This document shows positions 1 through 64,000 of a stretch of DNA of 64,000 nt, one piece after another. A program made the translations under genes and the position numbers. The notes beneath the pieces were generated by a model. The model worked only from the letters and a program-made list of their open reading frames with translations, was not told where the DNA came from and did no database searches. Within the stretch, counting starts at the first letter, position 1, and each line of letters starts with the position of its first letter. The stretch comes from an uncultured Acidimicrobiales bacterium. GTDB taxonomy: Bacteria; Actinomycetota; Acidimicrobiia; Acidimicrobiales; UBA10347. Location of the stretch: the NCBI GenBank assembly GCA_963925805.1, contig CAWUSE010000023.1:65098-129097 (forward strand), written 5' to 3'.

Positions 1-97
1 CCTTGCTGACATGTCAATGCGTGCTGGCGAGCAGGCACGGCCCAACGCTGCGGCAGACATAGCCAACTTGATCGAGACGCACGCTCGTGCCCGTTGA
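1..97 (+). CDS. murG: C-terminal fragment of the upstream dcw gene, probably MurG (partial, runs off the window)
   Basis: The frame starting at nt 2 is open from the window edge to TGA 95-97 (...ADIANLIETHARAR*). The stop overlaps the GTG start of murC at 87. Identity is inferred only from the conserved murG-murC order. Confidence 0.4.
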   Translation, partial: LADMSMRAGEQARPNAAADIANLIETHARAR

Positions 98-2420
98 TCC
101 ATCGCTCGTCCTGGAAGAACTTCGGCCGACAACCCGCCCGATAGATCTGGGTACGCCACGGTCGATCCACATCGTGGGGATCGGGGGAGCCGGGATGCGC
201 GCTGTGGCCCGCATCCTGCTGGCTATGGGTCACACCATCACTGGTTCAGATAGCGCTGGGTCTCGGCACCTGGATGAGCTAGTTGCGTTGGGCGCCACGA
301 CGTTCGTTGGTCATCACGGGTCACATGCAGCGAACGCAGACCTCGTGACTCGGTCGACCGCGGTGCCAGACTCAAACCCCGACATTGTTGGTGCTCTCCA
401 GCGAGGCACCCCGGTCTATTCGCGAGCCGAGATCCTCGCTGCAATCGTGGTGACTCGACCTGCCATCCTGGTCGCTGGCACTCATGGTAAAACCACGACA
501 TCTTCGATGCTTTCGGTGCTGCTTGATCATGCTGGTCTGCAACCATCGTTCATCATTGGATCCGATGTGGTTCATTTCGGTACCGGGGCACGGTGGGAAA
601 CAACAGAGCATTTTGTCGTTGAAGCCGACGAGAGCGATGGCACCTTCTTAACGCTGATGGGTGCCCACGCCATCGTGACATCATTGGACCCTGACCATCT
701 CGAGTTCTACGGGTCGGCCGAACGGCTCAGCGCTGCATTCAGCGGGTTTGTCGAAGGGATCGACGGCATCACGGCGGTGTGTATCGACGACAGCGATACA
801 CACGTGCTGTTGGGCTGCAGCGGGATTGTGACCTATGGGACCGACGACCGGTCTGACCTGTGTATCTCCAGGATCGACGTCACGGAGGACGACACCGAAT
901 TCGACGTGCGTTGGCAAGGCCAGCGACTCGGCCGTGTCTGCGTCGGATTGCCAGGCCATCACAACGCGCTAAATGCGGCGGGTGCCCTGACGATCGCACT
1001 TGGACTTGGTGTGCACTTCGACCGCGCTGTCGAAGGTCTCGCTCGTTTCAACGGCGTCGCACGTCGATTTGAACAGCGAGGAGACCACCTTGGTACCCGC
1101 CTGGTCGATGACTACGCGCACCTTCCGGCGGAGGTCGAGGCCGCGATCGCTGCGGCGAAGCATGGGCCGTGGAATCGTGTTCTGGCTGCCTATCAGCCGC
1201 ATCGTTATAGCCGGACTCAGGCCCTTGGCGCCACGTTTGCCACCTCGTTTCGTGGTGTTCACCATTTGGTGCTGACCGATATCTATCCGTCAGGTGAAGA
1301 ACCAAGAGCGGGCGTCACGGGGCGCATCGTGTATGACGCTGTGGTCGCTGCATGTCCAGAAATGTCTGTGAGCTGGCAGCCGACGTTGGATGATGTCGCC
1401 GGCCATCTGGCCGCCAAGTTGGGCCCAGGCGACCTGTGCCTGACGATGGGGGCTGGAGACCTGACAACAGTGCCAGACATGGTCGTGCAGCGACTCCGTG
1501 CGTCTACCCCAGGTTCTATGGCTTGGCTCTTCGATCTCGCACCGCAACTTATTGACACCATCGTGCGCCACCATGAACCAATCGGTATCCGAACGACGTA
1601 TCGCGTCGGTGGGGCGGCCCTGGCGCACGCTGTGGTCGCCACAATTTCTGATTTAGTGGTTCTCGTAAGCGCAGCAGTGTCGAATCGCGTGCCGATCATT
1701 ATGGTGGGCAACGGTTCGAACATGCTGGTTTCTGATAGCGGCTTCTGGGGGCTATCGATCTCTCTGGCTGGCGAGTTCGACGCGATTGCCATCGAGGCAG
1801 GCACAGCCACCCTCGGCGCTGCGGTGTCGCTACCGGCGGCGGCCCGGCGTTTGACCGCGAAGGGATTGACTGGATTCGAGTGGGCGGTTGGTGTGCCAGG
1901 CACAATCGGAGGTGCGGTGGCCATGAACGCTGGCGGTCATGGCTCTGACATGGCGGCGACCGTCATCAGCGCAGCCGTGCTGGACATGACGACTGGTGAA
2001 CAACGGGTATGGGCCGCTGATGAGTTGTCGTTCCGATATCGCAGCTCTGCTATTGGCAGCGAACAGATCGTTCTGGCTGTGACGATGAATGTGAATCCGG
2101 GCGAGTCATCAGATGGTGAGGCGCTGCTCAGCGAGATCGTACGTTGGCGACGTGAACATCAGCCAGGTGGACAGAACGCAGGCTCGGTCTTCACAAACCC
2201 TTCTGGAGAGAGCGCCGGGCGGTTGATTGAAGCGGCTGGAGGCAAGGGCCTCCGAGTGGGAACGGCGCAGGTCAGCGACAAGCACGCGAACTTCATTCAG
2301 ACTGATCCGAATGGTATGGCCGACGACGTTCTCGACCTGATGCGTCGGGTGCAGGCCCTGGTCTGGGAACATGCTGGAATTAGACTCGAACCCGAGACTC
2401 GCCTGGTCGGTTTCTCATGA
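87..2420 (+). CDS. murC: Fused UDP-N-acetylmuramate--L-alanine ligase (MurC, N-terminal ~470 aa) and UDP-N-acetylenolpyruvoylglucosamine reductase (MurB, C-terminal ~290 aa)
   Basis: N-terminal part has the Mur ligase motifs IHIVGIGGAGM and GTHGKTTTSSM. C-terminal part has MurB motifs: TTYRVGGAA, GNGSNMLVSD, FRYRSS, GSVFTNP, AGRLIE and KHANFIQ. It is a single uninterrupted 777-aa frame. Confidence 0.9.
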   Translation: MPVDPSLVLEELRPTTRPIDLGTPRSIHIVGIGGAGMRAVARILLAMGHTITGSDSAGSRHLDELVALGATTFVGHHGSHAANADLVTRSTAVPDSNPDIVGALQRGTPVYSRAEILAAIVVTRPAILVAGTHGKTTTSSMLSVLLDHAGLQPSFIIGSDVVHFGTGARWETTEHFVVEADESDGTFLTLMGAHAIVTSLDPDHLEFYGSAERLSAAFSGFVEGIDGITAVCIDDSDTHVLLGCSGIVTYGTDDRSDLCISRIDVTEDDTEFDVRWQGQRLGRVCVGLPGHHNALNAAGALTIALGLGVHFDRAVEGLARFNGVARRFEQRGDHLGTRLVDDYAHLPAEVEAAIAAAKHGPWNRVLAAYQPHRYSRTQALGATFATSFRGVHHLVLTDIYPSGEEPRAGVTGRIVYDAVVAACPEMSVSWQPTLDDVAGHLAAKLGPGDLCLTMGAGDLTTVPDMVVQRLRASTPGSMAWLFDLAPQLIDTIVRHHEPIGIRTTYRVGGAALAHAVVATISDLVVLVSAAVSNRVPIIMVGNGSNMLVSDSGFWGLSISLAGEFDAIAIEAGTATLGAAVSLPAAARRLTAKGLTGFEWAVGVPGTIGGAVAMNAGGHGSDMAATVISAAVLDMTTGEQRVWAADELSFRYRSSAIGSEQIVLAVTMNVNPGESSDGEALLSEIVRWRREHQPGGQNAGSVFTNPSGESAGRLIEAAGGKGLRVGTAQVSDKHANFIQTDPNGMADDVLDLMRRVQALVWEHAGIRLEPETRLVGFS

Positions 2421-3298
2421 CGACGCCGCACCCGAAGATCACCGAGCGTCGGGCCGAGGTCGAAGACCAAAGCCAACGTTCGCGCCAACACAAGCTGATC
2501 GCTCTTGCGGTGTTGTTCGTGGTCATGCTGCTTGCAGGTGCGTCGACACAAAGTGCGCTACTCGATGTCGACGAGATCCGAATTGTTGGAGCTGAGCGGA
2601 CGCCCGCCAACTACCTACGTGCGGCTGCTGGCGTGGAGCTTGGGACACCACTGCTCGGACTGGATACCGGCCAGATTGAAACTCGGCTGATGGCCTTGCC
2701 TGAGATCGAAACAGTTGTGGCCTCGTCGAGTTGGGGCGGCGTCGTGACCGTGGAGATAAACGAGCGTGTAGCCGTTGCACGTATTGAGTCGCCTGATGGA
2801 ACTGTCGTTGTTGCCGCCGATGGATTGGTTCTCAATGTCATCGACCGGACCGTCGAAACGACGGTCACCAACGTCGTGCAGAGCCAGCCAGGTCAAACAA
2901 CTGAGCCCGGTGAAACACCCGATGGTTCTGTCACCGAACTGGTGCCGTTGGGACCAGAGATCGCCGCCTTGCCTGAGATAGCTGGAGCTATGTTCCAGAC
3001 CGAGCGCGGTAAATCAATTCCCGATGTACTCGACGACGCCTTGACGGTGGCCTCTGTATTACCCGCAGACATAGCGTCGATCACGCTGCGAGTGGAGATC
3101 ACCGTCGATTCGTTGGTCCTGCGAACCGTCGGAGGTGGGAACATTTCTCTTGGCGATGCTCGTGACCTTCATGAAAAATTCGAGGCGGTCCGGGCATTCC
3201 TGGCTCAGGTTGACCTGAGCTGTCTCGAGACCCTTGACGTACGAGCGCCGTCTGTCCCGGTTATCCGCAGGGCCCTAGATTGTCGAGTGCTGGGTTAG
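2417..3298 (+). CDS. ftsQ: Cell division protein FtsQ (POTRA domain, single N-terminal TM helix)
   Basis: 4-nt start/stop overlap with murC-murB. TM segment LIALAVLFVVMLLAG is followed by a POTRA-like IRIVGAERT...ETRLMALPEIETV. It sits immediately upstream of ftsZ. Confidence 0.8.
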   Translation: MTTPHPKITERRAEVEDQSQRSRQHKLIALAVLFVVMLLAGASTQSALLDVDEIRIVGAERTPANYLRAAAGVELGTPLLGLDTGQIETRLMALPEIETVVASSSWGGVVTVEINERVAVARIESPDGTVVVAADGLVLNVIDRTVETTVTNVVQSQPGQTTEPGETPDGSVTELVPLGPEIAALPEIAGAMFQTERGKSIPDVLDDALTVASVLPADIASITLRVEITVDSLVLRTVGGGNISLGDARDLHEKFEAVRAFLAQVDLSCLETLDVRAPSVPVIRRALDCRVLG

Positions 3299-3510
3299 AG
3301 GCGAAGACCCCCTTACGTGAAGATGTCAGGGGTCTCCGCCCAAAACCCTGACTAATTGGCCTCAACATCAACTCTGGCCACAGCATCCTCAGAAAACCTC
3401 TACTCGATGTTTAGTTTCAAACTCTATAGTTGTAGTCGAGACTGGCAAAGTTAAACTCTGCACTTTAGCTCTGGGCATGTAGGCTCTATCCCAGCGCGAA
3501 TGGAGAACTT

Positions 3511-4638
3511 GTGACTACACCTATCAACTACCTGGCAGTGATCAAGGTCGTCGGCGTCGGCGGTGGCGGCGTGAACGCGGTGAACCGCATGATTGATGCC
3601 GGCTTGCGGGGTGTCGAGTTCATTGCGATCAACACCGATGCCCAGGCATTGCTGATGAGCGACGCCGAAATAAAGATTGACATTGGGCGCGAATTGACCC
3701 GTGGACTTGGCGCCGGTAGCGACCCTGACATTGGTGCGGCAGCAGCCGAAGCGCACGAGGATGAAATTCGTACGGCGCTCGAAGGTAGCGACATGGTCTT
3801 CATCACCGCCGGTGAAGGTGGCGGCACAGGGACTGGCGCAGCGCCTGTTGTGGCCGATATCGCAAAGTCGCTGGGCGCGCTCACGATTGGGGTGGTCACT
3901 CGTCCATTCGCATTCGAAGGCCGCCGCCGTTCGGTGCAAGCTGATCAGGGAATCACGCGGCTCAGAGAAAAGGTTGATACCCAGATCGTTATTCCGAATG
4001 ACCGTCTGTTGTCGATCTCAACTGCCGACACGTCGATCATCGAGGCATTCCGTATCGCTGATGATGTACTCCTTCATGGCGTTCAGGGCATCACCACATT
4101 GATCACTACGCCTGGTCTGGTCAACACCGACTTCGCCGACGTGAAGATGATCTTGCAAGACGCTGGGTCTGCCTTAATGGGTGTCGGCGAATCATCGGGT
4201 GAAGAGCGCGGCGTAGGTGCAGCTCGAAAGGCTATCTCCAGCCCACTGCTGGAGTCATCCATCGAGGGTGCTCGCGGCATTCTTTTGAATATCACCGGTA
4301 GCTCGGCGCTAGGCCTGCTCGAAGTGAACGAAGCCGCCGAAATCATTCAGGGTGTCGCTCACCCTGATGCCAACATCATCTTTGGCACCGTGATCGACGA
4401 GAACATGGGCGACGCGATTCGCGTGACAGTAATCGCCGCTGGTTTTGATCGCTGGGCCGATGCGGCAGCCCCGACAGCGGCAGCCGCCGTGTCGCCGCAA
4501 GCCTCCACACCTCCGGTCTATGAGGCAGAGGAGATCGACGTGTTCGACGATCTGTCAGATCCATTCGAAGAAGCCCCTGTGCCCGTAGAGGCTGGCAGCG
4601 ACTTCGATGATCTTGACGTTCCCTCGTTTCTTAAGTGA
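3511..4638 (+). CDS. ftsZ: Cell division GTPase FtsZ
   Basis: Tubulin signature [14 protein letters not shown]-terminal [17 protein letters not shown], and the acidic C-terminal tail [10 protein letters not shown]. Confidence 0.97.
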
Positions 4639-5368
4639 ACTGCGGCGGCGAATGCAGCCGTTGATCCAGCGCGAGTTTGAGGGGCGCACGGCTCAGATCG
4701 CTCACTCGACCCGCTCCGATGGCGATCTTTCACCGGCGGCAGTGGCTCGCAATGATCTGAGTCGTCGCCGCCAGCGAGCTGTGGCGTATCCATGGTGTGT
4801 AGTGCGTCAGGTTCATAGCGACCGGGTAGTAGTGGCCATGCATGGAGACGTGACAGACGAATGGTCAGTGGCCGATGCGCTGGTGACGAATGAAACGAAC
4901 CTCGTGCTGGCCGTGCACTCGGGTGATTGTGTACCCGTTGGCTTTATAACCGACTCGGCAACAGTCGCTGCAGCGCACGCTGGCTGGCGGGGCCTTGAAG
5001 CCGGTGTGCTTGAGTCGACCGTCCGGCGACTCCGAGAGTTTGATGGCGCAGCTTCGATTACCGCTGCGGTGGGTCCTCACATTCGAGCCTGCCACTACGA
5101 GTTCGGGTCAGCAGACCTTGATCGCCTCGCCCAGCGGTTCGGATCCGACGCTGTCGGAGTGACCAACGGTGGACAGCCAGCCTTGGACTTAACGGCCGCT
5201 GTAGCGGGCGAGCTTGGTCGGCTCGGTATCGATGTTGCCGAGTGGTCAGGTGGATGTACCGCTGGTGACGCAGAGCGCTATTGGTCACATCGTGAGCGCC
5301 ACGAATCCGGCCGGATTGCGCTTGCTGCATGGATCGAGTCAACTGACGAAAGTGAAGATGCTCGATGA
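4607..5368 (+). CDS. pgeF: YfiH/PgeF-family (laccase-domain, peptidoglycan editing factor) protein. The real start is probably ATG 4652.
   Basis: Motifs HSGDCVPV and AAAHAGWRG, and the position after ftsZ that is conserved in Actinobacteria. The 5' end of the listed ORF overlaps the ftsZ tail. Confidence 0.8.
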
Positions 5369-6051
5369 CGGACGGCGCAGCAGCGATCGACGAAGCCGAG
5401 GTTGAGCGCCGTCAGAGCCGGCTCGGTGAGCGCCTGAATCTCGTTCGCGCTCGGATGGCGGCCGCAGGCGGACAACACGTTGCATTGTTGCCGGTTTCGA
5501 AGGGACATCCAGTCGAGGCGGCAGTTGCAGCGAGACGTTGTGGCCTAACGGAACTCGGAGAGAACTATGCCCAGGATCTGGTAGCCAAGGCCCCTGTTGT
5601 TGCCCAGTCTGCGGGTCGTGTTGGCTGGCACTTTATTGGACAACTCCAGACCAACAAGGTCCGGTTGATGGCGGACCACATCCATACATGGCAGTCGGTC
5701 GATCGGATCAGAGTCGCGCGAGAGATCGCGAAGCGGGCGCCGGGAGCTCGCGTCTTTGCCCAGGTCAATCTGTCGGCAGAGTCCCACAAGGCTGGATGCT
5801 CATTCGAGGACATCGATGAGCTTGTAGAGTCGATGTACGAGCTGGAACTCGAAGTGGCAGGGCTGATGGGCGTCGGGGCTGCTGCCGACGACACAGCGAC
5901 GGCAGCAGGATTTGCGCAGCTGCGAGGTACCGTCGACCGCTTGAATCTGACCGAGTGCTCGATGGGTATGACGGCCGACCTCGAGATGGCAATCAGCGAA
6001 GGATCCACAATGGTGCGGGTTGGTTCTGATCTGTTCGGAGTCCGTGTGTGA
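5365..6051 (+). CDS. yggS: YggS-family pyridoxal-phosphate homeostasis protein
   Basis: LLPVSKGHP (PLP lysine), HFIGQLQTNKV, MGMTADLEMAI, and dcw-distal synteny. Confidence 0.88.
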   Translation: MTDGAAAIDEAEVERRQSRLGERLNLVRARMAAAGGQHVALLPVSKGHPVEAAVAARRCGLTELGENYAQDLVAKAPVVAQSAGRVGWHFIGQLQTNKVRLMADHIHTWQSVDRIRVAREIAKRAPGARVFAQVNLSAESHKAGCSFEDIDELVESMYELELEVAGLMGVGAAADDTATAAGFAQLRGTVDRLNLTECSMGMTADLEMAISEGSTMVRVGSDLFGVRV

Positions 6052-6112
6052 CCCCTCCGCAATTTGGCCGCTTCCGGTCACTAGTATCTATTGACGCTCA
6101 ACCCTTGGGGCG

Positions 6113-6763
6113 ATGAACATGTCTATTTGGAAAACCACAATGACCTGGCTAGGGCTTGGCCCCGACGCCGAGTACGAGCAGACGGGTGAATCTTCCTCAT
6201 CTGGGTTCAGCGACCCGGCGTTCGCGCCCGAAACTCGTGGTTCAGCCGCGAACACTCAGCCCAGCGGTGCGGTGCGTGGTCCGATCGGCCCCATGACCGA
6301 GCACGATCACAACGACTTCAGTGCCGTTCGATCACTTGGGCCAATGAGCGATGCCGACAACGAATACGGCAGCGAGCGTAACCCCGCTCCAGACGTGCGG
6401 CCGCTCACCAACACGTCGCTGCGCCCGGTCGAAGTCACCAGAGCCAGCGAACCGCCTATGGGTTCGGTGCAGGCGGTCCCAGCTGGTCTTGGCTCGAGGC
6501 CTCAGATCGTGGCGCCTCGTAGCTTTAACGACGCTCAAGCGGTTGCTGATCGTTTTCGAGGTGGTGCAGCCGTGATCTTGAACCTTCAAGAGACAGACGC
6601 CGTGCTCGGTCGCCGATTGATCGACTTCTGCAGCGGCCTCTGTTATGGCCTGCGCGGTCAGATGGAACGGGTAGGTGACCGTGTATTTTTGGTGACCCCA
6701 GCAGATGTGCAGTTGACTGCCGACGATCACCGGTTGATGCGCGACAGCGGCCTGCTTGGTTAA
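6113..6763 (+). CDS. sepF: Cell division protein SepF
   Basis: The C-terminal SepF domain reads IVAPRSFNDAQAVADRFRGGAAVILNL...DFCSGLCYGLRGQMERVGDRVFLVTP. The N-terminal half is disordered. Confidence 0.88.
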   Translation: MNMSIWKTTMTWLGLGPDAEYEQTGESSSSGFSDPAFAPETRGSAANTQPSGAVRGPIGPMTEHDHNDFSAVRSLGPMSDADNEYGSERNPAPDVRPLTNTSLRPVEVTRASEPPMGSVQAVPAGLGSRPQIVAPRSFNDAQAVADRFRGGAAVILNLQETDAVLGRRLIDFCSGLCYGLRGQMERVGDRVFLVTPADVQLTADDHRLMRDSGLLG

Positions 6764-6840
6764 GCGAAGACGCCGCTAAGGCTGAACGTATAATGGTTTG
6801 GACTGACAACTAGCATTTGCGTAGTCGCACGAACTGACGT

Positions 6841-7710
6841 GTGTCGGAGGACAGCACCATGACAAAAGGCGAGGTCCCTTTCCGGAGCTTTACTATGCGC
6901 TCCGACGGGTATGACCGGAACGAGGTCGACGTCTATATAGAAGACCAACAGAACGAGATTGCAAGACTTCGCCGTGTCGTCGAGGCAGCGACCTATACCG
7001 TCGACGGTGAAATGCAATTGTCTGGCCCCGAGGGGGAAGACAACCAAACGTTGGGGCTTTCGCACGAGACGGCAGAACGCGTCCTACCCGACATAACGGT
7101 GGAACGCGACACGACTATGGCTCAGCTTGCACACGCGCGTAGCGTCCGCGACGATCTACGCACCGAGGCCGCCGAATTAAAGGTATTGCTCGAGCGTTAT
7201 CGCAGTCAGGCCAGCGAAGCGGCTGACTTTTTGGCGGCAGCAACGGCTGGAGCGTTGAAGAGTCTCGGTCTCCCCGAACTGATTGATGACGATGTGGCAA
7301 CGGCTGGCACCCTTGTCAACATGAGCGGTGATACTAATGGTTCTGATGTCCTGGACAGCGACAACATTGAGAGCAGATCAGTCGCTGACGCCACCGGCGA
7401 CGGCAGTTTTTTACGGGCGGTAAAGGATCTTGATGACGCCACCGAGAACGACGGTGACGCACTCGCCGACGTAATCTCAATCGAGATGGACCTTTCCGAT
7501 AGCCACGCTCAGGTCGATGCAGAGGAAGGAACTTTCGGCGGGACCTTCCTGGCGGAAGTCCGCGCCGCTGCTGATGAAGCCGACGTGTCTCTGGTCCCCG
7601 AAAGTGTCGAATCGGACCTGTTCTTGTCTGAGCTTCGCGGCATCGCCGACGGAGCTCCTGACGATCTCGATAGCGATGCCGCCGATCGTTTTTTTGATGA
7701 CGGCATCTAA
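6841..7710 (+). CDS. DivIVA-domain protein (Wag31-like position) with a long acidic C-terminal half
   Basis: The N-terminal FRSFTMRSDGYDRNEVDVYIE...IARL matches the DivIVA lipid-binding/coiled-coil start, and the gene follows sepF. The start could be ATG 6859. Confidence 0.7.
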   Translation: MSEDSTMTKGEVPFRSFTMRSDGYDRNEVDVYIEDQQNEIARLRRVVEAATYTVDGEMQLSGPEGEDNQTLGLSHETAERVLPDITVERDTTMAQLAHARSVRDDLRTEAAELKVLLERYRSQASEAADFLAAATAGALKSLGLPELIDDDVATAGTLVNMSGDTNGSDVLDSDNIESRSVADATGDGSFLRAVKDLDDATENDGDALADVISIEMDLSDSHAQVDAEEGTFGGTFLAEVRAAADEADVSLVPESVESDLFLSELRGIADGAPDDLDSDAADRFFDDGI

Positions 7711-7716
7711 GTCTTT

Positions 7717-7739
7717 CTGGCCGCTGCGGTAGGGGCCAG
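7717..7739. terminator. Hairpin between the convergent divIVA-like and ileS 3' ends
   Basis: CTGGCC (7717-7722) pairs with GGCCAG (7734-7739) around an 11-nt loop. There is no clear U-tract on either strand. Confidence 0.3.
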
Positions 7740-7772
7740 TGTTGGGCCTATGTCAGGACCATGGTTCTAGGC

Positions 7773-10700
7773 CTAGGATTTCTGGATCTTGAAAGTAATG
7801 CTGTGCCCATCGAGTTCATATGTGAATTCGGTGGAACCAACCTGGCCAAAGGCGAACTCGGTAGCGAGCACCTGAGCTGCCAGGTTTTCTGTGTGTGGCT
7901 CAAGCCAGCCGCGCACGTCGGCATCGGTGTCGATAGTGAGCGATATGCGGTCGGTGACATCGAGGCTGGTAGCACGCCGTGCATCCTGGATCCAGCGTGA
8001 CAGTTGGCGGGCGTGGCCTTCGTTGACCAGCGCAGGAGTAAGGACAGTATCGAGCACTACTACCGCATCGCCTGACGACAGCCCGCCTACGGCGCCATCG
8101 GTAGCTGGCTCGAGAGCGATCTCGAACTCGCCGTCAGCAAGGGTGTGGCCGCCAACGTCAACCGTGCCGTCGTTGTTGGGGGACCACTGGCCAGCTCGTG
8201 CCGCAGCGAGGACCTCTTGCATGCCGCTGCCCAGACGAGGGCCCAGCAGCTTGCCGTTGGGCTTCAGCACACGTGAGGCAAAGGCGTCGAGGTCGCCGGA
8301 GAACGTGACTTTTTTGACGTTTATCTCGTCGCGGATCAGGTCGGCGAAGTCCACGAGTGAACTCGTAGCATTTCCGGCGATTGTTAGCTCTGCAAGTGGG
8401 ATTCGAACGCCGATGCTTTGGTCTTCTCGGAGGTTGAGTGCTGCTGAGCAAACCTCGCGGACGCCGTCCATAGCGGCAACAAGGTCGGGGTCCGAGGGCA
8501 ACACGTCGGCCTGCGGCCAGTCGGCCAGATGAACATTGTCGCCGCCGGTAAGGCCGCGGTGGATCTCGTCGGCGACCATCGGGAGCAGCGGCGCGAGTGT
8601 GCGGCTCAGAGTCACCAGCACGGTGTACAACGTGTTGTACACAGCCTGCTTATCGGCAGGATCGGCTTCCGACGTAGGCGCCCAGAATCGCGAGCGGCTG
8701 CGTCGGATATACCAGTTATTGAGGGCATCAGTGAACGATTGAGCGGTCGCAGTTGCGCCGGGCAGGTCATAGGCGTCCATAGCGACAGTGACGGACTCGA
8801 CGAGTTCGCGCGTCTTGGCCAGGATGTAGCGGTCGACGAGGTCTGAACTAGACACGTCGAATTCGGCGGTTAGATCGTCGGCGTTCGCGTACAGGGTGAA
8901 GAACGAGTAGGCGTTCCAGACTGGATTGATGATCAGGCGGGTGACATCGCGAATTTCGCGTTCGCTAATTCGAAGGTCGCCGCCTCGTAGTACGGGTGAT
9001 GCCATGAGATACCAGCGCAGAGCGTCGGCGCCAACGCTGTTGTACATCTCTTCGGGATCGGGATAGTTCTGAAGCTTTTTGGAGAGCTTGTCGCCGTTCT
9101 CGGCAAGAAGGACACCGTGGCCGATGCCATTAAGGAATGCGGGCCGGTCAAAGAGCGCAGTCGACAAAACATGCAGCGTGTAGAACCACCCGCGTGTCTG
9201 GTTGATGTACTCGACGATGAAGTCGGCAGGGAAGTGGTTTTCGAACCACTCTTTGTTCTCGAATGGATAGTGCACCTGGGCGTACGGCATCGAGCCGCTC
9301 TCGAACCAGCAGTCAAAGACTTCGGGCACACGACGCATGGTCGACTTTCCGGTCGGATCGTCGGGGTTTGGGCGGGTCAACTCGTCGATGTAAGGACGGT
9401 GCAGGTCCGTGGGACGCACCCCGAAGTCGGCTTCGATTTCATCGAGACTGCCGTAGACGTCGGTACGCGGGTAGGCGGGGTCATCTGACTGCCACACAGG
9501 GATCGGTGAACCCCAGAAACGGTTACGGCTGATCGACCAATCACGAGCTCCCTCGAGCCATTTCCCGAAGCGGCCGTCACGGACGTTGTTGGGTACCCAA
9601 TTGATCTCTTGGTTGAGTTCGACCATACGATCGCGGAACGCGGTGACTTCGACGTACCAGCTTGGGAGCGCGCGATAGATGATTGGTGTGTCGGTGCGCC
9701 AGCAATGTGGGTAGTTGTGGTCATAGGTTTCGTGACGAACCACCACGCCAGCTTGCTTTAGGTGTTCGATGATTAGCGGGTTGGCCTCGAAGACGTTCGT
9801 GCCGGCCCAATCGGCGACCTCGCTGGTGAACTTACCTTCGTCGTCCACGGGGACGACCATGGTGATGCCGTTGGCTTCGCTCACAGTCTGGTCATCTTCG
9901 CCAAAGCCAGGAGCCATGTGAACAACGCCGGTGCCGTCTCCAGTCTCAACGAACGCTGCGCTGAGGACCCGAAACGAATCTGGATGATCGGCAAAATAGG
10001 GCAGGATTGGCTTGTAGGTGCGGCCAACGAGGTCGCTGCCAGTCATCTCGCGGATGATGGTGTATTCGCCTAGTTCACGACTGTAACGATCGAGCGCGTC
10101 GGTGCCCAGGATCCAGTCAGCAGACTGTCCTTCGGCTCGAACCTGGGTGTAGCTGATGGCGGGCCCAACAGCAAGCGCCAAGTTGGAAGGTAATGTCCAC
10201 GGTGTTGTGGTCCACGCGAGAAGCTGGGTGCCATCGTCGAGGGTGAACGCGATGGTTAATGCGGGGTCTTGACGGGGACGGGTCGCGTCGTCCAACCGGA
10301 TCTCGAAGTTCGAGAGTGGCGTTTCAGCGCCCCACGAGTAAGGCATTACTCGGTTCGCGCGATAAATCAGGCCCTTATCCCAGAGTTGCTTGAACGCCCA
10401 GATGACGCTCTCCATATAGGAGAGGTCCATTGTTTTGTAATCGTTCTCGAAGTCGACCCAACGGGCTTGGCGAGTGACGTAGCGCTCCCATTCGGATGTG
10501 TAGCGCAGGACTGAGGACCGGCAGTACTCGTTGAATTTGTCTATGCCATATTCGGTAATTGCGCTGCGGCCGGAAACATCAAGTTCTTGTTCGGCACCCA
10601 TCTCGGCAGGCAAACCATGGCAGTCCCAGCCGAAGCGACGCTCGACGCGGTTGCCTTTCATGGCCTGGTATCGAGGCACGACATCTTTCACATAACCTGT

Positions 10701-10937
10701 GAGAAGATGCCCGTAATGCGGCAAACCATTGGCAAACGGGGGTCCGTCGTAGAACACGAACTCGCGGTCGGCTGGGCGCTGTTCGACCGAGGCGACAAAG
10801 GCGCCTTCATCCTGCCACTGCTGCAAAATTCGCAGCTCGAGCGCAGGAAGGTCTAGCTTGGGGTTAACGGGGGGATACGGAAGCTGGTCGCTCACGAGCG
10901 AGAGGCTACCCGCACATGCGGACCATCGGATCAGCAT
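7773..10937 (-). CDS. ileS: Isoleucine--tRNA ligase (long, actinobacterial/eukaryote-like type)
   Basis: HYGH-type motif PHYGHLL, KMSKS-type KLSKKL, and a 1054-aa class I synthetase architecture. The start may be the downstream GTG (VSDQLPY...). Confidence 0.95.
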   Translation of the reverse strand: MLIRWSACAGSLSLVSDQLPYPPVNPKLDLPALELRILQQWQDEGAFVASVEQRPADREFVFYDGPPFANGLPHYGHLLTGYVKDVVPRYQAMKGNRVERRFGWDCHGLPAEMGAEQELDVSGRSAITEYGIDKFNEYCRSSVLRYTSEWERYVTRQARWVDFENDYKTMDLSYMESVIWAFKQLWDKGLIYRANRVMPYSWGAETPLSNFEIRLDDATRPRQDPALTIAFTLDDGTQLLAWTTTPWTLPSNLALAVGPAISYTQVRAEGQSADWILGTDALDRYSRELGEYTIIREMTGSDLVGRTYKPILPYFADHPDSFRVLSAAFVETGDGTGVVHMAPGFGEDDQTVSEANGITMVVPVDDEGKFTSEVADWAGTNVFEANPLIIEHLKQAGVVVRHETYDHNYPHCWRTDTPIIYRALPSWYVEVTAFRDRMVELNQEINWVPNNVRDGRFGKWLEGARDWSISRNRFWGSPIPVWQSDDPAYPRTDVYGSLDEIEADFGVRPTDLHRPYIDELTRPNPDDPTGKSTMRRVPEVFDCWFESGSMPYAQVHYPFENKEWFENHFPADFIVEYINQTRGWFYTLHVLSTALFDRPAFLNGIGHGVLLAENGDKLSKKLQNYPDPEEMYNSVGADALRWYLMASPVLRGGDLRISEREIRDVTRLIINPVWNAYSFFTLYANADDLTAEFDVSSSDLVDRYILAKTRELVESVTVAMDAYDLPGATATAQSFTDALNNWYIRRSRSRFWAPTSEADPADKQAVYNTLYTVLVTLSRTLAPLLPMVADEIHRGLTGGDNVHLADWPQADVLPSDPDLVAAMDGVREVCSAALNLREDQSIGVRIPLAELTIAGNATSSLVDFADLIRDEINVKKVTFSGDLDAFASRVLKPNGKLLGPRLGSGMQEVLAAARAGQWSPNNDGTVDVGGHTLADGEFEIALEPATDGAVGGLSSGDAVVVLDTVLTPALVNEGHARQLSRWIQDARRATSLDVTDRISLTIDTDADVRGWLEPHTENLAAQVLATEFAFGQVGSTEFTYELDGHSITFKIQKS

Positions 10938-10983
10938 TTCTTGTGGCTATACTCCGCCCGCCCAGGAACAGCGGAGGGTAGCG

Positions 10984-11523
10984 ATGGCAATTAAGAAAAA
11001 GTCGGCAAAAAAAGTAGTGGCCAAGAAGGCCACTACCAAGCAGGTCGACGCGAAGAAAGCCTCGGCGAAGAAAGCCTCTCCCGCGAAAAAAGCAGCAGCA
11101 AAGAAGGCCCCCGTGAAAAAGGCTGCCGATAAGGCGTCTAAGCCAGCAAACCCGTTCGGTCAGAAATTTATCGACGCACAGGAAAAGCGATTGCTCGAAG
11201 AAAGAGCGCGCTACACCAAGTCACGCGACACTTGGCAGGCCGAGGCAGACAGTCTGCTGGTCGACCGTGAACCGGGCGATGTTCAGTTCGATGAAGAATC
11301 AGGCGACGGCGACACCTTGCAGGTTGAGCGAGAGCGAGACCTCGCTCTCAGCAGCTACGCACAGACAGCCGTCGAGGAAATCAACGACGCCTTAGGTCGG
11401 CTCAAGGCCGGCGTCTACGGCATGTGTGTCACTTCTGGAAAACCCATCCCTAAAGAACGCCTCGAAGCAATCCCATGGGCTGCCGAACGTGTCGAATACA
11501 AAGTTGCTGGATTCCGACGCTGA
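10984..11523 (+). CDS. DksA/TraR-family protein with a Lys/Ala-rich N-terminal tail and a Cys-depleted finger
   Basis: ATG 10984 is preceded by GGAGGG. The N-terminus is [43 protein letters not shown]. The C-terminus ([30 protein letters not shown]) matches the TraR/DksA finger layout, but only 1 of 4 Cys is kept. The upstream 42 codons of the listed ORF overlap the ileS start and are not credited. Confidence 0.7.
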
Positions 11524-11566
11524 CCACTCTGTCGGCACCACGGTAGCTACGGCCCCTCGGGGCTCT

Positions 11567-12013
11567 ATGCAGCTAGTCGCGGGTGTCGGTTTAGCGGTCA
11601 TTGTCCTCGATCAAATCACCAAGATCTGGGCCGCTTCAGCACTTGTCGATCAAAACATCGACCTGTTCTGGACGGCTCGACTCAATTTGACGCGCAATTT
11701 CGGCTCTGCCTTCGGGCTTGGTGCGGGGCTCGGACGCTGGTTGGGTGTGCTGATCTTGTTCGTGATTGCTGGTCTGCTGTGCTATGCCCGCACGATTTCT
11801 GATCGGCGCATGCTCGTTCTGTTCGGTTCGATCGCTGGTGGTGCTATCGGGAACCTCATCGATCGTATTTTTCGAGCTGATGAAGGGTTCATGACTGGTG
11901 GCGTGATCGACTTCATCGATTTTCAGTGGTGGCCAATTTTTAACGTGGCCGATATTGCGGTGGTTTGTGGCGCTATGGGCCTTATGCGGCTCAGTTTCAG
12001 TGAGACTGCATGA
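11567..12013 (+). CDS. lspA: Lipoprotein signal peptidase II
   Basis: Motifs [22 protein letters not shown] and DFIDF...WPIFNVADI. The start is set at ATG 11567, because the listed ORF extends upstream into the dksA-like gene. Confidence 0.88.
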
Positions 12014-12924
12014 TCGACGAAATTATTCCAGACGCACTCGAGGGCGAGCGTCTCGACCGAGTTGTTGCCATGCTCGATGGCTGCTCTCGGTCTGTGGCAG
12101 CGACCATGATTGCCAACGGTGACGTTGCGGTCGACGGAACTGCAGTAACCCAACGATCTATACGAGTCAGCGTCGGCCAACGAGTCGCGTTCGTTGCCAC
12201 AGAGAAGCAGGTCATCACGCTCGATGCCGATGCAGGTGTTGAGTTTGACGTCGTCCACGCAGATGACGACGTCATTGTCGTCAACAAACCGGCAGGTCTC
12301 ATTGTTCACCCTGGCGCTGGTCGTCCGGACAAGACGCTGGTGAACGGGTTGTTGGCTAGGTTCCCGGAGATCGAGGGGGTTGGCCAAGAAGGCCGACCCG
12401 GCATCGTGCATCGCCTCGATGGCGAAACCAGTGGACTGCTGGTCGTCGCCCGCACCGCTCAGGCCTACGACGTGCTGACGGTGGCGATGGCTCGTCACGA
12501 TGTTGTGCGGGTTTACGCGGCAGCAGTGAATGGGATTGTTTCGGACGATCGAGGTGTCATTGACGCGCCGATCGGCCGCTCGACGCAACGCAGGACGCGT
12601 ATGGCGGTGCTGGCCGACGGACGAGCGGCGCGCACCCATTACCAGGTGCGAGCCCGCGACTACGACGAACCGGCGGCAAGCTATCTGCGCTGCCAGCTCG
12701 AAACAGGCCGGACCCACCAGATCCGAGTGCATCTGTCTGCCATTGGGCACTCGGTGCTTGGCGATCCGACCTATGGCGACAGGACGAGTAGGGACGAGTT
12801 CAGCCGGGTGGCTCTACATGCCGAACATCTGGGTTTTGAGCATCCGATTTCAGGGCACGAGCTCTCGTTCGATGCTGCGCTGCCAGCCGACCTGCAGGCC
12901 TTGATCGACGAACGGTTCAGCTAG
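12010..12924 (+). CDS. rluD: RluA/RluD-family 23S rRNA pseudouridine synthase
   Basis: S4-like N-terminus (ERLDRVVA), catalytic [14 protein letters not shown], and the HQIRVHL motif. It overlaps the lspA stop by 4 nt. Confidence 0.88.
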
Positions 12925-13390
12925 CCGAATCATTTGTGGGAGGCCAACTTCGGTCGCCGCTGGCCATCTCGGCGACATTCGCGAGTGTGAATGAGTCGAG
13001 GAGCTCTCGCATCTGTTCGCCCACGTGGCCCCAGACAGCTAACAAGACGCAACGCCCTTCGTGATCGCAGGCGCCATCGGTGTGCGGCTCACGAAAGTCG
13101 CCAGCGCTGATTGGGCCATCAACTGCGCTTACAACGTCGCTTAGACGAATCTCGTGTGGCTCACGGCTCAACATATAGCCACCGCCAACGCCGCGCTTAG
13201 AGCGCACGATGCCAGCACCCTTGAGTGCCAACAAGATCTGCTCGAGGTAGGGCTGGGGAAGCGCAGTCCGTTCTGCGATGTCTCGGACCGAGATCGGCTT
13301 TGAACGATCGTCGCGGATCGCCATGGATAGAAGCGCTCGGCAGGCGTAATCGCCGCGGGTTGACACTCGCACACCGTCATCGTAGGCCAC
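12917..13390 (-). CDS. Rrf2-family transcriptional regulator
   Basis: VSTRGDYACRALLSMA...ISVRDIAERTALPQPYLEQILLALKGAGIVRSKRGVGGGYMLSR is the typical Rrf2 winged-helix region. The start may be GTG 13372. Confidence 0.85.
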   Translation of the reverse strand: MAYDDGVRVSTRGDYACRALLSMAIRDDRSKPISVRDIAERTALPQPYLEQILLALKGAGIVRSKRGVGGGYMLSREPHEIRLSDVVSAVDGPISAGDFREPHTDGACDHEGRCVLLAVWGHVGEQMRELLDSFTLANVAEMASGDRSWPPTNDSAS

Positions 13391-13400
13391 ACTGTCAAGG

Positions 13401-14525
13401 ATGGACCCGGCGCCGATGAAACCAGTTGAACTTGCTGCCGGTCAGATGGCCGTGCCTGACTATCAGGGGGCGTGCGTTTCCAACATTGTTCCGGCGCTAC
13501 TTGAGCACCGCATGTTAGGCGAAGGTTGGATTCCTGAGCGGGTTCTCGATGCGCACCAAGTCGTGGTTGTTGTGATCGATGGTTTGGGCTGGAATCAGCT
13601 TGTTGCCCGCCAGCATTTGGCACCGGTTCTTGCCTCTAGTGAGGGGCAACCAATCACAACGGTCGCTCCGACAACGACCGCTGCTGCCTTGACCTCGATT
13701 ACCACTGGCGCTCCGCCAGGAGACCACGGCCTGGTTGGCTACCGCATTCGAACCGGAGGCGAAACGCTGAATGTGTTGAGGTGGGTCACCGAGAATGGCG
13801 ACGCCCGAGAGCGTGTCATTCCAGCAGAACTCCAGGTGCTTCCGCCCTTTGGTGCACGCAATCCGATCGTGATCACTAAAAGTGAGTTCGCCCGATCAGG
13901 CTTCACGGCGGCGCATTTGTCCGGTGGGCAGTTCCGCGGTTACAGCACGATGTCGACGTTTGTGCACGAGATTGAAATGGCGATAAAGGACGGCGAACGC
14001 TTCGTCTATGCCTATTACGACGGTCTCGATCGGGTAGGGCACGAGCGGGGTCATGGCGCTGCGTTCGATGCCGAGTACGCGTTCGTTGATCGTTTGATTG
14101 GTGATATCCGAGATCGGCTCGACCCTGCGGTTGCTGTGGTCGTGACCGCCGACCATGGCCAAGTGCATACTGGTGACAACGTCGTGCCGATCGCCGCCGC
14201 TGTGATGCGACACACCCGGGCGATCTCGGGTGAGGCTCGATTTGTTTGGTTGCACTCAAATCCAGGCGCTGAGGCATTGTTGCTCGAGGCCGCTCGTGCT
14301 GCCCATGGTCACGATGCCTGGGTGTTGTCTGTGGAACAGGTCATCGGCCAGCGTCTCTTAGGTGGTCGGGTAAGCCCGGATGCTCGAGGCCGCCTTGGTG
14401 AGGTAGCCCTGATTGCTAAGTCGACGGTGGCCTTGGTCGACCCCGCTGCACCAGAGTCGACGCTGATTGGCCGCCATGGGTCGCTCACTGCCGACGAGTT
14501 GTACGTCCCGCTGCTCTGCCCTTAG
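13401..14525 (+). CDS. Alkaline-phosphatase-superfamily protein (nucleotide pyrophosphatase/phosphodiesterase type)
   Basis: VVVVIDGLGWNQL, the TTAAALTSITTG nucleophile region, DGLDRVGHERG, and VVVTADHGQ. The start may be ATG 13416 or 13446. Confidence 0.7.
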   Translation: MDPAPMKPVELAAGQMAVPDYQGACVSNIVPALLEHRMLGEGWIPERVLDAHQVVVVVIDGLGWNQLVARQHLAPVLASSEGQPITTVAPTTTAAALTSITTGAPPGDHGLVGYRIRTGGETLNVLRWVTENGDARERVIPAELQVLPPFGARNPIVITKSEFARSGFTAAHLSGGQFRGYSTMSTFVHEIEMAIKDGERFVYAYYDGLDRVGHERGHGAAFDAEYAFVDRLIGDIRDRLDPAVAVVVTADHGQVHTGDNVVPIAAAVMRHTRAISGEARFVWLHSNPGAEALLLEAARAAHGHDAWVLSVEQVIGQRLLGGRVSPDARGRLGEVALIAKSTVALVDPAAPESTLIGRHGSLTADELYVPLLCP

Positions 14526-14566
14526 CGGTCTGGCTTGCTAGATGCACGACTATCCTGGAAGGCAGC

Positions 14567-15082
14567 ATGAGTGACACAAGCGATGAAATAGCTAACGAGC
14601 CATTGGTTGAACAAGCCGAACTGGTTGAACAAGGTGGCGCTGACGAACCTGTAACCAGCGTGGGCGAGCAGATCGAACAGCCAGCAAAGGTCATGCGGGT
14701 GGGCGCAATGATGCGTCAGCTGCTTGAACAAGTGCGCCAGATCGAGCTCGACCAACCGAGCCGCGAACGATTGCGCGACATTTACGAGCAGTCGATCACC
14801 GAACTCAGTAGCGCATTGTCACCTGAGTTGCACGATGAACTCTTGCGCCTCAGTGGGCCATTCAGCGATGTCGGTACGCCCAGCGAAGCCGAGCTGGCTG
14901 TGGCTAAGGCCCAGCTAGTCGGGTGGCTGGAAGGGTTGGTTCAAGGCATCCAGGCAACGCTGTTTGCTCAACAGGTGGCAGCCCAACAACAGCTTGCCTC
15001 TATCCGTGGTGGCCTCCCGGCTGGGGCTCCGCCTCAACAGTCAGAACAGTCGTCGCCAGAACTCCCAGGCCAATACCTGTAA
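14567..15082 (+). CDS. bpa: Bacterial proteasome activator Bpa/PafE
   Basis: EQPAKVMRVGAMMRQLLEQVR, AQLVGWLEGLVQGIQATLFAQQ, and the terminal GQYL* (cca ggc caa tac ctg taa at 15065-15082) match the Bpa family as I remember the M. tuberculosis protein. Confidence 0.88.
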   Translation: MSDTSDEIANEPLVEQAELVEQGGADEPVTSVGEQIEQPAKVMRVGAMMRQLLEQVRQIELDQPSRERLRDIYEQSITELSSALSPELHDELLRLSGPFSDVGTPSEAELAVAKAQLVGWLEGLVQGIQATLFAQQVAAQQQLASIRGGLPAGAPPQQSEQSSPELPGQYL

Positions 15083-15470
15083 CCGGGAAGCGAGCCGGTG
15101 ATAGGGCGGGGCACAAGCGCGGTGATTTCCAGAACTGGTGTCGTTTCAGCAATGATTTGACACAGAGGACCACTTCCACCAAGTGAGTGTGTTCACCGTT
15201 TTGCTGGTCCTATGACATGAATATGGACGTGTGCCCCCGCCATCGTGATCAATGCAATGCCAGGGCTGAGGAGTCCTCGGCGATGATTCGATGGTCAGGT
15301 ACATCGAATTCGGCGGCTGAACTATTGCTGCCAGCCAGTGGCTAGAGACACGACCGAGGTATACGTCTCAAGCGGTGGCGGGTTGCCAGTTAGCTTGCAA
15401 GCATCGCGTCACACGCTGCCCATTGCTGGCGGAACCGAGCCACGAGCGCTGCGAACCACGCGTCGTTGGC

Positions 15471-15502
15471 AGCGCTCCGACGGGAGCGCTACAACGATTT
15501 TT
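15471..15502 (+). terminator. Terminator-like hairpin inside the bpa-dnaE gap
   Basis: AGCGCTCC (15471-78), loop GACG, GGAGCGCT (15483-90), then ACAACGATTTTT. The stem is a perfect 8 bp, and the T-run is offset by 6 nt. It lies about 105 nt downstream of the minus-strand collagen-like gene and about 390 nt downstream of bpa. Confidence 0.35.
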
Positions 15503-15596
15503 GCATCGCCGAGTCGGTTCGGTGGCCGACGTGTTGGAGAAAATCCGTGTCGGTATCTGAAACAGGTGGATAGCGAAACTTTTGTGTTCTCTGTTT

Positions 15597-16291
15597 TTAG
15601 TATGTCTGTCAGGTTGCTGCGACTCCGCCTTGACCACAGGAAATCTGAACGCTCACAGCACCAGTGCCGCCATCCATATGGACGCCGGTCGCCAAAGACC
15701 ACACCACGTCAATACGGTGAACGAAAACGTCGACGCTGTTACTTCCGGTGTTAAAGGAATTAGCCCCGATAGAACCAGAAATAGTGCTTCAGGTGCCGTC
15801 CGCTGCGCCAATAACAACGAACTCGCAAATCTGGTCGTCGCAGTACTGAATGATCTCGAGACCAACTACTGAATAGCCTTCCGTTGTGATGAGCTCGCCA
15901 ATAAATGTGTAGTCCATGCCGTTACCATCACCTGAAAATGAGCCATTGAGGGTGGCGCGTAATTCAGCGCACGCACAGGCACCGTTATTCATCGCTATGA
16001 ACCGGTCGGCACCACAGGTCAAATCGCTCAACGCCCCATCAGAACCAGCTGTTCCATCCACGCCAGCTGGTCATTTAGAGCCAATCACTCCTGTAGAGGC
16101 AGTTGGGCCTTGTTGACCTATAAACCCAACGCCTTCGGACCCAGCCGCTCCGTCCACGACAGCGGGTCCATCACGGCCATTGCATCCGTATGCACCTTTG
16201 GGCCTTGTGGCCCGGATGGCAAGTTGGCGATTTGTTGTTCTAATGCCGCGATTCGGGTTTCCAGTTCTGCAGCGTCTGGCTGCGCTGTCAA
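15597..16291 (-). pseudogene. Coiled-coil plus collagen-like (Gly-X-Y) plus Cys/Gly-rich C-terminal domain gene, interrupted by one -1 frame change and three in-frame TGA codons (pseudogene or recoded gene)
   Basis: TTG 16291 opens MTAQPDAAELETRIAALEQQIANLPSGPQGPK. The frame changes at CCCAAAG (16202-16196) to GAYGCNGRDGPA...GSK[TGA]PAGVDGTAGSDGALSDLTCGADRF...AADGT[TGA]STISGSIG...GGVAAT[TGA]QTY, ending at TAA 15599-15597. Only the middle part appears as a listed ORF (15789..16061). Confidence 0.6.
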
Positions 16292-16560
16292 CTCGACTCT
16301 GTCTTCTCGTTCCGCGTCAGGCAGAACATAACGATAACGATGTCGCGTTTCCCGCTAGCTTCACTTATGCGGCGGATGAATTCGTAACGGTCACGGTCCT
16401 TCACGGCCAGATTCTCGGAACCGACCGCATAGTTCATGATGTGAAGCCGGCCCTCGATCGGGTCTTGTCTCAGATTCCTTGTCATAGGCCGGACGTTAAA
16501 TTCGGGATACGACAAGGACCGCGCAGCTTGGGACGGGTGCGTCGTACATGTCTCAAGCAC
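16288..16560 (-). CDS. Hypothetical small protein (90 codons from GTG, 65 from the internal ATG). Its TGA overlaps the TTG of the collagen-like gene as TTGA.
   Basis: A listed ORF with no motif I recognise. The TTGA stop/start overlap at 16291-16288 suggests a two-gene unit. Composition is more AT-rich than the neighbours. Confidence 0.35.
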   Translation of the reverse strand: MLETCTTHPSQAARSLSYPEFNVRPMTRNLRQDPIEGRLHIMNYAVGSENLAVKDRDRYEFIRRISEASGKRDIVIVMFCLTRNEKTESS

Positions 16561-16653
16561 AGCGATGGCATCTAGAGCGCAACTGCGATAAGTTTATGGC
16601 TCCGGAATTACAGACGTGTAACTCTGGAGTTGACTAAGCGATGCAGAGGTCTC

Positions 16654-19600
16654 ATGGCTGGTTCATTCACACATCTTCATGTCCACACTGAGTTCTCGAT
16701 GCTCGATGGGGCATCGCGTGTCGGCGAGTTGGCAGCTGCAGCCGCAGCCGACGGTCAACCGGCTATGGCGATGACTGATCACGGCAATATGTACGGCGTG
16801 CTCGACTTCTATCAGGCATGTAAAGAGGTCGGGGTTAAGCCGATTATCGGCACTGAGGCCTATATGGCCCACGACCACCGAAGCGAACGACCTAAGCGCC
16901 GCGGTCGTCTCGACGACTCAGGTGGCGAGACTGACTCGGGCAAGTTGTATTACCACCTCTGCCTGTTGGCGGAGAACCAAAAAGGCTACAAGAATCTAAT
17001 TCAGCTATCGAGCCGGGCATACCTCGAGGGTTACTACTACAAACCCAGGATTGACTGGGAACTGCTCGACACCCACAGCGAAGGCGTAATCGCAACCACC
17101 GGCTGCCTGGGCGGACACGTTCTGCAAGAACTGCTCAATGGCAACGAAGATCAGGCCCGCAAAAAAGCCGGCAAGCTCCAAGATATTTTCGGTCGCGACA
17201 ACCTGTTCGTCGAACTCCAGGATCATGGCATCGCTGCGCAGCGCCAGACCAACCCGCAGCTCGTCGAGATCGCCAACTACTTGGGCGCGCCACTCCTAGC
17301 AACCAACGACACCCATTACACCCACAGCGAAGATCACCAGGCTCACGACGCTCTGCTATGTGTGCAGACCGCGTCGTTGATGAGCGACCCGGACCGATTC
17401 AGGTTCGAGGGCAACGACCACTACGTCAAGTCTTCGGCTGAGATGCGAGACCTGTTCCGCGAGGTTCCGAGCGCGTGCGACAACACATTGTGGATTGCTG
17501 AACGCTGCAATGTTGAGATCGAGTTGGGCGAACCGAAGCTCCCCAAATTTCCGCTACCGGAAGGCTTCGAGACCGACTATCAGTATCTCGAGCACCTGAC
17601 CTTTGAGGGCGCTCACAAACGTTGGGGAGAAGTCCTAAACGATGCGACCGTTGAGCGGCTGGCCTATGAGCTCAAAGTCATCAACGACATGGGTTTCTCG
17701 TCCTACTTCCTGATCACTGGCGACTTGATCAACCACGCACGCAAGCAGAACATCCGTGTGGGTCCAGGTCGTGGCTCTGCTGCCGGTTGTGCCGTGTCCT
17801 ATTGCCTGCGCATCACCGACCTAGACCCGATCAAGTACGACTTGTTGTTCGAGCGATTCTTGAACCCGGGACGCCGATCGATGCCCGATATCGATATGGA
17901 CTTCGACTCGCGATACCGCGACGAAATGATCCGCTATATGGCGGACCAGTACGGTCGAGAACACGTCGCCCAGATCGTGACCTTCTCAACCATCAAAGCG
18001 CGAGCTGCGGTGCGAGATGCTGCCCGTGTGCTCGGCCATCCGTACCTCGTTGGCGACCGCATCGCCAAGCTCATGCCGCCGCTGGTCATGGGGCGCGACA
18101 CACCGCTCTACGCTTGCCTCGAGAAGCATCCCAAGTACGAAGATGGCTACGGTATGGCCAAGGATCTGCGGGAACTTTACGCAGCGGACCCCGATGCCCG
18201 CGAGGTTGTCGACGTTGCACTCGGCCTCGAAGGTCTTCGTCGTGGTGACGGTATTCACGCGGCCGCTGTAGTAGTTACTGATGAACCGCTGACCGAATAC
18301 CTGCCGATTCAGCGCAAACCAGAGAGCGGCCAAGACCCGGCCGACGCGCCGGTGGTCACGCAGTACGAAATGGGCCCGGTAGAAGACCTCGGCCTGTTAA
18401 AGCTCGACTTCCTCGGCCTGCGGAACCTCGACGTCATCAGCGATGCGCTAGAAATCATCAAGCGGACCCAAGGCATCACCGTCGATATCGACAATGTCGA
18501 TCTGACAGATCAGCCGACCTATGAGCTGCTGCAGCGGGGCGACACGATTGGCGTGTTCCAGCTTGAGAGCTCACCAATGCGAGCCCTCATCCGTTCGCTC
18601 GCGCCGGATTGCTTCGACGACGTCGCTGCGCTGGTAGCGCTGTATCGCCCTGGCCCAATGGCCATGAATATGCACAACGATTACGCCGATCGCAAAAATG
18701 GGCGACAGGCGATCGAGTTGTTACATGACGATGCCGCCGAGATGTTGAGCGGCACGTACGGGCTCATGATCTACCAAGAGTCCATGATGCGTATCGCTCA
18801 GAAGTTTGCGGGTTACTCGCTTGAAGAAGCGGACAACTTGCGTAAGGCTTGCGGTAAGAAAATTCGCGAGGTCATGGCCAAAGAAAAAGTCGGCTTCATC
18901 GAAGGCTGCGTGAACACCGGTTACGGAGTCGAAGTCGGTGAGAAGTGGTGGGAGCAGATCGAGCCATTTGCCGACTATGCCTTTAACAAGAGCCATAGCT
19001 ACGGCTACGGCTACGTTGCATTTCAGATCGCCTATCTCAAGGCGAACTTCCCGGTCGAGTACATGGCTTCGTTGCTCACAAGTGTGAAGGGCAACCTAGA
19101 CAAGGCCGCTGGTTACTTGCACGAATGTCGCATCATGGGCGTTGATGTGCTTGTGCCCGATGTGAACCTGGCTCAAAGCGACTTCAGCGCAGCCGGGCGC
19201 GATGAGCATGGATTGCCGAATTCGATTGTCTTTGGCCTGTCGGCAGTCCGCAACGTTGGCGAGGGCCTAGTGTCGCTGCTCGTCGAAGAGCGTGACGCAA
19301 ACGGGCCATTCGACGACTTCACTGAATTTTGCGAACGAGTCGATCCGTCGGTACTCAACAAGCGCACTATCGAAGCGCTGATCAAGGCTGGTGGCTTTGA
19401 TGCGATGGAGTATGGCCGGAAAGGAATGCTGCAGGTCTTTGAGCAGATCATTGATCTCACGCTCAGCCGCCGTCGTGAACGTGACATGGGTATTCAAACG
19501 CTCTTTGGTGAACTTAGCGAGGAAGCGACCTTTGACGAGCGCCCAAAGATCCCTGAGATGGAGTTCGAAAAGACCGAGAAGCTGCGCTTCGAGAAGGAAA

Positions 19601-20190
19601 TGCTTGGGCTGTACATCAGCGATCATCCTCTGGCAGGTATCGAGGACGCCTTGCGCCGCAAGAGCGACTGCACGGTGCCGGAGCTCAAGGAGTTGGGCGA
19701 CGGTGAGTTCCGGGCTGTCGGCGGGGTGGTTACGAACCTGCAGCGAAAGTACACCCGGAAACAGGACCTCATGGCGGTGTTCGAGCTCGAAGACCTCGAA
19801 GGCTCAATTGAGGTGATGGTGTTCCCGCGTTCCATGCTCAAGTTTGGGCACCTGCTTCGCGATGATGCCGTGGTCGTGGTCAAGGGCAGGCTCAAAGTCA
19901 ACGATGACGAACGCCAGATGATCTGCAACGAGGTCGAAATTTTTGAGACGCGCCAACGCAACGGCGCAGTGACCATCAAGCTGGGAGCGTCTGCGCTGGA
20001 GCAACCCAAGCTCGACGCGCTCAAAGAAGTGATCCTTCACCATCCCGGCGACTCCGATGTGCTGATCGAGTTCGAGGATCTGGGTCAGAAGAAAACCGTT
20101 CGCTTATCCGAGAAATATGGCGTCGACCCAGCGTCGCCACTCATGGGCGAGCTACGCGTACTTCTTGGCGGCGGCGCTTTCACGCTCTAA
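16654..20190 (+). CDS. dnaE: DNA polymerase III alpha subunit
   Basis: PHP domain start MAGSFTHLHVHTEFSMLDG, the PDIDMDF catalytic motif, and a C-terminal OB fold. The start is set at ATG 16654, inside the listed TTG-initiated ORF. Confidence 0.96.
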   Translation: MAGSFTHLHVHTEFSMLDGASRVGELAAAAAADGQPAMAMTDHGNMYGVLDFYQACKEVGVKPIIGTEAYMAHDHRSERPKRRGRLDDSGGETDSGKLYYHLCLLAENQKGYKNLIQLSSRAYLEGYYYKPRIDWELLDTHSEGVIATTGCLGGHVLQELLNGNEDQARKKAGKLQDIFGRDNLFVELQDHGIAAQRQTNPQLVEIANYLGAPLLATNDTHYTHSEDHQAHDALLCVQTASLMSDPDRFRFEGNDHYVKSSAEMRDLFREVPSACDNTLWIAERCNVEIELGEPKLPKFPLPEGFETDYQYLEHLTFEGAHKRWGEVLNDATVERLAYELKVINDMGFSSYFLITGDLINHARKQNIRVGPGRGSAAGCAVSYCLRITDLDPIKYDLLFERFLNPGRRSMPDIDMDFDSRYRDEMIRYMADQYGREHVAQIVTFSTIKARAAVRDAARVLGHPYLVGDRIAKLMPPLVMGRDTPLYACLEKHPKYEDGYGMAKDLRELYAADPDAREVVDVALGLEGLRRGDGIHAAAVVVTDEPLTEYLPIQRKPESGQDPADAPVVTQYEMGPVEDLGLLKLDFLGLRNLDVISDALEIIKRTQGITVDIDNVDLTDQPTYELLQRGDTIGVFQLESSPMRALIRSLAPDCFDDVAALVALYRPGPMAMNMHNDYADRKNGRQAIELLHDDAAEMLSGTYGLMIYQESMMRIAQKFAGYSLEEADNLRKACGKKIREVMAKEKVGFIEGCVNTGYGVEVGEKWWEQIEPFADYAFNKSHSYGYGYVAFQIAYLKANFPVEYMASLLTSVKGNLDKAAGYLHECRIMGVDVLVPDVNLAQSDFSAAGRDEHGLPNSIVFGLSAVRNVGEGLVSLLVEERDANGPFDDFTEFCERVDPSVLNKRTIEALIKAGGFDAMEYGRKGMLQVFEQIIDLTLSRRRERDMGIQTLFGELSEEATFDERPKIPEMEFEKTEKLRFEKEMLGLYISDHPLAGIEDALRRKSDCTVPELKELGDGEFRAVGGVVTNLQRKYTRKQDLMAVFELEDLEGSIEVMVFPRSMLKFGHLLRDDAVVVVKGRLKVNDDERQMICNEVEIFETRQRNGAVTIKLGASALEQPKLDALKEVILHHPGDSDVLIEFEDLGQKKTVRLSEKYGVDPASPLMGELRVLLGGGAFTL

Positions 20191-20267
20191 CACACTGCTC
20201 CGGGTCAGCGCCACCGAACCAAATTTGCAAATAGACCCGACTAGCGAGTGGACTAGAGGACGGAGTA

Positions 20268-20972
20268 GTGGCTGAATATGATCCCGTGGGGGGCTCACCA
20301 ATGGGTTTGGAAGTAACGACACAGGATTGCACCGCAGTCACCGATGCCGAACTAGAAGAGATGGCCGACCTTTGTGCCGAAGGATCGAATCGGTTCTCAA
20401 TTGGATTGCTGTCAAAGCAAACTGAACTCTGGGTGTTGTGCACCACCGCCCGCGAAAACGGCAAGCTCCGTGGTTTCGGCTTCTCCACGCTCGAACGTGT
20501 CGGCGGAACGCCTGCGGTTCTTGTTGGCATCGCCGCAGTGGCGGCCAACAATCGCCGCTCCACCGTGCTTAATGCGCTCATGAACGAGCTGTTTCATCGT
20601 GCGCTCATGGCCTTCCCCGACGAAGACGTGCTGTTCGGCTGCCAGATCAACGACCCATCTGGCTTTGACGCTTTCAAACAACTCGCCGATCACATCCCAC
20701 GCCCTGATTACAAGCCCAACGGCGAAGAACGTGCCTGGGGCCGACGATTGACGAAGCGATTCAGCATCGGCGCAAGCCGGTACGACGACCGCTCGTTCAC
20801 GGTCCGAGGCGACGGATCGCAATCGTCGGTTCTCGATTACACGTCGACCACTCCGGAGAAGATCGCAGCAGACATCGTTGCGCTGTTCGACGACCACAAC
20901 GCTGCTAAAGGGGACACGCTCGTGTGCCACGGCTGGGTTGCGCCCGAACGCCTCGCCAAACTCGGTAGATAG
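20268..20972 (+). CDS. Hypothetical protein (possibly an acyltransferase-like fold)
   Basis: A 234-aa ORF with genome-typical codon usage. I recognise no diagnostic motif. Confidence 0.5.
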   Translation: MAEYDPVGGSPMGLEVTTQDCTAVTDAELEEMADLCAEGSNRFSIGLLSKQTELWVLCTTARENGKLRGFGFSTLERVGGTPAVLVGIAAVAANNRRSTVLNALMNELFHRALMAFPDEDVLFGCQINDPSGFDAFKQLADHIPRPDYKPNGEERAWGRRLTKRFSIGASRYDDRSFTVRGDGSQSSVLDYTSTTPEKIAADIVALFDDHNAAKGDTLVCHGWVAPERLAKLGR

Positions 20973-21049
20973 ATAGCTTGTAGGTAACGGTCCGCATTGC
21001 TGCTGCGGTGGGCCTAGCTGAAGTGTCTTTAGGCCAGGTGAGCTGAGCG

Positions 21050-21649
21050 ATGGAATTTACAGAGGTCGTCCGTACCCGCAAGATGGTGCGCAATTATCGG
21101 CCCGAGCCGGTGGACGCAACAGTGATTGACACCCTGCTCGCGCTCGCGTGCAAGGGGCCGTCAGCCGGGAACACTTGGGGAACGCACTTTGTGGTCCTCG
21201 AAGGCGATCAGACCCAGCGGTATTGGGATCTGACGCTGCCTGTAGACGCGCGCGAAAATTTCCCATGGCCAGGCTTGTTGCAGGCTCCGGTGATCGTCCT
21301 GCCATGTGGCGACGCTAACGCGTACGTCGAGCGCTACAGCGAACCAGACAAGGCGAGGACCGGCCTCGGTATATCACCCGATGCTTGGAGTGTCCCGTAC
21401 TGGCACGTCGACACCGCTATGGCCACTATGACCCTGCTACACGCAGCGACCAACGCCGGGCTGGGTGCGTTGTTCTTTGGCGTCTTTGACCATGAGTCGG
21501 CCGTGTGCGAAGCGCTGGGCATTCCCGCGTCTATTCGCCCAATCGGTGCAGTGGCCCTGGGCTGGCCGGGCGATACTGAGCGCCTCAGTAAATCCGCGCA
21601 GCGAGGACGACCACGTCTGGACGATATTGTGCATCGGGGCCAGTGGTGA
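21050..21649 (+). CDS. Nitroreductase-family oxidoreductase
   Basis: VRTRKMVRNYRPEPV...L..ACKGPSAGNTW and C-terminal GAVALGWP are typical of the NADH/FMN nitroreductase fold. Confidence 0.75.
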   Translation: MEFTEVVRTRKMVRNYRPEPVDATVIDTLLALACKGPSAGNTWGTHFVVLEGDQTQRYWDLTLPVDARENFPWPGLLQAPVIVLPCGDANAYVERYSEPDKARTGLGISPDAWSVPYWHVDTAMATMTLLHAATNAGLGALFFGVFDHESAVCEALGIPASIRPIGAVALGWPGDTERLSKSAQRGRPRLDDIVHRGQW

Positions 21650-22548
21650 ACCTTCCTGGTGTGCCGAAAGGCACCGCTCTCTGGTTGGCTGGCGCTCGCC
21701 CGAAGACCCTTCCGGCTGCAATTGTTCCCGTGGCAGTTGGTACCGCGGTGGCCTCTAACCCGTTGGCCGGTGGGGATGGAAACATCATCTGGTGGCGGGC
21801 GTTGTGCGCCATGGTGGTGGCGCTCGCTTTGCAGATAGCGACGAACTATGCCAATGACTACAGCGACGGAATCCGCGGCACCGATGATGATCGAGCTGGC
21901 CCACTCCGACTCGTTGGGTCGGGTCTGGTTAACGCCAAGCACGTCAAGATCGCAGCCTTTGGGTCGTTCGGCATAGCCGCTGCAGCTGGCTTGGCGTTGG
22001 CCCTTGCTGTCGGTCCCGAATTGATCCTGGTTGGTTTGGCTTCAATCCTGGCCGGCTGGTTCTACACGGGAGGTAAGAACCCTTATGGTTATATGGGTTT
22101 GGGCGAAGTATTTGTGTTCGTATTTTTCGGCTTGGTAGCGACGGTTGGTTCCGCCTATGTGCAGCCCATGGGTTGGTCAGGACTTGCCTGGTTAGTGGCT
22201 ATAGCTGTGGGGTGTCTATCGACAGCGTTGCTCGTGACGAACAACCTTCGGGATATACCGACCGACCAGGCGACCGGCAAGATCACGCTTGCCGTGCGGA
22301 TGGGCGACCGCCGCACCCGAGGCCTTTTCGTTGTGTTCTTGTCGCTTCCGTTTCTGATCGCTGGCTTGGTTGCTGTCGACCGGCCCTGGGCGTTTCTTAC
22401 GCTTGCGGCGTTACCACTCGCTGTGCGAGCGATTCGGCCTGTTGTCGGGGGAGCCACGGGCCGGGATCTGATACCGGTACTGGAGGCCACGGGAAAGACC
22501 CAGCTCGTTTATGGCGTTCTTCTTTCCGTTGGTCTATGGCTCGGGTAA
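21643..22548 (+). CDS. menA: 1,4-dihydroxy-2-naphthoate polyprenyltransferase
   Basis: UbiA-family motif NYANDYSDGIRGTDD, a second Asp-rich box NNLRDIPTD, and multiple TM helices. It is convergent with menG. Confidence 0.88.
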   Translation: MVNLPGVPKGTALWLAGARPKTLPAAIVPVAVGTAVASNPLAGGDGNIIWWRALCAMVVALALQIATNYANDYSDGIRGTDDDRAGPLRLVGSGLVNAKHVKIAAFGSFGIAAAAGLALALAVGPELILVGLASILAGWFYTGGKNPYGYMGLGEVFVFVFFGLVATVGSAYVQPMGWSGLAWLVAIAVGCLSTALLVTNNLRDIPTDQATGKITLAVRMGDRRTRGLFVVFLSLPFLIAGLVAVDRPWAFLTLAALPLAVRAIRPVVGGATGRDLIPVLEATGKTQLVYGVLLSVGLWLG

Positions 22549-22628
22549 CAACAAGTGAGCGAAGACGGCCGACTAGAACCGTCACATAATGGTGACGAGA
22601 CCTGCGAACAACGAATGGTTCGTATGAG

Positions 22629-23327
22629 CTACCTGGTGGCGGTGATGAGCTGAACGAGGCCGCCGTTGAGTTGGTGATGCTCGACGGTTGAGAAGCCAGC
22701 AGCACGAACTTGCTCACTCAGCACCTGGGGCTCAGGTAGGTAGGAGAGCGAACGGGGCAAGTAATGATAGGCATCGGCGTTTGACAGCAGTCCACCAATG
22801 AGCGGAACGATCTTGCCAAAGTAGATGTCGTAGCCAAAACGCAGCAAGCGATTTTTGGGGCGACTGACATCGAGTAGTGCGATACGGCCGCCTGGCCGCA
22901 CAACCCGGGCGAGTTCTTCGAAGAACGGATCGAGTTCGACGAAGTTACGAAGTGCAAAGCCACACGTGACGCCGTCGACGGTGCCGTGGGTCAGCGGCAG
23001 TCGCAGCGCGTCGGCATGGACAAGTGGCGCTTCGGTTCGTGCGTGAGCCAACATGCCGAAGGCCAGGTCGAATCCAATGGGGGAGTGACCGCGGGCTTCA
23101 AGCGTGCGGCAAAAGTCGCCGGTTCCACACGCCAAGTCGGCTATGACCGAACCCGTTGGCAACGCGAGGTCCTTGATAGTTCGATTGCGCCAGCGCACAT
23201 CGAGTCCGAATGTCATGATGCGATTCACCAGGTCATACCGGGGTGCAATCGTGTCGAACATCGTGCGGACGCTCGCTACCTTGGCGTCGCCAGTAGGCAG
23301 CGGTTCGTCTCTCGTTGGAATTGCCAT
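22629..23327 (-). CDS. menG: Demethylmenaquinone methyltransferase (UbiE/MenG family)
   Basis: VRTMFDTIAPRYDLVNRIMTFG, SAM motif DLACGTGD, and FALRNF. Confidence 0.88.
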   Translation of the reverse strand: MAIPTRDEPLPTGDAKVASVRTMFDTIAPRYDLVNRIMTFGLDVRWRNRTIKDLALPTGSVIADLACGTGDFCRTLEARGHSPIGFDLAFGMLAHARTEAPLVHADALRLPLTHGTVDGVTCGFALRNFVELDPFFEELARVVRPGGRIALLDVSRPKNRLLRFGYDIYFGKIVPLIGGLLSNADAYHYLPRSLSYLPEPQVLSEQVRAAGFSTVEHHQLNGGLVQLITATR

Positions 23328-23332
23328 CGCCG

Positions 23333-24433
23333 TCAGTCTCCCAGCTGTGGACTGCGCCGGCTTGGCCCAGCTACCGGTTGTTCTGTGGCATTGGAGGCTT
23401 CGCTGCGATGACGGGCGGCGAGCTGACCACAGGCGGCATCGATGTCGAGACCGCGTGTTCGGCGAACCGTGGCGGTTGCGCCGCCTTCTTCGAGAAGATC
23501 GCGAAATTCGAATAGACGTTTTGGCGCAGCGCCAACGACTGGGTAGCCCGGTGTTGGATTTAGCGGGATCAGATTCACATGGGCCCGCGTGCGTCGGGCA
23601 ATACGAGTTAGCTCTTTGGCATCGCGGTCACTGTCGTTTACGCCCTTGATGAGCGCCCACTCGATCGAGACGCGGCGCCCGGACTGCTCTCGGTATCCAA
23701 TCATTGCATCACACAATTCGTCGATTGGATACCGCTTGTTGATTGGCACCAGCTCGTCACGTAGCCGGTCGTTGGCTGCATGTAGCGATACCGCAAGGGT
23801 CACCGGCAATGAAGCTTCGGTGAGCTTCTTGATGCCAGGAATGACACCAACGGTCGAGACCGTTATCGAGCGGGCAGACAGCCCGAGGTCGCCATGCAGC
23901 CGTTCGACCGCACTCCACGTGTTCGGGAAGTTCGCCAACGGCTCGCCCATCCCCATGAACACCACATTTGATACTCGGCGTTCGCCCGCTGCCTGGGCAG
24001 CGCGTATAACCTGTTCGACGATTTCACCCGTGGTCAGATGTCGATCGAACCCTGCCTGGCCGGTTGCACAGAAGCCGCAGGCCATCGCGCACCCAGCCTG
24101 CGAACTGACGCAAACCGTGGCCCGATCCGGGTACAGCATGAGCACAGTCTCGATCTGGTGGCCGTCGTGGGCCTTCCAGAGCCATTTCAGCGTCTGGCCT
24201 TTGTCGGCCTGCTGCAATTGAACCTGGGTGAGTGCCAATGGAGCTTGCTCTGCGAGACGAGCCCGTAGCTTCTTTGGGACATTGCTCATGTCATCGGGCA
24301 GCTTGAGTCCGTCGTAGAGACCTTCCCAGATCTGATCAACGCGGTACTTGGGTTCGCCTGCGCAGAGCTCGGCGAACTGTGTGCGATCGAGGTCATAGAG
24401 CGTTGTTGGCGCCTTGGCTGAGGAGAGGCTCAT
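23333..24433 (-). CDS. rlmN: Radical-SAM 23S rRNA/tRNA adenine-C2 methyltransferase RlmN
   Basis: CVSSQAGCAMACGFCATGQ (CxxxCxxC), GMGEPLAN, and a C-terminal catalytic Cys in DIDAACGQL. Confidence 0.92.
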   Translation of the reverse strand: MSLSSAKAPTTLYDLDRTQFAELCAGEPKYRVDQIWEGLYDGLKLPDDMSNVPKKLRARLAEQAPLALTQVQLQQADKGQTLKWLWKAHDGHQIETVLMLYPDRATVCVSSQAGCAMACGFCATGQAGFDRHLTTGEIVEQVIRAAQAAGERRVSNVVFMGMGEPLANFPNTWSAVERLHGDLGLSARSITVSTVGVIPGIKKLTEASLPVTLAVSLHAANDRLRDELVPINKRYPIDELCDAMIGYREQSGRRVSIEWALIKGVNDSDRDAKELTRIARRTRAHVNLIPLNPTPGYPVVGAAPKRLFEFRDLLEEGGATATVRRTRGLDIDAACGQLAARHRSEASNATEQPVAGPSRRSPQLGD

Positions 24434-25134
24434 TCGGCAGCAGCGATCGTCAGGTTGTAAGCCCGGTCGGTCCGGAAATGGGTGAAGCCAATCTTGAGAT
24501 AGGTGGCGTTGGCCGGGTCATTGTCGCTCTCGACGTACAACAAGGCGTGCTCGATTCCCTGATCGCTTATCCAGTCGAGACCGGCAAGGGTCATTGGCGT
24601 GCCTAGGCCTTGGCCGTGCACCGAGGGATCAACAGCGATCACATAAATTTCACCGTGTACCGGTTCCATAGTGGGATGCACTTTCGTCCAGCAGAAGCCA
24701 AGTAATTCTCCATCGCGTTCAAACAACCGAAATCCGTCGGGATTGAACCAGGGCTCGGCCATGGTTGTTTCCAGACTCTCTCGAGTCATGCCACTCTGTT
24801 CGGGGTGCCAGGAGAATGCGCGGTTGTTCACGGCCACCAGTAGGTCGGTGTCAGCAGCCGTGAAGGCTCTAGTTTCGAGGGTTGAACGTGCGGCAGGAAG
24901 AGGGCAGCGCACCTGCCACAAATCTCGGTAGGCAGCGGCGCCTAGCGATTGAGCGAGTGCGTCAGCATCGTCGCTCACGTCGTGGATCCAAAGCTGAGCG
25001 GTGCCACCGCCGGTTGTGGCGATCTGGCCGACGGTCAGGGTCAACTCATTCTGATAGTTCGTGCCTTCAGCGGCGGACTCGACGTCAATGACCCAAAGCC
25101 CGGATTTTGCAACGAATTCGGAGGTGACAGGCAC
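24430..25134 (-). CDS. mshD: GNAT acetyltransferase resembling mycothiol synthase MshD, with a shortened N-terminal domain
   Basis: RDLWQVRCPLP, NNRAFSWHPEQSGMTRE, EPWFNPDGF, and GEIYVIAVDP..HGQGLG....LAGL match MshD as I remember it. It is only 234 aa, against roughly 300 aa for canonical MshD. Confidence 0.55.
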   Translation of the reverse strand: MPVTSEFVAKSGLWVIDVESAAEGTNYQNELTLTVGQIATTGGGTAQLWIHDVSDDADALAQSLGAAAYRDLWQVRCPLPAARSTLETRAFTAADTDLLVAVNNRAFSWHPEQSGMTRESLETTMAEPWFNPDGFRLFERDGELLGFCWTKVHPTMEPVHGEIYVIAVDPSVHGQGLGTPMTLAGLDWISDQGIEHALLYVESDNDPANATYLKIGFTHFRTDRAYNLTIAAAE

Positions 25135-25208
25135 AGCGACAAGGCTAGGAGCAGATGCTTGTGATGCCTGATGGGGTCATTATTTGGTGGCATTCCCAAT
25201 GAGTGCTT

Positions 25209-25341
25209 GGCACCTGACCAGGGTGCCCCTATGCTTTCTGACGTCGGGTTCCGCCACCCGACAAAATGGTGACTAGCTCAGGGATCCGCCGCCCTGTGTC
25301 GCCAAGCGAGCGTCTCCTTTGGGAGGCGCTCGCTCTCTTTT
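25209..25341 (+). ncRNA. Candidate small structured RNA or leader ending in an intrinsic terminator
   Basis: Three consecutive perfect hairpins: GGCACC/GGTGCC (25209-27), GTCGGGT/ACCCGAC (25243-62), and a 13-bp terminator stem (25305-34) followed by CTCTTTTC. There is no plus-strand gene upstream, since the neighbours are on the minus strand. Confidence 0.4.
25305..25341 (+). terminator. Rho-independent terminator (orphan)
   Basis: AGCGAGCGTCTCC, loop TTTG, GGAGGCGCTCGCT (13 bp, one G-U), then CTCTTTT. Confidence 0.7.
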
Positions 25342-25488
25342 CGGCCAGTGGCTTTATCTTGGATTGGCTGGGGATAGTGCACCTTTTCTGCCACGACGCG
25401 CCCAACCTGCGACGCCCAAAAAGCCCCGAATTCAGGTGCTCATCCTCACCAAGACCGGTTTGCAGAAAGAATCTGATAAAACGCAGCC

Positions 25489-25704
25489 GTGACTTCTGAG
25501 CAGCCCGACCCGACGAGCGATGCCGCCGAACTGTCGTCTATAACGACGGTGCTTGCAGATCTGCAAGGGCGGGTTGTTGAAGTCGCCGATCGGTGGCGAG
25601 AGATCGAGCGAGAGGATGTTGCGGGCGATCTTTACGACGTCGAACGGTCGTTGCGAAATGCTCAACGCCGAATTCGTCGCGCCGTGCAGGGGTTCGACAG
25701 GTAG
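25489..25704 (+). CDS. Small helical hypothetical protein (71 aa) ending 3 nt before the hisD start
   Basis: Listed ORF with GC-rich third positions like real genes here. It reads MTSEQPDP...LADLQGRVVEVADRWREIERED...RRIRRAVQGFDR. No family is recognised. Confidence 0.5.
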   Translation: MTSEQPDPTSDAAELSSITTVLADLQGRVVEVADRWREIEREDVAGDLYDVERSLRNAQRRIRRAVQGFDR

Positions 25705-25707
25705 ATT

Positions 25708-27027
25708 TTGGCGGTGCTCACACGCCATGACCTTCGTAACGTCGACGGTGACTATGCCTCGGTGCTACCCCGTCCTATGGATGACGACAATGCCCCGCTA
25801 GACATTGTCCGCGGCATCATCGCCGATGTCCGTGATCGGGGCGATGTCGCCATCAACGAACTCGGCACTCGTTTCGATGGGGCTGCGGCTGATCCGCTGA
25901 GGCTTGAGCCAGGCCACCTTGCGGCAGCCGTGGATCGAGTCGACCCGGCTGTCGTCGCGTCCTTGCGTGAAGCAGCTGCGTCCATCAAGGCCTTTCATTT
26001 GTCGCAGAAGAGCGAGCCGCACACGTTCCGGCACAAAGGAATGACCATCACGCAGAACCGGCAACCGGTGGACCGGGCTGGTTGTTACGTGCCGGGCGGC
26101 CGCGCTTGGTACCCCTCTACGGTGCTGATGACAGCGGTTCCTGCACGAGCTGCAGGCGTTCCCGAAGTGGTCGTGTGCGTGCCACCCATGCGAGATGGCA
26201 AAGTCATTGATGTCACGCTTGCTGCGGCGTCGATTGCCGAAGTCGACATGGTTTACGCATGTGGTGGCGCTCAAGCAATTGCCGCGCTGGCCTATGGAAC
26301 GGAGACGATCGACCCTGTCGACGTGATTGTCGGTCCCGGTAATGTTTTTGTAGCGCTGGCAAAACGCGAGGTGTCTGGCATCGTCGGTGTCCCCTCGGCC
26401 TTCGCTGGCCCTTCCGAGATTTGTGTTGTCAGCGATGGGACCGCGAATCCTCGCTACGTAGCGATCGACTTGATGGTGCAGGCAGAACACGGTCCCGACG
26501 GAAAGTCGTGGCTTATTGCCTATGACGAAGCGACTGTCGATGCGGTCGAATCCGCCATGCGAGAACTGCTTGCTGTTGCCCCGCGAAAGGGTGACATCGA
26601 GTCGACGTTGGCTGTTGGTGGTCACGTCGCCTTGGTGCGAGATGGTCGGCAAGCCATCGAGGTTGCCAACGCGATAGCGCCCGAACACCTCCAGTTGATG
26701 ACGGCCGATGCCAAAACAATTGTTAGTGGAGTTCGACACGCTGGTGCTGTGTTCTTGGGCGAGATGGCCCCCGCTTCGCTTGGCGATTACATCGCTGGGC
26801 CGTCGCACGTACTTCCTACAAACGGCACCGCTCGGTTCGGCGGAGCGCTGGGCCTCGAAGACTTCACGAAGGATGTTCACATCGTGTCGGTCACGGACGA
26901 GGCCATGAGATGGGCTGGCCCACACGTTGAAACGCTGGCGATGGCCGAAGGGTTCGACGCGCACGCAGAATCAGTGCGATTGCGGATGGCAGACCTCGGC
27001 AATACCGCACCAGGAGCAGACGTATGA
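25708..27027 (+). CDS. hisD: Histidinol dehydrogenase
   Basis: YVPGGRAWYPSTVLM, QAEHGPD, IAPEHLQL, and GDYIAGPSHVLPT. Confidence 0.95.
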   Translation: MAVLTRHDLRNVDGDYASVLPRPMDDDNAPLDIVRGIIADVRDRGDVAINELGTRFDGAAADPLRLEPGHLAAAVDRVDPAVVASLREAAASIKAFHLSQKSEPHTFRHKGMTITQNRQPVDRAGCYVPGGRAWYPSTVLMTAVPARAAGVPEVVVCVPPMRDGKVIDVTLAAASIAEVDMVYACGGAQAIAALAYGTETIDPVDVIVGPGNVFVALAKREVSGIVGVPSAFAGPSEICVVSDGTANPRYVAIDLMVQAEHGPDGKSWLIAYDEATVDAVESAMRELLAVAPRKGDIESTLAVGGHVALVRDGRQAIEVANAIAPEHLQLMTADAKTIVSGVRHAGAVFLGEMAPASLGDYIAGPSHVLPTNGTARFGGALGLEDFTKDVHIVSVTDEAMRWAGPHVETLAMAEGFDAHAESVRLRMADLGNTAPGADV

Positions 27028-28109
27028 GCTTCCGCCCTCCCGTGCGTGATGATCTGGCTGAGCTGTCGGGCTATCACTCTCCTCAGCTCGACGTCGAGCA
27101 CCGCCTGAATACGAATGAGAGTCCTGAACCGCCTCCGCCTGGGTTTCACAAGGCTGTCGCCGAGCGGGTTGCTGCTCTTGACTGGCACCGATATCCCGAC
27201 CGGGGCGTGACCGAACTGCGCTCGAAACTGGCAGCCCATCACGCAGTTCATCATCCCGATATCACGGCGGACAACATCTTCGTGGCCAACGGATCCAACG
27301 AGGTCCTGCAGACGATCATGTTGGCGTGGGGTGGCGCAGGTCGATCGGTTCTGACGTTTGAACCGACCTACGCCATGCACGGCCAGATCGCGCGAATTAC
27401 TGGCACTGGCGTCATCGAAGTAGAACGCCAAGATGACTTCACCATCGATGTTGATGAGGCCATTCGGACACTGAACGAGCAGAAGCCGATAGCGACATTC
27501 CTGTGTTCACCAAATAACCCGACGGGAATAGTCGAGCCACCGGCGCTGGTCCAACGAGTGTTGGACGCCGTCAGCGGCTTTGGACTGCTTGTCGTCGACG
27601 AGGCGTACGCCCAGTTCTCTGACTGGTCAGCACTGGACCTGTTCACCGAAGACTCTCCTATGATCGTGACCCGCACGTTCTCCAAGACATGGGCTATGGC
27701 TGCCGCTCGGCTGGGTTATCTGATCGCTCCGGCCTGGATCGTGGAGCGTCTGGAGGCGGCGATTCTTCCGTATCACCTCGATGCTGTCTCACAAGCCGCT
27801 GGCAGCGCAGCACTCGACTTCGAAGACGAGATGAACGAAAGGGTCGCTCGCATGGTTGAACAACGCGGAGCGATTCATGCCGGGCTAGCCGATCTCGACG
27901 TGGAATTTTGGCCTTCTCACTCGAACTTCATCCTGTTTCGCCCAGCTGACCGCAAGGGAAGTGATGTCTGGCAACAGCTCGTAGATCGGGGTGTTTTGGT
28001 GCGCAATTGCTCTAGTTGGGCCCGGCTCGAAGGCTGTTTGCGGGTAACCGTTGGGACGAGTGCTGAAAACGTTGCCTTCCTCGACGCTTTGGCGGCCATA
28101 CTTAGGTGA
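27024..28109 (+). CDS. hisC: Histidinol-phosphate aminotransferase
   Basis: LNTNESP, CSPNNPTG, DEAY, and TFSKTWAMAAARLGY (PLP lysine). Confidence 0.93.
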   Translation: MSFRPPVRDDLAELSGYHSPQLDVEHRLNTNESPEPPPPGFHKAVAERVAALDWHRYPDRGVTELRSKLAAHHAVHHPDITADNIFVANGSNEVLQTIMLAWGGAGRSVLTFEPTYAMHGQIARITGTGVIEVERQDDFTIDVDEAIRTLNEQKPIATFLCSPNNPTGIVEPPALVQRVLDAVSGFGLLVVDEAYAQFSDWSALDLFTEDSPMIVTRTFSKTWAMAAARLGYLIAPAWIVERLEAAILPYHLDAVSQAAGSAALDFEDEMNERVARMVEQRGAIHAGLADLDVEFWPSHSNFILFRPADRKGSDVWQQLVDRGVLVRNCSSWARLEGCLRVTVGTSAENVAFLDALAAILR

Positions 28110-28110
28110 T

Positions 28111-28704
28111 ATGGCACGCACAGCTGAACGTTCGCGCACGACAAAAGAAACTGATATCGACATTTCGATCGATCTCGATGGGGGTTCCGTCGACTGTGAC
28201 ACGGGGATCCCGTTCTTCGATCACATGCTCGACCAACTTGGCCGACACGGCAGTTTTGGCCTGAAGGTTCACGCCAAAGGCGACCTGGAAATCGACACTC
28301 ACCACACGGTCGAAGATGTGGGTATCGCCCTCGGCGCGTGTTTTGGTGAAGCACTCGGCGACAAGGCTGGTGTTCGCCGGTTTGCGACAGCTTCTTGCCC
28401 CCTCGACGAGGCTCTCGTTGATGTCGCACTTGACCTAAGCGGCCGTCCATTCCTCGTATACGAGATTGACCCGCCTGGAGAGAAGATCTTGGGCACGCCA
28501 CCTTTTGATCCACAGTTGGTCGAAGAGTTCTGGCGGGCCTTTGTGACCAGCGCAGGAATTACGCTGCACCTGATCCTGGTCCGGGGCAAGAACACCCACC
28601 ACATCATCGAGTCGACATTCAAGGGTGCGGCTCGAGCATTGAAAGACGCCGTGCGTGTCGAGGGCACCGAGGTGCCATCGACCAAGGGCACACTGAGTGC
28701 CTAA
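28111..28704 (+). CDS. hisB: Imidazoleglycerol-phosphate dehydratase
   Basis: ATG 28111 opens MARTAERSRTTKETDIDISIDLDG. Also DTGIPFFDHML, DTHHTVEDVGIALG, and NTHHIIESTFKG. The listed ORF start at 28051 overlaps hisC. Confidence 0.95.
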   Translation: MARTAERSRTTKETDIDISIDLDGGSVDCDTGIPFFDHMLDQLGRHGSFGLKVHAKGDLEIDTHHTVEDVGIALGACFGEALGDKAGVRRFATASCPLDEALVDVALDLSGRPFLVYEIDPPGEKILGTPPFDPQLVEEFWRAFVTSAGITLHLILVRGKNTHHIIESTFKGAARALKDAVRVEGTEVPSTKGTLSA

Positions 28705-29320
28705 TCCACGTATTGCTGTAATCGACTATGGCATCGGCAATCTGCGGTCCGCCGAGAAGTCTTTGCAGCGGGTTGGGGCCGACGCGGTGCTGACCAACGA
28801 CCCCGATGTAATCGCCGCCGCCCACGCGGTTGTCCTGCCTGGCGTCGGCAATTTCGGCCGCTGTATGCAGGCTCTGGACCAGGCAGGTCTGACTGGTGCC
28901 GCCATCGATGCAGCGAACGACAAACGGCCATTTCTCGGCATCTGCGTTGGAATGCAGATGCTGTTCGAAGGAAGCGATGAGAGCCCTGATCAACCGGGCC
29001 TGGGGGTTTTACCTGGCCGAGTCGTGTTGTTGCCTGACCATGTAAAGCGCCCTCAGATGCAGTGGAATCCCATCACCTCGAGCGCTTCTCACCCATTGAC
29101 TGAACCGTTGGTTGGGCAATGGATGTATTTCGTTCACAGCTACGCCGTGATCGACACACCGGCAGCGTTGGCCACGTGTGACTACGGCGGGCCCATGGTT
29201 GCCGCCGCTGGTGGCGACCATATTGTTGCTACCCAGTTTCATCCCGAGAAGTCTGGCCAGGCTGGCCTTGGGTTCCTGCGTAGTTTCGTTGAACAAATCC
29301 CGACAGGTGTTCCGACATGA
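28697..29320 (+). CDS. hisH: Imidazole glycerol phosphate synthase, glutaminase subunit
   Basis: IAVIDYGIGNLRS, GICVGMQML (catalytic Cys), and QFHPEKS. Confidence 0.94.
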   Translation: MPNPRIAVIDYGIGNLRSAEKSLQRVGADAVLTNDPDVIAAAHAVVLPGVGNFGRCMQALDQAGLTGAAIDAANDKRPFLGICVGMQMLFEGSDESPDQPGLGVLPGRVVLLPDHVKRPQMQWNPITSSASHPLTEPLVGQWMYFVHSYAVIDTPAALATCDYGGPMVAAAGGDHIVATQFHPEKSGQAGLGFLRSFVEQIPTGVPT

Positions 29321-30054
29321 AGCTCTATCCAGCCATCGATATTCGCGGTGGAAATTGTGTGCGCCTTTACCAGGGTGATTACGACCGAGAGACGGTCTAC
29401 GGGGACAATCCGGCTGACCAAGCTGCAGCGTTCGCTGACGAAGGCGCGGCCTGGATCCACTGCGTCGACCTGGATGCCGCTCGTAGTGGAGACCAACAGA
29501 ACCTGGCGTCCATCGCTGCGATTGCCGAACGGGTCGATGTACCCCTGCAGGTTGGCGGGGGAGTGCGCACCGTCGAGGCAGCCAAACGACTGTGGGATGC
29601 AGGCGTTACCCGTGTCGTAATCGGGACGGCTGCAGTGCAGAACCCTGAACTGGTGCGCGAGCTAGCGCCGCAGGGGCAGATTGCGGTGGGGCTCGACGCA
29701 TGGGGCACCGATATCGCCGTGGCGGGTTGGGAAGAACGAACCGGCCAGGATCTGTTCGAAACAGTGACATCATTCGCTGATGCTCGGGTGGCTGCGTTCG
29801 TCGTCACCGAGATCGCTCGCGATGGCACTATGGAGGGCCCTGATCTGGACGGACTCAGCAAGGTGCTTGCGACGACCGTTGTACCTGTAATCGCCTCGGG
29901 TGGGGTCGGCACGCTCGAGCATCTCCGTCTGCTTGTTGGGCTCCAAGCAGACGGTCGAAGGCTCGAAGGTGTCATTGCTGGTCGGGCTATTTACGAGCAG
30001 GCATTTACGGTGTCTCAAGCCGTGGCAGCGTTGCAAGAAGGCGTCGTAGCATGA
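29317..30054 (+). CDS. hisA: ProFAR isomerase HisA
   Basis: [38 protein letters not shown], and IASGGVG. Confidence 0.92.
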
Positions 30055-30824
30055 AATCGGTTCGAGTAATACCGTGTCTCGACGTTGACAAGGGCCGCGT
30101 CGTCAAGGGCGTGAACTTCCTCGACATCCGTGACGCAGGTGATCCCGTCGAACTCGCGGCCCGTTACGACGCACAAGGCGCCGACGAAGTTATTTTTCTT
30201 GATATTACGGCCTCGAACGAACGACGTAACACGACCGTCGAGATGGCGCGTCGAGCCGCCGAAGAGTTGTACATCCCGTTCACCGTCGGGGGCGGGGTCC
30301 GCAGTGTCGAAGACGCCCGCAAATTACTTCGTGTTGGTGCAGACAAGGTCGGGGTGAACACGGCCGCTGTCGAACGGCCCCAGGTGCTGGCCGAGATCGC
30401 AGCGGAGTTCGGCGACCAGTGTGTAGTGGTCGCCATCGATGCCAAGCGCAACCCCGGAGCGACCCCTAGCGGCTTTGAGGTCTATATCCATGGCGGGCGA
30501 ACGCCGACGGGTCTTGATGCGGTCGAGTGGGCGGCGCAGGCAACAGCGGGAGGAGCCGGCGAGGTCTTGCTGACTTCGATGGATGGCGACGGCACCCGCT
30601 CTGGCTACGACAATGAGCTCACCCGAGCGGTGGCCGGCGCAGTCGGCGTGCCGGTGATCGCTAGTGGCGGTGTCGGCACACTCAGTCATCTCGTCGAGGG
30701 TGTCACACAAGGACATGCCGATGCCGTGCTCGCGGCCTCGATCTTCCACTTTGGCGAGCACACCGTGGCCGAGGCCAAAGCAGCGCTTGCACAGGCAGGC
30801 GTGACCGTTCGCCCTGTCGGATAG
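30051..30824 (+). CDS. hisF: Imidazole glycerol phosphate synthase, cyclase subunit
   Basis: [37 protein letters not shown], and LTSMDGDGT. Confidence 0.95.
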
Positions 30825-30834
30825 CGTTGCCCCA

Positions 30835-31218
30835 GTGAGCACGATCCACACTGCCAGCGAGAGCAAATCGACGAGCAAGAGTAACGGGTTGAATCCTGAT
30901 GACAAGCTCCCGATCAAGATGCTAAATGACCGGATTCTGGTCAATATCGACACGGGCGAAGGTGAGCGCCGTACCAACGGTGGGATCCTCATTCCTGCTA
31001 CGGCTCAGATTGGAAAACGACTCACGTGGGCTGCTGTGGAGTCGGTCGGTCCAGATGTGCGTTCGGTCGAACTAGGTGACCAGGTGCTGTTCAATCCCAA
31101 TGACCGGTACGAGGTCGAAGTCGGGGGTACCGACTACATCATTTTGCGCGAACGTGATATCCACGCAGTCGCAGCGGAGCGCCTTGAAGAGGGCGGCAGT
31201 ACCGGCCTCTACCTCTAA
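30835..31218 (+). CDS. GroES/Cpn10-fold protein with an N-terminal extension and a C-terminal ...GGSTGLYL tail
   Basis: IKMLNDRILV, GGILIPATAQ, VGPD, GDQVLF and DYIILRERDIHAV align by eye with the GroES segments IKPLEDKILV, SGLVIPDTAK, VGPG, GDTVIY and EYLILSARDVLAV. The end reads acc ggc ctc tac ctc taa. Confidence 0.75.
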   Translation: MSTIHTASESKSTSKSNGLNPDDKLPIKMLNDRILVNIDTGEGERRTNGGILIPATAQIGKRLTWAAVESVGPDVRSVELGDQVLFNPNDRYEVEVGGTDYIILRERDIHAVAAERLEEGGSTGLYL

Positions 31219-31228
31219 GTAGCGCACT

Positions 31229-32779
31229 ATGTCATCAGGACCGAGCCGAGAACAGTTTCACGAGTGGGCCGCGACCTACACCGTCCTGCCAATATGGCGC
31301 GAGCTCGTGGCAGACCTGACAACGCCTGTCGCTGCGTTCGCTCGACTTGTGCGAGATGAACCAGGTTTCATCCTCGAATCGGTCGAGAACGGCGAGCGAT
31401 GGAGCCGGTTCTCGTTCGTAGGCCGCAGACCAAGAGCCACGCTGACCGCCAAGGGGCTCGTGGTTGAGATTGACGGTGATCTCGGCATCGACGTGCCGAC
31501 TGACCAAGGAATTTTGGCTATCATTGACGCGCTGCTCGAGGTTTACCGGTCGCCTATCGTGGACGAACTACCACCAATGCACGGTGGGCTGGTCGGCTAC
31601 CTCGGGTACGACGTTGTACGAGAGATCGAGAGCTTGCCCGATGCGCCCGAGGATCAACTTGATCTTCCCGACGCCTCGCTGATGATCGTTGGCCAGATTG
31701 CTGCATTCGATCATTGGCGACAGCGAGTTGCGCTGATTGAGAATGTGGTGGTGGATGCGTCGATGACTGCCGACGAACTCAACGACATCTACGACGAAGC
31801 GCTCGTTCGGCTCGATGGGTTTGCGGCTGATGGTGCGTCGGGCCTAGACGAGCCACTTCTTGCGCCGCCAAATAGCGACGACCCGTTACCACAGGTCCGC
31901 AGCACGATGTCCGGCGGCGATTTTCAACGCGCTGTCGGTGCGGCCAAGGAGCTCATTAGCGCTGGTGATATTTTCCAGGTTGTGTTGTCTCAGCGCTTCG
32001 ACTTCGAACTCGGCGCAGATCCGTTCGACGTGTACCGGGTGCTGCGTCAGATCAACCCGAGCCCCTACATGTACTTCGTCCGCACCGCTGAGGTAAGCCT
32101 GGCTGGAGCCTCACCTGAGCCGCTGGTCAGGGTCGAATCGGGGCGTGTCATCAGCCGCCCAATCGCGGGAACTCGCCGCCGTGGAAAGACCGATGCAGAA
32201 GATCGTGCACTAGGCGCAGAACTGGCTGAAGACCCCAAGGAACGGGCCGAGCATGTCATGCTTGTCGACCTTGCGCGTAACGACATCGGGCGAGTCATTG
32301 AGTACGGCTCGATGGAGATCGACGAGCTCATGGTGCTCGAGCACTACAGCCATGTGATGCACCTGACCTCACAAGTATCGGGCGAACTTCGCGACGGGCT
32401 TAGCCCGGTGGACGTTATTCGTGCCACGTTGCCGGCTGGCACGTTGTCTGGGGCGCCCAAGGTCCGTGCAATGGAAATCATCGACGAGTTCGAGCCATCG
32501 AAGCGAGGTCCCTATGGTGGTGTCGTGGGGTACATCGACTTCAACGGCAATCTCGACACGGCCATCTGTATCCGCACGATGGTAATTACCGCCGACGGGG
32601 CCTCGGTCCAGGCAGGTGCCGGTGTCGTCTACGACAGTGACCCCGAACTTGAGCACCAAGAGTGTTACCACAAGGCGAGTGCACTACTGGCTGCAGTCCC
32701 GGCGGCCGAACGGCTTACCGCTGCTAGACGAGCTCAAGACAGCGCACGCAACGACACACAAGGAACGGCTTCATTATGA
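31229..32779 (+). CDS. trpE: Anthranilate synthase component I
   Basis: LESVENGERWSRFSF, INPSPYMYF, GTRRRG, MEIIDE.E...RGPYGG, and CIRT. Confidence 0.95.
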   Translation: MSSGPSREQFHEWAATYTVLPIWRELVADLTTPVAAFARLVRDEPGFILESVENGERWSRFSFVGRRPRATLTAKGLVVEIDGDLGIDVPTDQGILAIIDALLEVYRSPIVDELPPMHGGLVGYLGYDVVREIESLPDAPEDQLDLPDASLMIVGQIAAFDHWRQRVALIENVVVDASMTADELNDIYDEALVRLDGFAADGASGLDEPLLAPPNSDDPLPQVRSTMSGGDFQRAVGAAKELISAGDIFQVVLSQRFDFELGADPFDVYRVLRQINPSPYMYFVRTAEVSLAGASPEPLVRVESGRVISRPIAGTRRRGKTDAEDRALGAELAEDPKERAEHVMLVDLARNDIGRVIEYGSMEIDELMVLEHYSHVMHLTSQVSGELRDGLSPVDVIRATLPAGTLSGAPKVRAMEIIDEFEPSKRGPYGGVVGYIDFNGNLDTAICIRTMVITADGASVQAGAGVVYDSDPELEHQECYHKASALLAAVPAAERLTAARRAQDSARNDTQGTASL

Positions 32780-33657
32780 CGATCGATGTTCGAACACAGC
32801 TAGGTGTCATTTCTGGCCAGCGCCAAGCGGTGATCGCCGAAGGTCCCGACGCATTGAAGTTTTTACAAGGCCAACTCAGCCAGGACCTTGATTCACTTGC
32901 GCCGGGTGAGGCTAGTTGGTCGCTGCTACTCCATCCACAAGGCAAGATTTCGGCCTGGTTCAGGATCACCCGAGCAACTAACGACCGTTTCGTTATGGAC
33001 CTGGATGCTGGATGGGCCGACGAGGTGCTCACTCGGCTGAACCGGTTTAAACTCCGCACCGACATCTACATCACGCTCGCGCCTTGGACATCGCTGACCA
33101 TCGTCGGCCCTGGTGCCGACGACCTGGCGGTAGACGGTGTCGAGCACGACATGGTCACTTCGTGGGCCGGTGTTCAGGTTCGGGATGTATTCGGCCCTGA
33201 TCTGAACGAACAATCAGTCGACGTTCTGCCAATGAGCGCGACCGAGCTGGATGCCGTGCGTATCGAGGCTGGCGTCCCGAAGATGGGCGTTGAACTCGAC
33301 GAATCGACTATCCCGGCGGCAGCTGGCATCGTCGAGCAGAGTGTGAGTTTCACCAAGGGTTGTTATACCGGTCAAGAACTTGTCGCACGAATAGACAGTC
33401 GCGGTAACAATGTGCCGAAGCGCTTACTTTCGGTGGTTCTGTCAGGCGATATCGTCCCCGGATCCCAAGCAGTGATCACGGCCGATGATGCCTCGATCGG
33501 GATGATTACTTCGGCGTCGTATTCCGCTCATCTTGACGCAGTAGTGGGCCTTGCATATATCAGCAGGGCGGGCGCCGCTGGCCAGACGGTCACAGTCGAT
33601 ATCGACGGAACTGCAGTCACTGCCGAGCTGCGAGAACTTCCGCTCGTCCGAGGTTGA
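32776..33657 (+). CDS. ygfZ: YgfZ-type folate-binding protein (aminomethyltransferase fold)
   Basis: The signature FTKGCYTGQELVARIDSRG, plus FLQGQLSQD near the N-terminus. Confidence 0.8.
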   Translation: MTIDVRTQLGVISGQRQAVIAEGPDALKFLQGQLSQDLDSLAPGEASWSLLLHPQGKISAWFRITRATNDRFVMDLDAGWADEVLTRLNRFKLRTDIYITLAPWTSLTIVGPGADDLAVDGVEHDMVTSWAGVQVRDVFGPDLNEQSVDVLPMSATELDAVRIEAGVPKMGVELDESTIPAAAGIVEQSVSFTKGCYTGQELVARIDSRGNNVPKRLLSVVLSGDIVPGSQAVITADDASIGMITSASYSAHLDAVVGLAYISRAGAAGQTVTVDIDGTAVTAELRELPLVRG

Positions 33658-34235
33658 AAATGGCGGTGGATCACTACAACACGTTGGGTGTGATCCCCAG
33701 TGCAACCACAGCAGACCTTCGTGCGGCCTATCTGAAGCTGGCTCGGGCGAATCATCCCGACAGGTTCGACAGCCACGGCCGAGATGCGGCACAGGTCCGC
33801 ATGCAGCAAATAAACGAGGCATGGAACGTTCTAGGCGTCGCCCGCAAGCGACGCGAGTACGACGTCAAACAACAGCGACCAACTTCGCGACAGGGATCAG
33901 CCCCAGGATCGGGTTCGGCCTCGCATGGACCGGGCCAGCAGCGCCGTGGTCATGCGCACTTCAGGCCATTCGACGATGGCCCAATTGACCGGTCCGAGAT
34001 TGATATCGATCTCGACAGTACGCCCATAGTCGGAAGCAAGGGCATCCCTCGGTGGGTCACGTTTTTGCCGGTAGTGCTCTTTGTGTTTGGCATTCTCACG
34101 CTCGGATTTGGCACGGTGGTCGACGCGCCCGGCGTGTTCGCTCTCGGCATCGTGTCGCTCGTCTTTGGTGGCGTATGTTTCGTGATGCTGCCGCTTGTCG
34201 TTATGAGCCGCGCCGAAAGAGATCCAGATCTGTGA
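33654..34235 (+). CDS. J-domain (DnaJ-like) membrane protein
   Basis: DHYNTLGV...DLRAAYLKLARANHPDR (HPD motif), and two C-terminal TM helices (WVTFLPVVLFVFGILTLGF and FALGIVSLVFGGVCFVMLPLVV). The likely start is ATG 33660. Confidence 0.75.
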   Translation: MKMAVDHYNTLGVIPSATTADLRAAYLKLARANHPDRFDSHGRDAAQVRMQQINEAWNVLGVARKRREYDVKQQRPTSRQGSAPGSGSASHGPGQQRRGHAHFRPFDDGPIDRSEIDIDLDSTPIVGSKGIPRWVTFLPVVLFVFGILTLGFGTVVDAPGVFALGIVSLVFGGVCFVMLPLVVMSRAERDPDL

Positions 34236-35020
34236 CTATTACCTACCTCGATAAGATTCTGGCTGCACACCGAGTGGTCGCCCTGGCAGATGAGCGAGAC
34301 AGCGGCGAACTCCTAGCGCTGTGCCTGCAAATGCCATCAGCACGCGATTTCGCGCGGGCGCTTAGAGCACCAGGGCTGTCGGTGATCGCCGAGGTCAAGC
34401 GCCGTTCTCCGTCAAAGGGCGACTTGGCAGTTGATCTTGACCCGGTGGAGGTTGCCGTCGCATACGCCACGGGTGGAGCAGCTTGCCTGTCGGTTCTGAC
34501 CGACGAGGACCATTTTGGCGGTTCACCCGCAGACCTTCAGGCCGCTCGTGGCGCTGTTGGGCTTCCAGTCATCCGCAAGGACTTCACGGTTGCACTCCAC
34601 GATGTGTACGACGCCAGGTTGATGGGAGCAGACGCGGTGTTGTTGATCGCAGCGGCTCTGAACGACGATGAGCTAGCCGAGTTCTCGGCTGCTGCTTCGG
34701 CTGTTGGCTTGACGGCTCTCTTCGAGATTCACGACGAAGTCGAATTGGCGCGGGTACTCGCTGTGGGCGCTCAGGTCATCGGGGTGAACCAACGTGACCT
34801 GGTCACTTTTGAAGTTGACCAGGACCGAGCAGTGCGCATGGCTCCGCAAATCCCTGCCGGGCTGGTACGCGTTGCTGAGTCTGGCGTGCGAGGCCCCGAA
34901 GACGCATCCGTTTTATACAGCGCTGGTTTTGATGCGGTGCTCGTCGGCGAGTCAGTGGTTACTGCTGGCGAACGGTCCGCAGCGGTGAAGGCGCTTCGAG
35001 CCGTCACCCGCGAGCTGTGA
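34232..35020 (+). CDS. trpC: Indole-3-glycerol-phosphate synthase
   Basis: GTG 34232 (a GTGA overlap with the preceding stop) opens VTITYLDKILAAH. Also SVIAEVKRRSPSKG, LSVLTDEDHFGGS, PVIRKDF, and IGVNQRDL. The listed ORF start at 34052 overlaps the J-domain gene. Confidence 0.92.
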   Translation: MTITYLDKILAAHRVVALADERDSGELLALCLQMPSARDFARALRAPGLSVIAEVKRRSPSKGDLAVDLDPVEVAVAYATGGAACLSVLTDEDHFGGSPADLQAARGAVGLPVIRKDFTVALHDVYDARLMGADAVLLIAAALNDDELAEFSAAASAVGLTALFEIHDEVELARVLAVGAQVIGVNQRDLVTFEVDQDRAVRMAPQIPAGLVRVAESGVRGPEDASVLYSAGFDAVLVGESVVTAGERSAAVKALRAVTREL

Positions 35021-35030
35021 CTCGCAAGCT

Positions 35031-35504
35031 GTGACTCGCAGTATCCGGCCAGTAGAGCCAACTGATCTGGGTGAAATATTTACGCTGCAACGCGCTGCAT
35101 TCGTCGACGAGGCGCGTCTGTACGAGACGCCATTCGTGCCAGCGCTAGACGAGACGGTGGATGAGTTCACCGAACGTATGCAAGCTTCTAACTCGTGGGC
35201 AGCAATGCAAGGCAACCGGATTGTTGGAGCCGTGAGCTTGAGGACGGGCCGGTGTGGGGTGGCTAATGTCGAGCGACTTATGGTCGCTCCTGACTGTCGA
35301 GGGCAAGGAATTTCGTCGGTGTTGCTTCAGGTTGTCGAAGATGCTGCTCGCTTGGCGGGTCGTCAATCGCTTCAACTGATCGTGGGTGAACTTGCGACCA
35401 ACAACCGTGCGATCTATCGCCATCTCGGCTGGGTCGAAGAAAGCAGCGAATACCTCGTTGGATTCGAGCATGTGCTTCTGCATGTAATGGTGAAGACGTT
35501 CTAA
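35031..35504 (+). CDS. GNAT-family N-acetyltransferase
   Basis: RLMVAPDCRGQGISSVLL (Q/RxxGxG/A motif) and NNRAIYRHLGW. Confidence 0.75.
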   Translation: MTRSIRPVEPTDLGEIFTLQRAAFVDEARLYETPFVPALDETVDEFTERMQASNSWAAMQGNRIVGAVSLRTGRCGVANVERLMVAPDCRGQGISSVLLQVVEDAARLAGRQSLQLIVGELATNNRAIYRHLGWVEESSEYLVGFEHVLLHVMVKTF

Positions 35505-35505
35505 C

Positions 35506-36108
35506 GTGGTAGATCCGCGAGTGCTGCACGACGCACAGCTCGACGTATTTGAGATAGCTAGCATCAGCGAAGACGAGCTGGCACAGGTCGACGAACAAGA
35601 GCCGCTTGTTCTCGAAGGGTTCCGTCTTGACGACAGAGCAGCGCAGGAACTGATAGGTGTCCCGCTAGAGGTCAGCGGTTGCGTTGTCGAGAACTGCGAT
35701 TTGTCGTGTTTTGAGTTTTTTGGTGAGAGAAATTCTCTATTCTCTGGCTGTAAACTCCGAAGTACGCGATTCGCCACAGTGGTTCGGGATGTAGTTTTTG
35801 ATTGCTCCCAGCTCACCGAATGCCGGTTCCGGATGGCGACGTTGGAGCGAGTGGTCTTTGAGCGGTCTCAACTTCTGAGTTGTGATTTCTATGGTTCAGA
35901 GCTGCGTATCGTCTCCTTTTCGGGCAGCAAGGTCGAAGGCGTTGGCTTCGACCGCTGCACGCTCACCGATGTTGACCTGACTAAAGCCATCGACCTGCAA
36001 ATAGGCGACCCTCGCACCTTGATGGGCGCGTCGATGTGCGAAACGCAAATGCCACTCATTGCCGCTCGGTTGGCCCAACTGTCGGGCATCAACGTTGGAG
36101 AGTGCTAA
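35506..36108 (+). CDS. Pentapeptide-repeat protein (Qnr/MfpA-sized, about 200 aa)
   Basis: Consecutive A(D/N)LxX-type pentads, for example CDLSCFEFFGE, CKLRSTRFAT, CSQLTECRFRM, SQLLSCDFYG and CTLTDVDLTK. Confidence 0.75.
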   Translation: MVDPRVLHDAQLDVFEIASISEDELAQVDEQEPLVLEGFRLDDRAAQELIGVPLEVSGCVVENCDLSCFEFFGERNSLFSGCKLRSTRFATVVRDVVFDCSQLTECRFRMATLERVVFERSQLLSCDFYGSELRIVSFSGSKVEGVGFDRCTLTDVDLTKAIDLQIGDPRTLMGASMCETQMPLIAARLAQLSGINVGEC

Positions 36109-36155
36109 GCGCTGCCAATCGACCCCGGCACTAAGGGTCACGACTCCTTCCTGGC

Positions 36156-36860
36156 GTGGCACTAGAGTCAGGATTGGTGTTTGTAAAGATCTGTGGGATA
36201 ACCAACGAGGCCGATGCGCTGCTAGCGGTAGCTATGGGCGCCGATGCAGTCGGCTTCATCTTCGCTGCGGGATCAACGCGACAGATCGCGCCCGCTCGTG
36301 CCGGCGACATAGCCAAGCGACTCCCACGTGACATCTTGACCGTGGGAGTGTTTCGTAACCATGCGCCTCGGAAGGTCGTAGAGATCGTCAATCGCCAAGG
36401 CCTGGGTGCGGCTCAGCTGCATGGCGAAGAAAATGTCGAAGACACGTTGTATGTCCAAGAACGGGTACCTCGCACTATGAAGGTATTCGTTGCTGGGAGC
36501 GACAAGCTGAGCCAAGCCCGCAAGTGGGGGACCGACCCAATCTTGGTCGATGCACCCAAACTCGGCGACACGTCAGCGTTGGTGCCAGGCGAGTCCTATG
36601 ACTATCGCCTCGCTAGGCAGGCGCCATCTGGCCTTCACGTCGTGCTTGCAGGCGGCCTACACCCCGGCAATGTTGCTAATGCGATCTTGCTGGCCCGCCC
36701 ATGGGGCGTCGATGTCGCCAGCGGCGTCGAGGCGGAACCTGGGAAGAAAGATCCCAAGCTCGTGGCTGCATTCGTAAAGAATGCCAAAAGTGTCTTGCTG
36801 CCTGACTGCGAAGAACCAGTGACGGGCCCCTACGATTGGGAAGCCGACGCAGCGCTCTAG
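36156..36860 (+). CDS. trpF: Phosphoribosylanthranilate isomerase
   Basis: [36 protein letters not shown], and GVDVASGVE. Confidence 0.88.
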
Positions 36861-36900
36861 CTGCTGGTTGTGTACCCCAACTGCCACTTTGAAAGGTGAC

Positions 36901-38064
36901 ATGCCGATGACGATGACCGATCCGGGTCCTTCCGGTCGCTTCGGCGAATTTGGCGGGCGCTTTGTGCCCGAAACTCTGGTTCCAGCGTGCATCGAACTTG
37001 AGCATGCGTTCGCCGAAGCATGGGCCGACCCGGCCTACCGAGCCGAGCTGGATCGTCTGCAGCGCGACTACACCGGCCGCCCAAATCCAATTACTGACTG
37101 CCCCCGCTTCTCTGCAGAGTTCGGCTTCACCTTGGTGATGAAGCGTGAAGACCTGAACCACACTGGATCCCACAAGATTAACAACGTGCTCGGTCAGGCC
37201 TTGTTAGCCCAGCGCATGGGAAAGACCCGCCTGGTGGCAGAGACTGGCGCCGGCCAGCATGGTGTTGCAACTGCAACCGCAGCAGCGCTGCTGGGCATGG
37301 ACTGCATGGTCTATATGGGCGAAGTTGATATGAAGCGCCAGGAACTCAACGTCTTTCGTATGAAGCTTCTTGGCGCTGAGGTTGTTCCCGCACTGAGCGG
37401 TAGCCGGACACTCAAGGACGCTGTGAACGAGGCCATGCGTGACTGGGTCGCCACGGTCGAGGACTCGCATTACTGTCTGGGTTCGGTCATGGGCCCGCAC
37501 CCGTATCCGTTTATGGTCCGCGAGTTCCACCGGGTCATTGGCACCGAGGCCCGGGAGCAATGTCTTGAGCGTTACGGTCGACACCCGGACGTGGTCACTG
37601 CCTGTGTAGGTGGCGGCTCGAATGCGGCCGGCATCTTCAGCGGTTTTGTCGACACCGATGCCGAACTCGTTGGTGTTGAACCTGCAGGCGGCGCAGCAGT
37701 TGGCGACGGCATCCCGGGCGTAGTCCACGGCATGTTGTCGTACCTGAAGCAAGACGAATTCGGGCAGGTACTCGAAGCTGTATCGATCTCCGCAGGGCTG
37801 GACTATCCAGGTGTTGGACCCGAACATTCGCATTTGGCTGCTATCGGTCGCGCCCGCTACGAACAGGTGACCGATGCCGAAGTCATCGAAGCATTCCAAG
37901 TCTTACCCCGCACAGAAGGCATCATCGCAGCGCTCGAGTGTGCGCACGCCCTTGCCTGGATGATCCGGGCCAAGGATGAACTTGCAGGCAAGCTTGTCCT
38001 GATGAATCTGTCAGGCCGAGGCGACAAAGATGTGAATCAGATGATGGGCATCCTCGAACTATGA
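36901..38064 (+). CDS. trpB: Tryptophan synthase beta chain
   Basis: ATG 36901 opens [26 protein letters not shown]. Also [14 protein letters not shown] (PLP lysine), [10 protein letters not shown], and GGGSNAAG. Confidence 0.95.
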
Positions 38065-38882
38065 GCGGCACGAATTTACCCGGGCGTATCGAGACAACAT
38101 TGCGTGCGGTCCGTGACTCGGGCCGCAAGTGCTTGGTGCCCTACATAACTGGCGGCTTGGGCGACGATTGGCTGGCGTCGCTAGCTGCTGTGATCGACGG
38201 TGGAGCGGACGCATGCGAGATCGGTATTCCATTCAGTGATCCGGTAATGGACGGACCTATCATTCAGCAAGCCAACGAGATCGCATTGGCATCTGGGGCT
38301 ACGCCGGTCTCGATAGCTGGTGATCTGCGCGACTTTGAATCGCCAATTCCGTTAGCGACCATGACGTACTACAACATTGTGTATCGCATGGGTCACGAGC
38401 GTTTTGCGAACATGTTGAACGAGGCTGGCATCAGCGGAACGATCCTGCCCGATATCCAGATGGACGAGTCGGCTGACTGGATCGAGGCAGCGAACAAGCA
38501 TGGTATCGAGAACGTCCTGTTTGCTGCACCGACCTCGCCCGACGACCGGCTCGCCCGCACCGGCCAATTGGCCAGTGGGTTCGTGTACGCGGTGGGGTTG
38601 CTCGGCATCACTGGCGAGCGCAAAGAGTTGGCAGCATCCGCGATTGATATCGCTCGACGCGCCAAGGAACACACCGATCTTCCTGTACTGGTCGGTGTGG
38701 GGATTGGAAGCCCTGAACAAGCGGTGGAAGCTTGCTCTGTTGCTGATGGCGTGATTATTGGCAGCACGGTAGTGCGTCGCCTCGTGGGTGGGCTTGAGAC
38801 TGGTACGAATGGCGCTGACGCGGTGCGTGAACTGATCGCTGAATACCGTGCGGCTCTAGACACGGCCTTCCCTGGAAACTGA
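38061..38882 (+). CDS. trpA: Tryptophan synthase alpha chain
   Basis: [28 protein letters not shown], and [13 protein letters not shown]. Confidence 0.93.
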
Positions 38883-39002
38883 CTGTATGGAACGCACGTG
38901 CGCCAGGCACCTGTTGGATCAGTGGCGACGTTGCGGGTGGAAGCAAAGCCGTACATCTGGAGCTGACAGGAATTACTTCGGGCCGCCGGGAGTTTCCGTC
39001 TT

Positions 39003-39221
39003 TTGTTTGGTGACCTGATCGCTGTCGACTGGGGCGAATTAGCGCTCGACATCGTTCTGCCGAAGACCGACCGCGTCGTTGCGGTTCAATGGGCGATTAT
39101 GGGGCCCGTCTGGTTGTTCGTACTAGCTCTTAGTTGGCAGTGCGAGCGCGATATCCGCCATTTCTTGTGGGGCGTCTGCATGATCAACTTTGCATGGTTC
39201 CTCGCCCGCATGGTGCACTAA
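39003..39221 (+). CDS. Possible small membrane protein (start uncertain)
   Basis: Listed TTG-initiated ORF with hydrophobic stretches (MGPVWLFVLALSW, VCMINFAWFLA). The TTG lies inside a T-rich, terminator-like tail after trpA, so only the 40-aa version from ATG 39099 may be real. Confidence 0.3.
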   Translation: MFGDLIAVDWGELALDIVLPKTDRVVAVQWAIMGPVWLFVLALSWQCERDIRHFLWGVCMINFAWFLARMVH

Positions 39222-39239
39222 GACCTAAGGACTGTTTCC

Positions 39240-40598
39240 ATGACGGACTATGACGTGATCATTTTGGGCGGGGGTGCTGCTGGGCTCGGTGCAGCTCGAG
39301 CCGCGATCCGGGAAGGCGCCAGCGTCGCGCTGATAAGCGACGCGCCGCTTGGCGGCGACTGCACCTTTACAGGGTGTGTGCCGTCCAAGTCGTTCATCGA
39401 AGCATCACGCCAGGGCTTAGATTTCGCTGCCGGGCTTGAACGAGTTGAGCGTGTCGTCGCCACGATCGCGTTCGGTGAGAACGCAGAGGTCATGCGGCAA
39501 GAAGGTATCGATGTGATTGAGGCTCGGGGATCCTTTGTTGGCCCTCGTTCTATCGAAGTCGAGGACCGTCGCATCGAAGGTAAAAATGTCATCGTGGCTA
39601 CGGGAAGCCGGCCAGCCGTACCTCCGATCGATGGTCTCGCAGAGGTTCCGTTCATCACCAATGAAGCGTTTTTTGATCCGCGGCCACAGCCGAAGTCGGT
39701 CGTGATTGTTGGTGCCGGGCCAATTGGCTGTGAACTCGGCGAAGCAATGGCTCGCTTCGGTGCGCAGGTAACGATCGTTGAGTTTGCCGATCGCATCCTG
39801 AGTCGCTATGAACCGGATGCCTCGGTCCTTGTCGAGGCCAGCATGGTCAGGCTAGGAATCGATGTTCGGACGAGCACGATTGCCCAGTCAGTGCGTCACA
39901 ACGATGGCCGGTTCTCCGTGGACCTCGGTGCGGAGTCCATCGAATGCGATGAAGTTTTGGTCGCCACTGGACGAACGCCGAACACGAGAGGCTTTGGTCT
40001 CGACGAAGCCGGAGTCGGGCTCGATCGGCAAGGCTTCATCCAAACCGACGATTACCTCCGCACTAACGTCAAGGGCGTGTTCGCTGTCGGCGACTGCAAC
40101 GGCATCCAAATGTTAAGTCACGCTGCGGACGAGATGGGCCGACTAGCAGCATGGACGGCCCTGCGGATGGGACGTAAGTACAAGTTCGACCCGAACCGTA
40201 TTCCGCACGTGGTGTTTACGACGCCCGAAGTTGCGGCCATTGGAGTGCTGGAGGCTGACGCACCCGACGACGCGAGCGTGGCTGAGGTCGCGATGAGCGC
40301 CAATGATCGTGCACTCGCCGCCAACGCGACTGAAGGTTTCGTGCGCCTCATTGCCCGCCCCGCCAAGTTCACGAAACATCGGGCCGGGGGCAAGCTGATT
40401 GGCGCCACCGTCGTTGGCGGCAGCGCCGGTGAAATGATCAACGAAGTGGCGCTGATGATGCGGATGAACGCGTATGGTTTCCGCCTTGCCCAGACAGTGC
40501 GGGCATATCCGAGCTGGTCGACGGTTATGCAGAAAGCGGCCGCCCGGTGGTTCTACGAGTACGAAGGAGAATCAGCGCGGCCACCGCGCCGTAACTGA
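39240..40598 (+). CDS. Class I pyridine-nucleotide-disulfide oxidoreductase (dihydrolipoamide dehydrogenase, mycothione reductase or mercuric reductase-like)
   Basis: FAD motif VIILGGGAAG, the redox-active disulfide GGDCTFTGCVPSK, NAD motif VVIVGAGPIGCE, and a C-terminal dimerisation domain. Confidence 0.85.
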   Translation: MTDYDVIILGGGAAGLGAARAAIREGASVALISDAPLGGDCTFTGCVPSKSFIEASRQGLDFAAGLERVERVVATIAFGENAEVMRQEGIDVIEARGSFVGPRSIEVEDRRIEGKNVIVATGSRPAVPPIDGLAEVPFITNEAFFDPRPQPKSVVIVGAGPIGCELGEAMARFGAQVTIVEFADRILSRYEPDASVLVEASMVRLGIDVRTSTIAQSVRHNDGRFSVDLGAESIECDEVLVATGRTPNTRGFGLDEAGVGLDRQGFIQTDDYLRTNVKGVFAVGDCNGIQMLSHAADEMGRLAAWTALRMGRKYKFDPNRIPHVVFTTPEVAAIGVLEADAPDDASVAEVAMSANDRALAANATEGFVRLIARPAKFTKHRAGGKLIGATVVGGSAGEMINEVALMMRMNAYGFRLAQTVRAYPSWSTVMQKAAARWFYEYEGESARPPRRN

Positions 40599-40785
40599 AT
40601 ATTCGGGTGAGCGTGCGTTGCTGGCTAACCCCGTGCAGCGGCTGCTCGAACTTGACCCGGTCGAAGACCATGATGGTGGGCAGCGAGTCAACGCCGAGGT
40701 TATGGGTAGAGCTTGTTGCTTCCCGACAATCACCGAGCCTGACAAGACCGTCGCTGAGCTGTCTGAGATCAGCGAACTCGGCCAA
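40525..40785 (-). pseudogene. Possible remnant of a thioredoxin-fold gene
   Basis: The minus-strand segment LAEFADL...LGVDSLPTIMVFDRVKFEQPLHGVSQQRTLTRI resembles the cis-Pro/beta-strand end of thioredoxins (YGIRSIPTLLLF..G). No in-frame CxxC is present, an upstream stop interrupts the frame, and the frame runs about 75 nt (40525-40598) into the converging oxidoreductase gene. Confidence 0.2.
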
Positions 40786-40835
40786 AGTGACCCGTCGAGG
40801 TCTCTGTCGAGGTGTCTTCGGTCTTCATCATTGGT

Positions 40836-40869
40836 CGGGTGGGCAAGGTTTACGGGTGGACAAGGTTTA
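40836..40869. repeat. 17-bp tandem direct repeat x2
   Basis: CGGGTGGGCAAGGTTTA followed by CGGGTGGACAAGGTTTA, with one mismatch. Confidence 0.85.
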
Positions 40870-41152
40870 ACTGACGCTGACGTATTTGAAATCTGCCGGT
40901 CGCAACTTTGACGAGAGTTTTGGCTCATCAAGAGCGAATAGTTCATCGGCTAGCACTCGGTCTCGGCACCTGCAGATTGGGCCAAAGGCGACCGGGTAAT
41001 GGGATCGCCTGGCATGAGTGCCGACAAGTTCCACGAGCGCTTTGACAATCTCGAAGAAGCGAAACTAGACCTGTGTTATGTCGACGATCCGTCATAGAGA
41101 CAGCGACCGTCCCCAAAAAAATGCGGATGATAGGACATATTATTCACGAAAC

Positions 41153-41196
41153 CTAACGGACGTGACCGAGGTCACCTAGTGTGACGTCACCGTTAG
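41153..41196. promoter_or_regulatory. Cluster of nested inverted repeats (candidate operator) about 25 nt upstream of the peptide ABC operon start
   Basis: CTAACGG-ac-GTGACC-ga-GGTCAC-ctagt-GTGACGTCAC-CGTTAG. The outer 7-bp arms CTAACGG/CCGTTAG enclose GTGACC/GGTCAC and the 10-bp palindrome GTGACGTCAC. Confidence 0.5.
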
Positions 41197-41218
41197 TGAG
41201 ACCATGGGGGACTCCTGA

Positions 41219-42340
41219 GTGGCTGAAGCGACGGATAAACAGTCACGTGCGTCCACACCCTTGATTGTGGTTGACAATCTCAAGACACATTTCAAGGTTC
41301 CGGCGGGCGATGTCAAAGCCGTCGACGGTGTCAGTTTTGAGCTCGAGCTGGGGAAGACGCTCGGGATCGTTGGCGAATCAGGTTCCGGTAAGAGCGTGCT
41401 ATCACGTTCGGTCATGGGGCTGAACGTCGCATCAAACGTTCAAGTGACCGGTTCGGTGAAGTACAACGGGCGCGAGCTCATCGGTCTGCGCACCAAGGAA
41501 ATTAAGAAGCTGTGGGGCGTTGAGATGGCGATGGTGTTTCAGGACCCCATGACATCGTTAAACCCGGTCGTCAAGGTTGGTCGGCAGATGACCGAACATG
41601 TGCGTAAACATCTCGGTCTGAACAAGAAAGAAGCACGCACGCTTGCGGTTGACCTGCTTCGGTCCGTGCATATCCCAGAACCTGACAAACGTTTCGAAAA
41701 TTATCCCCACCAGATGTCAGGTGGCATGCGACAACGGGTCTGTATTGCGATTGCACTGGCATGTGGACCCGAGGTCCTGTTCGCCGACGAGCCGACGACA
41801 GCATTAGACGTGACCGTGCAACACCAGATCCTGAACCTGCTTGCCGAGCAGCAGCGAGAGCGCAATATGACAATGATCATGGTGACCCACGACTTGGGAG
41901 TTGTGGCTGGACGTGCCGACGAAATTGCGGTGATGTACGCCGGCAAGATCGTTGAGAAAGCATCGGCCAAGGGATTGTTCGCAAACATGCGTCACCCATA
42001 TACCCAAGCTCTGCTTCGATCGATTCCAAAGACTAGCCAGGCGAAGCATTCTCGTCTGCAAGCCATCTCGGGCCGGCCACCCGACCTCATCAACCCTCCA
42101 GCAGGCTGCAAGTTTGCCCCTCGTTGCCCTTATGCCCAAGAGCAATGTCACGAAGAAGAACCCGAGCTCAACGAGGTCGGAACAAGCGGACATCGTTATG
42201 CCTGTCATATTCCGGTTGGGTCCAACGCGAGTGATGAGGCCTTTGCAAAGAACCTCGAAGCCGAGCTACCTCAGGCGCTGGCCTATGCCGGTCGCATTGC
42301 AGCGGTCGAAGACCTTTCCGTTCTAGGACTGTCCAACTGA
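41219..42340 (+). CDS. oppD: Oligopeptide/dipeptide ABC transporter ATP-binding protein
   Basis: Walker A GESGSGKS, signature MSGGMRQR, Walker [12 protein letters not shown], and the oligopeptide C-terminal region [13 protein letters not shown]...[10 protein letters not shown]. Confidence 0.9.
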
Positions 42341-43347
42341 TGGCAGGTTCAGGTACCGCTCATCTGCGAGAGACTGCCGAAGTCTTATTGCAAGTCGAGG
42401 GGCTTGTCGTTGAATTCCCTGCGCCAGGTGGTGAGTCGGTCAAGGCGGTAAGCGGGATCAGCTTCGATATCGCTCGGGGTGAGACACTTGGTCTGGTTGG
42501 AGAATCTGGCTGTGGCAAGTCAACAACGGGTCGGGCCATTTTGCAGCTTCCGCCGCCAACGGGCGGACGGGTGCAACTGGAGAGCGTCGACCTCACCACG
42601 CTTGCGCCGGATAACTTACGCGCTCGCCGCACCGACATGCAGATGATCTTTCAAGATCCGATCTCGTCACTGAATCCACGACGTGCAATTGGCGAGATCG
42701 TTGCCGAGCCACTTGCCGTCTGGGGACCGGAAGGGAAAGACGAACAATGGGCCATCGTGTCCTCCATGCTCGAGGCCGTGGGTGTAGATCCTGCCAGCGC
42801 TCGATACAAGCATCCTCATGAGTTCTCGGGCGGCCAGTGCCAGCGCATCTCGATTGCGCGCGCTCTCGTCATGCAACCGCAGCTCATTATCTGTGATGAG
42901 CCGGTGTCGGCACTCGACGTGTCGGTGCAGGCACAAATATTGAACTTGCTCGAGGATCTCAAGGTTCAATACGGACTGACGCTGCTCTTCATCGCACACG
43001 ATCTGGCCGTTGTGAAAAACATCAGTGATCGCGTCGGGGTGATGTATCTCGGCAAACTTTGCGAAACATCTGAGTCGGACGAATTGTATGCCCGACCGGC
43101 GCACCCGTACACGGCATTGTTGCTCGAATCGGTTCCCGAGCCCGATCCCACCATCGAGATTGATGAAACCGTGGTTGAGATGGGCGAGTTGCCTTCGCCT
43201 CTCGACCCACCTTCGGGGTGCCGTTTTCGTACCAGGTGTCTTTATGCGCAAGACCGGTGTGCTGAGGAAGAACCGCAGATGCGAAAGATTAGCGAGGAGC
43301 ACTACGTGGCGTGCCATTTCCCACTTATTGATGTGCCAGGCCAGTGA
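42340..43347 (+). CDS. oppF: Oligopeptide/dipeptide ABC transporter ATP-binding protein
   Basis: GESGCGKST, FSGGQCQR, IICDEPVSALD, and AHPYTALLLESVP...CRFRTRC. Confidence 0.9.
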   Translation: MAGSGTAHLRETAEVLLQVEGLVVEFPAPGGESVKAVSGISFDIARGETLGLVGESGCGKSTTGRAILQLPPPTGGRVQLESVDLTTLAPDNLRARRTDMQMIFQDPISSLNPRRAIGEIVAEPLAVWGPEGKDEQWAIVSSMLEAVGVDPASARYKHPHEFSGGQCQRISIARALVMQPQLIICDEPVSALDVSVQAQILNLLEDLKVQYGLTLLFIAHDLAVVKNISDRVGVMYLGKLCETSESDELYARPAHPYTALLLESVPEPDPTIEIDETVVEMGELPSPLDPPSGCRFRTRCLYAQDRCAEEEPQMRKISEEHYVACHFPLIDVPGQ

Positions 43348-43432
43348 TTAACAAGATCGTTCAGTCTGTGAAAGCAGAGACGAATCGCGTCGACAACCGT
43401 CGCGCGTACAACAAGGAGGGGGTCCTTACCTC

Positions 43433-45301
43433 ATGAGAAAGCAACAGGTATTTAGGCTGCTCGCTCTGTTACTCACGTTTGCGCTGGTAGCAGCGGCGTG
43501 TGGTGGCAGTGACAACGAGGCAGCAGAAGAGACAGACGACAACGCCGAGGTCGACTCTGGGTCGACCGACAGCGAACCAGAAGAAGAGGCTGAATCCGAA
43601 GACGAGGCCGAACCGAAGGAAGAAGTCGTTGCCGCAGGCACAGAAGCCGAGGGCGACGTCGATACTGAAGTTGCCGCCACAGAAGAGGGGACGATTCGTG
43701 CGCAGGGCGGCGAGATCGCCGTTGGACTTGAGGCCGAACTCGTGGGCTTGCGCCCGTGGGAAGACACCTGTGGCTCACCATGTATGAACGTGCTGCCGAC
43801 CCTCTACGACAAGTTGATGGAATCGACAGCGGACGGGAGCTACGGGGGCTGGTTGTTCACTTCGATCGAGTCAAACGCTGACTTCACCGAGTGGGTTGGC
43901 CAACTTCGTGAAGGCGTGACCTTCCACGATGGGTCGGCGCTTACGGCGCAGACGGTTGCAGATATGTTCCCTGTCCAACAAGAAGGCGCCACGTCACGAG
44001 GCCAGATTGCAGCGTCAAATCTGGGCGACGTAACTGCCACCGGTGACTTCGAAGTCACCTACACAATGACGGCGGCGAACTCAGCGTTTCCTGCATACCT
44101 CTCGCGTGCACCGCTCGGCATGGTCTTTGAGCCGTCCTCGGCAGCGGCTGACATCGATGCGTTCAACGAAAATCCTGTCGGCACTGGTCCCTTTATGTTC
44201 GTAAGCCGCGACCTCGACAACGAAACAATTGTCGAGCGCAATCCGAACTATTGGATGTCTGATTCCGACGGCACTCAGTTGCCGTACCTGGACAAGATCT
44301 CGTTCCGGCCGATTCCTGATGAGGGAACTCGTCTCGACGCAGTGCTTTCGGGAACCACCGACGTTGCCCATACGTTGCGACAGGGAACTATTCGAGACGG
44401 GCGTAACGCCCGTGACGATGGCGCCGAGATCTTCCTGTTCGAATTCCAGGGTAATAATGTTGGCGGCGGCATGTTCAACCTGCTCGTCCCACCATTTGAT
44501 GATGTTCGCGTCCGACGCGGTTTGACACAGATGAACTCCCAAGAGAATGTCATTGAAGCCCTTGGAGGCACAGGCATCTCGTTGCCAGGAACCCAGTGGT
44601 TCAGCCCTGACTCAGTCTGGTACTCAGAAAAGGCTGCAGCCGCTTGGCCACAGTTCGACTTCGCTGCTGGCCAAGCCACGTTGAAGGAGTATGTTGACGA
44701 TCCCACTCGTTCTGACGGCAAGGCCGTTGGCGAATCTATTTCTACCGAGCTTTCATGCCCACCAGATCCGACCCTTATCGCAGCGATGCAAGTACTGGAA
44801 CAGACCTGGACAGCTAGCGGGCTCGTCGACGTCGAACTCACCAATTACGATCAACAAACTCATATCGGGTACGCACTTGGTGGCGACAACGGCTTCGTTG
44901 GCAGCCACACGACTCATTGTTGGCGAGTAGCCAATGACGAAGATCCTTCGACATGGCTGACGCCTGCGCTATCGGCGCCAACCGCCGAGATTGCAGAAGC
45001 TGCTGGCCTGCCAGGGCCGTCACCACTGAATTGGTCCAACTACTGGAACGAAGAAGTGTTTGCGAACCTGATCGCTGCCACTAGAACCGGTGATTTCGAT
45101 GAGCGTTATGTGCTGTACGAAAAAGTCATGTTGCAACTGGCCGAGGACGTTCCTATCTGGTTCTCAGGTCACACGGCGACTGCGTTGATCGTGGCTGACG
45201 AACTCACGGGTCTGGCTAGCTGGGAGTTGCCAGACGGCACCCTCGGCAACGGACACCCCAACGCTGAAGGCCGCTGGGGTCAAGCCTGGCTGGATAACTA
45301 A
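43433..45301 (+). CDS. Peptide ABC transporter substrate-binding lipoprotein (family 5) with an acidic low-complexity linker
   Basis: Lipobox LVAAAC|GG, then a roughly 60-aa E/D-rich linker, then an SBP family 5-like body (HDGS.LTA, NPNYW). Confidence 0.85.
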   Translation: MRKQQVFRLLALLLTFALVAAACGGSDNEAAEETDDNAEVDSGSTDSEPEEEAESEDEAEPKEEVVAAGTEAEGDVDTEVAATEEGTIRAQGGEIAVGLEAELVGLRPWEDTCGSPCMNVLPTLYDKLMESTADGSYGGWLFTSIESNADFTEWVGQLREGVTFHDGSALTAQTVADMFPVQQEGATSRGQIAASNLGDVTATGDFEVTYTMTAANSAFPAYLSRAPLGMVFEPSSAAADIDAFNENPVGTGPFMFVSRDLDNETIVERNPNYWMSDSDGTQLPYLDKISFRPIPDEGTRLDAVLSGTTDVAHTLRQGTIRDGRNARDDGAEIFLFEFQGNNVGGGMFNLLVPPFDDVRVRRGLTQMNSQENVIEALGGTGISLPGTQWFSPDSVWYSEKAAAAWPQFDFAAGQATLKEYVDDPTRSDGKAVGESISTELSCPPDPTLIAAMQVLEQTWTASGLVDVELTNYDQQTHIGYALGGDNGFVGSHTTHCWRVANDEDPSTWLTPALSAPTAEIAEAAGLPGPSPLNWSNYWNEEVFANLIAATRTGDFDERYVLYEKVMLQLAEDVPIWFSGHTATALIVADELTGLASWELPDGTLGNGHPNAEGRWGQAWLDN

Positions 45302-45333
45302 GTAACTAGCGGACACTCGGGAGGACACCGATC

Positions 45334-46287
45334 ATGGGAAAGCTCCTTGCTGCTCGATTTGTGCGGCTATTAGCCACACTTTTCGCGGTAACACTGGTTT
45401 CTTTTTTCATGGTGGTGCTCCTTCCGGGCGACCCCGCCGTGGCTATTCTTGGCCAAGACGGCGTGCAAAACCCCGAGTTGCTACAACAGGTCCAGGACGA
45501 GCTGGGTCTCAATGACCCGCTTCATGTCCGTTATGGCGATTGGTTGGGCAAGGCGGTCAGAGGGGACTTGGGTGATTCCTACACGAACCGGGGCCAATCG
45601 GTCGCTGACACGATCGCTGACCGGGTTCCCGTGACTGCCCAACTCGCGTTTATGGCCATACTTATTGCGGTGATTTTTGCGGTTCCATTGGGTGTGATCG
45701 GCGCCTATAAACAAGGTAGGTGGCCCGACAAAGCCACCTCGGCAAGCGCCCAAGTGGCTCTTTCCGTTCCGAACTTCATCACCGGCATTTTCTTCATCTG
45801 GCTATTTGCGGTGAAGCTTAATTTACTGCCGGCGTCGAACTGGAACCGCATGAGTAATGGTCTGGGCGCCAATCTGAAGACGGCAATTATGCCGGCAACA
45901 GCGCTTGCGCTGACTCAGATGGCGATCTTCTCCCGGCTTGTACGGTCTGACATGATCGCGACCCTTCAAGAGAACTACATCCTCGCTGCTCGGGCAAAGG
46001 GTATGTCAGACAGATTTATCCTGTTTCGACATGCGCTGCGTCCGAGTTCGCTTAGTCTGATGACAATTGTCGGCATCAACTTTGGCGCATTACTGGGCGG
46101 CACCGTGGTTATCGAAACACTGTTTGCGATACCTGGCCTGGGGTTCCGGCTGATCAACGCAATTAGCCAACGAGACATTCAGGTAATTCAGGGCATCACC
46201 GTGTTCATAGCGGTGGTTTACGTAGTTATAAACACCATCGTGGACCTGCTCTACATCGCCATCGATCCCCGCATCCGCAGGAAGTAA
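45334..46287 (+). CDS. Peptide ABC transporter permease (OppB/DppB type)
   Basis: N-terminal LLPGDPA, an EAA-like region ENYILAARAKGMS...ILFRHALRPS, and six predicted TM helices. Confidence 0.88.
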   Translation: MGKLLAARFVRLLATLFAVTLVSFFMVVLLPGDPAVAILGQDGVQNPELLQQVQDELGLNDPLHVRYGDWLGKAVRGDLGDSYTNRGQSVADTIADRVPVTAQLAFMAILIAVIFAVPLGVIGAYKQGRWPDKATSASAQVALSVPNFITGIFFIWLFAVKLNLLPASNWNRMSNGLGANLKTAIMPATALALTQMAIFSRLVRSDMIATLQENYILAARAKGMSDRFILFRHALRPSSLSLMTIVGINFGALLGGTVVIETLFAIPGLGFRLINAISQRDIQVIQGITVFIAVVYVVINTIVDLLYIAIDPRIRRK

Positions 46288-46292
46288 GCACA

Positions 46293-47306
46293 ATGACGAC
46301 GACTGGCTCGGGCGATTCCAAGGTTGAGTTCCCGCGCGATCGGCTCAGCCCAATTTCGACAGAGGCTGATTTCACGGTGAACGTCGTGGCGGCAGGCGAG
46401 AAGCCGAGACGACAATCATTCTTTAAAATATTTCTCACCATGTCTTTGATGGTCAAGCTCGCTGCTCTATGGCTGATCTTCATCGTTGGTTTGGCGTTGT
46501 ACGCCAAACTCGACACCGCTGTGTTTAACGGCGCCTTGCCCTTACAGGACCCAAACTTTCAGACCAACAATTTCGATCCCAGCACCGGCGAGTTTGGCAC
46601 GGGCGAACGCCTCGAGAAACCGTCTGGCCAACATTGGCTTGGAACCGATGCGATAGCGCGCGATAGCTTCGCCCGTATCGCTCACGGCAGTTGGGTGAGC
46701 CTGATCGTGGCACTCGTGGCGGCAAGTTTCGGCTTGATTGTCGGAGGGTTTCTGGGAGCACTTGTTGGCTATGTCCGCGGCTGGACCGAAACGGTTGTCA
46801 TGTGGGCTATCGACGTGATCTTGGCGTTCCCCGCGTTGGTGCTGTTGCTTGCGATGGTGTCAATCTTCCGGGTCCGTAGTCTCTTCATCATCAGTCTGGT
46901 GATAGGCGTCTTGTCGATACCGGCGTACACCCGTGTCGCTCGCGCCAACAGTTTGGCGATTTCGAATCGCGAGTTTGTCACCGCGGCCCGTGCCATTGGC
47001 ACGAGCAGAACCAAAATTTTGTTCCGTGAGATTATCCCTAACGTCATGCCGACGCTGATCTCTTATGCAATGGTGGCAGCAGCCTTTGTCGTCGTTGTTG
47101 AGGGAACGCTTTCGTTCCTTGGATTGAGCGTGCAGCTCCCACAGTCGACGTGGGGCAACATGATCAATCAAGCACGCAGCGATATCAAGGTCGATGTTTG
47201 GCAAGTGATTTATCCATCGCTAGCACTGACGTTCTCTGTACTGTCGCTCAATCAGGTTGGCGACTTCTTCCAAAAACGCCGGTCTGTGCGCGACTCAGCC
47301 ATCTAG
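46293..47306 (+). CDS. Peptide ABC transporter permease (OppC/DppC type)
   Basis: HWLGTDAIARD, and an EAA-like REFVTAARAIGTSRTKILFREIIPN. Confidence 0.88.
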   Translation: MTTTGSGDSKVEFPRDRLSPISTEADFTVNVVAAGEKPRRQSFFKIFLTMSLMVKLAALWLIFIVGLALYAKLDTAVFNGALPLQDPNFQTNNFDPSTGEFGTGERLEKPSGQHWLGTDAIARDSFARIAHGSWVSLIVALVAASFGLIVGGFLGALVGYVRGWTETVVMWAIDVILAFPALVLLLAMVSIFRVRSLFIISLVIGVLSIPAYTRVARANSLAISNREFVTAARAIGTSRTKILFREIIPNVMPTLISYAMVAAAFVVVVEGTLSFLGLSVQLPQSTWGNMINQARSDIKVDVWQVIYPSLALTFSVLSLNQVGDFFQKRRSVRDSAI

Positions 47307-47332
47307 GCTTGCGAGCTAACGAAGGACTGATT

Positions 47333-47366
47333 GGGGCGCTGCTGGGTGGGGCGCTGCTGGGTGGGG
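47333..47366. repeat. 15-bp tandem direct repeat (2.3 copies)
   Basis: GGGGCGCTGCTGGGT occurs twice, followed by GGGG and then TTTTGTT. Confidence 0.85.
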
Positions 47367-47633
47367 TTTTGTTCCGTCCCATCGCAGAGCGAGAGGGCGC
47401 CAGACAGGTCCAGCGGGAGATCGACTCCTCTGCCCCCGACCCGTGGCCTAGTGCTGGGAGGGAACGCGCAGGTGCTGTCCGGGCCGCCACCCCGAGCAAG
47501 GCAGGATCACAGACGTGGCCACGGCTGCGAGTAGTCCAGCGTTTAACTTGTGCCTCGCTTGCACTCGGGTTGGGTGGAAGCCCTTATGGTCCGGGGGACT
47601 GGGGCCAATCGGGTCCGTTGTTGAGGGTTCTGG

Positions 47634-47915
47634 CTACTTGACATCCTCAGGAAAACCGGTTGCGGCGAGTTCTTCAGCGAGTGCATGGATGCGCGTTATC
47701 GAATCGTTAGTGGGCGAATCTTGATGATTGAGCAAAGAGTTCTTGATTTGGCTGGACAAGGTCGCTTCCAGTCCGCAGTCGTTACAGGCCTCAAGATGCT
47801 CGAGCACCTTGGGTACTTCGGAGGCTTCAAGTTCCTCATCGAGGTACTGCTGAAGGATGGCCTCGACCTGTTGACAGGACATGCCGCGCTTGAATATTTG
47901 TGACAAGAAGTTCAT
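47634..47915 (-). CDS. rshA: Zinc-binding anti-sigma factor (ZAS, RsrA/RshA type)
   Basis: The HxxxCxxC motif HLEACNDC, plus an N-terminal Cys (MSCQQV). An ATGA overlap couples it to the upstream sigma gene. Confidence 0.8.
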   Translation of the reverse strand: MNFLSQIFKRGMSCQQVEAILQQYLDEELEASEVPKVLEHLEACNDCGLEATLSSQIKNSLLNHQDSPTNDSITRIHALAEELAATGFPEDVK

Positions 47916-48472
47916 GAGCTAAGCCGTTCGAAATTTGGATCCAAGATGAGGCCGTTACGAATTAATTTACGGCCCCGATGAAGCCGGCTCATGATGGTGC
48001 CGACGGGTACATCGAGGACAGCGGCTGCTTCGTTGTAGGAGAGACCGTCGATGTCGACGAGGTGAACAGCCTCACGGAACTGTGAGGGAATAGCAGCCAG
48101 TAAACGTTCGACGGCAACGTCAAATGTTTGGTCAAGAATGATTGATTCAGGCGTTTTGGCGTCGTTTTGGGTGTTGGTCACGGCAGCAAGAGTGGCGTCA
48201 GGATCACGCATAAGTTCGGGTCGCTTGCGGCGAACCCGATTGATTTGTGCGTTGCGCATGATGGTGAGCAACCAGGCTCTCGGGTATCGGCCATCGAACG
48301 TCTCGATCGAGCGGTATGCCCGTAGCAATGTGTCTTGGACGAGGTCGTCTGCATCGGTTGGATTTCCCGTGATGGACCGGGCGACTCGCATGAGGACATC
48401 AAGCTCCGGGATGACATAACGAGTAAACCCGCCTTGCCCCGGATTTGATTCCTGGCGGCGCGCCCTAGACAC
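47912..48472 (-). CDS. sigH: ECF sigma factor (SigH/SigR-like, inferred from its ZAS partner)
   Basis: Region 2 DADDLVQDTLLRAYR...YPRAWLLTIMRN, and region 4 GLSYNEAAAVLDVPVGTIMSRLHRGR. Confidence 0.8.
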   Translation of the reverse strand: MSRARRQESNPGQGGFTRYVIPELDVLMRVARSITGNPTDADDLVQDTLLRAYRSIETFDGRYPRAWLLTIMRNAQINRVRRKRPELMRDPDATLAAVTNTQNDAKTPESIILDQTFDVAVERLLAAIPSQFREAVHLVDIDGLSYNEAAAVLDVPVGTIMSRLHRGRKLIRNGLILDPNFERLSS

Positions 48473-48646
48473 TCGGCGAGACTAGCTGGCGGTCGCTCTG
48501 GAAGACTGTCAGAGGGTCAAGAAGGTCCCCCAAGATCTCTGAACTACCAAAAAGGTTGGAAATGCTTGACTTTGGTAACCCCACAGGCTCTTCTTATGTC
48601 GCTGTTCGAACCCCCCTGGCTCGAATAAATAGCCTAAGGAGTAACC

Positions 48647-48928
48647 ATGAATAAGTCTGAACTGGTTGAAGCCATTGCTGCCAAGACCGAGATGAGCAAG
48701 TCCGACATCGATTCTGCAATTGGCGGAATGTTCGAGGTCGTTGCCGAGCACGTCGCTCGTACCGACGACAAGATCACGATCCCCGGTTGGATCTCTTTCC
48801 AGCAGACCACTCGTGCACCTCGCACTGGTCGTAACCCTCGGACGGGCGAGACCATCCAGATTGCCGCTACTAAGGGCGTCAAGGTCTCCGCAGGTTCAAA
48901 GCTGAAGAACGCAGCCAAGGGCAAGTAA
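48647..48928 (+). CDS. hup: Nucleoid protein HU (short 93-aa form, no Lys/Ala tail)
   Basis: MNKSELVEAIA, and RTGRNPRTGETIQIAA (the DNA-binding arm). Confidence 0.93.
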   Translation: MNKSELVEAIAAKTEMSKSDIDSAIGGMFEVVAEHVARTDDKITIPGWISFQQTTRAPRTGRNPRTGETIQIAATKGVKVSAGSKLKNAAKGK

Positions 48929-48960
48929 GTCTCGTCTGAGACTTCGTAACCGAACAGCGG

Positions 48961-48998
48961 AAGGGTCTGGGTTCGCTCAGACCCTTTTGCTGTTTTGC
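48961..48998 (+). terminator. Rho-independent terminator of hup
   Basis: AAGGGTCTG, loop GGTTCGCT, CAGACCCTT, then TTGCTGTTTTG. Confidence 0.8.
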
Positions 48999-49048
48999 GG
49001 CAGAGATGTATCAATGGCTGACGTCACCGAACCACTAGATTCGGCACC

Positions 49049-49480
49049 ATGACGAATACGCTGCCAACCCCAACCGACGTGATCCCGCACCGGGATCCGT
49101 TTCTGTTTCTCGATGAGGTAACCGAGTTGGAGCCGGGCGTGTCGGCTAAGGGCTTCTGGATTCCCGGCGAGGACTTGCCATTCTTTGCCGGACATTTCCC
49201 GGGTCGTGCAACGTTGCCCGGAGTGCTCATGGCTGAGTCCATAGCGCAGCTTGGGGCATACGCCGTGTTGCATGGCGGGAGCTTTGCTGGCAAGATCCCG
49301 CTCTTCGGTGGGCTGGACAAGGCGAAGTTTCGACGTCAGGTGTTGCCCGGTGACCGCCTCGATCTTGAACTCACCGTGACCCGCATGTCGGCCCGAGCAG
49401 GCAAGGCCAGCGGCAGGGCATTAGTCAACGGCGACGTCGCGTGCAGCTGTGATCTGTTGTTTGTAGGCGTCGATATCTGA
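49049..49480 (+). CDS. fabZ: 3-hydroxyacyl-ACP dehydratase FabZ
   Basis: IPHRDPFLFLD, FFAGHFPG..TLPGVL..ESIAQ, and a hotdog fold of 143 aa. Confidence 0.88.
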   Translation: MTNTLPTPTDVIPHRDPFLFLDEVTELEPGVSAKGFWIPGEDLPFFAGHFPGRATLPGVLMAESIAQLGAYAVLHGGSFAGKIPLFGGLDKAKFRRQVLPGDRLDLELTVTRMSARAGKASGRALVNGDVACSCDLLFVGVDI

Positions 49481-49868
49481 TCCAGCGAAGCAGCGAGTGG
49501 CACTGTGCTGCGTGTCTACATCGTTTTTCACCGCTCATGCCAGAGGCATCCTCAACGAACTCCGAAGAATGTCTTGAGAGCCAAGGCCGTTTCGGTTGCC
49601 CGAGGAGACGAAGACAACATGGGTCGGTCCTGAGAGTCGGCCTGTTACGGCCCTGTATCATCGGCGGACCGGTGATCGCATAAGGTCGGTAACGCTGCGT
49701 CGTACAGGCCCTATAGGCCTGTTTAGTTAGCTGAAGGCACAAGAGCGCCGCCCGTCCTGGCTCACTGCGTTCCGGCAGCAGACCCAAAACGTAAAATAGC
49801 GCCTCGTGGATCGACCAATTAGCCTTTCGCCGTCGAGCCAGAGCGACGCGACGCTCTGATTACGCTAA

Positions 49869-51047
49869 TTAGAGCGGTGCTGGTCCGAAGATCAGGCTGG
49901 CGTTGTGGCCGCCAAAGCCAAATGAGTTTGAGATCGCCGGGCCTGGCGTCCATTCTTGGCCTTGGCCAACAACGAGATTGATCTGCGGAAGCTCTGAGTC
50001 GACCGATGTCGTGTTGGCAGTCGGAGGAATTATGCCTCTAACCATTGACTCGACGATAGACACAGCCTCGATTGCCCCAGCGGCGCCCAGTGAGTGCCCT
50101 GTGACGCCCTTGATGGACGTTACGAAGGGACCAGGTGTGCCGAACAGTTGAGCGCATGCTTGGGCCTCAGCGGCGTCGTTTAGTGGCGTAGACGTGCCGT
50201 GTGCATTGACATAGGTGATGGCGCTGGCATTGATTCCTGCATCATCGAGGGCTCGTTTCATACACTTGAGGGCACCAACGCCACCAGGTGATGGTGCCGT
50301 GATGTGGTGGGCATCGGCGGTCGTTGCGTAACCCAGGATCTCGGCCAGGATGGTGGCGCCGCGAGCCTTAGCACCTTCAAGCTCTTCGATGACCAGGACA
50401 CCAGCAGCTTCGGCGGCGATGAAACCGTCGCGATCCGCGTCGAAGGGGCGACTGAGCCCCGAACTCGACAGGGCGGTCATATTGGAAAAGCCTGCCAGAC
50501 CGACAACGGTTGTCGACGATTCGGTACCGCCGGTCACCATGGCATCACAGCGTCCCCAACGGATCATATTGAATGCATTACCGATGCTCTGATTGCTTGC
50601 TGCACACGCGGTAACAGTGGTCTCGCAAGGCCCCTCGAAGCCGTACTTCATCGAGATGTGCGCGGATGAGGCGTTGGCCATCATCATTGGGATCAAGAAC
50701 GGGCTAACCCGGCGAGAACCCTTCTCGTGTTGCACAAGCACTTGCTCTTCGAATGTGCGCATGCCGCCCACACCTGTCCCTACGAGCGAACCTATACGTT
50801 CGCGGTCATAAGGAAGATCCCCGGCCTCGGCCAGGGCTTCAGCCGCGGAGACCAGAGCAAATTGGGCATGGCGGTCAAGTCGACGGGCTTGTTTGCGGTC
50901 GAAATAGGGCGTCAAGTCGAATTCGGGCACATCGCGCGGGCGCTCGTCGGGAGCGGACGCGAGTAAACCATCGAAGAAGGCTTCGCGGCCGAGACCCGCC
51001 GTAGCGACTGCAGAAGCGCCCGTGATTACCACACGGCGCTGTGCCAT
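49869..51047 (-). CDS. fabF: 3-oxoacyl-ACP synthase II
   Basis: RRVVITG, active-site TACAAS, NAHGTSTP, GHSLGAAG, and NSFGFGGHN. Confidence 0.93.
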   Translation of the reverse strand: MAQRRVVITGASAVATAGLGREAFFDGLLASAPDERPRDVPEFDLTPYFDRKQARRLDRHAQFALVSAAEALAEAGDLPYDRERIGSLVGTGVGGMRTFEEQVLVQHEKGSRRVSPFLIPMMMANASSAHISMKYGFEGPCETTVTACAASNQSIGNAFNMIRWGRCDAMVTGGTESSTTVVGLAGFSNMTALSSSGLSRPFDADRDGFIAAEAAGVLVIEELEGAKARGATILAEILGYATTADAHHITAPSPGGVGALKCMKRALDDAGINASAITYVNAHGTSTPLNDAAEAQACAQLFGTPGPFVTSIKGVTGHSLGAAGAIEAVSIVESMVRGIIPPTANTTSVDSELPQINLVVGQGQEWTPGPAISNSFGFGGHNASLIFGPAPL

Positions 51048-51286
51048 TAGAGCTTGCCGGTAATGAGTTCGTAGGCCTTACCGACGGTGTCGATGCCCTC
51101 CAGTTCTTCCTCGTCGACGGCAACGTCGAACTCTTCTTCGAGTGCCATGACGAGTTCTACGAGATCGAGGCTGTCCGCATCGAGGTCGTCAGCGAAGCTG
51201 GCCTCTTTGGTGATCTTGTCATCTTCGACGGCGAGTACCTCGACAGCACACTTCTTGAAACGCTCAAACATTGCTTCGTCGCTCAT
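51047..51286 (-). CDS. acpP: Acyl carrier protein
   Basis: The phosphopantetheine site [19 protein letters not shown], in a 79-aa protein. Confidence 0.93.
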
Positions 51287-51320
51287 GATTTCTCTCTTTC
51301 GGGTTCTTTTTAGTGGGGAG

Positions 51321-52049
51321 TTAGCCCATGCTCAGACCGCCATCGACTGGCAGGACTACGCCGGTGATGAAACCGGCGTCCTCGCTAGCGAGGAAAGTCA
51401 CAGCCGCTGCGATTTCACCGGGTTGTCCGATGCGTCCGAGCGGTACCAGATCGAGGATCTGAGCGTGTTGGTCTTCGGTTAGCGCCGCGAGCATATCGGT
51501 GTCGATCGGCCCGGGTGCGACGATGTTTACAGTCACGTTACGTGATGCGAATTCCTTGGCAAGGGAACGCCCCAAGCCCACGAGTCCAGCTTTGGACGCT
51601 GCGTAGTTGGCTTGGCCTGCTTGGCCGCCCTGGCCAACGACCGATGAGATGAAGATGATGCGTCCCCAACGGGCGCGCATCATGTTTCTGATCGCCCGTT
51701 TCGAGGCTCGGTAGGTGCCGGTCAGATTGGTCTCGATGACCGATGTGAAGTCGTCGTCAGACATGCGCAAGACCAGACTGTCACGAGTGATACCTGCGTT
51801 GGCTACCAGGATCTCGACGTTTCCTAGCTGCTCTTCGACGGTGCAGAAGGCTGCGTCGAGCTGCTCGATGTCGGTGACGTCGGCCTGCACGGCTAATAGC
51901 CCTAGCTGGTGCGCCTCGATCGGGGGAGTGGAGTTGTAAGTAACGGCGACGCGATGGCCAGCGGCGGCCAGCTTGACTGCGATTGCAAGTCCAATGCCCC
52001 GGGACCCGCCGGTCACCAGTGCTACTCGTGAGGGAGAAGAGTCGCTCAT
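51321..52049 (-). CDS. fabG: 3-oxoacyl-ACP reductase
   Basis: ATG 52049 opens [20 protein letters not shown]. Also NAG, YAASKAG, and PGPIDTDM. The listed 467-aa ORF is an upstream read-through over fabH in another frame. Confidence 0.92.
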
Positions 52050-53005
52050 GGTCCCCACCGTAGAACAGCGGAGGCCGAACTCATACCAGCGCCGAAGCCG
52101 GTCAACAGCACGAGTTGACCTGCCTCGATCCGTCCGGCGGCTTCGGCTTCGACAAAAGCGAGCGGAATCGAGGCTGACGACGTGTTGCCGGTGTGGTCCA
52201 GACACACCGCGACTTTGTCCATTGGGATGTGCAATCGCTTGCAAGCCGCCTGGATGATGCGGATGTTGGCTTGGTGCGGCACAACAAGAGAAATGTCGTC
52301 GATTGTCACACCCGCCTTGGCCATGGCGTCGTTGCTGGTGTTGACCATCACCATGACCGCCTTGCGAAACACTTCCCGACCGTTCATGGTCAGGTTGCCG
52401 CCATCGTGTTCGGCGTACAGCAGCTGTTCGAGTGAACCATCTGAGCCGAGCGACGTAGCCAGAATGTTTCCGGCACCGTGTGTTGCTGATAGGACCATTG
52501 ACCCGGACCCGTCGGCAAACAGGATGGCAGTGCCTCGGTCGCTCCAGTCGGTGATGTTGCTGAGGGTGTCGGTTCCGATAACGAGTACGTGCTCTGCGCC
52601 GGTAGCGATCAGACCGTCGGCGATGGCAAGCCCGTAGACAAAGCCAGAACATGCCGCCTGCACATCGAATGCCCCGCCGGTGATGCCAAGAGCGTCTTGG
52701 ACCGTAGAAGCCGTTGCCGGACATTGCTTATCGGGCGTCGTTGTGGCGAGGACCACCATGTTGATGTCAGCGCCAGTCAGGCCTGCACGTTCGATTGCCG
52801 CTTGGCCCGACTCGACAGAAAGGCTGTGTGTCGTGCCGCCGATATGGCGGCTATGAATACCAGTGCGCTCGACGATCCAGTCATGGGTCGTATCGAGTGT
52901 CTCTGCGAGATCGTAATTGGTGACGATCTTGTCGGGCAGGGCGCTGGCCCAGCCGGTGACACGAGAACCGCGTTCGCGGCCGTTGGTCACGACGACCGCA
53001 ACCAA
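52046..53005 (-). CDS. fabH: 3-oxoacyl-ACP synthase III
   Basis: ITGWASALPDKIVTNYDL, active-site AACSGFVY, VPHQAN, and GNTSSASIP. An ATGA overlap couples it to fabG. The start is uncertain by a few codons. Confidence 0.92.
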   Translation of the reverse strand: MVAVVVTNGRERGSRVTGWASALPDKIVTNYDLAETLDTTHDWIVERTGIHSRHIGGTTHSLSVESGQAAIERAGLTGADINMVVLATTTPDKQCPATASTVQDALGITGGAFDVQAACSGFVYGLAIADGLIATGAEHVLVIGTDTLSNITDWSDRGTAILFADGSGSMVLSATHGAGNILATSLGSDGSLEQLLYAEHDGGNLTMNGREVFRKAVMVMVNTSNDAMAKAGVTIDDISLVVPHQANIRIIQAACKRLHIPMDKVAVCLDHTGNTSSASIPLAFVEAEAAGRIEAGQLVLLTGFGAGMSSASAVLRWGP

Positions 53006-54153
53006 GCAATCGGTTGTGCAAGCTGGACCCGTTCACCCGAGAGAGCAAGAAATTCGATCAGCTGGCCAGCAAAAGCCGAAAGAACCTCGGAGTTGCCAAC
53101 CGTGCCGATCACAGAGCCGGTCTGCAACATGGCGCCAGCCCCGATATCGGTCTCGGGTATGAACACCCCAGCCGTCGGGCTCACAATCAGCCGTTCGGTT
53201 ACATAAAGATGCTCGCCTTCGGCCGGTTCGCTGGTGTCGCGACCGCCAAGGGCTTCGAGGAGCGCGTCGAGGTCGCCTGGAGCCGTCACGTTTAATCGTT
53301 CGCTGGAACGCTCTATGCGCTTGACCATGCTGCTCAAGGTGGTACCCGGGCCGATTTCAACAAACGTAGAGTATCCAGCATCAACCATGGCGGCCAGCGT
53401 GCGACTCCAACGCACAGAACCTGTTAGTTGGTCATGGAGTAACTGTTGCCACGGATCTGCGGTTGTATGAGCTTCGCCGTCAACGTTTGCGTACACGGGG
53501 TGATCTGGATCTCGGAAGTCGATCTGGGCGATTGCTTTGTCCAGGCGCTCTTGTGCGGGTGACATATGAGGCGTATGAAAAGCGCCGCCGACAGTCAAGG
53601 GCATAACGCGTTTGGCGCCGGCCTCTTTGCAAGCACTGCCGCCTGCCTCGACCCCCGCTGGCCCGCCAGCGATTACAACTTGGCCTGGCGTGTTGTAGTT
53701 GGCTACCCAGCAGTCATCGACAGATGCGACAGCGGCTTCAACGGCGTCATCTTCCATACCAATGATGGCCGCCATCGTGCCGTCGTGTTCGTCGGCTGCG
53801 GCCTGCATGGCTTCGCCTCGTTCGGCAACAAGTCGGACCGCGTCGTAAAAATCGATCACGCCAGAAGCGGCCAATGCCGTGTACTCGCCCAAGCTGTGGC
53901 CAGCATGGCCGCTTGTCTCTACCCCTAACCGGTTCACTGCGTCGAAGGCGACCATGGAGGTGACAAATGTGGCGAGCTGCGAGTTACGAGTTTCGCGTAG
54001 TTCTTCGTCGCCTGACTCGAGCAACAGATGGCCGACATCGCGCCCTGCCGCATCGCTGGCTTCGACGACAAGTTCCCAGGAATCGTGCTGACGCCACGCC
54101 GCCCCCATGCCGGCGTGTTGTGAGCCTTGGCCCGGATAGAGAAAGGCAATCAT
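52987..54153 (-). CDS. fabD: Malonyl-CoA:ACP transacylase with an extra C-terminal domain of about 80 aa (biotinyl/lipoyl-like)
   Basis: FLYPGQGSQ, GHSLGEYTA, and GAFHTP define FabD (about 300 aa). The tail reads ...IVSPTAGVFIPE...GAMLQTGSVIGTVGNSEVLSAFAGQLIEFLALSGERVQLAQPIAWL. Confidence 0.9.
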   Translation of the reverse strand: MIAFLYPGQGSQHAGMGAAWRQHDSWELVVEASDAAGRDVGHLLLESGDEELRETRNSQLATFVTSMVAFDAVNRLGVETSGHAGHSLGEYTALAASGVIDFYDAVRLVAERGEAMQAAADEHDGTMAAIIGMEDDAVEAAVASVDDCWVANYNTPGQVVIAGGPAGVEAGGSACKEAGAKRVMPLTVGGAFHTPHMSPAQERLDKAIAQIDFRDPDHPVYANVDGEAHTTADPWQQLLHDQLTGSVRWSRTLAAMVDAGYSTFVEIGPGTTLSSMVKRIERSSERLNVTAPGDLDALLEALGGRDTSEPAEGEHLYVTERLIVSPTAGVFIPETDIGAGAMLQTGSVIGTVGNSEVLSAFAGQLIEFLALSGERVQLAQPIAWLRSS

Positions 54154-54328
54154 GAATGTCGTTCCACCTGCTGATGTAGTTGAAGGTTCGCTCTTCGGAC
54201 CAGAGCGACTGCCCTATGGTTTCACGTTTCTTACCCCAGATGCTGCTAACCCGAGACAAGATATCGCGCTCGACGAAAAGCCGACTCATATTGGCATTCG
54301 CCGCGCTACGCTCTGCTGACCCAATCAT

Positions 54329-54411
54329 GCCCGGATGGCGGAATTGGCAGACGCGTCGGATTCAAAATCCGATGTCCATTGGACGTGCGGGTTCAAGTCC
54401 CGCTCCGGGTA
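54329..54411 (+). tRNA. tRNA-Leu (anticodon CAA), class II long variable arm, CCA not encoded
   Basis: Acceptor GCCCGGA/TCCGGGT (G1-U72), anticodon stem TCGGA/TCCGA with loop TTCAAAA, variable arm GTCC-ATT-GGAC, and T arm GCGGG-TTCAAGT-CCCGC. Confidence 0.92.
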
Positions 54412-54439
54412 CTCATTTTCCCATCGACTGCGGCTGTTC

Positions 54440-54467
54440 TTGACAGTTACCAGTTTCTTAGTAATTG
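54440..54467 (+). promoter_or_regulatory. Possible sigma-70-type promoter
   Basis: TTGACA, 16 nt, then TAATTG. The -10 is imperfect. It lies about 210 nt upstream of the coiled-coil/pdtaR pair. Confidence 0.25.
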
Positions 54468-54679
54468 TGTCCGTGGCTGAAGATTTCCGGTGCACAGTAA
54501 CTGGGTTGGCCGCCGACGAGCCAAGGGTTGTCCGCTTGACGCATCATGGCTGGATTGATCCACGGACGTCGTTCATGCGCCGGATCCAACCTGTTGCCAG
54601 TTCTGATAGCCGGAGAACCGGCTTCCCACGGCAACAGCTGTACCCAGGCCAGGTCGGAGCAGGGAGTACACTAAATGCA

Positions 54680-54967
54680 ATGGTGCGGTCACGGATTGAA
54701 CGACAGTTGGCCGACGTCGGTAAGCAGCTGAAAGCGTTGCGCTCTGATTTGGGAGTTGCTGAGCAGGCGCTTATGCAGGTCGACTACGAGGCCGACGATG
54801 CGCGTTTACGCTCGTTGGTGTCCGAGACCCCGCTAGCGCAGAAAGAACACGAAGAGGCACGGCGACAGGTAGACGTCAATCGGCGCAACCGCGACCAACT
54901 CCACGCCGAGGTTGTCCGACTCGAAGTCCGGCAGGACGAACTGCTTGATGCCTTCAACGAGCGATGA
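54680..54967 (+). CDS. Small coiled-coil protein (95 aa) translationally coupled to pdtaR
   Basis: ATG 54680 lies 14 nt after AGGGAG. Heptad-like RIERQLADVGKQLKALRSDLGVAEQAL...HAEVVRLEVRQDELLDAF. An ATGA overlap couples it to pdtaR. The 5' part of the listed ORF overlaps the tRNA and is not credited. Confidence 0.6.
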   Translation: MVRSRIERQLADVGKQLKALRSDLGVAEQALMQVDYEADDARLRSLVSETPLAQKEHEEARRQVDVNRRNRDQLHAEVVRLEVRQDELLDAFNER

Positions 54968-55578
54968 CAGACGTAGATAGCGCAACCGAGATAGCTGTTC
55001 GGCAGGGCATCCGAGTGTTCGTGGCCGAAGATGAAGCCATCATCCGACTCGACATCGTCGAAACTCTTACGGTGATGGGCTTCGATGTTGTCGGGCAAGC
55101 CGCACGTGGCGACGCCGCCGAAATAGAGATTCGCGAACTTGTCCCCGATGTCGCGATTCTGGACATCCAAATGCCGGGTAAGACCGGTATCGATGTGGCG
55201 AAAGCGCTCACCGATGATCTTGTGTGCGCGGTAGTGATTTTGAGTGCCTTCAGCCAGAGCGGCCTCGTCAGTGAAGCCATTGAAGCTGGTGTTCAGGCCT
55301 ATCTAGTCAAGCCATTTCAGCGCAATGAAATAGCGGTGCAAATCGAAGTTGCCCAAGCCCGTTATGAACAGATGAAAGACCTTTCGGCCGAGGTCACTGC
55401 GTTGAATCAGCGGCTGGCGGACCGGGTGCTACTCGACCGGGCAAAGGGCGTGCTAATCGATGAGCACGGCCTTGGCGAGGCTGAAGCTATGCGGTTTGTG
55501 CAAAAGCGAGCCATGGACGAGCGGCGGCCAGTCCGAGATGTTGCCGCCGAGATCCTCAACGGTTCGGTCGCTCCGTAG
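54964..55578 (+). CDS. pdtaR: Response regulator with an ANTAR RNA-binding output domain (PdtaR type)
   Basis: Receiver domain (VFVAEDEAIIRLD, DVAILDIQMPG, KP), plus ANTAR LADRVLLDRAKGVLIDEHGLGEAEAMRFVQKRAMDERRPVRDVA. Confidence 0.88.
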   Translation: MTDVDSATEIAVRQGIRVFVAEDEAIIRLDIVETLTVMGFDVVGQAARGDAAEIEIRELVPDVAILDIQMPGKTGIDVAKALTDDLVCAVVILSAFSQSGLVSEAIEAGVQAYLVKPFQRNEIAVQIEVAQARYEQMKDLSAEVTALNQRLADRVLLDRAKGVLIDEHGLGEAEAMRFVQKRAMDERRPVRDVAAEILNGSVAP

Positions 55579-55606
55579 GCCTCAGCGCCAGGAAACCACA
55601 GACACT

Positions 55607-56803
55607 GTGCAAACACCGAGCCTCGAACGCAACCTTAAACTGATCCCGCTCCACCAGGCGTTGTCTTCATCAATGGTCTATCTGCCAGTGTTCGTGCTGT
55701 TCACGCGGGACAATTTTGGTGTATCAGGTGCGCTCCAGATCGCGTCACTGACCTACTTGTTCATCGTCGTGCTTGAGGTTCCGTCCGGTTGGATGAGCGA
55801 CTTGTTCGGTCGCGTCCCCACTCTTTCGGTCGCTGCAACCGGATTCGTCATTGGCCAAGCATGTTTCCTCTTCGGCGGTACTGAATTTGGCATTATTGTT
55901 CTGGGTCAGTTCTTTGTCAGTGCTGGCTATGCCTTTATCTCCGGTACCGATGTTTCTTTCCACTTTGACTCGCTCGAAGGACTCGGGCGAGATGGCGAGT
56001 ATCTGCACCGCCAAGCGCGTATTTCATCGCTGAGCTATTTGGTGCGAACCGTCAGCGCTCTTGTCGGTGGGGTGCTGGGCCTTATTGACTTGCGGCTTAC
56101 CTTCGCTGTATCGCTGGTGATAGCGCTGGGCCAACTCGCTGTCACTCGACTGCTCTACGAGCCGGGGGAGAGCGAGGTGAAGGCCGAGCGGTTCGTGAAC
56201 CAGATTGGAAAATGTCTGGGGTACTTGCGGCACGGTTTCATGGCATGGCTGTTCTTCTACGGCATTGCGCTTGTTGTCCTCGAACATGTCGCGTTCACCC
56301 TGATGCAGCCATGGCTGACACAAGCGCTCGGCAAGTCGCCTGATGAACTTGGCGCGACGCCCCTCGTGTCGGGTGGACTTTTTGCTGTCACGGCATTTGT
56401 CGGCGCGTTAGCGGCGCGCTCCAGCGCCCCAGCCGGGGAACGCTTTGGCACAGTCCGAACGTTGATTGGTCTAGGCCTGGTCTCGGCCGTGATCGTGACC
56501 GGGATGGCGCTGTCGTTTTCGATTCTGATCCTGGGTCTGATGGTGTTCCGCAGCGTGCAAGGGGCAGCGGCCCCCGTGCTGATATCGGCCTCGGTCGCGC
56601 CGCGGACCGAACAACAACATCGAGCGACGCTACTCAGTATCAACTCGCTGGCTGGTCGATTGTTCTACGGCGGGCTGCTGCAGGTGCTTGCTATCAACGT
56701 TGAGGACGACCCGCGGCCATTTCTGCAAGCAACATCGGTCATCTCCTGGATCCTGGTGGCGTTGCTGCTTGCGACCGGCACTTGGGCCGCAGGCCGCGAA
56801 TAG
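55607..56803 (+). CDS. MFS-type transporter (about 12 TM helices). The start is uncertain.
   Basis: Hydrophobic throughout, with the MFS loop motif GWMSDLFGR. GTG 55607 is chosen as the first start after the pdtaR stop. Confidence 0.7.
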   Translation: MQTPSLERNLKLIPLHQALSSSMVYLPVFVLFTRDNFGVSGALQIASLTYLFIVVLEVPSGWMSDLFGRVPTLSVAATGFVIGQACFLFGGTEFGIIVLGQFFVSAGYAFISGTDVSFHFDSLEGLGRDGEYLHRQARISSLSYLVRTVSALVGGVLGLIDLRLTFAVSLVIALGQLAVTRLLYEPGESEVKAERFVNQIGKCLGYLRHGFMAWLFFYGIALVVLEHVAFTLMQPWLTQALGKSPDELGATPLVSGGLFAVTAFVGALAARSSAPAGERFGTVRTLIGLGLVSAVIVTGMALSFSILILGLMVFRSVQGAAAPVLISASVAPRTEQQHRATLLSINSLAGRLFYGGLLQVLAINVEDDPRPFLQATSVISWILVALLLATGTWAAGRE

Positions 56804-56893
56804 GCAGCGATACGAGACCAGTCATCGGTACCCGGCACCAGTGCATATAGCAGCGGCACCCGCACACCTCGATCGCGAGATAGGTTCGCGGAC

Positions 56894-59563
56894 GTGGCAA
56901 AACTGATGCTGATTGACGGTCATTCATTGACCTACCGAGCGTTTTTTGCGCTCCCTGCTGACATGGCGACAACGAGTGGCCAAGTCACCAACGCTGTTTT
57001 CGGATTCACGTCGATGCTCATAAACCTGTTGCGTGACCACAAGCCGGATCGCTTGGCCGTCGCGTTCGACTTGCCCGAGCCGACCTTCCGCCACAAGAAG
57101 TACGACGATTACAAGGCCGGACGCACCGCTGCGCCTGACATCTTGCGACAACAACTTGGCCTGGTTCGTGAGTTGGTTGATGCTCTCGCTGTACCGGTCT
57201 TGGAACTATCTGGTTTCGAGGCCGACGACATCATCGCCACGCTTGCGACACGAGCCAAGGAAGCAGGTGACGATGTGATCGTGGTTACCGGTGACCGCGA
57301 TGCGTATCAGCTCGTCGAAGACCCTCATGTCAAGGTCCTCTACAACAAGCGAGGCGTGAGCGACTATGCCTTTTACGACGAAGCCGGAATCTTCGAACGG
57401 ACCGGTGTACGCCCCAAGGACTATGTCCATTACGCCGCGTTACGTGGCGACAAGTCCGACAACCTCGAAGGTGTGCTCGGCGTCGGCGAGAAGACAGCAG
57501 CCAAGCTGATTAATAAATACGGCGACATCGAAGGCATCTACGCACACATCGATGAACAGACGCCCAAGCTGCGAGAGAATCTGGCCACGTACCGAGAGAA
57601 TGTGGATCGCAATCTTGAAATGATGCCGCTGGTGCTCGATGTTCCTATCGAGGCCAAAATTGACGATCTGCAGATCGGTGGCATCGATGCCGAAGAGGTC
57701 CGGCGGCTTTTTGACTTCCTCGAGTTCCGAGCACTTTATGACCGCCTGACTGGAGTCTTGGACTTCGACAGTGGGGCTGCGATGGGCGATGTCGAGGTGA
57801 TCGAAGCGGAGGTGACGGTGCCAGACACCGTCGTCGAAGCTGTCTCTGCTCTTCACGCTCTGCCGCTCGTCGGGCCTGTCGGGGTGGCGGGTCATGTAAG
57901 TGACAATGGTGAACTTCAGGGCCTAGCCGTCACGAGCGATCCAGTATCTGGCGAGGTGCTGTGGCTGAGTGCTGCATTGCTCGCTGACGAGTCGGTCGCT
58001 GCCGCAGTCCAACAGACGGTGGGCAGTCCGACCACCGACCTATGTGGACACGACATCAAGCCGGCCATGCGGGCGCTTTTCGACTTGGGAATCGATCTGC
58101 CCGGGTTGGCTATGGATACGGCGCTTGCCGCTTACCTACTTGATCCGGCTGAGCCGTCCTATCCACTTGAGGGCCTGTTGCAACGATTCGCGTCGTTGCA
58201 GCTGCCCGACGGTGACGCTGCACCCGAAGGACAGCTCGACTTTGGTGAGGACTCGGTCGACGATGCGCTGTTGACTGGAAGGCGGGCGCTCGGTATCGCT
58301 CGTGTCGTCGAGCCGATCCGAGAATCGTTGGAAGAACTTGGCTTGACCAAGCTGAATACCGAAATCGAGGTCCCACTGATTCGTGTGCTGGCCAAGATGG
58401 AGCATCTGGGGGTGGGTGTGGATGTTGCCGAACTCACCAAGATGCGCGACGATCTGACCAAAGAGTGCGACCGGCTACGTGAGGCGACTATCGAAGCCGC
58501 AGGCGAAGACTTCAACATCAACTCGACGAAGCAGTTGCGGGAGGTTCTGTTCGAGAAGCTCGGTCTGACCCCGCAGAAGAAGACCAAGACCGGCTACTCG
58601 ACCGATGCAGCGACGTTGGAAAAGCTGCGAGGTGACCACCCGATGGTCGAACTGTTGCTGCAATATCGAGAAGTTGAGAAGCTCCGGTCGACCTACGGCG
58701 AGGGACTCGTCGCGGAGGTAGGGCCAGGCGATCGAATTCGGGCGACCTTCAATCAGACCGTTGCTCGAACTGGCCGCCTCAGTAGCGACCAACCCAATTT
58801 GCACAACATCCCGGTTCGGTCAGAACGCGGCCGAAACTTCCGGCGTGCCTTCGTGGCTGGCGACGGCAAGACGCTGCTCATCGCGGACTACAACCAGATT
58901 GAGCTGCGCTGCATCGCACATCTCGCAGAAGATCCAGGCCTGATCGGAGCGTTCGAGGCGGGCCACGACATACACAACGCGACTGCGGCTCGTGTCTTCG
59001 ATATTAAGCCTGAAGACGTCACTGTTGAGCAACGATCCAAAGCCAAAATGGTTAGTTATGGGCTGGCTTATGGGATGGAGTCTTACGGCCTGGGCCAGAG
59101 ACTTGGCATACCCACCAACGAAGCCCAAGTCATTCTCGACGCGTACTTCGAAGCTTTCCCGGCCGTGCGCCAATATATGGACGACACTGTCGCCGAGGCC
59201 CGCCAACGCGGCTACACCGAAACTCTATTCGGACGGCGCCGTCAGATTCCAGAACTCAGCTCGTCGAACTTCCGGATCCGTCAAGCTGGTGAACGCCAGG
59301 CCATGAATGCAGGAATCCAAGGTTTAGCCGCCGATATTTTCAAGGTCGCGCTTGTCGAACTCGACAAAGGTCTCGACGAGAGCGGTCTCGAGGCCAAAGT
59401 CATTTTGCAGGTACACGACGAAGTGGTGCTCGAGACCCCACCCGCCGAACTGGACGCAACCCGGGACCTAGTTGTCAAGGTGATGGCCAACGCATTCGAT
59501 CTACGAGTCCCACTTGACGTAAACCTGGCCGACGGCCCAACTTGGGCGGCTGGAAAGGGCTAG
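56894..59563 (+). CDS. polA: DNA polymerase I
   Basis: 5' nuclease LIDGHSLTYRAFFA, and polymerase motifs DYNQIELR, RSKAKMVSYGLAYG, and QVHDEVV. Confidence 0.96.
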   Translation: MAKLMLIDGHSLTYRAFFALPADMATTSGQVTNAVFGFTSMLINLLRDHKPDRLAVAFDLPEPTFRHKKYDDYKAGRTAAPDILRQQLGLVRELVDALAVPVLELSGFEADDIIATLATRAKEAGDDVIVVTGDRDAYQLVEDPHVKVLYNKRGVSDYAFYDEAGIFERTGVRPKDYVHYAALRGDKSDNLEGVLGVGEKTAAKLINKYGDIEGIYAHIDEQTPKLRENLATYRENVDRNLEMMPLVLDVPIEAKIDDLQIGGIDAEEVRRLFDFLEFRALYDRLTGVLDFDSGAAMGDVEVIEAEVTVPDTVVEAVSALHALPLVGPVGVAGHVSDNGELQGLAVTSDPVSGEVLWLSAALLADESVAAAVQQTVGSPTTDLCGHDIKPAMRALFDLGIDLPGLAMDTALAAYLLDPAEPSYPLEGLLQRFASLQLPDGDAAPEGQLDFGEDSVDDALLTGRRALGIARVVEPIRESLEELGLTKLNTEIEVPLIRVLAKMEHLGVGVDVAELTKMRDDLTKECDRLREATIEAAGEDFNINSTKQLREVLFEKLGLTPQKKTKTGYSTDAATLEKLRGDHPMVELLLQYREVEKLRSTYGEGLVAEVGPGDRIRATFNQTVARTGRLSSDQPNLHNIPVRSERGRNFRRAFVAGDGKTLLIADYNQIELRCIAHLAEDPGLIGAFEAGHDIHNATAARVFDIKPEDVTVEQRSKAKMVSYGLAYGMESYGLGQRLGIPTNEAQVILDAYFEAFPAVRQYMDDTVAEARQRGYTETLFGRRRQIPELSSSNFRIRQAGERQAMNAGIQGLAADIFKVALVELDKGLDESGLEAKVILQVHDEVVLETPPAELDATRDLVVKVMANAFDLRVPLDVNLADGPTWAAGKG

Positions 59564-59734
59564 CGCTTGTTTTCAGCAACTATCCTGTCTGCGTCGATGA
59601 GGTGCGAGGTGCAAAGCCCCGAGAGACTTTTAGGAAATTCCAGCGTTATCACCCCCTATGTCAGCTTGAGCCACAGGTCAGTATCGACAGACGTCCGAAC
59701 TCTGCACGGTTGCGGAGCAGGCGCTGCTTACCAA

Positions 59735-59827
59735 CCCTTTGTGTCACAACCCTTTGTGTCACCCTTTGTGTCAGACACAGATGGTTACACCCTTTGTGTC
59801 AGACACAGATGGTTAGACACAGATGGT
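59735..59827. repeat. Composite repeat array: 4x CCCTTTGTGTCA and 3x GACACAGATGGT, forming two tandem 28-bp units each centred on the palindrome TGTGTCAGACACA
   Basis: Left half-site at 59735, 59750, 59762 and 59790. Right half-site at 59774, 59802 and 59816. Palindromes at 59767-59779 and 59795-59807. The array ends about 40 nt upstream of ppnP. Confidence 0.9.
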
Positions 59828-59869
59828 GAGTTGGTGGGATTGGAGTCGACAAGAGGACACGTCGCTAAG

Positions 59870-60160
59870 ATGCGCTCCGTGTTGCAGGTAAACGAGTATT
59901 TCGATGGCGGGGTGAAGTCGATTGGGTTCCAGGGACCCGAGATGGCGTCATCCGTTGGTGTGATGGCGCCGGGGGAGTACGAGTTCGGTACCAGCCAGAA
60001 CGAAGTCATGACCGTGATCAGTGGTGAGCTTTTAGTGCGACTGCCAGAGGCAGATCACTACCAGCCGTTCCTCGCCGGCGACTCGTTTGAGGTTGCCGCA
60101 AACCAGAGCTTCGAGCTCAAGGTTGCAACTGACACCGCCTACCTTTGCACCTACGCCTAG
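59870..60160 (+). CDS. ppnP: Pyrimidine/purine nucleoside phosphorylase PpnP (DUF1255)
   Basis: [14 protein letters not shown]...[27 protein letters not shown]...AYLCTY closely parallels E. coli PpnP as I remember it. The upstream 100 codons of the listed ORF cover the repeat array and are not credited. Confidence 0.85.
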
Positions 60161-60534
60161 TTCGTGTTGAGGTTCAGCCCTCGGTGAAACAAGGAGCGTA
60201 AGCCACAAGATCTAGGACCCCGGATCGCTTCGTTACCCGCAAGCCACTCGCCGGAGCTCGGACGGCAATCGGGTAGCTCTTCGCATCGCCAGCCTTTGTT
60301 TTGGCCAATATGACATAGGCGGCTATCAGTCATGACGCTGCGACGGCACGGGTCCGAACTCGGTTTAGCCACTATGAGCGGGAAGAAGAGTTGCCGACCC
60401 GCCAGAGCCGAGTTGCACACCCGCAGAGCGAACGGGCCTGTGCTGCTATCACACCGTTTACTTGCGCCGTGCCACTTGATCCGGCCCGATCTAGATTGCT
60501 GTCGAACGGGTAGTGGTGGCGGGCGTTGCCGATG

Positions 60535-60558
60535 TCGGCGATTTCGGCGATTTCGGCA
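60535..60558. repeat. 9-bp tandem repeat (2.7 copies)
   Basis: TCGGCGATT, TCGGCGATT, then TCGGCA. Confidence 0.8.
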
Positions 60559-60881
60559 TAGATCAGCGAAATCTCTTACAGTTTCGGGAAGTTGCGTCTG
60601 AAACCTGCTCGCCACTTCCTTCTTGAAAAGCAATCAGGTGGGTCCGGACAGCAAGGAGGGGTCGTCGTATGCTCGGAAGGTGCGATGGAACATGGGTTGG
60701 CTGTGACTACTTAAGCCCCGAGAACCCATTGAGAACGGCAGAAACCTGAGTTGGTCTGTGAGGATCCGGCAAAGGCCGCATTGGTTGCATGGCAATAGGG
60801 TGAGGTTCCGGGCATCACACGTCTACTGGGGCGCCACCTCTTTCGAGAGGGACGCAGACGCAGTTAACGCCTCGACTTTGG

Positions 60882-62552
60882 TTGCCCCATCGTCATACTT
60901 TGACGAGTGACGCAGATAGCCTCTACACGCGGCGTGATTCATCGCTGCGCTCCCTATTCGATATCAGCAAACGAGATTCCGTGTCCGATACGACTATTCC
61001 CACCACACCAGAGCCAATTGCAGAAGAAGCTGCAGCCATTGTCGAAGCGCCCGAAGCAGAAGTAGTAGCTGTACAAGAGGCAGCCACCGAAGCAGCTCCC
61101 ATCGAAGAAGAGGCCGCTGAGGCAACTCCCGCCACTGATGCAGCTCCTGTTGTCGAGCCAGCACCAGCACCAGCGCCGGCGCCGGCGCCAACACCTGCCG
61201 ACGATGAATCAATGTTCGGCACCTTCGACGAAGAAGGTAACTACACGCCGCGCCAGATCGTTGCTGACGATATCTCGGATGCCGATCTCGATGCTGCCTA
61301 TGGCCAGACCTTCGTATCGGTCGAAGAAGGCCAGATGGTCAACGGCACCGTCGTTCGTATCGATGCCGACGAAGTCCTGCTAGACATCGGCTACAAGAGC
61401 GAGGGCGTTATCCCGGCTCGTGAGTTGTCGATCCGCAACGACGTCGACCCTCGCGAAGTCGTCTCCATGGGCGAGAGTATCGAGTCGCTTGTTCTTACCA
61501 AGGAAGACAAAGAGGGTCGCCTGATCCTCAGCCGCAAGCGTGCACAGTACGAACGTGCCTGGGGCAAGATCGAGCAGCTCAAAGAAGAAGACGGCATGGT
61601 CTCGGGACCAGTCATCGAGGTCGTCAAGGGCGGCCTGATCGTGGACATCGGCCTGCGTGGCTTCCTTCCCGCATCGCTGGTTGAGCTGCGTCGTGTTCGC
61701 GACCTCCAGCCTTACGTAGGACAGACACTCGAAGCCAAAATTATTGAGCTCGACAAGAACCGCAACAACGTTGTGCTGTCACGTCGTGCGTGGCTCGAAG
61801 AGACGCAGAAAGAACAGCGCGAAGAGTTCCTAGACAATCTCAAGCCAGGCGAAGCTCGCAAGGGCATCGTCAGTTCGGTCGTGAACTTCGGTGCATTCGT
61901 CGACCTTGGCGGCATGGACGGACTCATCCACGTTTCCGAACTCTCTTGGAAGCACGTTGATCACCCAAGCTCTGTTGTGCAGGTTGGCGACGAAGTCGAC
62001 GTGCAGGTGCTTGAGGTCGACCTTGACCGCGAACGCATCAGCCTGTCGCTCAAGGCGACACAGCAAGACCCATGGCAGCAGTTCGCTGGTGCTCACAAGG
62101 TCGGCGAACTCGTCTACGGTCGCGTTACCAAGTTGGTCCCTTTCGGTTCGTTCGTCCAGGTTGGCGACAGCATCGAGGGTCTGGTTCACATCTCCGAGAT
62201 GTCAGCCCATCACGTCGATCTGCCAGAACAAGTTGTGTCACCGGGCGAAGAGCTCTGGGTCAAGATCATCGATCTCGACCTACAGCGCCGCCGGATCAGC
62301 CTGTCGATCAAGCAGGCTGCCGAGGGTGGCGTCGTGGCCGCCGAGTACCAAGAGCACTTCGGTGAGCATGCGTACGACGACGAAGGTAACTACATCGGCG
62401 AAGTCGAAGCTGAGGAACGTGAACCGGCTGCAGTCGAACCGCTTTCAGCCGACATCGCTGCAGATATCGAAGCTGCGTACGCGCAGGTCCATGGCATGGA
62501 GACCGAGCTTGCACCAGCACCGGAGGCCCCAACTACTCCTCCTGGCGCTTAG
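60882..62552 (+). CDS. rpsA: 30S ribosomal protein S1 with an Ala/Glu/Pro-rich N-terminal extension (start uncertain: TTG 60882, GTG 60992 or ATG 61211)
   Basis: Four S1 domains (GTVVRIDADEVLLDIGYKSEGVIPARE, GPVIEVVKGGLIVDIG.RGFLPAS, KGIVSSVVNFGAFVDLGGMDGLIHVSE, and GRVTKLVPFGSFVQVGDSIEGLVHISE), plus an acidic C-terminal tail. Confidence 0.93.
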   Translation: MPHRHTLTSDADSLYTRRDSSLRSLFDISKRDSVSDTTIPTTPEPIAEEAAAIVEAPEAEVVAVQEAATEAAPIEEEAAEATPATDAAPVVEPAPAPAPAPAPTPADDESMFGTFDEEGNYTPRQIVADDISDADLDAAYGQTFVSVEEGQMVNGTVVRIDADEVLLDIGYKSEGVIPARELSIRNDVDPREVVSMGESIESLVLTKEDKEGRLILSRKRAQYERAWGKIEQLKEEDGMVSGPVIEVVKGGLIVDIGLRGFLPASLVELRRVRDLQPYVGQTLEAKIIELDKNRNNVVLSRRAWLEETQKEQREEFLDNLKPGEARKGIVSSVVNFGAFVDLGGMDGLIHVSELSWKHVDHPSSVVQVGDEVDVQVLEVDLDRERISLSLKATQQDPWQQFAGAHKVGELVYGRVTKLVPFGSFVQVGDSIEGLVHISEMSAHHVDLPEQVVSPGEELWVKIIDLDLQRRRISLSIKQAAEGGVVAAEYQEHFGEHAYDDEGNYIGEVEAEEREPAAVEPLSADIAADIEAAYAQVHGMETELAPAPEAPTTPPGA

Positions 62553-62569
62553 TTCCTAACTAACTCGCT

Positions 62570-62611
62570 AAACAGCCCCCGAGCTTTGGCTCGGGGGCTG
62601 TTTGCGTTTTC
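62570..62611 (+). terminator. Rho-independent terminator of rpsA
   Basis: AAACAGCCCCCGAGC, loop TTTG, GCTCGGGGGCTGTTT, then GCGTTTTC. The stem is a perfect 15 bp. Confidence 0.9.
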
Positions 62612-62664
62612 AGTCATGTTTCATGGAGCACGAGTATTTTCGCTGCCGCCAGTAGAATCAGGCG

Positions 62665-63438
62665 ATGGCCGCAGTAGCTGGCAGCGTGATCATGCTCGGC
62701 TGTGAGCATGCCCGATATGGACAGGTCGACGCGGTCAGCGTCTCGCCGAGACTCGCGGCGGCGATTAGCGTCGGGGCAGACGAGCATTCGCCGAGTCTGC
62801 AATTCAAGGGAGCGGTTGAGGTACCAAACGAGGATGCGCTGTTGGCTTTCGAAGATGGGCCCGTAGTCATGCTCGCTGTCGCCGACGCACACTTCGGACA
62901 TGAGTCGAGTCACCAACTGATTTCCGGGATCGCACGCCTGGTCCAGTACGGACTACCCGCAAGCGTGGAAGCACTCGTCGAGATCTTCGCCACGATTGGA
63001 GCAGGAACGGCGACAATGACCGAGTCTGAGAGCACACTGCTTGTAGCGGTTCTCGACCGAGAGCACAACGAGGGGTTCGGTATAAGCTACGGCGACTCGA
63101 CGCTGGCGCTCGTAGGTCCCTCGGGTTTCCGACAGGCCAATGTGCCGGATACGACCTATGTGAACGCTGACTCTTTCTTGCGGCGCCAGCGAGGGATGGA
63201 GTTCGAGTTCGCCAGCCGTCCTGGTGATGTGATGGTGATGCACACCGATGGCGTCGACGAATGCCATTACCGCAATCCAGATTCTTCGATACGACCGGCA
63301 CACATCATCGAATTGGTCGACCGTTTTGGAGTGAATCCGGCGATGCTGGCAACCAAGGTCGCCGAATGTGCGCTTGCTGGGGTTGACGGAAACCCAGGTG
63401 GCCAAGACAATATTGCGGTCGTTGTGGCGAGTTGTTAG
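62665..63438 (+). CDS. PP2C/SpoIIE-family protein phosphatase-like protein
   Basis: VPNEDALL, LAVADAHFGHESS (in place of ADGMGGH), VMVMHTDGVDE, and GGQDNIAVVVAS. Confidence 0.65.
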   Translation: MAAVAGSVIMLGCEHARYGQVDAVSVSPRLAAAISVGADEHSPSLQFKGAVEVPNEDALLAFEDGPVVMLAVADAHFGHESSHQLISGIARLVQYGLPASVEALVEIFATIGAGTATMTESESTLLVAVLDREHNEGFGISYGDSTLALVGPSGFRQANVPDTTYVNADSFLRRQRGMEFEFASRPGDVMVMHTDGVDECHYRNPDSSIRPAHIIELVDRFGVNPAMLATKVAECALAGVDGNPGGQDNIAVVVASC

Positions 63439-63515
63439 TAGTGGATCGGCCTAGCGTTTGGCCGAGATGGTGTAGCTACAGAGCGGTGCTGTTACCAGCG
63501 AATGAAGAGCACCCT

Positions 63516-63995
63516 CTAACGACCATTCGATGAGTCCGATGTGCGTTGCTGTCGCAACATCTTTACTGATTGAGTGCCCACGCGATTGGTGATTCGCGAG
63601 ACGACTACGAATCCGTGCCGTTCATAGAGCGCGACTGCAGGGTTCGAGGCACGTGCGGTGAGCACAATTTGAGGTAGGCCTTGATTGTCGGCGAGCAGAA
63701 GGATGCGCTCCAAAAGTTGGGACCCGATGCCGCTTCCGGTCATGTCTGGCTCGACCGAGATCACTAACTCGGGTGTGGCGTCGTCAACGAAGGTCACATC
63801 TTGTTGCTCGTGACCAGTCATGTTTCGGAGCCAGCACGCCCCGATTGGTGTGAGACCTGAGGTACGAGCGATCAACCCGAGGTCGCCCTTGCGTGTGCCC
63901 CATGCATCGAGGTGCCTGATTAGATCAGGGTTCTTCTGCATGTCGGCGATCGTCACGCCGTGTTCATGATGAGTGTGCGATGCGTAATACAACAT
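63516..63995 (-). CDS. GNAT-family N-acetyltransferase
   Basis: VEPDMTGSGIGSQLLERIL, and NPAVALYERHGF. Confidence 0.8.
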   Translation of the reverse strand: MLYYASHTHHEHGVTIADMQKNPDLIRHLDAWGTRKGDLGLIARTSGLTPIGACWLRNMTGHEQQDVTFVDDATPELVISVEPDMTGSGIGSQLLERILLLADNQGLPQIVLTARASNPAVALYERHGFVVVSRITNRVGTQSVKMLRQQRTSDSSNGR

Positions 63996-64000
63996 GTGCC

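Follow-up and report, generated by a model that had tools for sequence, protein, structure and literature searches.

Is a collagen-like gene that cannot be read in one frame nevertheless decoded, or has it simply decayed? The question arises at a locus in the window analysed here, a stretch of 64,000 nucleotides from a marine Acidimicrobiales genome, in which the minus strand between two core chromosomal genes, bpa (Bacterial Proteasome Activator) and dnaE, gives a continuous protein only if a −1 shift occurs at a slippery heptamer and in-frame TGA codons are passed. No phage genes lie near it. The original prediction preferred a young pseudogene, and listed a homopolymer sequencing error and genuine recoding, or import from a donor with genetic code 25, as alternatives. 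From the evidence described below, it is very probable that 16291-15609 is a fixed, non-functional pseudogene of a collagen-like surface lipoprotein that involves no special decoding.

When the minus strand of 15300-16600 was translated in all three frames, the TTG, the heptamer, the TAG, the TGAs, the TAA and the downstream stem were all found exactly where they had been described (Table 1; the TGAs are numbered in the reading direction). Read in the zero frame, C_CCA_AAG has the X_XXY_YYZ form, and a −1 slip on it restores the phase of the Gly-X-Y triplets. Frame B, the −1 frame, continues as GAYGCNGRDGPA and reaches the TAA without encountering a TAA or TAG. A TAA/TAG-free run of about 200 codons is reached by 0.3% of mononucleotide shuffles, and its length is explained by homology, since frame B is the ancestral coding frame. 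The collagen-like character of the conceptual product is imperfect, with the Gly-X-Y register broken twice (GPA/VVD and GVG/FIGQQ/GPT) and a Pfam Collagen (PF01391) score of 23.1 bits, below the cut-off of 27.2.

Table 1. Coordinates of the collagen-like locus, its parts and its neighbours in the window.
Feature	Position	Strand	Remark
bpa (Bacterial Proteasome Activator)	14567-15082	plus	PF10759, E = 1e-54
dnaE	16630-20190	plus	
Collagen-like gene, very probably a pseudogene	16291-15609	minus	between bpa and dnaE, marine Acidimicrobiales genome
TTG start, opens MTAQPDAAELETRIAALEQQIANLPSGPQGPK (frame A)	16291-16289	minus	
TAG ending frame A	16120-16118	minus	
5' remnant, frame A: predicted coiled coil AAELETRIAALEQQIANLP and first Gly-X-Y triplets (GPQ GPK)	16196..16291	minus	aligns with residues 39-64 of P0001 and P0002
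Frame-change site, CCCAAAG then GTG	16196..16202	minus	register C_CCA_AAG of the TTG frame
Gene body, frame B: remaining collagen-like region and Cys-rich C-terminal domain	15612..16196	minus	
TGA1, apparent nonsense codon at a Gly-X-Y glycine	16071..16073	minus	GGA in intact homologs
TGA2, apparent nonsense codon inside the VGVADH[TS]xC motif	15789..15791	minus	window reads IGAADGT, stop, S
TGA3, native stop of the gene	15609..15611	minus	homologs stop at the same codon
3'UTR homologous to that of intact members, containing TAA 15599-15597	15532..15608	minus	nucleotide alignment beyond the stop
Hairpin GGACCCGC...GGGTCC	16137..16169	minus	begins 26 nt past the heptamer
Spurious 90-aa ORF, its TGA overlapping the TTG (TTGA)	16288..16560	minus	no family match

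A homology search with the repaired protein had been proposed as a check, and it was productive. Using the frame-corrected product as the query, we retrieved two intact single-frame relatives, P0001 (283 aa, 46% identity) and P0002 (291 aa, 44% identity), whose matches extend over 96% of the query and cover the frame change as well as both internal TGAs. Further members of the family were collected by profile search, exhaustive HMMER search and a metagenome scan, and clustering at 50% leaves 8 representatives. The intact relatives come from marine metagenomes and are lipoproteins of 264-291 aa; P0001, P0002, the L002 paralog, L005, L006, L007 and P0019 all run in an uninterrupted single frame across the lesion sites. 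Each full-length member starts with a signal peptide containing a lipobox, MKTFVKFRFVFCMALMVLAVGGC (FIAC in P0019), which is followed by a short coiled coil, AAELEARIGVLEQQLASLP, by the Gly-X-Y repeats, and by a Cys-rich C-terminal domain of about 140 aa that ends in ...VSCGQGVIPAT directly before the stop. The coiled coil of the ancestral lipoprotein was probably a short, trimerising one. PF01391 matches are on record for P0001, P0002 and P0006. The AlphaFold model of the C-terminal domain is beta-rich with a pLDDT of 82, and comparison of this model with the PDB (best E 0.41) and with BFVD (best E 0.013, TM 0.41) gave no significant match.

Intact copies were located at L001:2145-2996, L002:345-1220 and 2188-3078, L005:615-1445 and L006:~200-1093. 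Their 5' ends, comprising the upstream region, the signal peptide and the coiled coil, are almost identical to one another, as are their 3' ends and 3'UTRs, and the core of the C-terminal domain is hypervariable. The family also occurs as tandem paralogs (L002) and in unrelated genomic contexts. Conserved ends, a hypervariable core and tandem paralogs together make up the layout of a variable family of surface proteins. The intact homologs stand at the distance of paralogs from the window copy (about 45-55% identity) and are found in other genomic contexts, and the C-terminal domain of the window copy is 39-54% identical to those of 15 family members. The contexts of P0006 and P0012 show no synteny with bpa-dnaE, no syntenic intact ortholog was found at bpa-dnaE of sister species (isolate and representative genomes included), and patterns for the coiled coil and the C-terminal domain detected no relatives on GTDB representative genome contigs. 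A literature search on collagen-like lipoproteins of marine Actinobacteria returned nothing pertinent.

Two side observations on this family are recorded here. P0006 lies on an 11,990-nt contig (L024:1950-2960), where its collagen-like region and C-terminal domain are spread over several frame changes; either long-read indel error or decay of a second, independent member would account for these. Antisense ORFs of the PSAPSTPSAP... type are present opposite the Gly-X-Y repeats at L001:2042-2680, L002:1887-2798 and L006:100-813 (all minus strand); these were rejected as genes, being an expected artefact of GC-rich collagen-like repeats.

With the intact homologs in hand, each irregularity of the window copy can be judged individually. 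The original count of three in-frame TGAs holds for two internal ones; the third is the gene's own stop. At the TGA3 codon the homologs have TGA (L001, L005) or TAA (L002, L006, L007), all 15 family proteins terminate there apart from one short extension, and nucleotide homology runs about 75 nt further, to about 15532, so that the TAA previously taken as the end of the gene falls within the 3'UTR. Since homologs carry TGA at this very position, the gene lineage uses TGA as a terminator. At TGA1 every intact copy retrieved in L001, L002, L005, L006 and L007 has GGA (Gly), just as the preferred reading of the original prediction, a 1-nt deletion plus GGA>TGA-type nonsense changes, would have it, and TGA1 reads as a single-base G>T nonsense change. 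TGA2 interrupts the VGVADH[TS]xC motif, in which V78, H81 and C84 are shared by the 15 other members without exception and are changed in the window copy alone; the residue aligned to TGA2 itself is Val, Ala, Ile, Ser or Leu in the homologs. At the frame change the homologs read GAD GAD GAD in a single frame, with the slippery heptamer absent. The simplest explanation of the frame change is that an ancestral ...CCA AAG GGT... lost one G; this ancestral sequence, like that at TGA2, is one that we infer. On that history the X_XXY_YYZ pattern is a by-product of the codons for Gly-Pro-Lys-Gly.

The 5' end of the gene is affected as well. Signal peptide and lipobox are both missing from the window copy, frame A offers no start codon between the preceding stop and the TTG, and the DNA upstream of the pseudogene gives no convincing alignment with the signal-peptide region of the homologs. 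Gene callers conflict over this upstream DNA, proposing a 49-aa or 90-aa ORF on the minus strand or a 110-aa or 131-aa ORF on the plus strand (16180-16575); the 90-aa ORF at 16288-16560 has no Pfam or PHROG match, and three of its four polymorphisms fall on codon positions 1-2. The interval that separates the pseudogene from dnaE seems to be non-coding and to occupy the place of the lost 5' end. A scan for promoters and terminators gave no informative result.

Are these lesions real, and how widely are they distributed? Exact-protein look-ups and a metagenome scan gave 14 independently assembled contigs over the locus (L003, L004, L008, L009, L011 and L015-L023), which are records of ENA, JGI, NCBI and Logan and differ in sample and assembler. 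All 14 carry the same three TGAs in the same frame structure over 16291-15609, with no indels. In addition, an ORF of 90 aa that runs from just past TGA1 to TGA2 is present in 52 blocks of the collection, and all 15 listed variants of it, together on more than 170 contigs, are terminated by TGA2. Since the lesions are common to alleles that differ by 2.5% and are fixed across the species, the inactivation predates the divergence of the sampled strains. Thus, the "young pseudogene" of the original prediction stands as a pseudogene, but not as a young one.

The contig L003 (FLLY01000124.1, 1-3285) has a peculiarity of its own. Its identity to the window is 95-100% over the first ~16 dnaE codons (from about 16703) and through the pseudogene, whereas the rest of its dnaE is only about 72% identical and has a GC content of 64% versus 57%. 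Transfer of the pseudogene between species as a cassette, as the 98% identity beside a ~72% dnaE might imply, was considered and rejected: L009 shares this divergent allele, and its adjoining dnaE differs by only 1.6%, the L003 junction falls in the conserved HVHTEFS motif of dnaE precisely where the GC content jumps from 57% to 64%, and 12 nt separate it from the end of the L004 contig. In all likelihood L003 is a metagenome chimera and not a case of horizontal transfer. A separate strain difference was noted in bpa, whose product is 140, 171, 183, 189 or 195 aa long as called in different strains; near its 5' end (window 14594-14633) the alignments split or have gaps of 36-54 nt, which suggests a repeat-length polymorphism behind these differences.

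The polymorphisms allow selection on the locus to be assessed. Over the four haplotypes compared there are 23 variable sites, distributed almost evenly over the codon positions (6/8/9). The conceptual gene has a nonsynonymous to synonymous ratio of 14:9, which departs from the 2:21 of the flanking genes (Fisher p = 4e-4) and is compatible with the neutral expectation of 3:1 (p = 0.15). When the window is compared with L009 alone, 21 synonymous changes stand against 2 nonsynonymous ones in the flanking genes (dnaE pS 0.061, pN 0.0025), and 8 against 9 in the conceptual gene (pS 0.048, pN 0.018). Nine nonsynonymous changes out of 17 are borderline below neutrality (p = 0.048), and the corresponding pN/pS of 0.37 could come from residual constraint, from transition bias, or from a divergence older than the inactivation. 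The variants include a Gly>Val change at a Gly-X-Y glycine and cysteines both gained and lost, and database variants of the ORF between TGA1 and TGA2 add at least 10 further amino-acid polymorphisms in its 90 codons. The variable sites are unevenly placed: codons 3-137 (16285-15881) contain 21 of the 23, and just 2 are in the final 90 codons; the 362 nt upstream of the pseudogene are also nearly invariant. This unevenness is possibly a recombination mosaic between strains. Constraint on the locus is relaxed relative to the neighbouring genes, and the sequence has drifted near-neutrally since its inactivation.

A silent role is the alternative that survives best, although it is itself very unlikely. 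The locus might be a promoterless, 5'-truncated donor for gene conversion, similar to pilS or vls, or a contingency locus switched on and off by slipped-strand indels. The family layout described above, with nearly identical ends, a hypervariable C-terminal core and tandem paralogs, is indeed what one would expect of such a variable surface-protein system. A donor, however, needs a recipient, and among 5.8 billion clusters, examined by database-wide and exhaustive HMMER searches, no protein beyond the locus's own fragments is more than about 55% identical to it. Since no near-identical partner is found even though the species is well represented by many assemblies, no recipient locus is visible. 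As for a switch, the runs at the shift are no longer than 3 nt, and neither a phase-variable "on" form nor a length variant occurs in any of the 15 sequences (the window and the 14 contigs). It is similarly improbable that the decayed copy is retained as an archival recombination cassette, or as a leaky source of a trans-frame read-through product.

Genuine recoding would require a −1 frameshift at C_CCA_AAG together with read-through or reassignment of two TGAs (as Gly, Trp or Sec) to give a full-length protein. That the heptamer stands in the right register, that a −1 slip keeps the Gly-X-Y phase, and that the A_AAG part of such heptamers is very shift-prone in E. coli (PMC4066793) are all in its favour, as are the conservation of the lesions in all sampled strains and a pN/pS of less than 1 in the one allele pair. 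Heptamers of this form are nevertheless not rare in the window, where its ordinary genes contain 45 in frame per 16,537 codons (2.7 per 1000), with CCCAAAG twice among them. Frameshift stimulators generally begin 5-8 nt downstream of the slippery site (PMC4066793), and no structure was found at that distance; the sole hairpin starts 26 nt away, beyond the classical range, as the original prediction had pointed out. The fold of 16210-16100 is not significant (z-score −1.03, with 30 of 200 shuffles folding as well), and the GGACCCGC...GGGTCC hairpin is not credible as a frameshift stimulator. The folds after TGA1 and TGA2 are likewise non-significant (z = −0.32 and −1.63), and the stem at TGA1 is broken by a CCA>ACA polymorphism in L003 and L004. 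Rfam searches at gathering and E-value thresholds, including a permissive scan of 15000-16800, gave nothing relevant, the only match over the window being a tRNA.

Decoding of the TGAs as sense codons fares no better. Selenocysteine was rejected, since TGA1 occupies a glycine position, has no credible SECIS, and its hairpin is disrupted by polymorphism. Reassignment of TGA, as in codes 4 or 25, was rejected because TGA1 aligns with Gly, TGA2 with any of five other residues, and TGA3 with a stop. The claim that the host uses TGA as a stop is borne out: among the window's 38 long ORFs the terminator is TGA in 19, TAG in 12 and TAA in 7, making TGA the commonest stop of this host, in addition to its being the family's own stop at this locus. 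A tRNA scan of the 64-kb window found one tRNA, tRNA-Leu(CAA), and none with the anticodon UCA. The intact homologs all do without heptamer and frame change, and the product of recoding would lack the signal peptide and lipobox present in every full-length member, and would be without the invariant His and Cys. Its yield would presumably be negligible, since three events of low efficiency have to follow one another. The polymorphisms are flat over the codon positions, and the substitutions look neutral. Recoding is therefore extremely improbable, and a code-25 donor falls with it.

The weakest alternative, in which the organism has an intact gene and the indel and the TGAs are sequencing or assembly errors, can be given next to no probability, for although the shift falls among short runs (CCC AAA GG), the kind of sequence most prone to indel errors, and the homolog contig L024 has frame changes of the long-read-assembly type, the 14 contigs agree in frame structure and in all three TGAs without an indel, divergent alleles included.

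Programmed −1 sites, such as dnaX (A_AAA_AAG), IS3/IS911 and the phage tail chaperone G/GT (G_GGA_AAG), resemble the present one in having X_XXA_AAG in register and a −1 frame that continues the protein. They differ from the window site, which has no stimulator at 5-8 nt, homologs without the site, no apparent two-product logic and two nonsense codons downstream, so that the resemblance is confined to seven bases. Ordinary bacterial pseudogenes, on the other hand, show the same multiple lesions, loss of invariant residues, near-neutral substitutions and intact relatives elsewhere; there is no difference of substance, the window copy being simply fixed, and in a good state of preservation, throughout a widespread marine species. 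The intact relatives share their general plan with Scl1/Scl2 of Streptococcus and BclA of Bacillus anthracis, in that an N-terminal signal for export or anchoring is combined with a trimerisation element, a Gly-X-Y stalk and a globular domain, but they are anchored through a lipobox lipoprotein signal instead of LPXTG or exosporium attachment, and no C1q/TNF-like fold like that of BclA could be demonstrated for their C-terminal domain, given that no significant PDB or BFVD match was obtained. Profiles of phage collagen-like tail fibres, such as phrog_1806 and phrog_5073, match weakly (E 3e-9 to 1e-6), and only over the coiled coil and Gly-X-Y repeats; these matches are limited to the low-complexity repeat, whereas the homologs of the window copy are cellular lipoproteins.

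For the pseudogene, then, the following history may be proposed. The ancestor would have been a surface lipoprotein whose lipobox signal peptide was followed by a short coiled coil that formed trimers, by a collagen-like Gly-X-Y stalk and by a C-terminal domain rich in cysteine and in beta structure. Its 5' end, encoding the signal peptide and lipobox, was probably lost or replaced; a 1-nt deletion at CCA AAG/G would have shifted the frame, GGA at a collagen glycine would have become TGA, and a second TGA would have arisen within VGVADHxxC, where the conserved Val, His and Cys were also substituted. These lesions, at least four in number, would have arisen before the sampled strains diverged and become fixed, after which the sequence presumably drifted nearly neutrally. 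We also infer that the pseudogene is not expressed.

Taken together, an apparent case of stacked recoding, in which a slippery heptamer is combined with in-frame TGAs, is a negative result: it resolves into a plain pseudogene, and one of its TGAs is a real stop. Recoding screens should therefore weigh their candidates first against intact homologs and population data. As for the family itself, the intact relatives, whose C-terminal domain has no recognisable relative of solved structure, mark out a small and uncharacterised group of collagen-like lipoproteins that occurs in marine Acidimicrobiales as well as in other Actinomycetota.

What the first reader, a model, noticed from the sequence alone, without database searches (positions are those of the whole stretch)
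30835..31218. GroES/Cpn10-fold paralog in the his-trp junction ending in GLYL, a look-alike of the GQYL/HbYX proteasome-docking tail
The core aligns by eye with GroES: IKMLNDRILV, GGILIPATAQ, VGPD, GDQVLF and DYIILRERDIHAV. The protein has a 27-aa N-terminal extension and a flexible C-terminal tail, AAERLEEGGSTGLYL*.

Established knowledge: bacterial proteasome activators (Mpa/ARC and Bpa) dock into the 20S alpha-ring pockets through a C-terminal GQYL with an essential penultimate Tyr. This is the archaeal/eukaryotic HbYX principle. The same window encodes a bona fide Bpa ending in GQYL (14567-15082), so this organism very likely has a 20S proteasome.

Inference: canonical GroES assembles as a heptamer, which would match the 7-fold alpha-ring. 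A Cpn10-like ring with seven Hb-Y-X tails could therefore be a proteasome cap or gate-opener of a kind I do not know to have been described. It occupies the slot where Mycobacterium has hisI.
Basis: inference. Interest (0 to 1): 0.6.

Follow-up and report, generated by a model that had tools for sequence, protein, structure and literature searches.

The report
Roofless GroES paralog with proteasome-docking tail
This small relative of the chaperone lid GroES always ends in the short tail that known activators use to plug into the bacterial proteasome, and it occurs only in genomes that have a proteasome, so it is probably an undescribed seven-fold proteasome partner, although no binding has been shown.

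Summary
The ORF at 30835-31218 (+) is real. It is a diverged Cpn10/GroES paralog: Pfam PF00166 gives 65.9 bits, but it falls below every NCBIfam GroES cut-off. Compared with canonical GroES it has lost the 10-residue roof hairpin. It keeps the mobile loop (GG-I/L-L-IPATA). It has gained a disordered N-extension and a 13-20-residue variable linker ending in G-(L/Q)-Y-L.

- **Tail conservation.** The tail is nearly invariant: 358 of 360 close homologs have it. Streptomyces and Acidimicrobiia end GLYL, which contains the LYL HbYX motif of Rpt2. Another large clade ends GQYL, the exact Mpa/Bpa motif.
- **Co-occurrence with 20S.** In about 719 Actinomycetota genomes, 294 of 296 paralog carriers have 20S prcA. 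In the other two the proteasome operon is broken at contig ends. None of the roughly 226 genomes with no trace of 20S genes has the paralog.
- **Co-loss.** At least five lineages inside paralog-bearing families lost 20S and the paralog together. Three of these kept the Pup ligase.

Binding, heptamer formation and the effect on the gate are untested. No paper describing this family was found. Databases call it "co-chaperone GroES". This scan had already flagged the same family on other genomes.

The parts
30835..31218 (+). Whole ORF of the roofless GroES paralog ('Cpn10L'), 127 aa plus stop. It lies 10 nt after the hisF stop and 10 nt before the trpE start.
30835..30912 (+). N-terminal extension (aa 1-26). 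It is low-complexity and S/T/K-rich, variable in length and sequence among homologs, and predicted disordered. The start codon is uncertain (GTG at 30835 or TTG at codon 19).
30913..31173 (+). Cpn10 beta-barrel core (aa 27-113). It includes the first strand PIKMLNDRILV and the last strand DIHAV, which form the subunit interface in GroES heptamers.
   Evidence: Pfam PF00166 residues 27-112. AF2 core pLDDT is about 88-94. Foldseek top hits are M. tuberculosis cpn10 1p3h and GroES.
30946..31014 (+). Mobile-loop equivalent (aa 38-60, DTGEGERRTNGGILIPATAQIGK). G50, L52, I53, P54, A55, T56 and A57 are invariant in the family. The loop resembles the actinobacterial GroES loop SGLVIPD(S/T)A and is predicted flexible.
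31048..31065 (+). Site of the roof-hairpin deletion (aa 72-77, GPDVRS). Ten residues that form the dome roof in canonical GroES are missing in every family member.
   Evidence: Alignment with the genome's own canonical GroES, another actinobacterial GroES and E. coli GroES
31174..31200 (+). Variable acidic/Gly-Ser linker (aa 114-122, AAERLEEGG). In the family the whole C-terminal extension after the last strand, ending in the four-residue motif, is 13-20 residues long, and the positions before the motif have 2.7-3.1 bits of entropy.
31201..31215 (+). C-terminal motif S-T-G-L-Y-L-COOH. This is G-x-Y-L with a penultimate Tyr (an HbYX/GQYL-class 20S alpha-ring docking motif). The stop codon is at 31216-31218.
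   Evidence: LYL is the Rpt2 HbYX motif. GQYL is the Mpa/Bpa motif.
14567..15082 (+). Bpa/PafE homolog ending PGQYL. It shows that this organism uses G-x-Y-L tails for 20S docking. It is context, not part of the gene.
30051..30824 (+). hisF, the upstream operon neighbour
31229..32779 (+). trpE, the downstream operon neighbour

Best explanation
The gene encodes a member of an old actinobacterial family of 'roofless' GroES paralogs that serve as accessory partners of the 20S proteasome.

**Shown here.** The protein has a Cpn10 fold. The GroES roof hairpin is deleted. The mobile loop is retained and invariant. A disordered C-terminal extension ends in an invariant G-(L/Q)-Y-L-COOH. The family is confined to 20S-bearing genomes.

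**Inferred.**
- Like GroES, the protein forms a heptameric ring through its conserved first and last beta-strands.
- Without roof hairpins the ring is open along its axis.
- The seven flexible tails insert into the seven inter-subunit pockets of the alpha7 ring, with Tyr in the pocket and the terminal carboxylate on the pocket lysine, as shown for Mpa and Bpa GQYL and for HbYX tails. This would give a symmetry-matched, ATP-independent cap.
- The most likely effect is gate opening, which would stimulate degradation of unfolded proteins or peptides. The conserved mobile loops may hold non-native clients or contact a second partner.
- In Acidimicrobiales the gene is embedded in the his-trp operon, so it would be co-induced with amino-acid biosynthesis. 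That fits the proposed role of the proteasome in amino-acid recycling during starvation.
For: **Fold.** PF00166 E=3e-18. The AF2 core is confident, while the N-terminus, the loop and the tail are flexible. Foldseek top hits are Cpn10/GroES.

**Family-specific features** (roof deletion, extensions, invariant loop).

**Tail.**
- 118/120 (GLYL/GLYI), 120/120 (GQYL clade) and 120/120 (Streptomyces, GLYL) close homologs keep it.
- 18 lineages read directly from genomes all end GLYL or GQYL.
- In 51 members below 70% identity, entropy is 0.14-0.87 bits at the last four positions against 2.7-3.1 bits in the linker.
- GQYL is the established alpha-ring docking motif of Mpa and Bpa (PMC8223512, PMC8755798, PMC13066552). 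LYL is the HbYX motif of Rpt2.

**Phyletic pattern.**
- Phylum sample of 401 genomes: the paralog is in 121, and all 121 have prcA. It is in 0 of 214 prcA-less genomes.
- Class sample of 351 genomes: 198 of 200 carriers have prcA. The other two have the Pup-proteasome operon cut at contig ends.

**Independent co-losses inside carrier families.**
- G014 versus same-genus G378: the locus is collinear and the gene is cleanly missing.
- G458, a 4.4 Mb genome.
- Genus g57, G057 and G239, which keep PafA but lack 20S and the paralog.

**Other.** The organism's ARC ends GHYL and its Bpa ends GQYL, so the x position is free. A Cpn10-type ring capping a heptameric protease ring has a precedent in chloroplast Cpn11/20/23 on ClpP (PDB 7EKQ).
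Against: - No binding, oligomer or activity data exist, and no multimer model could be built here.
- The gene is never next to proteasome genes. Its neighbours are his/trp genes in Acidimicrobiales and DUF3618 plus a Bcp peroxiredoxin elsewhere.
- Many 20S-bearing lineages lack it: 66 of 187 in the phylum sample, family f20 0/49, and probably Mycobacteriaceae. It is also often lost in streamlined genera that keep 20S (g17 5/13, g18 3/7). It is therefore dispensable.
- The invariant GroEL-type mobile loop suggests a chaperonin-related function may persist.
- Co-occurrence among relatives is not independent evidence, and part of the nesting could reflect shared genome reduction.
- Activator, inhibitor and assembly factor cannot be told apart from sequence.
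Confidence: 0.6

Rival explanations
1. The protein docks on the 20S alpha-ring through its tails, but not as an activator. It could be an assembly chaperone that templates or guards alpha7 rings, as the HbYX-bearing Pba1-Pba2/PAC1-PAC2 do in eukaryotes. Or it could be an inhibitory or storage cap that blocks Mpa/Bpa access, as the chloroplast co-chaperonin inhibits ClpP.
For: This reading rests on the same tail and co-occurrence evidence as the best explanation. The only structural precedent for a Cpn10 ring on a protease, 7EKQ, is inhibitory. From established knowledge, HbYX motifs also occur on assembly chaperones. The paralog is dispensable in many 20S lineages.
Against: Loss of the roof hairpin opens the ring axis, which is not what one expects of a plug. 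Bacterial 20S is known to assemble without chaperones in heterologous hosts (established knowledge). HbYX/GQYL insertion by itself favours gate opening.
Confidence: 0.17
2. It is simply a second, specialised co-chaperonin for GroEL (for example for one GroEL paralog or for particular clients). The conserved tail would then serve something other than the proteasome.
For: It is a Pfam Cpn10 member. The mobile loop is retained, resembles the canonical actinobacterial GroES loop and is invariant. T4 Gp31, another roofless Cpn10, works with GroEL (Foldseek hit 1g31; function from established knowledge). Databases annotate it as co-chaperone GroES.
Against: GroEL is universal in Actinomycetota, yet the paralog was found in none of about 226 genomes with no trace of 20S genes, and it is lost together with 20S at least five times. 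It is never adjacent to groEL. It scores far below every GroES equivalog cut-off. The tail is identical to two known 20S docking motifs.
Confidence: 0.1
3. It caps ClpP1P2 (also seven-fold) through its mobile loops or tail, like chloroplast Cpn11/20/23 on ClpP. The link to the proteasome would then be indirect.
For: The best PDB sequence match is Cpn20 of the ClpP-bound complex 7EKQ (E=2.4e-16). The mechanism is published. The ring symmetry matches.
Against: ClpP is present throughout Actinomycetota, so this reading does not predict restriction to 20S-bearing genomes or co-loss with 20S. The high score to Cpn20 is explained by the shared lack of a roof hairpin. G-x-Y-L is not the (I/L)GF-type ClpP docking motif.
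Confidence: 0.05

Closest known systems
Bpa / PafE (Rv3780; Pfam PF10759), the ATP-independent bacterial proteasome activator
   Same: Both are small ring-forming (here: presumed) proteins with a disordered C-terminal extension ending in G-x-Y-L; one clade of the paralog carries the literal GQYL. Both occur only in actinobacteria that have 20S. Bpa itself was found by searching for this tail, and its assignment was supported by the same co-occurrence argument.
   Different: There is no sequence or fold relationship: Bpa is a four-helix bundle that forms a dodecamer, while this protein is a Cpn10 beta-barrel, presumably a heptamer that would match the alpha7 ring symmetry. Bpa is reported in all 20S-bearing actinobacteria. 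The paralog is in only about 55-65% of those sampled and was not found in family f59, whose size and completeness suggest Mycobacterium (an inference). Binding and activation are shown for Bpa and untested here.
GroES / Cpn10 co-chaperonin (Pfam PF00166; e.g. M. tuberculosis Cpn10, PDB 1p3h)
   Same: Same fold. The first and last strands that build the heptamer interface are conserved. A flexible mobile loop with a G-(I/L)-(L/V)-I-P motif is retained.
   Different: The roof hairpin is deleted. The protein has N- and C-terminal extensions and a C-terminal HbYX/GQYL-type motif. It is not next to groEL. It scores below all GroES equivalog cut-offs (45 bits against 96 or more). Its distribution follows 20S rather than GroEL.
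Chloroplast Cpn11/20/23 co-chaperonin bound to ClpP (PDB 7EKQ; bioRxiv 10.1101/2021.07.26.453741)
   Same: A Cpn10-family ring caps a seven-fold self-compartmentalising protease. Cpn20 domains also lack the roof hairpin, and Cpn20 is the best PDB sequence match.
   Different: There the protease is ClpP, contact is made by the mobile loops and the effect is inhibition. No dedicated C-terminal docking tail is involved, and the same protein is also the regular Cpn60 co-chaperonin.
HbYX-tailed proteasome regulators (PAN, Rpt2/3/5, Mpa/ARC) and heptameric 11S activators (PA26/PA28)
   Same: The C-terminal L-Y-L is identical to the Rpt2 HbYX motif. As presumed for this protein, 11S activators are ATP-independent seven-fold rings that insert C-termini into alpha-ring pockets (established knowledge).
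   Different: There is no ATPase domain and no homology to 11S. No activation loop was identified.

Membership tests
Cpn10/GroES (PF00166) | Sequence match to the family profile above the curated cut-off | tested here: met
   65.9 bits against a cut-off of 21.1, residues 27-112
Cpn10/GroES (PF00166) | Beta-barrel Cpn10 fold | tested here: met
   AF2 core pLDDT about 90. Foldseek top 35 hits are Cpn10/GroES/Gp31, probability 1.00.
Canonical co-chaperone GroES (NCBIfam equivalogs/subfamilies) | Score above the curated GroES cut-offs | tested here: not met
   Best score is 45.5 bits against a cut-off of 96. All 14 GroES models score below their cut-offs.
Canonical co-chaperone GroES | Roof beta-hairpin closing the dome | tested here: not met
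   A 10-residue deletion at this position in every family member
Canonical co-chaperone GroES | Mobile loop with hydrophobic tripeptide for GroEL binding | tested here: met
   GGILIPATA is retained and invariant, and is predicted flexible. GroEL binding itself was not tested.
Canonical co-chaperone GroES | groES-groEL operon context | tested here: not met
   The gene lies between hisF and trpE here. In 80 related loci the order is hisF-cpn10L-hisI-trpE. The genome's canonical groES-groEL is on contig C1.
Canonical co-chaperone GroES | Heptameric ring | not testable with these tools
   Only monomer prediction is available. The interface strands are conserved (D32, R33, V36, V112 invariant).
Bacterial proteasome regulators with GQYL-type tail (Mpa/ARC, Bpa) | Disordered extreme C-terminus G-x-Y-L with penultimate Tyr | tested here: met
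   TGLYL here. 358 of 360 homologs end G-[LQM]-Y-[LIV], including a GQYL clade. Tail pLDDT is low.
Bacterial proteasome regulators with GQYL-type tail (Mpa/ARC, Bpa) | Occurrence restricted to 20S-bearing genomes | tested here: met
   121/121 and 198/200 carriers have prcA. The two exceptions are explained by contig breaks. The paralog is in 0 of 214 prcA-less genomes in the phylum sample.
Bacterial proteasome regulators with GQYL-type tail (Mpa/ARC, Bpa) | Physical binding to the 20S alpha-ring and an effect on degradation | not testable with these tools
   This needs biochemistry or a multimer model.
Bpa/PafE (PF10759) | Homology to the Bpa four-helix-bundle family | tested here: not met
   The only Pfam hit is PF00166. 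PF10759 hits other genes: window 14567-15082 and C12:80560-80964.

The most novel reading that the evidence does not exclude
The protein is a two-faced adaptor. Its invariant GroES-type mobile loops would engage GroEL (or non-native clients released by it), while its seven HbYX/GQYL tails engage the 20S alpha-ring. This would physically couple the chaperonin to the proteasome and decide between refolding and degradation. In Acidimicrobiales it would be switched on together with amino-acid biosynthesis genes during starvation.
Probability: 0.1. Interest if true: 0.92.

Novelty: new variant of a known kind. Interest (0 to 1): 0.72.

Why it matters
For M. tuberculosis, a 2026 paper still lists only two regulatory particles that interact with the 20S core, Mpa and Bpa; Cpa is a third reported interactor. 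All three were found in mycobacteria, which appear to lack this family. A GroES-fold ring with seven docking tails would be the first symmetry-matched, 11S-like cap of a bacterial proteasome. It would also be an example of a chaperonin lid recruited to a protease.

The family is widespread. It was found in about 30% of sampled Actinomycetota genomes, including every sampled Streptomyces genome. It can be tested directly with recombinant proteins and in a tractable, non-pathogenic host. It also corrects a systematic annotation error: thousands of entries labelled 'co-chaperone GroES'.

Tried and rejected
- **Literature.** Ten full-text searches (GQYL/GLYL/HbYX with GroES, Cpn10 or chaperonin; GroES-like with 20S; and others) found no description of this family. 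The library lacks many subscription papers, so this is not proof of absence.
- **Synteny with proteasome genes.** None was found, in Acidimicrobiales or elsewhere.
- **The idea that the gene replaces hisI.** Rejected: both genes are present in most relatives.
- **A possible paralog relic in the proteasome-less genome G042** (45 bits). It is the canonical groES next to groEL.
- **The two apparent exceptions (paralog without prcA).** G577 has prcB cut by a contig end. G613 has dop-pup and pafA at contig ends, with an EndoVII-like insertion after pup, so prcBA most likely lies in the assembly gap. This is not proven.
- **Locus comparison of G239 with G182.** The region is rearranged, so no clean-deletion argument is possible there.
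- **Complementarity with Cpa.** TIGR01243 gives only single-AAA hits in this genome. This was not pursued.
- **Promoter/terminator scan.** It shows nothing between hisF, the paralog and trpE.
- **Heptamer or heptamer-plus-alpha-ring modelling.** Not possible, because the structure tool folds single chains only.
- **Organism names for other clades.** The single genome-contig scan returned only Acidimicrobiales. Streptomyces was identified through the third homolog search instead.

Full report
**1. The observation**

The ORF at 30835..31218 (+) encodes 127 aa. It starts 10 nt after the hisF stop and ends 10 nt before the trpE start. No terminator-like or promoter-like site lies in between.

- Pfam Cpn10 (PF00166) matches residues 27-112 at 65.9 bits.
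- Every NCBIfam GroES model scores far below its cut-off; the best is 45.5 bits against 96.
- The genome also has a canonical groES-groEL pair on another contig (108 bits to PF00166).
- It has a Pup-proteasome operon, dop-pup-prcB-prcA-pafA.
- The window's Bpa homolog (14567-15082; PF10759 at 184.9 bits) ends PGQYL.

It is a diverged second Cpn10 in an organism that has a 20S proteasome. Related loci carry titles such as Acidimicrobiales, Microthrixaceae and Iamiaceae, so the organism belongs to the Acidimicrobiales.

**2. Anatomy**

I aligned the paralog with the genome's own GroES, another actinobacterial GroES and E. coli GroES. Every family member shows the following:

- (a) It keeps the first strand (P-I-K/R-M-L-x-D-R-I/L-L-V) and the last strand (D-I/V-H/Q-A-V). 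These build the subunit interface in GroES.
- (b) It keeps a mobile loop, G-G-(I/L)-(L/V)-I-P-A-T-A, very like the actinobacterial GroES loop S-G-L-V-I-P-D-(S/T)-A. This loop is the most invariant part of the protein: G50, L52, I53, P54, A55, T56 and A57 are invariant in 48 sequences.
- (c) It lacks the 10 residues of the roof hairpin.
- (d) It has a variable, low-complexity N-extension of 20-35 aa. In one clade this is basic (KPRKPRARK).
- (e) It has a C-terminal extension.

An AlphaFold2 monomer model built from a 48-sequence alignment gives a confident beta-core (pLDDT about 88-94 for residues 61-110). Confidence is low for residues 1-20, for the loop at 41-50 and for the tail. Foldseek returns M. 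tuberculosis Cpn10 (1p3h), GroES, T4 Gp31 and the Cpn20/Cpn11/Cpn23 chains of 7EKQ.

**3. The tail**

- Among the 120 closest cluster representatives, 109 end GLYL and 9 end GLYI.
- Among 150 representatives of 50%-identity clusters, all those complete at the C-terminus end GLYL (82), GMYL, CLYL, GLYV or GQYL. The rest are fragments or frameshifted.
- A large clade (family f40 and several others in the genome sample) ends P-G-Q-Y-L. This holds for 120 of 120 close homologs and for 8 of 10 further lineages read directly from genomes; the other two end GLYL.
- 120 of 120 Streptomyces-type homologs end (S/A/T)-T-G-L-Y-L.
- In 51 members sharing less than 70% identity, right-aligned entropy is 0.42, 0.28, 0.87 and 0.14 bits at positions -1 to -4. 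It is 2.7-3.1 bits at positions -6 to -12. The C-terminal extension after the last strand (linker plus motif) varies from 13 to 20 residues.

This is the signature of a functional C-terminal peptide motif on a flexible tether.

- GQYL is the established proteasome-interaction motif of Mpa/ARC and Bpa. It inserts between alpha-subunits and triggers gate opening (PMC8223512, PMC8755798, PMC13066552).
- L-Y-L is the strictly conserved HbYX motif of the eukaryotic ATPase Rpt2.
- In this genome ARC ends GHYL, Bpa ends GQYL and a second Bpa-like protein ends SGYL. The x position is therefore free, and the paralog's Leu is unremarkable.

**4. Phyletic test**

Paralog hits (at least 73 bits) and canonical GroES hits (at most 45 bits) separate cleanly.

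*Phylum sample.* This covered 401 Actinomycetota genomes at least 90% complete.
- The paralog is present in 121 genomes.
- prcA (TIGR03691, no false hits in the control genomes) is present in 187.
- All 121 paralog carriers have prcA.
- None of the 214 prcA-less genomes has the paralog.
- 66 genomes have prcA without the paralog.

*Class sample.* This covered 351 Acidimicrobiia genomes. Of 200 carriers, 198 have prcA. The two others are fragmented MAGs.
- In G577, prcB runs off a contig end.
- In G613, dop-pup sits at one contig end, followed by an inserted endonuclease-VII-like gene, and pafA sits at another. The prcB-prcA segment would therefore fall in the gap.

*Combined.* Together the two samples contain about 719 distinct genomes and 296 carriers. 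There is no confirmed case of the paralog without 20S.

*Co-losses.* Relatives are not independent, so the more telling result is the set of co-losses inside carrier families.
- G014 (2.0 Mb, 100% complete, 2 contigs) lacks prcAB, PafA, Bpa and the paralog. Its congener G378 has all of them. The two loci are collinear (nth - small ORF - [paralog] - trpE), and the gene is cleanly absent in G014.
- G458 (4.4 Mb, 100% complete) lacks 20S, PafA and the paralog, in a family where 21 other sampled genomes have it.
- Genus g57 (three genomes), G057 and G239 keep PafA but lack 20S and lack the paralog. Members of the same families have both. The one suspicious hit there was the canonical groES next to groEL.

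So the paralog follows the 20S core itself, not pupylation and not GroEL or ClpP, which are ubiquitous.

The dependence runs one way. The paralog is often lost while 20S stays: family f20 0/49, streamlined genera g17 5/13 and g18 3/7, G018, and several large families. That is what one expects of an accessory factor.

**5. Context**

In 80 Acidimicrobiales loci the dominant order is hisH-hisA-hisF-cpn10L-hisI-trpE-ygfZ. The window's genome lacks hisI at this site and has only a divergent copy on another contig.

Outside the order the gene is not near his or trp genes. In Streptomyces-type and two other lineages it follows a DUF3618 gene and lies near a Bcp peroxiredoxin. In the GQYL clade its neighbours are again different. 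The his-trp embedding is therefore lineage-specific. It may still matter for regulation: the proteasome has been proposed to recycle amino acids under starvation (Elharar et al. 2014, as cited in PMC6466877). That link is inference only.

**6. Mechanism and rivals**

*Best explanation (about 0.6).* The protein forms a heptameric, axially open Cpn10 ring that docks with seven tethered HbYX/GQYL tails into the seven alpha-ring pockets of 20S, most likely opening the gate.
- Shown: the fold, the roof deletion, tail conservation, restriction to 20S genomes and co-loss.
- Inferred: the heptamer, docking and the effect on the gate.

*Rivals.*
- The same docking, but as an assembly chaperone or inhibitory cap (0.17). 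The only structural precedent for a Cpn10 ring on a protease, Cpn11/20/23 on chloroplast ClpP, is inhibitory.
- A specialised GroEL co-chaperonin (0.10). The invariant mobile loop favours this; the phyletic pattern contradicts it.
- A ClpP cap (0.05). The distribution contradicts this.

*The retained mobile loop.* This is the main unexplained feature. It motivates the most novel reading, a GroEL-to-proteasome adaptor (about 0.1).

**7. Known or new**

Sequence databases name these proteins 'co-chaperone GroES', 'GroES family chaperonin' or '10 kDa chaperonin', for example in Streptomyces albus, S. venezuelae and S. noursei. No paper in the searchable library connects a Cpn10 protein with the bacterial proteasome. 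A March 2026 paper still lists Mpa and Bpa as the two known regulatory particles of M. tuberculosis.

The docking principle is known. The scaffold and the presumed seven-fold symmetry match are not. I therefore rate it a new variant of a known kind.

This scan has already flagged the same family on several other genomes, with follow-up agents reaching the same qualitative conclusion.
- the quantified nesting within 20S genomes;
- the co-loss contrasts, including lineages that keep PafA;
- the Streptomyces orthologs;
- the identity of LYL with the Rpt2 HbYX motif;
- the ClpP-Cpn20 precedent.

**8. Limits**

- There are no experimental data and no multimer model.
- The genome samples are samples.
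- Family and genus handles are anonymous, except where homolog names identify Streptomyces.
- The start codon is uncertain.

Noticed in passing
own genome contig C12:80560-80964 (-), outside the window: A second, diverged Bpa-like gene (PF10759 at 108 bits) ends ...PAVPDSGYL. It has a penultimate Tyr but is not G-x-Y-L. The genome therefore has four proteins with a Y-L end of this type: ARC (GHYL), Bpa (GQYL), Bpa2 (SGYL) and the GroES paralog (GLYL).
   Followed up: partly
window 30824-31229; own genome C31:19075-19395: hisI is missing from the hisF-trpE junction where most Acidimicrobiales have it. The only hisI-like gene in the genome is a divergent copy (35% identity to a relative's HisI), about 15 kb downstream of the Pup-proteasome operon on contig C31.
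   Followed up: partly
L130 (G613:C196) 1-610, minus strand: In a related MAG, an endonuclease-VII-like (Cys-rich, HNH-type) gene sits directly after pup, where prcB normally follows, and the contig ends there. This may be a mobile insertion in the Pup-proteasome operon.
   Followed up: no
L015:3419-3769 (-), L016:3362-3700 (-); L015:3387-4460 (+), L119:5128-6525 (-): In Streptomyces-type and another lineage, the paralog is immediately preceded on the same strand by a small DUF3618 gene. In Streptomyces-type and a third lineage, a Bcp/AhpC-type peroxiredoxin lies next to it. This recalls bcpB next to trpE in M. tuberculosis (from memory).
   Followed up: partly
window 25207-25334 (+): A promoter-like site overlaps and is followed by a strong terminator-like hairpin (13 pairs, 9 of them G-C, then a T-rich stretch), about 370 nt upstream of the hisD-like ORF (25708-27027). 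It may be a leader or attenuator of the his operon.
   Followed up: no
window 32776-34235 (+): trpE is followed by a YgfZ/GcvT-like folate-binding gene (32776-33657), and then by a J-domain protein with a C-terminal membrane segment (33654-34235), before trpC. This is an unusual content for a trp operon.
   Followed up: no
L022:4386-4715 (-) and L027 (G014) equivalent: A conserved small ORF of about 80-109 aa with no Pfam match (...AIRDPxNADAGDDLLTAIYEAERG...) lies directly upstream of the paralog in genus g7. It is retained in the congener that lost the paralog.
   Followed up: no
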